Positions 1 through 21,130 of a stretch of DNA of 21,130 nucleotides are shown in pieces. The notes under the pieces are model-generated. The model did not search any database. It was given only the letters and a program-made list of their open reading frames with translations, and was not told where the DNA came from. Position 1 is the first letter of the stretch, and every line of letters begins with the position of its first letter. The DNA lies in contig JBHLLF010000044.1 of NCBI GenBank assembly GCA_048885865.1, positions 1 through 21,130 on the forward strand, read 5' to 3'. The translations under genes and the position numbers were made by a program. The stretch is from Candidatus Hermodarchaeota archaeon. Its GTDB lineage: Archaea > Asgardarchaeota > Thorarchaeia > Thorarchaeales > Thorarchaeaceae.

Positions 1-945
1 AGAAGGGGATGCGTTGCGATAATAAGTCAAAGTGGAGGCTGGCTTGTAGAGAGACTTGAGGAATTCGCGGCTCGAGATGTAGGAATTGGGGCGGCCATTT
101 CAATAGGCAATCAAGCTCAAACAAATGTTACTGACTTTGTTAGACACTTTGGGGAAGATCCGAAAATTCATGTTATCCTGGCTTATATCGAAGGATTTGG
201 CAAGGATGAAGGTAGGGCATTTGTCAAAACCTGCTCGAAGATTGCTCCAAAGAAGCCTGTAATTGTTTTGAAGGGCGGTGAGTCCGAAGCAGGCCATCGA
301 GCCACTCAGAGTCATACATCCTCACTTGCAGGAGACAGTGCAATTGCAGAAGCTGCCTTTGAGCAATATGGCGTGATTCATGCGATTGACGAAGACGAGG
401 TAATGGCATATTCGAAGGTGTTCTCGACTAGGCCAAAACCAATGCCAGGGAGAGGCATTGGAACAATGACCGTGAGCGGAGGTCACGGAGTAATAGCTAG
501 TGACGAGGCTGCTCATTACGGTCTGGAATTTCCAGCATTTACAAAAGAGCAACAGGAGAAAATGAGAAGCGTCATGACACCTGCATATCAGGGGATTGCC
601 TCATTTAGAAATCCTATCGACCTCACTGGTAGTGCTGCAGATGTTGATTATGAGCGCGTTTTGGATGTAATGCTAACCTTCGACTCTATTGATGCCGCAC
701 TGCTGCTGCTGCTTCCTTATGCGCCCGGAATATCTCTTCAGATAGGTGCCAGAGTCGCAAATGTAGCTAAGAAACATGCGAAGACTGTGGTCTCATATGT
801 GCCAAACTTGGATAAGTATGAGGTCATTATTCGGGGCTTCGAGCTGAACGGAATTCCCGTGGCGGATACGATCGAGGAAGCGGTACAAATGCTAAATGGA
901 ATTCGGAAACGCTCTAAATATCTGAAAAGGATTGGAGCGCTCTAG
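1..945 (+). CDS. ADP-forming acetate/acyl-CoA ligase (ACD) alpha subunit-like protein, 5'-truncated by the window edge
   Basis: Frame 1 is open from base 1 (RRGCVAIISQSGGW...SIGNQA...AYIEGF...KKPVIVLKGGESEAG). It carries the ACD/succinyl-CoA ligase-family motifs SQSG, SIGN and YIEG, the phospho-His motif SHTSSLAG, and NPIDLTG. The ORF-track start at 268 is internal. Confidence 0.88.
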   Translation, partial: RRGCVAIISQSGGWLVERLEEFAARDVGIGAAISIGNQAQTNVTDFVRHFGEDPKIHVILAYIEGFGKDEGRAFVKTCSKIAPKKPVIVLKGGESEAGHRATQSHTSSLAGDSAIAEAAFEQYGVIHAIDEDEVMAYSKVFSTRPKPMPGRGIGTMTVSGGHGVIASDEAAHYGLEFPAFTKEQQEKMRSVMTPAYQGIASFRNPIDLTGSAADVDYERVLDVMLTFDSIDAALLLLLPYAPGISLQIGARVANVAKKHAKTVVSYVPNLDKYEVIIRGFELNGIPVADTIEEAVQMLNGIRKRSKYLKRIGAL

Positions 946-2066
946 CCAGCGATTTTTCGGTAATCTATGTCCAAGGATTTGAGAGCATCAATAAGTTGAC
1001 CGCTTAGAATCAGAGGTCTCTCGGCTAGATCATCGACTCCACTGCAGCCCGTAAGATACATTGCAACCTTGAGACCCTCTAGAATCCTTTCTACTTCAAC
1101 GACCACGTCAAGGACAGAGCCCATTGCCGCGGGTCTAAGTAGAGGATGAGCAACGCCAGCTGCCATAGCACCAAGAGAAAGAGACTTTGCCACATCGAGG
1201 CCATTTCGAATCCCTCCTGTAGCGATTACATCAAGCTCGGTCGCATCACGAACCATAATCACACTCAGTGCAGTTGGAATGCCCCAGTTCCAGAAGTCAA
1301 GTCCAAGCTGTGCTTTCAAATCATCATCTTCCTTGACAGCCCTGAAGTACTCGACCGCGGCCCAGCTGGTCCCTCCAACGCCTCCGACATCAATGGCGTC
1401 CACACCAACAGATTCTAGTGATTGAGCTACCTCGCCAGAGATTCCAGCGCCGGTTTCCTTCACAAGCACGGGGACATCGACAGAATCCACAATAGAAGCA
1501 ATATTCTCTAAGACTCCTTCTGAGTTTGAATCACCTTCAGGCTGAACTGCTTCTTGTAATGGATTGAGATGAATTGCGAGAATGTCCGCGTCAATCATCT
1601 CTACGGCATCAGGAGCCACATCAACATGAGTTGCGCCAATGTTTGCAATCACTGGGACAGAGGGGGCTGTCTCTCTGACAACTCGGAATGTATCGGCAAG
1701 TGAAGGGTCCTCAACTGCAGCCCGTTGACTTCCAACTCCAATGGGTATTCTGAGCTCTTCTGCAGCACCTGCAAGCTTCTTGTTGATATCATACGTCTTG
1801 GGGTGGCCGCCAGTCATGGCTGCAATGACAAGAGGAGCATGAGCCCTTAGTCCCAAGAAGTTCGTCGTGAGGTCAATCTTGTCCTTGTCTATCTCAGGCA
1901 ATGCATTATGGACTAAGTTAATGTGTTCAAACATTGTAGAACGACGGCATTGTACATCCTCATCAAGACATATCTCGATGTGCTCAATCTTCCTTCTTCG
2001 AGTCATAGAAGCTTCGGACAATTCATCCTCTAATATATCGTCTGCAACTGGCTCTCCTTTCACCAT
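942..2066 (-). CDS. fni: Type 2 (FMN-dependent) isopentenyl-diphosphate delta-isomerase
   Basis: Motifs RKIEHI, AMTGG, GVGSQR, NIGA, HLNPLQEAVQPEGD, VKETGAG, GGTSWAAVE, WGIPTA and TGGIRNGLD are all present. I placed the start at ATG 2066, which follows a GGGAG RBS-like sequence; the track start at 2132 is less likely. Confidence 0.95.
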   Translation of the reverse strand: MVKGEPVADDILEDELSEASMTRRRKIEHIEICLDEDVQCRRSTMFEHINLVHNALPEIDKDKIDLTTNFLGLRAHAPLVIAAMTGGHPKTYDINKKLAGAAEELRIPIGVGSQRAAVEDPSLADTFRVVRETAPSVPVIANIGATHVDVAPDAVEMIDADILAIHLNPLQEAVQPEGDSNSEGVLENIASIVDSVDVPVLVKETGAGISGEVAQSLESVGVDAIDVGGVGGTSWAAVEYFRAVKEDDDLKAQLGLDFWNWGIPTALSVIMVRDATELDVIATGGIRNGLDVAKSLSLGAMAAGVAHPLLRPAAMGSVLDVVVEVERILEGLKVAMYLTGCSGVDDLAERPLILSGQLIDALKSLDIDYRKIAG

Positions 2067-2201
2067 GGGGTTATCTCCCTGTAAACGGACTGTGTACAAG
2101 GATGTTGATAGCCATTTTGGTTGAGACCACATTCAATTACCTGCTGCTTGTATGCAAAGGTTTTATTCAAGGTCGCCAGGGTAGACATATTGGTGTAGAT
2201 C

Positions 2202-2741
2202 ATGGAAGACGAGTCGAGGTTCAGAGTTGAGTCTCCAGACGAGGAGGAAAAGGAGAAGATTGGACTCCTTAAACCGCTTCCTGAAACTATAGAGCCATCG
2301 GCAGCCCAGACAAGAAAAGCAGAACCAATTGTGAAATTGCTTGGGGTAAGTATGACTGAAAAGCGTAGAGACCGCTTTCTCATCATCTTGGTACCCATGC
2401 TTGCAGGGCTTATTGATGCCGCCATGTTTTCACAGATTATAGTGGCAAGACTTGAATCTACAGTACTAGTCACATTCGTCTTTCCATTGGTGGTTGCTAT
2501 ACCCATTGGTCTGGTGGTCGGAAGAACTAGTCAAACCATTTTTGCTGCATTGTTGGCGACCGTCTTTTTCGTGGTATTCTTTATGCTGTTCTTGGTCAGT
2601 CCTGCTTTAGTCTGGCCAGCACTCGACATTGGTCTGTTCTTACTAAACGGAGTAGTTGTAGCTGTAGTCTATATGCTATTGGTTGTATTTGGATCACTCT
2701 TCGGAGCACTCATAGGGACCCTAGTTCGCGAGTTCCTCTAA
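2202..2741 (+). CDS. Hypothetical integral membrane protein (about 4 TM helices, charged N-terminal extension)
   Basis: 179-aa ORF with a charged N-terminal region of about 58 aa followed by four long hydrophobic segments. It is divergent from fni. Confidence 0.8.
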   Translation: MEDESRFRVESPDEEEKEKIGLLKPLPETIEPSAAQTRKAEPIVKLLGVSMTEKRRDRFLIILVPMLAGLIDAAMFSQIIVARLESTVLVTFVFPLVVAIPIGLVVGRTSQTIFAALLATVFFVVFFMLFLVSPALVWPALDIGLFLLNGVVVAVVYMLLVVFGSLFGALIGTLVREFL

Positions 2742-2744
2742 AAT

Positions 2745-3203
2745 CTAGAAATCACTCTCAGCAAGATAGCTCCAACCAGATTTAACCATCTTTTGCTTAT
2801 CTTTTTGCCATGAGTCGTATCCTTCATCACGGATCTTCCGCAATGATGGCAATGCCCATGATTGAGTCTTTAGCTCTGAACAAGTTTCCATCCGAATACA
2901 GTCAAGGCATGTCCTGTAGCCTCTATCAATCGAGCACGCTCTTACTTTGCAGTCTAGGATTCCTCCCCCCTTTCGACAACCTTCGCAGCCTTCAAAATCA
3001 TCCTTTGCTGCATCAAGCAACCTCTCAAACCTTTCAAGATGCACTTGGGCTGGCTTCTCTTCACCGATCTCTGCTGGACGGGATTTGGATGCAGTAATCG
3101 CGCTCCGAAGATCATCAATACCATGGGCGGCTTTACTTTGGTGCATATCACAGCCTGGACAATAGAGACCGCAGTAGGAAGTCAGGTCATAAGAGTCAGG
3201 CAT
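2745..3203 (-). CDS. DUF3795-like cysteine-rich (putative metal-binding) protein
   Basis: The pattern YCGLYCPGC ... CEGCR ... CKVRAC ... TCLDC ... C matches the DUF3795 Cys layout. ATG 3203 follows an AGGTGA RBS; GTG 3212 is an alternative start. Confidence 0.8.
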   Translation of the reverse strand: MPDSYDLTSYCGLYCPGCDMHQSKAAHGIDDLRSAITASKSRPAEIGEEKPAQVHLERFERLLDAAKDDFEGCEGCRKGGGILDCKVRACSIDRGYRTCLDCIRMETCSELKTQSWALPSLRKIRDEGYDSWQKDKQKMVKSGWSYLAESDF

Positions 3204-3353
3204 GCTACTCACCTAGGCAGTATATAGACGTCAGTTCAAGATAAACCTTCTAGACTCATGTGTTCCGACCGTTGCCTTCTTAGCACAGTATTATTAACAG
3301 CTTCATCCAACACAACCTGGACATTTCAGGCAGGTATTCGGAGGCTTGTTGCC

Positions 3354-4061
3354 ATGACGATAGCGATCGTCAAGTTTCCTGGGACAAATAGCGAGAAAGA
3401 CGTTCTTCGAGCGCTTTCATTGATTCCAGGTGCAAATCCATTTGTAGCCTCAAGCCACAAAGGACCAGAAGTACTACAAAAGGCAGATGCTATAGTGATC
3501 CCAAGCGGAGCCTCAATTGATGAGTATGTCAGTGTAGGGGCTGAGAAGTGGATTGACAATGTAGAAGACACAATTCAGGACATTGCAGAATCAGGCAAGT
3601 CAATCTTGGGAATTGGGAATGGCGTGCAGATGTTGACAAGATTTGGTTTGCTTCCAGGTCAGCTTCGTCTGAATCAGAATGGGAGATTCATCTGTAGATG
3701 GGTATATCTTAGGGTGTGTGAGGCTCCCACTATTTTCACTGAAGGTCTTGAAGGACTAGTGATTCGAATTCCAGTTGCACACTCTCACGGGAGATTCCAT
3801 TTCAAGAAGAAGGAGCTCGAGAGAATGAATGAAACCGGAGGAGTCGTGTTCAGATACTGCAATCAAGAGGGAGAAATTGTACCTGAAGCCAATCCAAATG
3901 GATCAATAGAAAATATTGCAGGAGTGAAAAATGACAGCGGAAATGTATTAGGAATTATCCCTCACCCGGAGAGGGCAACTAGAGATGAACTAACATCTTG
4001 TGACGGTCTGATTCTTCTAGAGAGCTTTGTTCGGTCTATAAAGGCAAGGAGTCCTTCATGA
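3354..4061 (+). CDS. purQ: PurQ-like (FGAM synthase glutaminase subunit) homolog lacking the catalytic Cys
   Basis: FPGTN, GLLPG, FIC, IPVAH, VVFRY, NPNGS, IAGV, GNVLG and PHPERA are all PurQ motifs. The nucleophile motif reads GIGNG rather than GICNG. ATG 3354 follows GGAGG, and the stop overlaps the purL-like ATG (ATGA). Confidence 0.88.
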   Translation: MTIAIVKFPGTNSEKDVLRALSLIPGANPFVASSHKGPEVLQKADAIVIPSGASIDEYVSVGAEKWIDNVEDTIQDIAESGKSILGIGNGVQMLTRFGLLPGQLRLNQNGRFICRWVYLRVCEAPTIFTEGLEGLVIRIPVAHSHGRFHFKKKELERMNETGGVVFRYCNQEGEIVPEANPNGSIENIAGVKNDSGNVLGIIPHPERATRDELTSCDGLILLESFVRSIKARSPS

Positions 4062-6205
4062 TATCCAAGCAGGAAAGGGAGCAGCTAGCGTTGGCATTAG
4101 GACGAGAGCCAACAGAAACCGAATTGGAAGTAGTTTCAATCCTTTGGTCCGAACGGAGGAGTTACAAAAGCAGCAAGCGTTGGTTCAAGGAGTTCAAGAC
4201 GGAGGGTGACAATGTCGTATTGGGGCTGGGCAAAGGAGCAGGAATTGTCAACCTCGGAGATGACGTGTTTCTTGGTGTTGCAATGGAATCCAATAATCAT
4301 CCGACACAGGCAAATCCGTATATTGGATCTGCATTAGGAATTGCTGGCGTCATCAGTGATGTGATTGCACATGGCTGCAAGCCAATTGCGCTATTGAATT
4401 GTCTTAGATTTGGAGAACCTAGCATCCTGGAGAATGCCAATGCGCTAAAAGAAGCGGTAAGAGGAATTTCACAATTCGCTAATAACATAGGGATCCCTAT
4501 GGTCGGTGGGGACACTGAGTTTGATGAATCATTTGGGAATAACAGTGTTTTGAATGTGGTCTGTGTTGGAATAACGAGTCCAAGCAGTATGGTTATGAGT
4601 CGAGCTTCAACCCCTGGCCATCATCTTGTGCTTTTTGGCGCAAATACTGGAAGAGACCGCCTTATTGATTATAATGGATCATCAGGCAAAGCAGGAGCAG
4701 CAGTTCCGGGGAATCCTCTCGCTGAACGAATAGTCATTGATTCACTTGATCAGCTTGTTGATGGGAAGCTTCTGGTCGGGCTTGAGGATGTTGGTGGAGG
4801 CGGATTGGTACTTGCAGGAGCGAAACTTGCTGCAAGAGGGGATACCGGCGTTGATCTTCATGCTGACAGGGTCCCAATCGATGATGAAGATATGAGCACA
4901 GTCGAAATCATCACATCCGATTCGCAGAATCGAATGCTTGCTGTGGTTGCTCCTGAGAGTTTGGAGAGAGTCCTATCAATACTTGGCTCCTACGATACAC
5001 CTCACGCGGTAATCGGTCAGGTGACTGACAAAGGACTCTACAATGTTTATCACCATGGGGAATTGAAAGCAAGCCTACCAGCAGTTCTATTGACTAGCGG
5101 ATTCCCCGAACCAGATAGATTTGAGGAGTATCTTCCCGAGAGGACTGCATCTATCAGTTGGTTAGTAAAGCCAGAGGACCAAGCACAGATGCTGCTATTG
5201 ATGCTTTCCTCACCAAACATTGCTGACAGGTCGTGGATTTATAGTCAGTTCGACCAGCACATTCAAGCGAACACAATTGTTGACATAGGAGACAACTCGG
5301 GCGTTATCGAACTTCCTAAGGGGAAGAGAATTGCATTAACCACATCATCAAACTCCTTCTGGAGCTCTTTACACCCCCAGATTGGAGCGGCGAATTCTGC
5401 TACTCTTGCCCTAAGGAATCTGGTAGCATCAGGTGCAAAGCCCATCCTAATAGCGGATTGCATAAACTTTGGTAATCCCGAACGTCCTGAATCGTATGCG
5501 GAATTTGTTGAAGCAGTAAAGGGCATAGGTAGCTTCTCGCACGATTTTGACATTCCAGTTATAACTGGTGGAGTTTCTCCCTACAACGAAAGGGTGATAG
5601 ACGGCAAGCCCAAGAGGATTCATCTTACTCCTCAGATAATGATGGCAGGGGTCCTATTGCAAGGACATCTTCCTACCAGGAGAAGACTTTGTACGCCGTG
5701 GGCCAACATCTTTCTTGTTGGCGAAACACATCGAGAATTGAATGGATCTGAACTACAACGAATCCAACTGGGGAAGGTTCAGGGACTTCCACCCGGATAT
5801 CAGCCCGCTGCCGAGAAGTCCGCTATGGAAGCCGTGCTAGCTGCATTTGCAAAAGGGCTTGTGCGATCATGCAACGATATTGGACGAGGCGGCTTGGCTA
5901 TCGGTTTGATGAAGATGGCTCTTCGAGGAGATTTGGGATTCAGACTCGATCTCAGGGACGTTCCTGGATCCGCGAAAGGACTAACTGAGATTCTCTATTC
6001 AGAAACATCCGCTAGATATCTTGTTGAAGTGACTGAAACAAATCAGGATGAATTCTTACGCACAGTTGAGAAGCATGGAGTTGCAGCGACTGAGTTGGGT
6101 TTGACCTTGAATGAACCCAAAGCCAATTTCGGCTCTTTTAGCATCAATTTGAAAGAAGCCAGAGAAGCATACATGAGTGGGATAGCGAGGATTCTGGACA
6201 AGTAA
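4058..6205 (+). CDS. purL: PurL-like (small-type FGAM synthase synthetase subunit) homolog with a degenerate active site
   Basis: 715 aa with the two-repeat PurM-like layout: LGREP, WSExxSYKSS, ESxNHP, LRFG, VGG, TGRD, DxGGGGL, SDSQNRM, WIYSQFD, GAKP, DCINFGNPE, VSPYNE, GGL and SET. The catalytic His motifs are altered (SERRS, SNNHP). Confidence 0.88.
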   Translation: MISKQEREQLALALGREPTETELEVVSILWSERRSYKSSKRWFKEFKTEGDNVVLGLGKGAGIVNLGDDVFLGVAMESNNHPTQANPYIGSALGIAGVISDVIAHGCKPIALLNCLRFGEPSILENANALKEAVRGISQFANNIGIPMVGGDTEFDESFGNNSVLNVVCVGITSPSSMVMSRASTPGHHLVLFGANTGRDRLIDYNGSSGKAGAAVPGNPLAERIVIDSLDQLVDGKLLVGLEDVGGGGLVLAGAKLAARGDTGVDLHADRVPIDDEDMSTVEIITSDSQNRMLAVVAPESLERVLSILGSYDTPHAVIGQVTDKGLYNVYHHGELKASLPAVLLTSGFPEPDRFEEYLPERTASISWLVKPEDQAQMLLLMLSSPNIADRSWIYSQFDQHIQANTIVDIGDNSGVIELPKGKRIALTTSSNSFWSSLHPQIGAANSATLALRNLVASGAKPILIADCINFGNPERPESYAEFVEAVKGIGSFSHDFDIPVITGGVSPYNERVIDGKPKRIHLTPQIMMAGVLLQGHLPTRRRLCTPWANIFLVGETHRELNGSELQRIQLGKVQGLPPGYQPAAEKSAMEAVLAAFAKGLVRSCNDIGRGGLAIGLMKMALRGDLGFRLDLRDVPGSAKGLTEILYSETSARYLVEVTETNQDEFLRTVEKHGVAATELGLTLNEPKANFGSFSINLKEAREAYMSGIARILDK

Positions 6206-6284
6206 TTCGCAAGATTAGCTGGCTGAGATATTATATCGCTTAGATAATAAGGCCGCTTAGAACTGTTCAAGTCGTGCATCATCC

Positions 6285-7433
6285 ATGAGCGGGAAGTTAG
6301 TTTATCCATATACAGATGCGCTTCTGCAATACGAATTTAGAGATGACCACCCTTTGAAGCCTGATCGGTTATCCTTGACTTACGAATTGTCGAAGGAGCT
6401 TGGTCTACTCAAACATGTCGACCAAATTGAACCGTCAATGCCCAAAAGAGAAGACCTTGAAACATTTCACAGTCCCCAATACATCGACGCAGTGATTGAG
6501 AGCGGTGACACCTTGACATCAATGCCGAGCTATGGACTTGGAACGATGGATAATCCTGTCTTCCCGAATTTGTATGATGCTGCAGCGAGATACGTTGGAG
6601 CCACTCTGGATGCAATGAAAGCAATGATAAATGGGGCGCCTAAGGCATTCGTCATCTCCGGAGGACTACATCATGCGCATGAAAGCATGGCGTCAGGCTT
6701 CTGCGTCTTTAACGATGTTGTAATTGCGATTAAGCATTTTCAGAAGACAAAGCCAGCGAAGGTCTTATACCTGGACATTGACGCTCACCATGGCGATGGA
6801 GTACAAAACGCCTTTTTTGGGTCGAAGGATGTATTGACAATCTCAGTTCACCAACACGGGCAGACGCTGTTTCCTGGCACAGGATTCACTCATGAGAATG
6901 GAAGCGGGGAAGGAGTAGGCTATTCAGTTAATATCCCCGTGTTGCCCGGAGCAGGAAGTGAAGAACTAATCCAAACATTCGACGAGGTTGTTGTTCCACT
7001 TTTTGAAGCATTTCAGCCAAATCTCCTGGTCACGCAACTAGGAGTGGATGGCCACTTTTTGGATCCACTGGCGCAGCTTAGCTACTCCACCAAGGGCTAC
7101 GAGCATGTCCTCAGGAATTTGAAAAAGATGGCAGAGAAGACTTGCAGTGATGGATGGCTCGCTGTTGGAGGGGGCGGATATCATCCTGTCAATGTCGCTC
7201 GCCTCTGGTCATTGTTCCTATCGGTCATATTAGACAAGAAGATACCTTCAGAGATGCCAGAATCATTCATACAACTCTGCCATGAAAAGGGATATGCAAA
7301 ATTCCCCATGAATATGAGAGACGAAGATAATGTAGTCCAGATCTATCTTCCAATAGAGCAAATCAGACTTGATCTTGATAGAGTTCTCCGACAGGTCAGA
7401 GAGAAAGTGTTTCCTTGGCATGGTCTCTCGTGA
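6285..7433 (+). CDS. acuC: Zn-dependent deacetylase, AcuC / class I histone deacetylase family
   Basis: HPLKPDR, GGLHHA, SGFCVFND, YLDIDAHHGDGVQ, LFPGTG, QLGVD...DPLA and GGGGY are present, so the catalytic and Zn-binding residues look intact. Confidence 0.92.
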   Translation: MSGKLVYPYTDALLQYEFRDDHPLKPDRLSLTYELSKELGLLKHVDQIEPSMPKREDLETFHSPQYIDAVIESGDTLTSMPSYGLGTMDNPVFPNLYDAAARYVGATLDAMKAMINGAPKAFVISGGLHHAHESMASGFCVFNDVVIAIKHFQKTKPAKVLYLDIDAHHGDGVQNAFFGSKDVLTISVHQHGQTLFPGTGFTHENGSGEGVGYSVNIPVLPGAGSEELIQTFDEVVVPLFEAFQPNLLVTQLGVDGHFLDPLAQLSYSTKGYEHVLRNLKKMAEKTCSDGWLAVGGGGYHPVNVARLWSLFLSVILDKKIPSEMPESFIQLCHEKGYAKFPMNMRDEDNVVQIYLPIEQIRLDLDRVLRQVREKVFPWHGLS

Positions 7434-7434
7434 G

Positions 7435-8055
7435 TCATTCTTCATACTCGAGACTAATATCTATCCACTCTCGCACCATTCTAGTAACCATATCGGATGC
7501 TGCTGCGATGATCAGAGCATCAGCATCCTCGGAAAGCAATGAGGACGGGTCAACGCCTGAACGAGCCATACGTAGGAGTGATGGATAGCAAAGAAAGCCC
7601 AAGGCTTCCACTATCTCCATCGCATCAGCACCTGTGACCTGCAGACGGCCCCGCAATAGGTCAGGGGGTGATATTCTTGCGTCGCTGTCAAGCAAGTCAA
7701 CAAGGGTTTCAAAGTCTGATGTAATTAGAACATCTGGCTCAATGCACTCATCATATACTTTTGTCAATCCTCCATCAAACACAATGGAGTATTCATCATC
7801 TGTATCAGAGGTTTTGAAGCAAAAGGAGATGTTAGCGAACGAGTTTGCACTAGAATTCATGAAATCTTCAAATTCATCCTCAGACATATTGTGAAGCTGT
7901 CTTGCCTTCTCAACACTCACACCTAGAGCTGATCTGCATCCATCTACGATAGGACCCAGATATTCCATCAACATGAATCGGTCTGCATTGATGTCAGATG
8001 ATATTTGATTTAGGCTCCGTCCAATGCTTCTTGGCCTTTCTTCTTTCTCAGTCAA
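7435..8055 (-). CDS. Hypothetical protein with a central SCP2 (sterol carrier protein 2)-like lipid-binding domain
   Basis: The segment ISFCFKT...YSIVFDGGLTKVY...PDVLITSDFETLVDLL...PPDLLRGRLQVTG resembles the SCP2 pattern. The start is uncertain: I prefer TTG 8055 (MTEKEERPRS...), and ATG 7974 is an alternative. The track start at 8169 runs into the divergent gene. Confidence 0.6.
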   Translation of the reverse strand: MTEKEERPRSIGRSLNQISSDINADRFMLMEYLGPIVDGCRSALGVSVEKARQLHNMSEDEFEDFMNSSANSFANISFCFKTSDTDDEYSIVFDGGLTKVYDECIEPDVLITSDFETLVDLLDSDARISPPDLLRGRLQVTGADAMEIVEALGFLCYPSLLRMARSGVDPSSLLSEDADALIIAAASDMVTRMVREWIDISLEYEE

Positions 8056-8167
8056 CTGACTCGAGAGAAATGTAGGGTTCTTCCTTTTAGAGATGATGAT
8101 AAGCTCCCAACAAATAATAAAACTCAATCCAAGTAGTAAAAAGATGCGCCAGAAGAGGTTGCACTTC

Positions 8168-8923
8168 ATGACGACTGATATTCACACGCATCTCGGAACT
8201 GACAGGAATTCGCTACACGAAGTCGATAAGCACAATCTCGCAGAGCAAGTGGATCTTCTTATCAGTCGCATGGACCATTTCGGCATCGAGAAAGCTGTGC
8301 TCACTCCTCTGAATCCATTCAAGGACAATGAGCTGAATCTATCCGCCGCAGCTATCTATCCTGATCGCCTGTTTAGTGCATGCACTCTACTCCCTCGGCC
8401 TATTGATTCTGCAAGGGAGAGGCTTATACACTACATCAATGAGGGATGCGTGGCCGTTGTTCTTGATGATAGGCATTATGGACCAGAGGACCCTGCTGCA
8501 CTAATGCTAATCCGAGAAGCTGTGGATCGCAATGTGCCAGTCTATATTCATAATGACGTCTTGACTGCTGGTGGCCTTGCGTTTATAGATAAGGCATCAA
8601 CCATGTTTCCAAAAGCTAAATTCGTGATTCTACATATGGGGGGGCTCTTCGGATTCCCTCAACTCATTCCTTTGATGTCACGTCAGAATATATGGTTGGA
8701 TATATCCATCACACTAGTGAAACTTGTCGAATCACATCTCAGGGTCTTTCTTGATGCACTTGCTCAAGACATTGGTGTTCGAAGACTAGTATTTGGCTCA
8801 GAACATCACAGTGAATACTTGGACTTGAGGGCAGCTCTGAATCTATTAGATTTGAATGTAGAAACAAGCCGAATAATCCGTGCTGAAAATGCATGGGTCC
8901 TGCTGGGACTTGATTTCACATAG
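8168..8923 (+). CDS. Amidohydrolase_2-family (TIM-barrel metal-dependent hydrolase) protein
   Basis: N-terminal DIHTH (HxH), MDHFGIEKAVL, PVYIH, FPKAKFVILHMG, NIWLDIS, LVFGSE and ENA. The start is ATG 8168. Confidence 0.85.
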   Translation: MTTDIHTHLGTDRNSLHEVDKHNLAEQVDLLISRMDHFGIEKAVLTPLNPFKDNELNLSAAAIYPDRLFSACTLLPRPIDSARERLIHYINEGCVAVVLDDRHYGPEDPAALMLIREAVDRNVPVYIHNDVLTAGGLAFIDKASTMFPKAKFVILHMGGLFGFPQLIPLMSRQNIWLDISITLVKLVESHLRVFLDALAQDIGVRRLVFGSEHHSEYLDLRAALNLLDLNVETSRIIRAENAWVLLGLDFT

Positions 8924-8937
8924 GGAGTGCTTTTCCC

Positions 8938-9279
8938 CTATTGCAGATATTGTGAAAGCATCTCTTGATGAATTAGCTGCTCAAGGTCATCCACTCTGGG
9001 CATTCCGACTATCCTGGATTTGGCTACGAAGACAGTTGGCACAGCCAAGACCTGATGTCTCTCCGTCAGAGCAGGCTTCTTATCAACCCGAGATTCCACC
9101 ACCTCAATGTAGGGTTGATAATAGGAAACTCTCTCAACAGCTTCCTTCACAACCTCTCTTGCTTCATCACAGAATGCACAAGTATCAGATGTGAAGAGAG
9201 TTATCTTGATGGTCTCTCTTGTGGCATCGAGTTCTTGCAAGAGCGACGTTTTTTCGCTAAGGGAATTACGATGCATCAT
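8938..9279 (-). CDS. Thioredoxin/glutaredoxin-like protein
   Basis: ITLFTSDTCAFC provides the CxxC, and VLAVPT the cis-Pro motif, followed by RIVGMP. The start is ATG 9279 or 9276; 9306 is an alternative that overlaps the upstream gene. Confidence 0.85.
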   Translation of the reverse strand: MMHRNSLSEKTSLLQELDATRETIKITLFTSDTCAFCDEAREVVKEAVERVSYYQPYIEVVESRVDKKPALTERHQVLAVPTVFVAKSRIVGMPRVDDLEQLIHQEMLSQYLQ

Positions 9280-9295
9280 GGCGAATTCCTCAGCG

Positions 9296-9529
9296 TTACT
9301 CAGCAAAGGCTGGAGGTTTCAGACGAATATGGTCTTCAACCCGGTCAACAGCTCGTAGAGGTATGACTTCCCATGTATGCGGTCTTTGGTCGTTCTCAGA
9401 TTTCTCAATAATCACATGCGGACCAGTATCGTCATCATACCATACCTGCTTCACACGACCTAAAGGAAAGCCTCTGAAGTCACGCACGACCTTTCCTTTT
9501 AGCAACCATTTCACTCTGTCACTCTTCAT
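9296..9529 (-). CDS. Small PRC-barrel domain protein
   Basis: LKGKVVRDFRGFPLGRVKQVWYD ... VIPLRAVDRVEDHIRL fits the PRC-barrel consensus (L.GK.V....G..LG.V.DV..D ... IP...V..V.D.I.L). It is 77 aa from ATG 9529. Confidence 0.75.
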   Translation of the reverse strand: MKSDRVKWLLKGKVVRDFRGFPLGRVKQVWYDDDTGPHVIIEKSENDQRPHTWEVIPLRAVDRVEDHIRLKPPAFAE

Positions 9530-9620
9530 CGTTCTCAAGGTGACATAGAAGCAAGTCATTGAAGAGCGTGTGTACAACCTAGACAATATTCACAAATGTA
9601 TTGAGAGCTGTATTAGTCCC

Positions 9621-10205
9621 TTACTTACTCTGGTCCTCCTCTTCCTCATATCCCCAATCTACAATCATTTCATCACCTGTTGGGAGAAAAGAGCCTGTGA
9701 GGAACCAGCCAGTGCCACCCATAATGAGTCCAAGGATGTTCAGCGAACCTCCTGTGACTATAAACAGGCGTGAGTCAGTCATCTGGGTAAATCCGACATC
9801 CATGAGTGCTGTTTCATTGGCTCTATCCAACGTGATTGTATATTGACCAGGAATCACATCTATCATCTGTCGCGATACGAACGTTGGTGGGTTCGAGCCC
9901 GGAACCACATCATCTGATGTAAGAGTGAAATTCACAAGATAGTCTTGGGACGATTCATCATGCCTGACTGTAAAGTCAATCTCAAGCGCTGAAATGTTAG
10001 ATGAAGCGCGTAAATCAAGTGAGATTTCAAGCTCTGGATAGTATCCAGATGCATCCCGAATCGTGAAGGGCATGCGTTCGCCGACTGATGCTCTATAGAT
10101 AACAATGTTGTACGGAGCGCTCAGTACAATTATCCCCCCTAGTATGATGACAAATGCACCGCCAAAATATAGGAAAGCCTTCTTTGAGCGCCACGGATTG
10201 CCCAT
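9621..10205 (-). CDS. Hypothetical membrane protein (N- and C-terminal TM helices around a beta-rich extracytoplasmic domain)
   Basis: 194 aa with hydrophobic segments at about residues 10-30 and 147-172, a Ser/Thr/Asn-rich middle with NxS/T sequons (NIS, NFT, NET), and an acidic tail. Confidence 0.78.
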   Translation of the reverse strand: MGNPWRSKKAFLYFGGAFVIILGGIIVLSAPYNIVIYRASVGERMPFTIRDASGYYPELEISLDLRASSNISALEIDFTVRHDESSQDYLVNFTLTSDDVVPGSNPPTFVSRQMIDVIPGQYTITLDRANETALMDVGFTQMTDSRLFIVTGGSLNILGLIMGGTGWFLTGSFLPTGDEMIVDWGYEEEEDQSK

Positions 10206-10324
10206 AATTAATCGACCGAGTGAAAAGGCATTACTATCAGATATAGGTGTAACGAACAGGACATTGCGCTATTCTGCAAACTGCCAAACTTAAAGAGATA
10301 GCACTGGATTATGGAATAGAGAGT

Positions 10325-12001
10325 ATGACCGAGTTTCTGAAAATCGCTGAAACACTAGACAAGATTGCTGCTGTTTCTAGCCGGAATGCCAAGCTTGACT
10401 TAGTCGCTACACTTCTTAGAGAAGTGGATACTCTCGAAGTCAGGACTTCGGCGCTGTTTCTGGGTGGCCGCATCTTCCCGGAAAGTGATGATCGAGTTCT
10501 CAATGTATCATGGAGCGGGCTTAAGTCAGCACTTAAGCAAGTCATTGACTTCTCTATGGAAGACTTGAGTGAATCATATCAGGGTGATACTGGTGATGCT
10601 GTTGCGGCCTTACTTGAATCAGGAAAATTCACAGTGCAGACAGGTCTCTTCTCAACCCCGCTATCAATAAAATCTCTCGAAGATAACTTCAGTGTCATTG
10701 CTGGACTTCAGGGGCCTGGTTCAAAGAAGAAAAAGGAGGCAATCCTAGCACAGATATTGAGGGAAGCAGCTCCAATAGAAGCGAAATATATTACAGCCCT
10801 CGTGTTGAGCGACATGCGCATTGGACTGTCTGAGGGTCTATTGGCGGAGGGAATTGCCCGAGCTTTCAATATAGAACCAAAGCTAGTGAGAAGAGCGTGG
10901 AGTTTCACTGGAGATTTGGGTCAAGTTGCAGAGATAGCCGCAGTGGGAGGAGCGTCTGCGCTAGATGAAATCAAGGTGACTCTTTTCAGGCCTGTGAAGC
11001 CTATGCTTGCCAGTCCTGCTGATTCTGTTGATGAGGTGTTTGGGATAGGTTCCTCGTATGCTTTCGAGTTCAAGCTAGATGGAGCTAGAGTTCAGATTCA
11101 CAAACAGGGGGATAAAGTCACCATCTATTCCCGTAGGCTACAGAATGTAACTGAAAGCCTACCGGATATTGTAGAGATTGTCAGGAGTAAAGTAGCGGCA
11201 GATCTGGCAATCTTGGACGGAGAGGTGGTAGCCGTTAGTGACAAAGGACGGCCGTTTCCATTTCAGGTCGTAATGAAGCGTTTTGGAAGGACGCGTGAAG
11301 TCGAGAAGACAAAGGATGAAGTCCAATTGCATCTATATCTCTTTGACCTTCTATTGCTTGAAACCAACCAGCATATAGACTCCAGATACTCGGAGAGAAG
11401 AGAATTGCTGGAATCCATAGCACCTCAGGAAATTCTCATAGAGAGCTACTACACTGCGAGCGAAGATGAAGCTGAGAGTTACTTCGATAGGAGCAAGACT
11501 CTCGGACATGAAGGACTGATAGCAAAACAAGTAGATTCAACCTACGTGCCGGGAACGAGGGGCAAGAACTGGTTCAAGATTAAACACTCGTTGGACACTA
11601 TGGACTTGGTCATCATTGCTGCAGAGTGGGGACACGGAAGAAGGAAGAATTGGCTTTCCGATTACCACCTTGCAGTAAGAGACCCTGATACAGATTCCTA
11701 TGTCATGATTGGCAAAACATACAAGGGTCTGACTGACGTCGAGTTTGAAGAGATGACTAGCAAGCTCAAATCAATCTCTACTGGCAAGAAGGGACATGTC
11801 GTGACAGTGAAGCCTGAGATTGTGGTCGAGGTCCTAGCAGACGAAATACAGGAGAGCCCAAACTACAAATCGGGCATGGCCTTAAGGTTCGCAAGAATAG
11901 TGAATATTCGCTATGACAAGTCGCCGACTGATGCTATGACTCTGGACCAGTTAAAGACGATTTATTCAGGTCAGTTCAAGTACAAGGCAAGCCAGACATG
12001 A
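10325..12001 (+). CDS. lig: ATP-dependent DNA ligase (archaeal type)
   Basis: Motif I EFKLDGARVQ (adenylated Lys), III ILDGEVV, IIIa YLFDLL, IV EGLIAK, V WFKIK and VI LRFAR..IRYDK, plus the N-terminal DNA-binding domain. 558 aa. Confidence 0.97.
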   Translation: MTEFLKIAETLDKIAAVSSRNAKLDLVATLLREVDTLEVRTSALFLGGRIFPESDDRVLNVSWSGLKSALKQVIDFSMEDLSESYQGDTGDAVAALLESGKFTVQTGLFSTPLSIKSLEDNFSVIAGLQGPGSKKKKEAILAQILREAAPIEAKYITALVLSDMRIGLSEGLLAEGIARAFNIEPKLVRRAWSFTGDLGQVAEIAAVGGASALDEIKVTLFRPVKPMLASPADSVDEVFGIGSSYAFEFKLDGARVQIHKQGDKVTIYSRRLQNVTESLPDIVEIVRSKVAADLAILDGEVVAVSDKGRPFPFQVVMKRFGRTREVEKTKDEVQLHLYLFDLLLLETNQHIDSRYSERRELLESIAPQEILIESYYTASEDEAESYFDRSKTLGHEGLIAKQVDSTYVPGTRGKNWFKIKHSLDTMDLVIIAAEWGHGRRKNWLSDYHLAVRDPDTDSYVMIGKTYKGLTDVEFEEMTSKLKSISTGKKGHVVTVKPEIVVEVLADEIQESPNYKSGMALRFARIVNIRYDKSPTDAMTLDQLKTIYSGQFKYKASQT

Positions 12002-12151
12002 GAGAAGGTCATTAAACGGTTGCATATTGACTAGTTCTTCGACCATAGGGTATATATGGCATTCATAACGCGGTCACCCATATCACCTCAGGAGCATCAT
12101 GAGGCCCTCTTGATGTTGATGAGGCACACATAAAGATTCGAGGAAAGAAAG

Positions 12152-12628
12152 TTGAATCTGCCCAAGTTTGTGGTCTGGATTTTCATAATCCTTCCCATTC
12201 CTTTGATTTCATTGGGGCTAATCCTCTTGAGTGAGCTGATGATTACGGGAATCATGATTATCCCGTTCTTGTCGATAATCTACATGTTTGTCATCTTTTG
12301 GATTGTAGAGCAAGGTTCCCGATGGCAGAAGCATCCGTACCTAGGAGCCTTTGCTCGGTTTATTCAAAAATCGCAATTTAGGACCTTTATCGTGTACTTC
12401 TTCCTCACCATCCTGATGATTTTTGGAGTCCTAGGGGTCATGGTGGGATTCTGGATTGACTCCATAATTGCCGGCGCTGCAATACGAAATACGGCACCAG
12501 TCGTCAACTCATTACTATTGGCCATTCTACTGCTGTCAGCCATGATCCCAGTTATGTGGAGCAGCTTCAGAAGGTGGCGCCAAGCAGTAAGAAGCGCAGC
12601 TGAAGTACGCGTGCGAACAACCCAATGA
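12152..12628 (+). CDS. Hypothetical integral membrane protein (about 4 TM); possibly the 3' part of a longer frame starting at 12056 and interrupted by TAA
   Basis: Four hydrophobic segments. The TTG start follows GAGG. An upstream in-frame ATG at 12056 is separated from it by a single TAA at 12131-12133. Confidence 0.72.
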   Translation: MNLPKFVVWIFIILPIPLISLGLILLSELMITGIMIIPFLSIIYMFVIFWIVEQGSRWQKHPYLGAFARFIQKSQFRTFIVYFFLTILMIFGVLGVMVGFWIDSIIAGAAIRNTAPVVNSLLLAILLLSAMIPVMWSSFRRWRQAVRSAAEVRVRTTQ

Positions 12629-12711
12629 ATTCCAAATGCAAAACTCGCTTGGAGGTGGGTAGATTGAAAGCTGCCCCCCAATTCAACTAGAGAGTGCCAA
12701 AATTGGCGTCT

Positions 12712-13614
12712 ATGGAAATCACTCCCGGCATTCATGTTATCATAGGGGGCTCCTTTCCGTTCTGCAATACATTGGTCATATTTGATGAGGAGTTGGTGGT
12801 TGTCGATCCGGGATGTTCAATAGAATCACTCAGACGGTTCTTATCCTCATATAACAGAGAGCTGCGAAACGTACGCACGGTCATACTCTCTCATATCCAT
12901 CCGGACCATATCACACATGCCGTAAGACTCAATCGGCTATCCGGTTGCAGAATTGCAGCTAACGAGATTACAGCCCCTCTCTTCAATGAAAAGGAGAGAA
13001 TGAAAGAATTCCTTGGATTTCATAAAGCTAATCCTGTACGAGCATCGTGGGAAAATCTTGTTAATGAAAGAATGTATGGCGCCCTTGATGAAGGCCGAGC
13101 TGAAGAGGTCCTTAAGGAGGGGGAAAGGTTCCAACTTGGCGATTTCACGCTGAGAGCAATAATGACGCCTGGCCATCTCCCTGATCATATGTGTGTTGAG
13201 ATTGTTGAGCAGAACCTCCTCTTTGCTGCTGACCTGGATTGTACCGAATTCGGCCCATTCTATGGGCATCCCAACTCCTCCATTGCGGATTTCAAGGAGT
13301 CGATTGCCAAGGTTCAGAGCGGTGATTATAGAGGGATTATAAGCGGTCATCTCAATGAACCCCTCTTGGAGGACTATAGACCAGCATTAGATGCATATTC
13401 TCGCCAGTTTGATATTCGAGATGATTTGGTATTTTCAGCCATTGAAGAAGGGGCTGATTCTATAGATAGAATCACAATGAATCCCATTGTATATCCATCG
13501 CTAACAAATCCAGTGTTTCTATACTTTGAGAAGTGGATGATTGAACATCATGTCAGGAGCCTAGTTGCCAAGAGTCTTGTAGAGGATAAACAGGGTCGAT
13601 TAAGGCCCACATAG
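12712..13614 (+). CDS. Metallo-beta-lactamase-fold hydrolase with a probable C-terminal winged-helix-like region
   Basis: VVDPG, SHIHPDH (HxHxDH), TPGHLPDH, FAAD and ISGH. The start is ATG 12712; GTG 12694 is an alternative. Confidence 0.9.
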   Translation: MEITPGIHVIIGGSFPFCNTLVIFDEELVVVDPGCSIESLRRFLSSYNRELRNVRTVILSHIHPDHITHAVRLNRLSGCRIAANEITAPLFNEKERMKEFLGFHKANPVRASWENLVNERMYGALDEGRAEEVLKEGERFQLGDFTLRAIMTPGHLPDHMCVEIVEQNLLFAADLDCTEFGPFYGHPNSSIADFKESIAKVQSGDYRGIISGHLNEPLLEDYRPALDAYSRQFDIRDDLVFSAIEEGADSIDRITMNPIVYPSLTNPVFLYFEKWMIEHHVRSLVAKSLVEDKQGRLRPT

Positions 13615-13673
13615 TAGATACTTAATACCCAGTGTGTTTCGTGTACTCAGTCAAGCCCTGGAGATGATAGAAC

Positions 13674-14360
13674 ATGCCAGATTCAGAAAATGACAAAATC
13701 AATTCGGATGATGAATTGGCTGATGCCAGAAGGTTGTTGGCATTAACGGAGATTGTTGACAGATATCCAAAAGTTGTCATGAGAAGGGTAAGTGGAATCA
13801 TATACATCCTGATTGGAGGCGGGATATCATTCGCCACACTAGTCATGTTCGTACTTACGGTGGTTTATAGTCCACTAGATTGGAATCCTCTGTTGAATCT
13901 AGCATTCGTAGCCGTAAGTCTACTAATCACCTGGGTCATTGCATTTCGGCTTTTTGGTCCACTCACAAGGTCATTTCCGAAGAGGGAGGTGCAACAGAAA
14001 CCGCCCACCTGGTTCTACTTCATGTGGGGAGTTATTGGAGTTATCCTGGCTGTCTCATCGGTTTTTCTATTCACACAAGAGAATCCGCTAGGTTTCCCCA
14101 TCCTCGTTCAATGCGTTCTAGCATTCGGACAGTCAGTCAACTACTACTTCTCGAGAATGGACCCGGAAAGCGGCGGATTTTACAAGGAGAATCTCGCATT
14201 TGCCCTTGCGGCATTGCTGTCGATGCCATTCATGCTATTACTGCCAGAATTGGCATACCTAATCTTAATCATTGTTGACATCGGTGGTATCTATATCATC
14301 GGAGTGTATGCGCTAATCACTGCTGAAAGACTCCTTTTGGAAAGTACTGGGCGGGGATGA
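13674..14360 (+). CDS. Hypothetical polytopic membrane protein (about 6 TM)
   Basis: 228 aa with six hydrophobic segments. Its stop overlaps the ATG of the downstream regulator (ATGA). Confidence 0.82.
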   Translation: MPDSENDKINSDDELADARRLLALTEIVDRYPKVVMRRVSGIIYILIGGGISFATLVMFVLTVVYSPLDWNPLLNLAFVAVSLLITWVIAFRLFGPLTRSFPKREVQQKPPTWFYFMWGVIGVILAVSSVFLFTQENPLGFPILVQCVLAFGQSVNYYFSRMDPESGGFYKENLAFALAALLSMPFMLLLPELAYLILIIVDIGGIYIIGVYALITAERLLLESTGRG

Positions 14361-14701
14361 CACTGTCTGCAGATAGAGACCTCCTGAAGGTACTAGCTGG
14401 GTTCATGAGCGAGGATCGAGAAACCCTCGTACCTGCCAGACTCTCTATCTTGGTCTATCTATACTTCACAGGTTCAGCACAGTTCTCCAAACTTCAGGAT
14501 AAACTTGAATTGACCTCCGGCAATCTAGCTAGTCACCTGAAGAAGCTAGAATCCATGGATCTAATCAAAACCACACGGGGATTCATCGAGGTGAAACCAG
14601 TCCGTTTCATTGAGATCACTCCTGCTGGCGTTGAGAAAGTGAGAGAGCAAGTCCTTAGAATGCGTGAATTGGTTTCAAAGGTAGTAGAGAATGAGTATTG
14701 A
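14357..14701 (+). CDS. Winged helix-turn-helix transcriptional regulator (ArsR/MarR-like, HTH_34 type)
   Basis: PARLSILVYL...FSKLQDKLELTSGNLASHLKKLE...ITPAG is the typical pattern of this family. Confidence 0.88.
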   Translation: MTLSADRDLLKVLAGFMSEDRETLVPARLSILVYLYFTGSAQFSKLQDKLELTSGNLASHLKKLESMDLIKTTRGFIEVKPVRFIEITPAGVEKVREQVLRMRELVSKVVENEY

Positions 14702-14722
14702 ACTGGTCAATCCGTAAATGCT

Positions 14723-14739
14723 TTAACTATTGTTAATAA
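14723..14739. promoter_or_regulatory. 17-bp motif TTAACTATTGTTAATAA with palindromic core TTAAC-N4-GTTAA (copy 1), putative operator/promoter element
   Basis: Intergenic, ending about 30 bp upstream of the YyaL-like ATG. An identical 17-mer lies at 19413-19429. Confidence 0.5.
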
Positions 14740-14768
14740 TATATGATTTGTAATTCTGAGGCTTCTAG

Positions 14769-16871
14769 ATGACTGATCAAGAGGGCAAACCAAACAGATT
14801 GATTTCAGAAAAGAGTCCATATCTACTTCAACACGCCTATAATCCAGTTGACTGGTATCCATGGGGAGAAGAGGCATTTGAAAAAGCTAGCAAAGAAAAC
14901 AAGCCCATCTTCCTCTCCATCGGCTATAGTACCTGTCACTGGTGTCATGTCATGGCGCATGAGTCGTTCGAGGATGAAGAAGTGGCAGCGCTCATGAATG
15001 ATGCTTTTGTCAATATCAAAGTGGATAGAGAGGAACGACCTGATATTGACGGAGTGTACATGCAAATTGCACAGATGATGACGGGCAGTGGAGGATGGCC
15101 TCTTACAATCGTCATGACGCCTGACAAAAAGCCATTCTATGCAGCTACGTACATACCGAAGGAAGCAAGGTTCAGACAGCTTGGGATGATTCAGGTCGTT
15201 CCAAGACTGAAAGAGATCTGGGAATCTGAGCGAGAGAATGTCGATGATGTGACACGGCAAATCGAGCAAGCACTGTCAACTGAATCCAGTAGCGCAAGTG
15301 ATGTCCAAGTTGACCTGGAGGCAATAGAAACCGCCTTCTCCATGTTCTTGAGAAGGTTCGACGAGAAGAGGGGCGGATTTGGCACGGCGCCAAAATTCCC
15401 AAGTCCCCATAACTTGATGTTGCTCTTGAGATATTGGAAAAGAACAGGCAACAAAGACGCTCTGAACTTGGTTGAAACAACACTCAGAGAGATGCGAAAG
15501 GGAGGAATTTGGGACCACATAGGATTTGGATTCCATAGATACTCAACTGATGCTGAGTGGCTGCTCCCTCATTTTGAGAAAATGCTCTACGACCAAGCGA
15601 TGCTTCTCCATGCGTATATTGAAACCTACGAAGCAACCGGAGATGCCTTTTATGCACAAGTCGCCCAAGATATCATTCAATATGTCTTTAGAAACATGAC
15701 TAGTCCTGAAGGTGCGTTTTATTCAGCCGAAGATGCGGATAGCGAGGGAGTGGAAGGCAAGTTCTACGTATGGGCGCATAATGAAGTCAGAGATGTCTTG
15801 GATTCTCAGGAATTTGATACATTTTCCAGATACTACAATATACATGAGCAAGGTAACTTCAAGGAAGAAGCTACTCGAGAGGATACAGGCCTCAATATCC
15901 CACATATAACAGACTCACTGGAAAAGGTTGCAGAGGAAATTGGTATCGCATCAGACCTAGTTTCTGAATTACTAGAAAGTGGTCGGCAGAAAGTATTCGC
16001 TCTCCGCGAAACAAGAATTCGACCTCAACGGGATGACAAGGTTCTCACGGATTGGAACGGACTGTTCATCGCAGCCCTTGCAAAGGCATCTCGGACGTTG
16101 GGTAGTAGTGAGTATCTGAAAGCAGCTGAAAAAGCAATCAGATTCATTCTAGCCAAAATGATGTCAAAGGATGGGCGGCTGTTTCACAGATTCAGGGATG
16201 AGGAAGTTCTCGTGCCAGGATTCTTGGATGATTATGCGTTCTTGGTCTGGGGACTCATCGAACTCTACGAAACCTCGTTCAATCCAGAGTATCTAGAGTT
16301 AGCTAGAAACCTCACGAAGAAACAGATCGATCACTTTTGGGATACCAAGAATGGTGCCTTCTTCTTCACAGCTGATAACTCAGAAGAATTACTTGTGCGG
16401 CAGAAAGATGCTTATGACGGTGCGATTCCGTCAGGAAACTCTGTATCCTTGTTGAACCTCATCCGATTAGCCAGATTACTGGGAAACGAAGGCTTTGAGG
16501 CGCTATCAGCGAAAATAACAGAGGCATTCTCAGGTATTATCAATAGAAGTCCTACTGGGTTCTCATTCATGCTATCAGGTCTAGATTATGCATTGGGTCC
16601 ATCTCACGAAGTTGTCATCGCTGGTAGACTTGACGAGGAAGAAACTCAGATGATTTTGAGCGAATTGAGGAATCGTTTCTTGCCGAACACCGTTGTCCTT
16701 CTCCGTTCAGATGAGGAAACTTCAAGGAGATTGAATGACCTTGCTCCATTCTCGAAGTTCTATGATAGAGTGAATAACAAAGCTACAGTTCATGTCTGCA
16801 TCAACCATAATTGCAAGCTGCCAACAAATGACATTGGTCAAATGCTCAAGCTTCTTGGAGAAGCATCTTGA
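14769..16871 (+). CDS. yyaL: YyaL/SPATA20-family protein (thioredoxin-like domain plus alpha/alpha-barrel domain)
   Basis: [96 protein letters not shown] and DGAIPSGNS. Confidence 0.93.
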
Positions 16872-16880
16872 GTTAGCGTG

Positions 16881-18362
16881 TTATTGCGAAGGTGTTTTGC
16901 GGATATAGATGATAACGACAACTACTAGAGCTCCTACCCCGAAAGCGGCCAAAGCCAAGTAGGGTCCGAATATGACAAGCGGATTGTTTGGCCAGATTTC
17001 AGCCAGTGCATTTCCTGCAGCGAGCCAGGAATCTGCAATCTCAAGCAGGTGAATAGAAACCTCATCCAAATCAGATTGATGGGCAGTAAGAACAGCTTCG
17101 AGATTGCCAGTCGAGTTATATTCATCAGCCATTGTCATGAAGATCGAAGCAACTGGGCCTGTATATGCAGTCAGATTGCTCGGAAACACCAGGGTAGAGT
17201 TGTCAGTAATTGCCTCGAAATGAGATAGAGCCTGTTGACCTGCAGCCAGAAAAGCTGTGAGATCAACATCAGGCGTTAGCGAAGGGAGTGCTTGCAGGCT
17301 AGCTCTATAAGATAGGTATTGAAGAGTGACTTGTGCTTCAAGTCCGAGCCCCAGGAACATGAGAAGTGATGCCTTGAACTCGCGCTCACCTTCCATTCCT
17401 GTGAAAACATCGAAATATTCAGTTAATCCTTGAACTGTGAAGTCTTCGCTAAGTCCCCTAAATGCTCCTTCTCCAAACTTCCAGAGAATAGCTGTACTTG
17501 GGTCTGCATAATATGCAGCTCCAATGCCAAGGAGCCTATCTCGGATATACTCTCCAAGGAATTTGCTTGGATTTTCGGCAGGAGTGCCGCCTGATTTCAA
17601 TAGCACAGTAATGAAATATCGATCCGACCACGCCTGAATTAGATTTGTGTAAGTTATCTTCGTGTAGTTGCCTCTTCCATCCTCTGGATAACCGAAGTTT
17701 TCGCCAAATGAACCCACTCCAGGATCAATGATGGTGGCGGATGAATCAGTATCATTGTATCCAACTATCAGTATTCCGTGTGCACCTCCTGAAGCCCCTA
17801 GGTCCCGAAGATAGTCATAATCAAATGCTGGTAGCCATGCGGGATTGACGCTAATTAGAAGGGGATAGCCCTCATCAATTGTCGATTTCATAAGCGCCAG
17901 AGCGTCATTCTGCCCATCTAGTAATTCAGAATTGATTCCTCGCCCCTCCCAGACTTCCACAAGCTGTTCGGCTGACGGGGTAGAAGTGTCGAAATACATT
18001 GTCAGATTTAGACCGTAGAGATCTGCAAGAAATTGCGTTGGCTCAGCCTGCATATAGATTGCTCCAGGATACATTAGCCATGTGTCGTTATACCTCACAT
18101 AGGCAAAAGAGAAACCTACACCAGTAGCAGCAAGGACATCATGAAGGTCCAAGTCGACTCCTGCTGCTTGAACCGCAACAGAGGTCGCGGCCCACGCACA
18201 AAGCCCATTGATCTCTTGCCACACATAAGGCACATTCTCAATTAGTCCTTCTGAGAGTGGTGCTATTGCATCGTTTGAGGGAATCCTTGCTTCCACTGAA
18301 AGCTGTGGGGCAAGGAGAAGTACTGCAATGAATGTAAGTGCGATAGCACCAGTCCACTTCAT
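16881..18362 (-). CDS. Secreted, C-terminally membrane-anchored papain-fold (C39-like/BtrH-N-like) cysteine peptidase
   Basis: N-terminal signal peptide, VPYVWQEINGLC (Q...C), AHGILIVGY (His) and IIDP (Asp). The C-terminal TM helix is followed by RK. Confidence 0.75.
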   Translation of the reverse strand: MKWTGAIALTFIAVLLLAPQLSVEARIPSNDAIAPLSEGLIENVPYVWQEINGLCAWAATSVAVQAAGVDLDLHDVLAATGVGFSFAYVRYNDTWLMYPGAIYMQAEPTQFLADLYGLNLTMYFDTSTPSAEQLVEVWEGRGINSELLDGQNDALALMKSTIDEGYPLLISVNPAWLPAFDYDYLRDLGASGGAHGILIVGYNDTDSSATIIDPGVGSFGENFGYPEDGRGNYTKITYTNLIQAWSDRYFITVLLKSGGTPAENPSKFLGEYIRDRLLGIGAAYYADPSTAILWKFGEGAFRGLSEDFTVQGLTEYFDVFTGMEGEREFKASLLMFLGLGLEAQVTLQYLSYRASLQALPSLTPDVDLTAFLAAGQQALSHFEAITDNSTLVFPSNLTAYTGPVASIFMTMADEYNSTGNLEAVLTAHQSDLDEVSIHLLEIADSWLAAGNALAEIWPNNPLVIFGPYLALAAFGVGALVVVVIIYIRKTPSQ

Positions 18363-18434
18363 GATTAGTCAAGCCTCTCAGTAGATTTTCAATCATAAGC
18401 ATGTCGCTGGAGGAACAAATGAACTACATCATAT

Positions 18435-18851
18435 TTATTGAAGGAATTCAGTTTCTGAATACCTGCCTGTCATCATCCGAATTACTTCCCATTTTCCTTC
18501 AGATGAGAGTTCCCAGATCTCCAACATGCGTCCGTATACTTTCTCTGTCAATCCCCCTCCGCGTGGAGTGCGTATTTCGATGAATTTCGCAAGGTAGGTC
18601 GCTCGATGTTCACCAATGTCAATGAATTCATTGTCCATTTCAAAGGAAATTGTTGTATACATATTCATGAAATCGTCAAAGGCTCCCCGAATTGATTCTC
18701 GACTTACAATGTCCGCTGTGCCAGGAAACATCAGGATGGCGTCTTCACTGAATAGGTTGCTCATATCCAAGGGTCGATGTTCTGAAAAAGCTAAATGCAG
18801 TTCTGCTATTGCTTTCATTAGAGTTACCCTTTTTGAGCTACTGGAATTCAA
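18435..18851 (-). CDS. NTF2/SnoaL-like (DUF4440-type) protein
   Basis: LFSEDAILMFPG...SRESIR...GRMLEIWE....KWEVIR fits the NTF2-like fold. I chose TTG 18851 because it follows GGAGA; ATG 18905 and 18818 are alternatives. Confidence 0.78.
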   Translation of the reverse strand: MNSSSSKRVTLMKAIAELHLAFSEHRPLDMSNLFSEDAILMFPGTADIVSRESIRGAFDDFMNMYTTISFEMDNEFIDIGEHRATYLAKFIEIRTPRGGGLTEKVYGRMLEIWELSSEGKWEVIRMMTGRYSETEFLQ

Positions 18852-18924
18852 TACATCTCCAGTACCTTCCTTGGATTTCACTTCAGGGTTTGCATGACTC
18901 GTCATTCTGCCAACTCTCAGAGAA

Positions 18925-19392
18925 TCAGAGTGGTTTTTGAATCTCATCCGGGAATCCTTTGTATTCAATAACTCCAAGGGGTTCAAGGTACGGGATAGGA
19001 TTCCAGACAGACCAGCCTTCCACTATCTTTCCGTTAGCTATGCGATAGTGCGGAACTGCGTCCATAGCGATTTTTGCACCTGTAGGGGCTATGCCACGAT
19101 ATTCGCCTGTGTGCGTAGCCGTGATTTCTACCTTGAGCCATACCGAATCCTCATCAGCAATGATATCATCAATAGTCCGATGGATATCGGGGAATCCTGC
19201 ATATTGCCTTCTCAACACTTCTTTCAAGTCTTCTAGACTTTGGACCTCTAGTTGCTTGTTCATATAATCAGGGACGATTAATTCATCAAGAAGACTAAGG
19301 TCTTGACTGTTAATAGCTTTCATCATCTTATAGCCAATTTCCAAATTCGCATTGATCGATGGAGAACTTGTAGCCTTTTTACTATCAATCAT
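18925..19392 (-). CDS. SnoaL-like ester/polyketide cyclase family protein
   Basis: GFPDIHRTIDDIIADEDSV...THTGEYRGIAPTG...YRIANGKIVEGW is the SnoaL/ester cyclase consensus. Confidence 0.88.
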   Translation of the reverse strand: MIDSKKATSSPSINANLEIGYKMMKAINSQDLSLLDELIVPDYMNKQLEVQSLEDLKEVLRRQYAGFPDIHRTIDDIIADEDSVWLKVEITATHTGEYRGIAPTGAKIAMDAVPHYRIANGKIVEGWSVWNPIPYLEPLGVIEYKGFPDEIQKPL

Positions 19393-19412
19393 GACAATCG
19401 TTTATGAGGTAG

Positions 19413-19429
19413 TTAACTATTGTTAATAA
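19413..19429. promoter_or_regulatory. 17-bp motif TTAACTATTGTTAATAA with palindromic core (copy 2), putative operator/promoter element
   Basis: Lies in the divergent intergenic region between the SnoaL gene (ATG 19392, minus strand) and the radical SAM gene. It is identical to 14723-14739. Confidence 0.5.
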
Positions 19430-19437
19430 GTGTGCTT

Positions 19438-19566
19438 ATGGGCCCTTCGCAGATGGATTTTGAACTCTATGGGGGTCTGAATTATCCCACAACTGGTTCA
19501 TCGAAGTTGCACATGCGCAATAAGTGCCAATATGAAGATTTGACCAAAGAGCAACGTTTATTGTGA
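19438..19566 (+). CDS. Possible small ORF, 42 aa (MGPSQMDFELYGGLNYPTTGSSKLHMRNKCQYEDLTKEQRLL); coding status unverified
   Basis: Translated by hand from ATG 19438 to TGA 19566. It fills most of the gap upstream of the co-oriented radical SAM gene. No clear RBS and no recognisable family. Confidence 0.25.
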   Translation: MGPSQMDFELYGGLNYPTTGSSKLHMRNKCQYEDLTKEQRLL

Positions 19567-19599
19567 TGAGGAAGTCAGAAGGCGTGGAGCGAAGTCTGA

Positions 19600-20682
19600 T
19601 TGAACTATCACCTGGTTTTGACACGCAGATGTAATCTCAATTGCGCATATTGTCATGGCGGGGAGCAGACAGGACCAGATTCGGAAATTCAATACTCCCT
19701 TGATGATCTCGCCTCGTTCTTGGAGCAGGATGATGATGTCCAACTCATGCTTTATGGCGGCGAACCCACTCTTAGAATTCCTCTAATCACTGAATTGATG
19801 AAGCGATTCTCTCACACGAGATTTATGCTTCAGACAAATGGATTGCTTCTGAATCAAATTCCTGAGGAGTATGTCAAGAGATTCCATTCAATTCTAGTAT
19901 CGATAGATGGTATTGAAGACACTACAGATTGCTATCGCTCCAAGGGCGTGTATCAAAAGGTCATCAACAATGTCAGGTGGCTGAGAGGGATTGGGTATGA
20001 GGGCGATATCGTGGCAAGGATGGCGGTTTCTGAGCAGTCAGACATCTACAGAGATGTTAGACACCTTGCTGAGTTGGGAGACCCCTCATTCGACCATGTA
20101 CATTGGCAATTAAACGTCGTTTGGGATGCCGAAGGGAATTGGCAAGATTTCGACGGATGGCTGAACAATTCCTACAATCCTGGGATTTCTCGTCTGGCTG
20201 ATGAGTGGGTTGCAGCAATGAATTCGGGAGTGGTTGAAGGTATCGTTCCATTTCTACCACTAATGCATAGCCTTGTGACGGGCGATGATTCTGAATTGCG
20301 TTGTGGCTCAGGTCTTGACACATTCGCAATTCATGTAGATGGCTCAATAGGAGTATGCCCCATCTCACCTGACTGGGACTTCTCGATTGTGGGGAACATT
20401 AAGGAGTCCTCACCTGAGGAAGTTAGAAGTATTATGCATGTTGATGAGCCATGTCCCTCCTGTGAGATATTTGGACTCTGCGGCGGTCGTTGCCTCTTCG
20501 CAAACAAGCAAAGACTCTGGGGCGAAGAAGGCTTTGCGAAAGTCTGTAGCAGTGTGAAGCATCTGGTAGCATCACTAAGCAAGCATGTTCCCGCAGTGAA
20601 GAAACTGATTGAAGAGGGAGTGGTTTCATTAGCAGATTTTGAGTATCCAGAGTTTAATAATGGATGTGAAATAATCCCCTAG
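19600..20682 (+). CDS. Radical SAM/SPASM protein, archaeal AF0577 (TIGR04084)-like, putatively peptide-modifying
   Basis: CNLNCAYC (CxxxCxxC), YGGEP, QTNG, VSIDG, and SPASM Cys residues CGSG...CP...CPSCEIFGLCGGRC...C. The C-terminal GCEIIP is, from my recollection, typical of this family. TTG start. Confidence 0.88.
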   Translation: MNYHLVLTRRCNLNCAYCHGGEQTGPDSEIQYSLDDLASFLEQDDDVQLMLYGGEPTLRIPLITELMKRFSHTRFMLQTNGLLLNQIPEEYVKRFHSILVSIDGIEDTTDCYRSKGVYQKVINNVRWLRGIGYEGDIVARMAVSEQSDIYRDVRHLAELGDPSFDHVHWQLNVVWDAEGNWQDFDGWLNNSYNPGISRLADEWVAAMNSGVVEGIVPFLPLMHSLVTGDDSELRCGSGLDTFAIHVDGSIGVCPISPDWDFSIVGNIKESSPEEVRSIMHVDEPCPSCEIFGLCGGRCLFANKQRLWGEEGFAKVCSSVKHLVASLSKHVPAVKKLIEEGVVSLADFEYPEFNNGCEIIP

Positions 20683-20683
20683 G

Positions 20684-21130
20684 TCACAAGTCTTCTTCTT
20701 CGATTGCCTCTTCCTCAACAAGGCTCTTCACCATGGTGACAATCACTTCTTTGAGGCGTTTCTTCCTTCCGGTTTCCTTGTATCCAAGAGCCTCATAGAA
20801 CGAGAGCTGCGCCTCGACGGCACCATATACTTCAACTTCGACAACTTGCGCGCCTCTCGACGCTAGTAGATTCTCAGCATATTGCATAAGCAGGGTACCA
20901 ATACGTCTACCTCTGAATCTTTCAAGAATTCCAAGTCGCGAAATAACTCCCATTTGGCCGCTTAACCGCACACGCATAGTGCCCACTATCTGATCGCCCA
21001 CTAATGCCACATATTGATCACCCATTTGGATGTGACGAGCAATCTTCGATAGACCTTCGGTAAGTGCTGCAGGAGTTCGAGAAAGCTGCTTCTTCACGGG
21101 CTTATACGCTTCCACTATGATTGCTTTGAC
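20684..21130 (-). CDS. GNAT-family N-acetyltransferase, 5'-truncated by the window edge
   Basis: Acetyl-CoA-binding motif A FRGRRIGTLL and FYEALGY. The frame stays open to the window end (VKAIIVEAYKP...), so the track start at 21115 is probably internal. Confidence 0.88.
   Translation of the reverse strand, partial: VKAIIVEAYKPVKKQLSRTPAALTEGLSKIARHIQMGDQYVALVGDQIVGTMRVRLSGQMGVISRLGILERFRGRRIGTLLMQYAENLLASRGAQVVEVEVYGAVEAQLSFYEALGYKETGRKKRLKEVIVTMVKSLVEEEAIEEEDL

Follow-up and report, generated by a model that had tools for sequence, protein, structure and literature searches.

A purQ-purL gene pair in a 21,130-nucleotide stretch of Thorarchaeota DNA (hereafter the window) has lost the residues responsible for FGAM synthase catalysis, and it probably encodes a selected heterodimer that does not synthesize FGAM and serves, most plausibly by binding a nucleotide, as a non-catalytic sensor, regulator or scaffold. 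As far as sequence can tell, the pair is shown to be no longer able to make FGAM, because the PurQ nucleophile, the PurL histidines, the catalytic C-loop, PurS, and the enzymes that supply FGAR and use FGAM have all been lost. Since the catalytic residues are replaced yet the proteins are strongly conserved, the pair most likely does a different job.

The purQ-purL locus

The window originates from a Thorarchaeota MAG with an assembly of 3.58 Mb (G000). Both genes are full length, unbroken and coupled through an ATGA overlap, as described in the initial annotation (Table 1). The open frames span positions 3258..4061 and 4058..6205, and neither gene contains an internal stop. The start of purQ was assigned to the ATG at 3354 rather than to the ATG at 3258 because the former is preceded by a GGAGG motif and aligns with the M or V starts of all relatives. 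PurL shows two stretches each of the Pfam domains AIRS and AIRS_C. Both proteins score above equivalog cut-offs, PurL with 612.3 bits against TIGR01736 (cut-off 525.75) and PurQ with 228.2 bits against TIGR01737 (cut-off 177.8); the PurQ score against NF002957 (207.4 bits) is below the cut-off of 212.

Assembly error was ruled out as the cause of the substitutions described below. The key codons are covered by contigs of three further sediment runs, with no difference listed there, and one contig of 1706 bases spans all three sites; the same residues are found in more than 15 independent assemblies. Additionally, a PADLOC search with both proteins and three neighboring genes gave no matches, and membership in a defence system was rejected.

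Table 1. Features of the purQ-purL locus (window positions; Tm, T. maritima).
Feature	Position	Strand	Description and basis
DUF3795 gene	2745..3212	-	Upstream edge; slot of purN-purF-purP-purP-purC::purS in canonical relatives
GGAGG ribosome-binding-like motif	3340..3344	+	9 nt 5' of purQ start; read directly
purQ	3354..4061	+	235 aa; PurQ homolog without glutaminase nucleophile; TIGR01737 score, alignment to 3D54 chain D, dN/dS
Degenerate glutamine-binding/oxyanion loop	3501..3527	+	Residues 50-58; PSGASIDEY where canonical is PGGFSYGDY
Gly88 codon GGG	3615..3617	+	Position of catalytic Cys (Tm PurQ Cys86); GICNGFQ to GIGNGVQ
His204-Pro-Glu206	3963..3971	+	Leftover of former catalytic triad
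purL	4058..6205	+	715 aa; small-type PurL homolog without catalytic histidines; TIGR01736 score, 2 AIRS/AIRS_C domain pairs, dN/dS
ATGA overlap	4058..4061	+	purL ATG 4058-4060, purQ stop TGA 4059-4061; ORF coordinates
Arg33-Arg34 codons	4154..4159	+	Canonical His-Cys; WSEHC to WSERR; Arg33 is Tm His32
Asn79 codon	4292..4294	+	Canonical His; ESHNHPS to ESNNHPT; Tm His72, St His296, human His311
Catalytic C-loop	4628..4732	+	Residues 191-225, remodelled and shortened; TGRDG to TGRDR, VQIGDP to AVPGNP
S396-D409 (SQFDQHIQ.T..D)	5243..5284	+	Predicted PurQ-docking core; complex model and clade alignment
Histone-deacetylase-family (HDAC) gene	6285..7433	+	Downstream edge; 3' of guaA in canonical relatives

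Loss of the purine pathway in the genus

In canonical related genera, the same syntenic slot holds ten genes, purN-purF-purP-purP-purC::purS-purQ-purL-purE::purM-purD-guaA, of which the genus of the window has purQ-purL only. The full operon lies in this slot between a gene for a 179-aa protein and the HDAC gene in two related genomes (G019 and G024). The rest of the ancestral operon therefore appears, from this synteny, to have been deleted in place, leaving purQ and purL as sole survivors. The adjacency of purQ and purL is common to all relatives. In canonical relatives the full operon ends with guaA, next to which lies the HDAC gene; where the pair is lost, the HDAC gene adjoins the 179-aa gene, so its position beside purL is inherited synteny; a functional link of the pair to the HDAC gene or to the upstream DUF3795 gene was rejected as an argument, as adjacency is inherited.

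We ran tblastn over the whole assembly with the complete set of ten proteins encoded by the pur operon in a related genome, and only purQ and purL were matched, which agrees with the earlier observation that the 21 kb contain neither purS nor any other pur gene. The suggested search for a second, canonical purS/purQ/purL set found none in this genome. The proposal that the pair regulates a canonical PurLQS encoded elsewhere is therefore rejected. The other 16 genomes of the genus yielded no additional purL, and neither purS nor purM was found in any of the 17. Similarly, purF, purD, purC, purA, purB and guaA gave no match above the cut-off in four genomes (G000, G004, G011 and G015), one of which (G004) is a single 2.58-Mb contig, while all six were detected in the control genome G019. 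These absences rest on repeated non-detection, because all of the genomes are MAGs except the single-contig one. Despite genome sizes of 2.6-4 Mb, the genus thus seems to be fully auxotrophic for purines. A non-catalytic nucleotide-binding complex would suit a cell wholly reliant on salvaged purines.

Across related genomes the locus forms a series that runs from the whole operon to purC::purS-purQ-purL, then to purQ-purL and finally to nothing. In two related genera, represented by G018 (96% complete) and G020 (93%), purQ-purL is wholly deleted from the slot, and the HDAC gene directly adjoins the 179-aa gene; some purine-auxotrophic Thorarchaeota can therefore do without the pair. Within the genus itself, one lineage (G016) carries a far more degenerate, split and fast-evolving copy. 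The four purL-negative genomes of the genus do not support a loss of the pair: in these the locus is unassembled, since three also lack the HDAC gene and in the fourth a contig begins inside it.

Replacement of catalytic residues in both proteins

Substitutions in PurL and PurQ were called by alignment to the solved structures 3VIU, 1VK3/2HS0 and 3D54, and they bear out the claim that the catalytic motifs of both partners are changed (Gly88 in PurQ, Arg33 and Asn79 in PurL). The two T. maritima PurL histidines, His32 and His72, are presumably essential for catalysis. Arg33 and Asn79 occupy these positions in 16/16 PurL proteins of the clade, where all 85 canonical relatives have histidine at both; likewise, the Arg-Arg pair at 33-34 is found in all 16, as opposed to His-Cys in the 85. 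The histidine at the position of T. maritima His72 is the gate at the end of the ammonia channel (PMC7124931, PMC13013826).

The catalytic C-loop, which in the canonical enzyme covers FGAR or the iminophosphate and whose Gln has a described role (PMC13013826), is shortened and carries the changes G201R, Q216V, I217P and D219N, so that both the Gln and the Asp that contact the intermediate in the canonical enzyme are replaced. It is the least conserved part of the clade PurL, with 45% identity between the two subclades compared to 91% between canonical clades. Conservation of the C-terminal half of the protein within the clade equals that among canonical relatives.

In PurQ, the nucleophile position is Gly in 9/9 clade sequences, Cys in canonical relatives and Ser in intermediate lineages, which gives a codon series of TGT (Cys), AGY (Ser) and GGN (Gly). 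The Cys and the Glu of PurQ were reported to be fully conserved in the purine-making archaea studied by Brown et al. 2011 (PMC3261824). The glutamine-binding loop is degenerate only in the subclade of the window (6 of the 9 clade sequences), and GGLSYGDY is kept in the other subclade. The remains of the triad are not strictly conserved: PHPER is kept in the PurQ of the window, and elsewhere in the clade His is changed to Gln (G010) or Pro to Leu (G011).

The frame of the PurL pocket is preserved. Residues W30, S31, E32, S35, Y36, K37, S38, E77, S78, N80, H81, P82, D101, D244 and G246-G249 are present in 15/15 clade PurL proteins, E77 and D244, likely metal-binding acids of the A1 domain, being invariant in all of them. 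The PurM superfamily motif Asp-x4-Gly-x-x-Pro is found as D101-VIAH-G106-C-K-P109; the ATP-binding signature of the superfamily is DX4GAXP as defined in PMC13013826. Because the residues that frame the lost histidines, and the acids likely to bind Mg, are unchanged, we infer that the clade PurL still binds a nucleotide.

The replaced sites themselves behave differently from lineage to lineage. Sister lineages, which are in intermediate states (such as Ser at the PurQ nucleophile position), have R, N, S or Q at the His32 position, N, R, Y or H at the His72 position, and S, G or A at the position of the PurQ Cys. With such different residues in sister lineages, the dead sites do not seem to have taken on a specific new chemistry. 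About 45% of the replaced sites are invariant, compared to 41% overall, which makes them no more conserved than the average site. A further 37 PurL positions are invariant in the clade but differ or vary among canonical relatives; as they lie dispersed over the sequence, a newly conserved surface patch was dropped as a candidate.

Selection on the pair

Every genome of the genus with an assembled locus has the same substitutions, at identities as low as 60%; PurL is 54% identical to canonical Thorarchaeota PurL. In order to see whether these proteins and the linkage of purQ to purL form a separate conserved clade, we used a thinned FastTree run, in which the clade is monophyletic with a support of 100 (SH-like values; three long-branch sequences, P0104, P0105 and P0107, are placed with uncertainty). 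Pairwise dN/dS, expected to be well below 1 for a selected pair, is 0.07-0.12 for purL and 0.07-0.2 for purQ at dS of 0.2-1.7, similar to neighboring genes. All PurL regions have ratios below 0.22, and purifying selection acts on the N-terminal half. At least 16 full-length clade proteins are free of stops.

Canonical close orthologs together with a dN/dS near 1 would have marked a recent pseudogene. Relatives in other genera are indeed canonical, but dN/dS is about 0.1, and the copy is not a recent pseudogene because the catalytic residues were lost before any of the divergence within the clade, which extends to 60% identity. The preference of the initial annotation for purifying selection on a new role over decay is thus supported by the absence of a second copy, the monophyly of the clade and the low dN/dS.

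Predicted complex

We modelled PurQ and PurL together without PurS, as had been proposed. The model reaches an ipSAE of 0.89, compared to 0.01 for the best of three controls, which shows likeness rather than binding because the score may reflect prior exposure of the predictor to the solved T. maritima PurLQS complex 3D54. In a benchmark, 58 of 80 solved complexes and 2 of 110 mismatched pairs attained the ipSAE mark. At least 94% of contacts are shared between model runs, and pLDDT of the partner is at least 89. The predicted PurQ-docking core, S396-D409, has 10 of its 14 positions invariant in the 15 clade sequences scored, with Y398F as the sole fixed change from canonical PurL. On this model, the products would still form a PurQ-PurL heterodimer. 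Both proteins are soluble and of a well-studied fold, so binding and structure work should be straightforward.

Possible functions of the pair

In the explanation we consider probable, all genes but purQ-purL would have been deleted in place from an ancestral ten-gene purine operon, the heterodimer would have been kept without FGAM chemistry, a nucleotide would be held in the old ATP pocket of PurL, and the complex would act as a sensor, regulator or scaffold that binds a nucleotide without catalysis. Two of the roles suggested at the outset, sensing or scaffolding and a new enzyme, still stand, with the former favored; the third, regulation of a canonical PurLQS, fell with the missing set.

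A new enzyme is possible, although we regard it as rather unlikely. PurL would then be an ATP-using PurM-superfamily catalyst acting on another, probably more anionic, substrate, and PurQ would be structural only. The fully conserved pocket frame, with its likely metal-binding acids, and the purifying selection on the N-terminal half of PurL fit new catalysis as well as non-catalytic binding, and R33, R34, N79, A96, S100, H105, R224 and K256 are fixed in both subclades, with changes that add positive charge. However, conservation in the protein is lowest in the former catalytic loop, the replaced sites are close to average in invariance, and the differences among sister lineages at the key positions look like relaxed rather than redirected constraint. 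There is also no new partner gene or pathway context for such an enzyme, as the neighbors are inherited synteny.

It is improbable that the pair is a functionless relic, the last remnant of a decaying operon as yet neither deleted nor broken. The decay series does end in full deletion in two genera, the G016 copy is split and fast-evolving, and the clade PurL and PurQ evolve about two times faster relative to their neighbors than canonical copies do (60% identity compared to 80% for IPP isomerase, where canonical pairs have 69% and 68%). Against this, the dN/dS of about 0.1, at dS up to 1.7, was measured only on divergence that followed the loss, the frames are intact across the full-length clade proteins down to 60% identity, and the core of the interface is invariant.

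That the pair is still an FGAM synthase, using ammonia and substitute residues to feed an unrecognized non-homologous purine pathway, has very little credibility: the equivalog scores and the public annotations as PurL and PurQ agree with it, but PurS is absent, both histidines and the C-loop contacts to the intermediate are replaced, and searches of four genomes, including the single-contig one, detected none of the other pathway enzymes.

Relation to known systems

The pair descends directly from the PurL-PurQ-PurS FGAM synthase known from T. maritima (3D54, 2HS4) and T. thermophilus (3VIU), with which it shares the domain pairs, the purQ-purL coupling, the pocket frame and the PurQ-docking motif. 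It differs by the change of Cys to Gly, by Arg and Asn in place of His32 and His72, by a shortened C-loop without its Gln, Gly and Asp, and by the absence of PurS and of the surrounding purine pathway.

The only published FGAM-synthase pseudoenzymes we could find in a literature search are the vFGARAT/vGAT tegument proteins of herpesviruses (ORF75 family), FGAM synthase homologs that are kept for a non-metabolic role despite missing catalytic residues (PMC7605207). They resemble the Thorarchaeota pair in being derived from FGAM synthase and retained after the loss of catalytic residues. However, the viral proteins are single-chain, large-type and host-captured, and they target the immunity of the host, in part through recruitment of active cellular PFAS, whereas the Thorarchaeota pair is cellular, two-subunit and small-type, in an archaeon without an active FGAM synthase to recruit. 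The score against the vFGARAT model TIGR01739 is 31.8 bits (cut-off 716.1), so the resemblance is one of kind, as a pseudoenzyme, and not of membership.

In Methanoculleus marisnigri, Memar_1841 is a truncated extra PurQ-like protein without the catalytic triad, which its authors read as gene decay (Brown et al. 2011, PMC3261824). It is missing about 150 residues and occurs alongside a full-length PurQ that is intact and a pathway that works; the Thorarchaeota proteins, in contrast, are full length, the sole copy and under selection.

Implications

The Thorarchaeota pair would represent a cellular, two-subunit FGAM-synthase pseudoenzyme that has outlived the full loss of purine synthesis in an Asgard genus and is under strong selection. 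It is a doubtful but conceivable idea that FGAM synthase has an old second role independent of catalysis, for example as a nucleotide-dependent PurL-PurQ sensor or scaffold, which was retained upon pathway loss or gene capture and which links this pair to the herpesvirus vFGARATs. If that is true, such a role in an Asgard archaeon could be an early form of PFAS scaffolding in the eukaryotic purinosome. The decay series offers a clean natural experiment in the conversion of a metabolic enzyme to a pseudoenzyme. Public annotation of the two proteins as PurL and PurQ overstates the metabolism of these organisms, and the apparent purine auxotrophy of the genus is relevant to the proposal that Asgard archaea live as syntrophs or scavengers.

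FGAM synthase subunit homologs with substituted catalytic sites

The products of the overlapping genes purQ* and purL* (ATGA at 4058-4061) are clear homologs, by sequence, of the subunits of small-type FGAM synthase: PurQ* reaches 228.2 bits against TIGR01737 (cut-off 177.8), and PurL*, which has two AIRS/AIRS_C domain pairs, scores 612.3 bits against TIGR01736 (cut-off 525.75). A GGAGG motif lies 9 nt 5' of the purQ* ATG, and the aligned M or V is the start in all relatives.

Both proteins were aligned to solved structures from T. thermophilus (3VIU) and T. maritima (1VK3/2HS0 and 3D54). PurL* reads WSERR where canonical proteins have WSEHC, and ESNNHPT where they have ESHNHPS, which places Arg33 and Asn79 at the positions of T. 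maritima His32 and His72, respectively. PurQ* reads GIGNGVQ instead of GICNGFQ, with Gly88 at the position of the nucleophile Cys, and PSGASIDEY instead of PGGFSYGDY; PHPER is retained. The initial annotation's claim that catalytic motifs are altered in both proteins thus holds when solved structures guide the alignment. The residue equivalent to His72, H296 of Salmonella and H311 of human FGAM synthase, is the gate ending the ammonia channel, and a glutamine in the C-loop makes contact with the iminophosphate intermediate (PMC7124931, PMC13013826). The PurQ Cys and Glu are conserved throughout the purine-making archaea studied by Brown et al. 2011 (PMC3261824). The two proteins are PurL and PurQ by descent but lack the defining catalytic features of FGAM synthase, so that annotation as FGAM synthase is unwarranted.

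The key codons are also covered by contigs from three further sediment runs, with no difference listed there, and one 1706-base contig includes all three substituted sites. These contigs rule out an artefactual origin of the substitutions.

Distribution and loss of the purine operon

The MAG that contains the window as its contig 44 totals 3.58 Mb in 117 contigs and is rated 87% complete; close relatives are labelled Candidatus Thorarchaeota or Promethearchaeota MAGs. Among 40 relatives, every PurL-bearing genome has exactly one PurL copy and purQ is always directly upstream of purL. R33-R34, N79 and Gly88 occur in every genome of the window's genus that has the locus, down to 60% protein identity, except for a degenerate copy in G016; one of these genomes is a single 2.58-Mb contig, and in the four genus genomes without a PurL match the locus is unassembled. 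The canonical His, His and Cys are kept in six further genera of the family. The RR and N motifs occur together in 17 proteins of a large protein collection, all from the window's group and, where a source name is given, labelled PurL or AIR-synthase-related; on a tree they make up one clade (support 100). Since the single-contig genome (G004) is rated just 77% complete, marker-based estimates are probably too low for this lineage, and the window's MAG may be nearly complete.

In canonical Thorarchaeota (G019, G024), a slot bounded at one end by a type-2 IPP isomerase gene plus a 179-aa gene and at the opposite end by an HDAC-family gene holds purN-purF-purP-purP-purC::purS-purQ-purL-purE::purM-purD-guaA. 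This single block of ten genes includes two fusions, PurC::PurS (321 aa) and PurE::PurM (482 aa), and a tandem pair of purP genes. The slot is reduced to purQ-purL in the window's genus. A DUF3795 gene lies upstream of purQ* and is missing at that position in canonical genomes.

Neither purS nor purM was found in any of 17 genus genomes, and nearly all purL-bearing relatives have each of them. No purF, purD, purC, purA, purB or guaA scored above cut-off in four genus genomes; all six were detected in the control, G019. A tblastn search with the ten operon proteins matched only purQ and purL in the whole assembly that contains the window, which extends the earlier observation that no purS or other pur gene lies nearby, and found no canonical copy with which the pair might work as had been suggested. 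With the pathway genes not found, there is therefore no substrate supply, product use, PurS or canonical partner copy.

Coordinates of purQ*, purL* and related loci
Feature	Location	Strand	Remarks
purQ*	window, ORF 3258..4061, start ATG 3354	+	PurQ*, 235 aa
purL*	window, 4058..6205	+	PurL*, 715 aa
DUF3795 gene	window, 2745-3212	-	
Canonical operon, L067	G019:C6:116000-135900		
Canonical operon, L068	G024:C4:276000-294000		
Leucine-rich-repeat protein	L064:10332-12008; L066:5649-7532		558-627 aa; directly downstream of purL
Deleted slot, L075	G020:C6 about 9384-11146		
Deleted slot, L076	G018:C38 about 9408-11149		
Degenerate pair, L062	G016:C115, 3324-5415	-	

Intermediate and deleted states

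Two loci from relatives (L064, L066) carry purC::purS-purQ-purL followed by a leucine-rich-repeat gene, which takes the place of the canonical purE::purM-purD-guaA. Ser replaces the PurQ Cys in these loci, and in their PurL the His32 position is occupied by N or S and the His72 position by H or R. A third locus (L065) has purQ-purL alone, with Ser in PurQ and R at both PurL positions. In genomes of two related genera, G018 (96% complete) and G020 (93% complete), the whole operon including purQ-purL is cleanly deleted, leaving a gap of 50-75 bp between the 179-aa gene and the HDAC gene.

Across lineages the PurQ nucleophile codon is TGT (Cys), AGY (Ser), GGN (Gly) or GCT (Ala, in G016), with a single base change separating each codon from the preceding one. 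This series fits the tree, in which the Ser-bearing protein P0104 and the Ala-bearing G016 type branch beside the Gly clade with support 89-90. The most degenerate pair is that of G016, one species of the genus, where PurL reads WSEQASFK, RAYNQPT and D101N, with E77 lost as well, and PurQ reads GVAHGFQ and PYPER. Its purL consists of two ORFs (572 aa and 129 aa) with a 17-nt overlap; since another assembly encodes an unsplit 709-aa protein of this type (P0105), this break may reflect an assembly error, or else real decay.

Constraint on the pair and its predicted complex

Pairwise dN/dS in the window's subclade (dS 0.2-1.7) is 0.07-0.12 for purL* and 0.07-0.2 for purQ*, which bears out the initial proposal of purifying selection; PurL* stays below 0.22 in every region, the former catalytic half included. 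The neighboring HDAC and IPP isomerase genes give 0.03-0.10 and 0.03-0.08. The DUF3795 gene evolves much faster than its neighbors (0.23-0.48). Relative to neighbors, purQ*-purL* evolves about twice as fast as canonical copies. Divergence within the clade entirely post-dates loss of the catalytic residues, and these rates indicate constraint that is changed but real.

At 29 PurL positions, a residue with at least 95% conservation across 85 canonical relatives is replaced in the clade. Almost all lie within residues 33-291, the catalytic half, with only Y398F and L490I in the C-terminal half, where conservation equals that of canonical proteins. Several replacements add positive charge (H33R, C34R, G201R, E256K). 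Identity in the C-loop is 91% among canonical proteins, more than in any other region, and 45% between the two subclades, less than in any other region. No variation occurs among the 15 clade proteins at the residues framing the lost histidines or at the acids likely to bind metal (W30 S31 E32, S35 Y36 K37 S38, E77 S78, N80 H81 P82, D101, D244 and G246-G249). We read this pattern as loss of FGAR handling and catalysis, and it suggests that the nucleotide pocket is retained. In PurQ*, Gly88 is universal across the clade, the triad His is not strictly retained, and the glutamine-binding loop has decayed further in the window's subclade only.

A model of the PurL*-PurQ* complex built from our own alignments reached an ipSAE of 0.89 (0.01 in the best of the three controls), a mark attained by most solved complexes (58 of 80) but few mismatched pairs (2 of 110); at least 94% of contacts agree between runs and partner pLDDT is at least 89. 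Because a like complex is solved (3D54), this pass may reflect the known structure and indicates likeness, not binding. The predicted interface core (PurL 396-409; PurQ 9-16, 112, 140-142 and 204-207) is invariant in the clade and matches the canonical state.

A proposed PurQ-PurL heterodimer with another role

On balance we favor a PurQ-PurL heterodimer that would make no FGAM and that selection would maintain for a different role, most likely one that depends on nucleotide but involves no catalysis. Use of ATP in a new reaction with a different substrate would fit the conserved pocket, but the relaxed C-loop and the different residues held at key sites in sister lineages make it a rather unlikely alternative. 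That the pair is a pure relic, as loss of the whole operon from two related genera and the broken G016 copy might suggest, is improbable, being hard to reconcile with dN/dS near 0.1. That the pair still makes FGAM is very unlikely. A literature search found published pseudoenzymes of FGAM-synthase type only in herpesviruses, namely vFGARAT/vGAT, which are single-chain, virus-encoded and act on host targets (PMC7605207), whereas PurQ*/PurL* are two proteins encoded in an archaeal genome.

The genus appears to lack every step of de novo purine synthesis, together with purA, purB and guaA, and for these organisms, with genomes of 2.6-4 Mb, adenine and guanine compounds would both have to come from outside.
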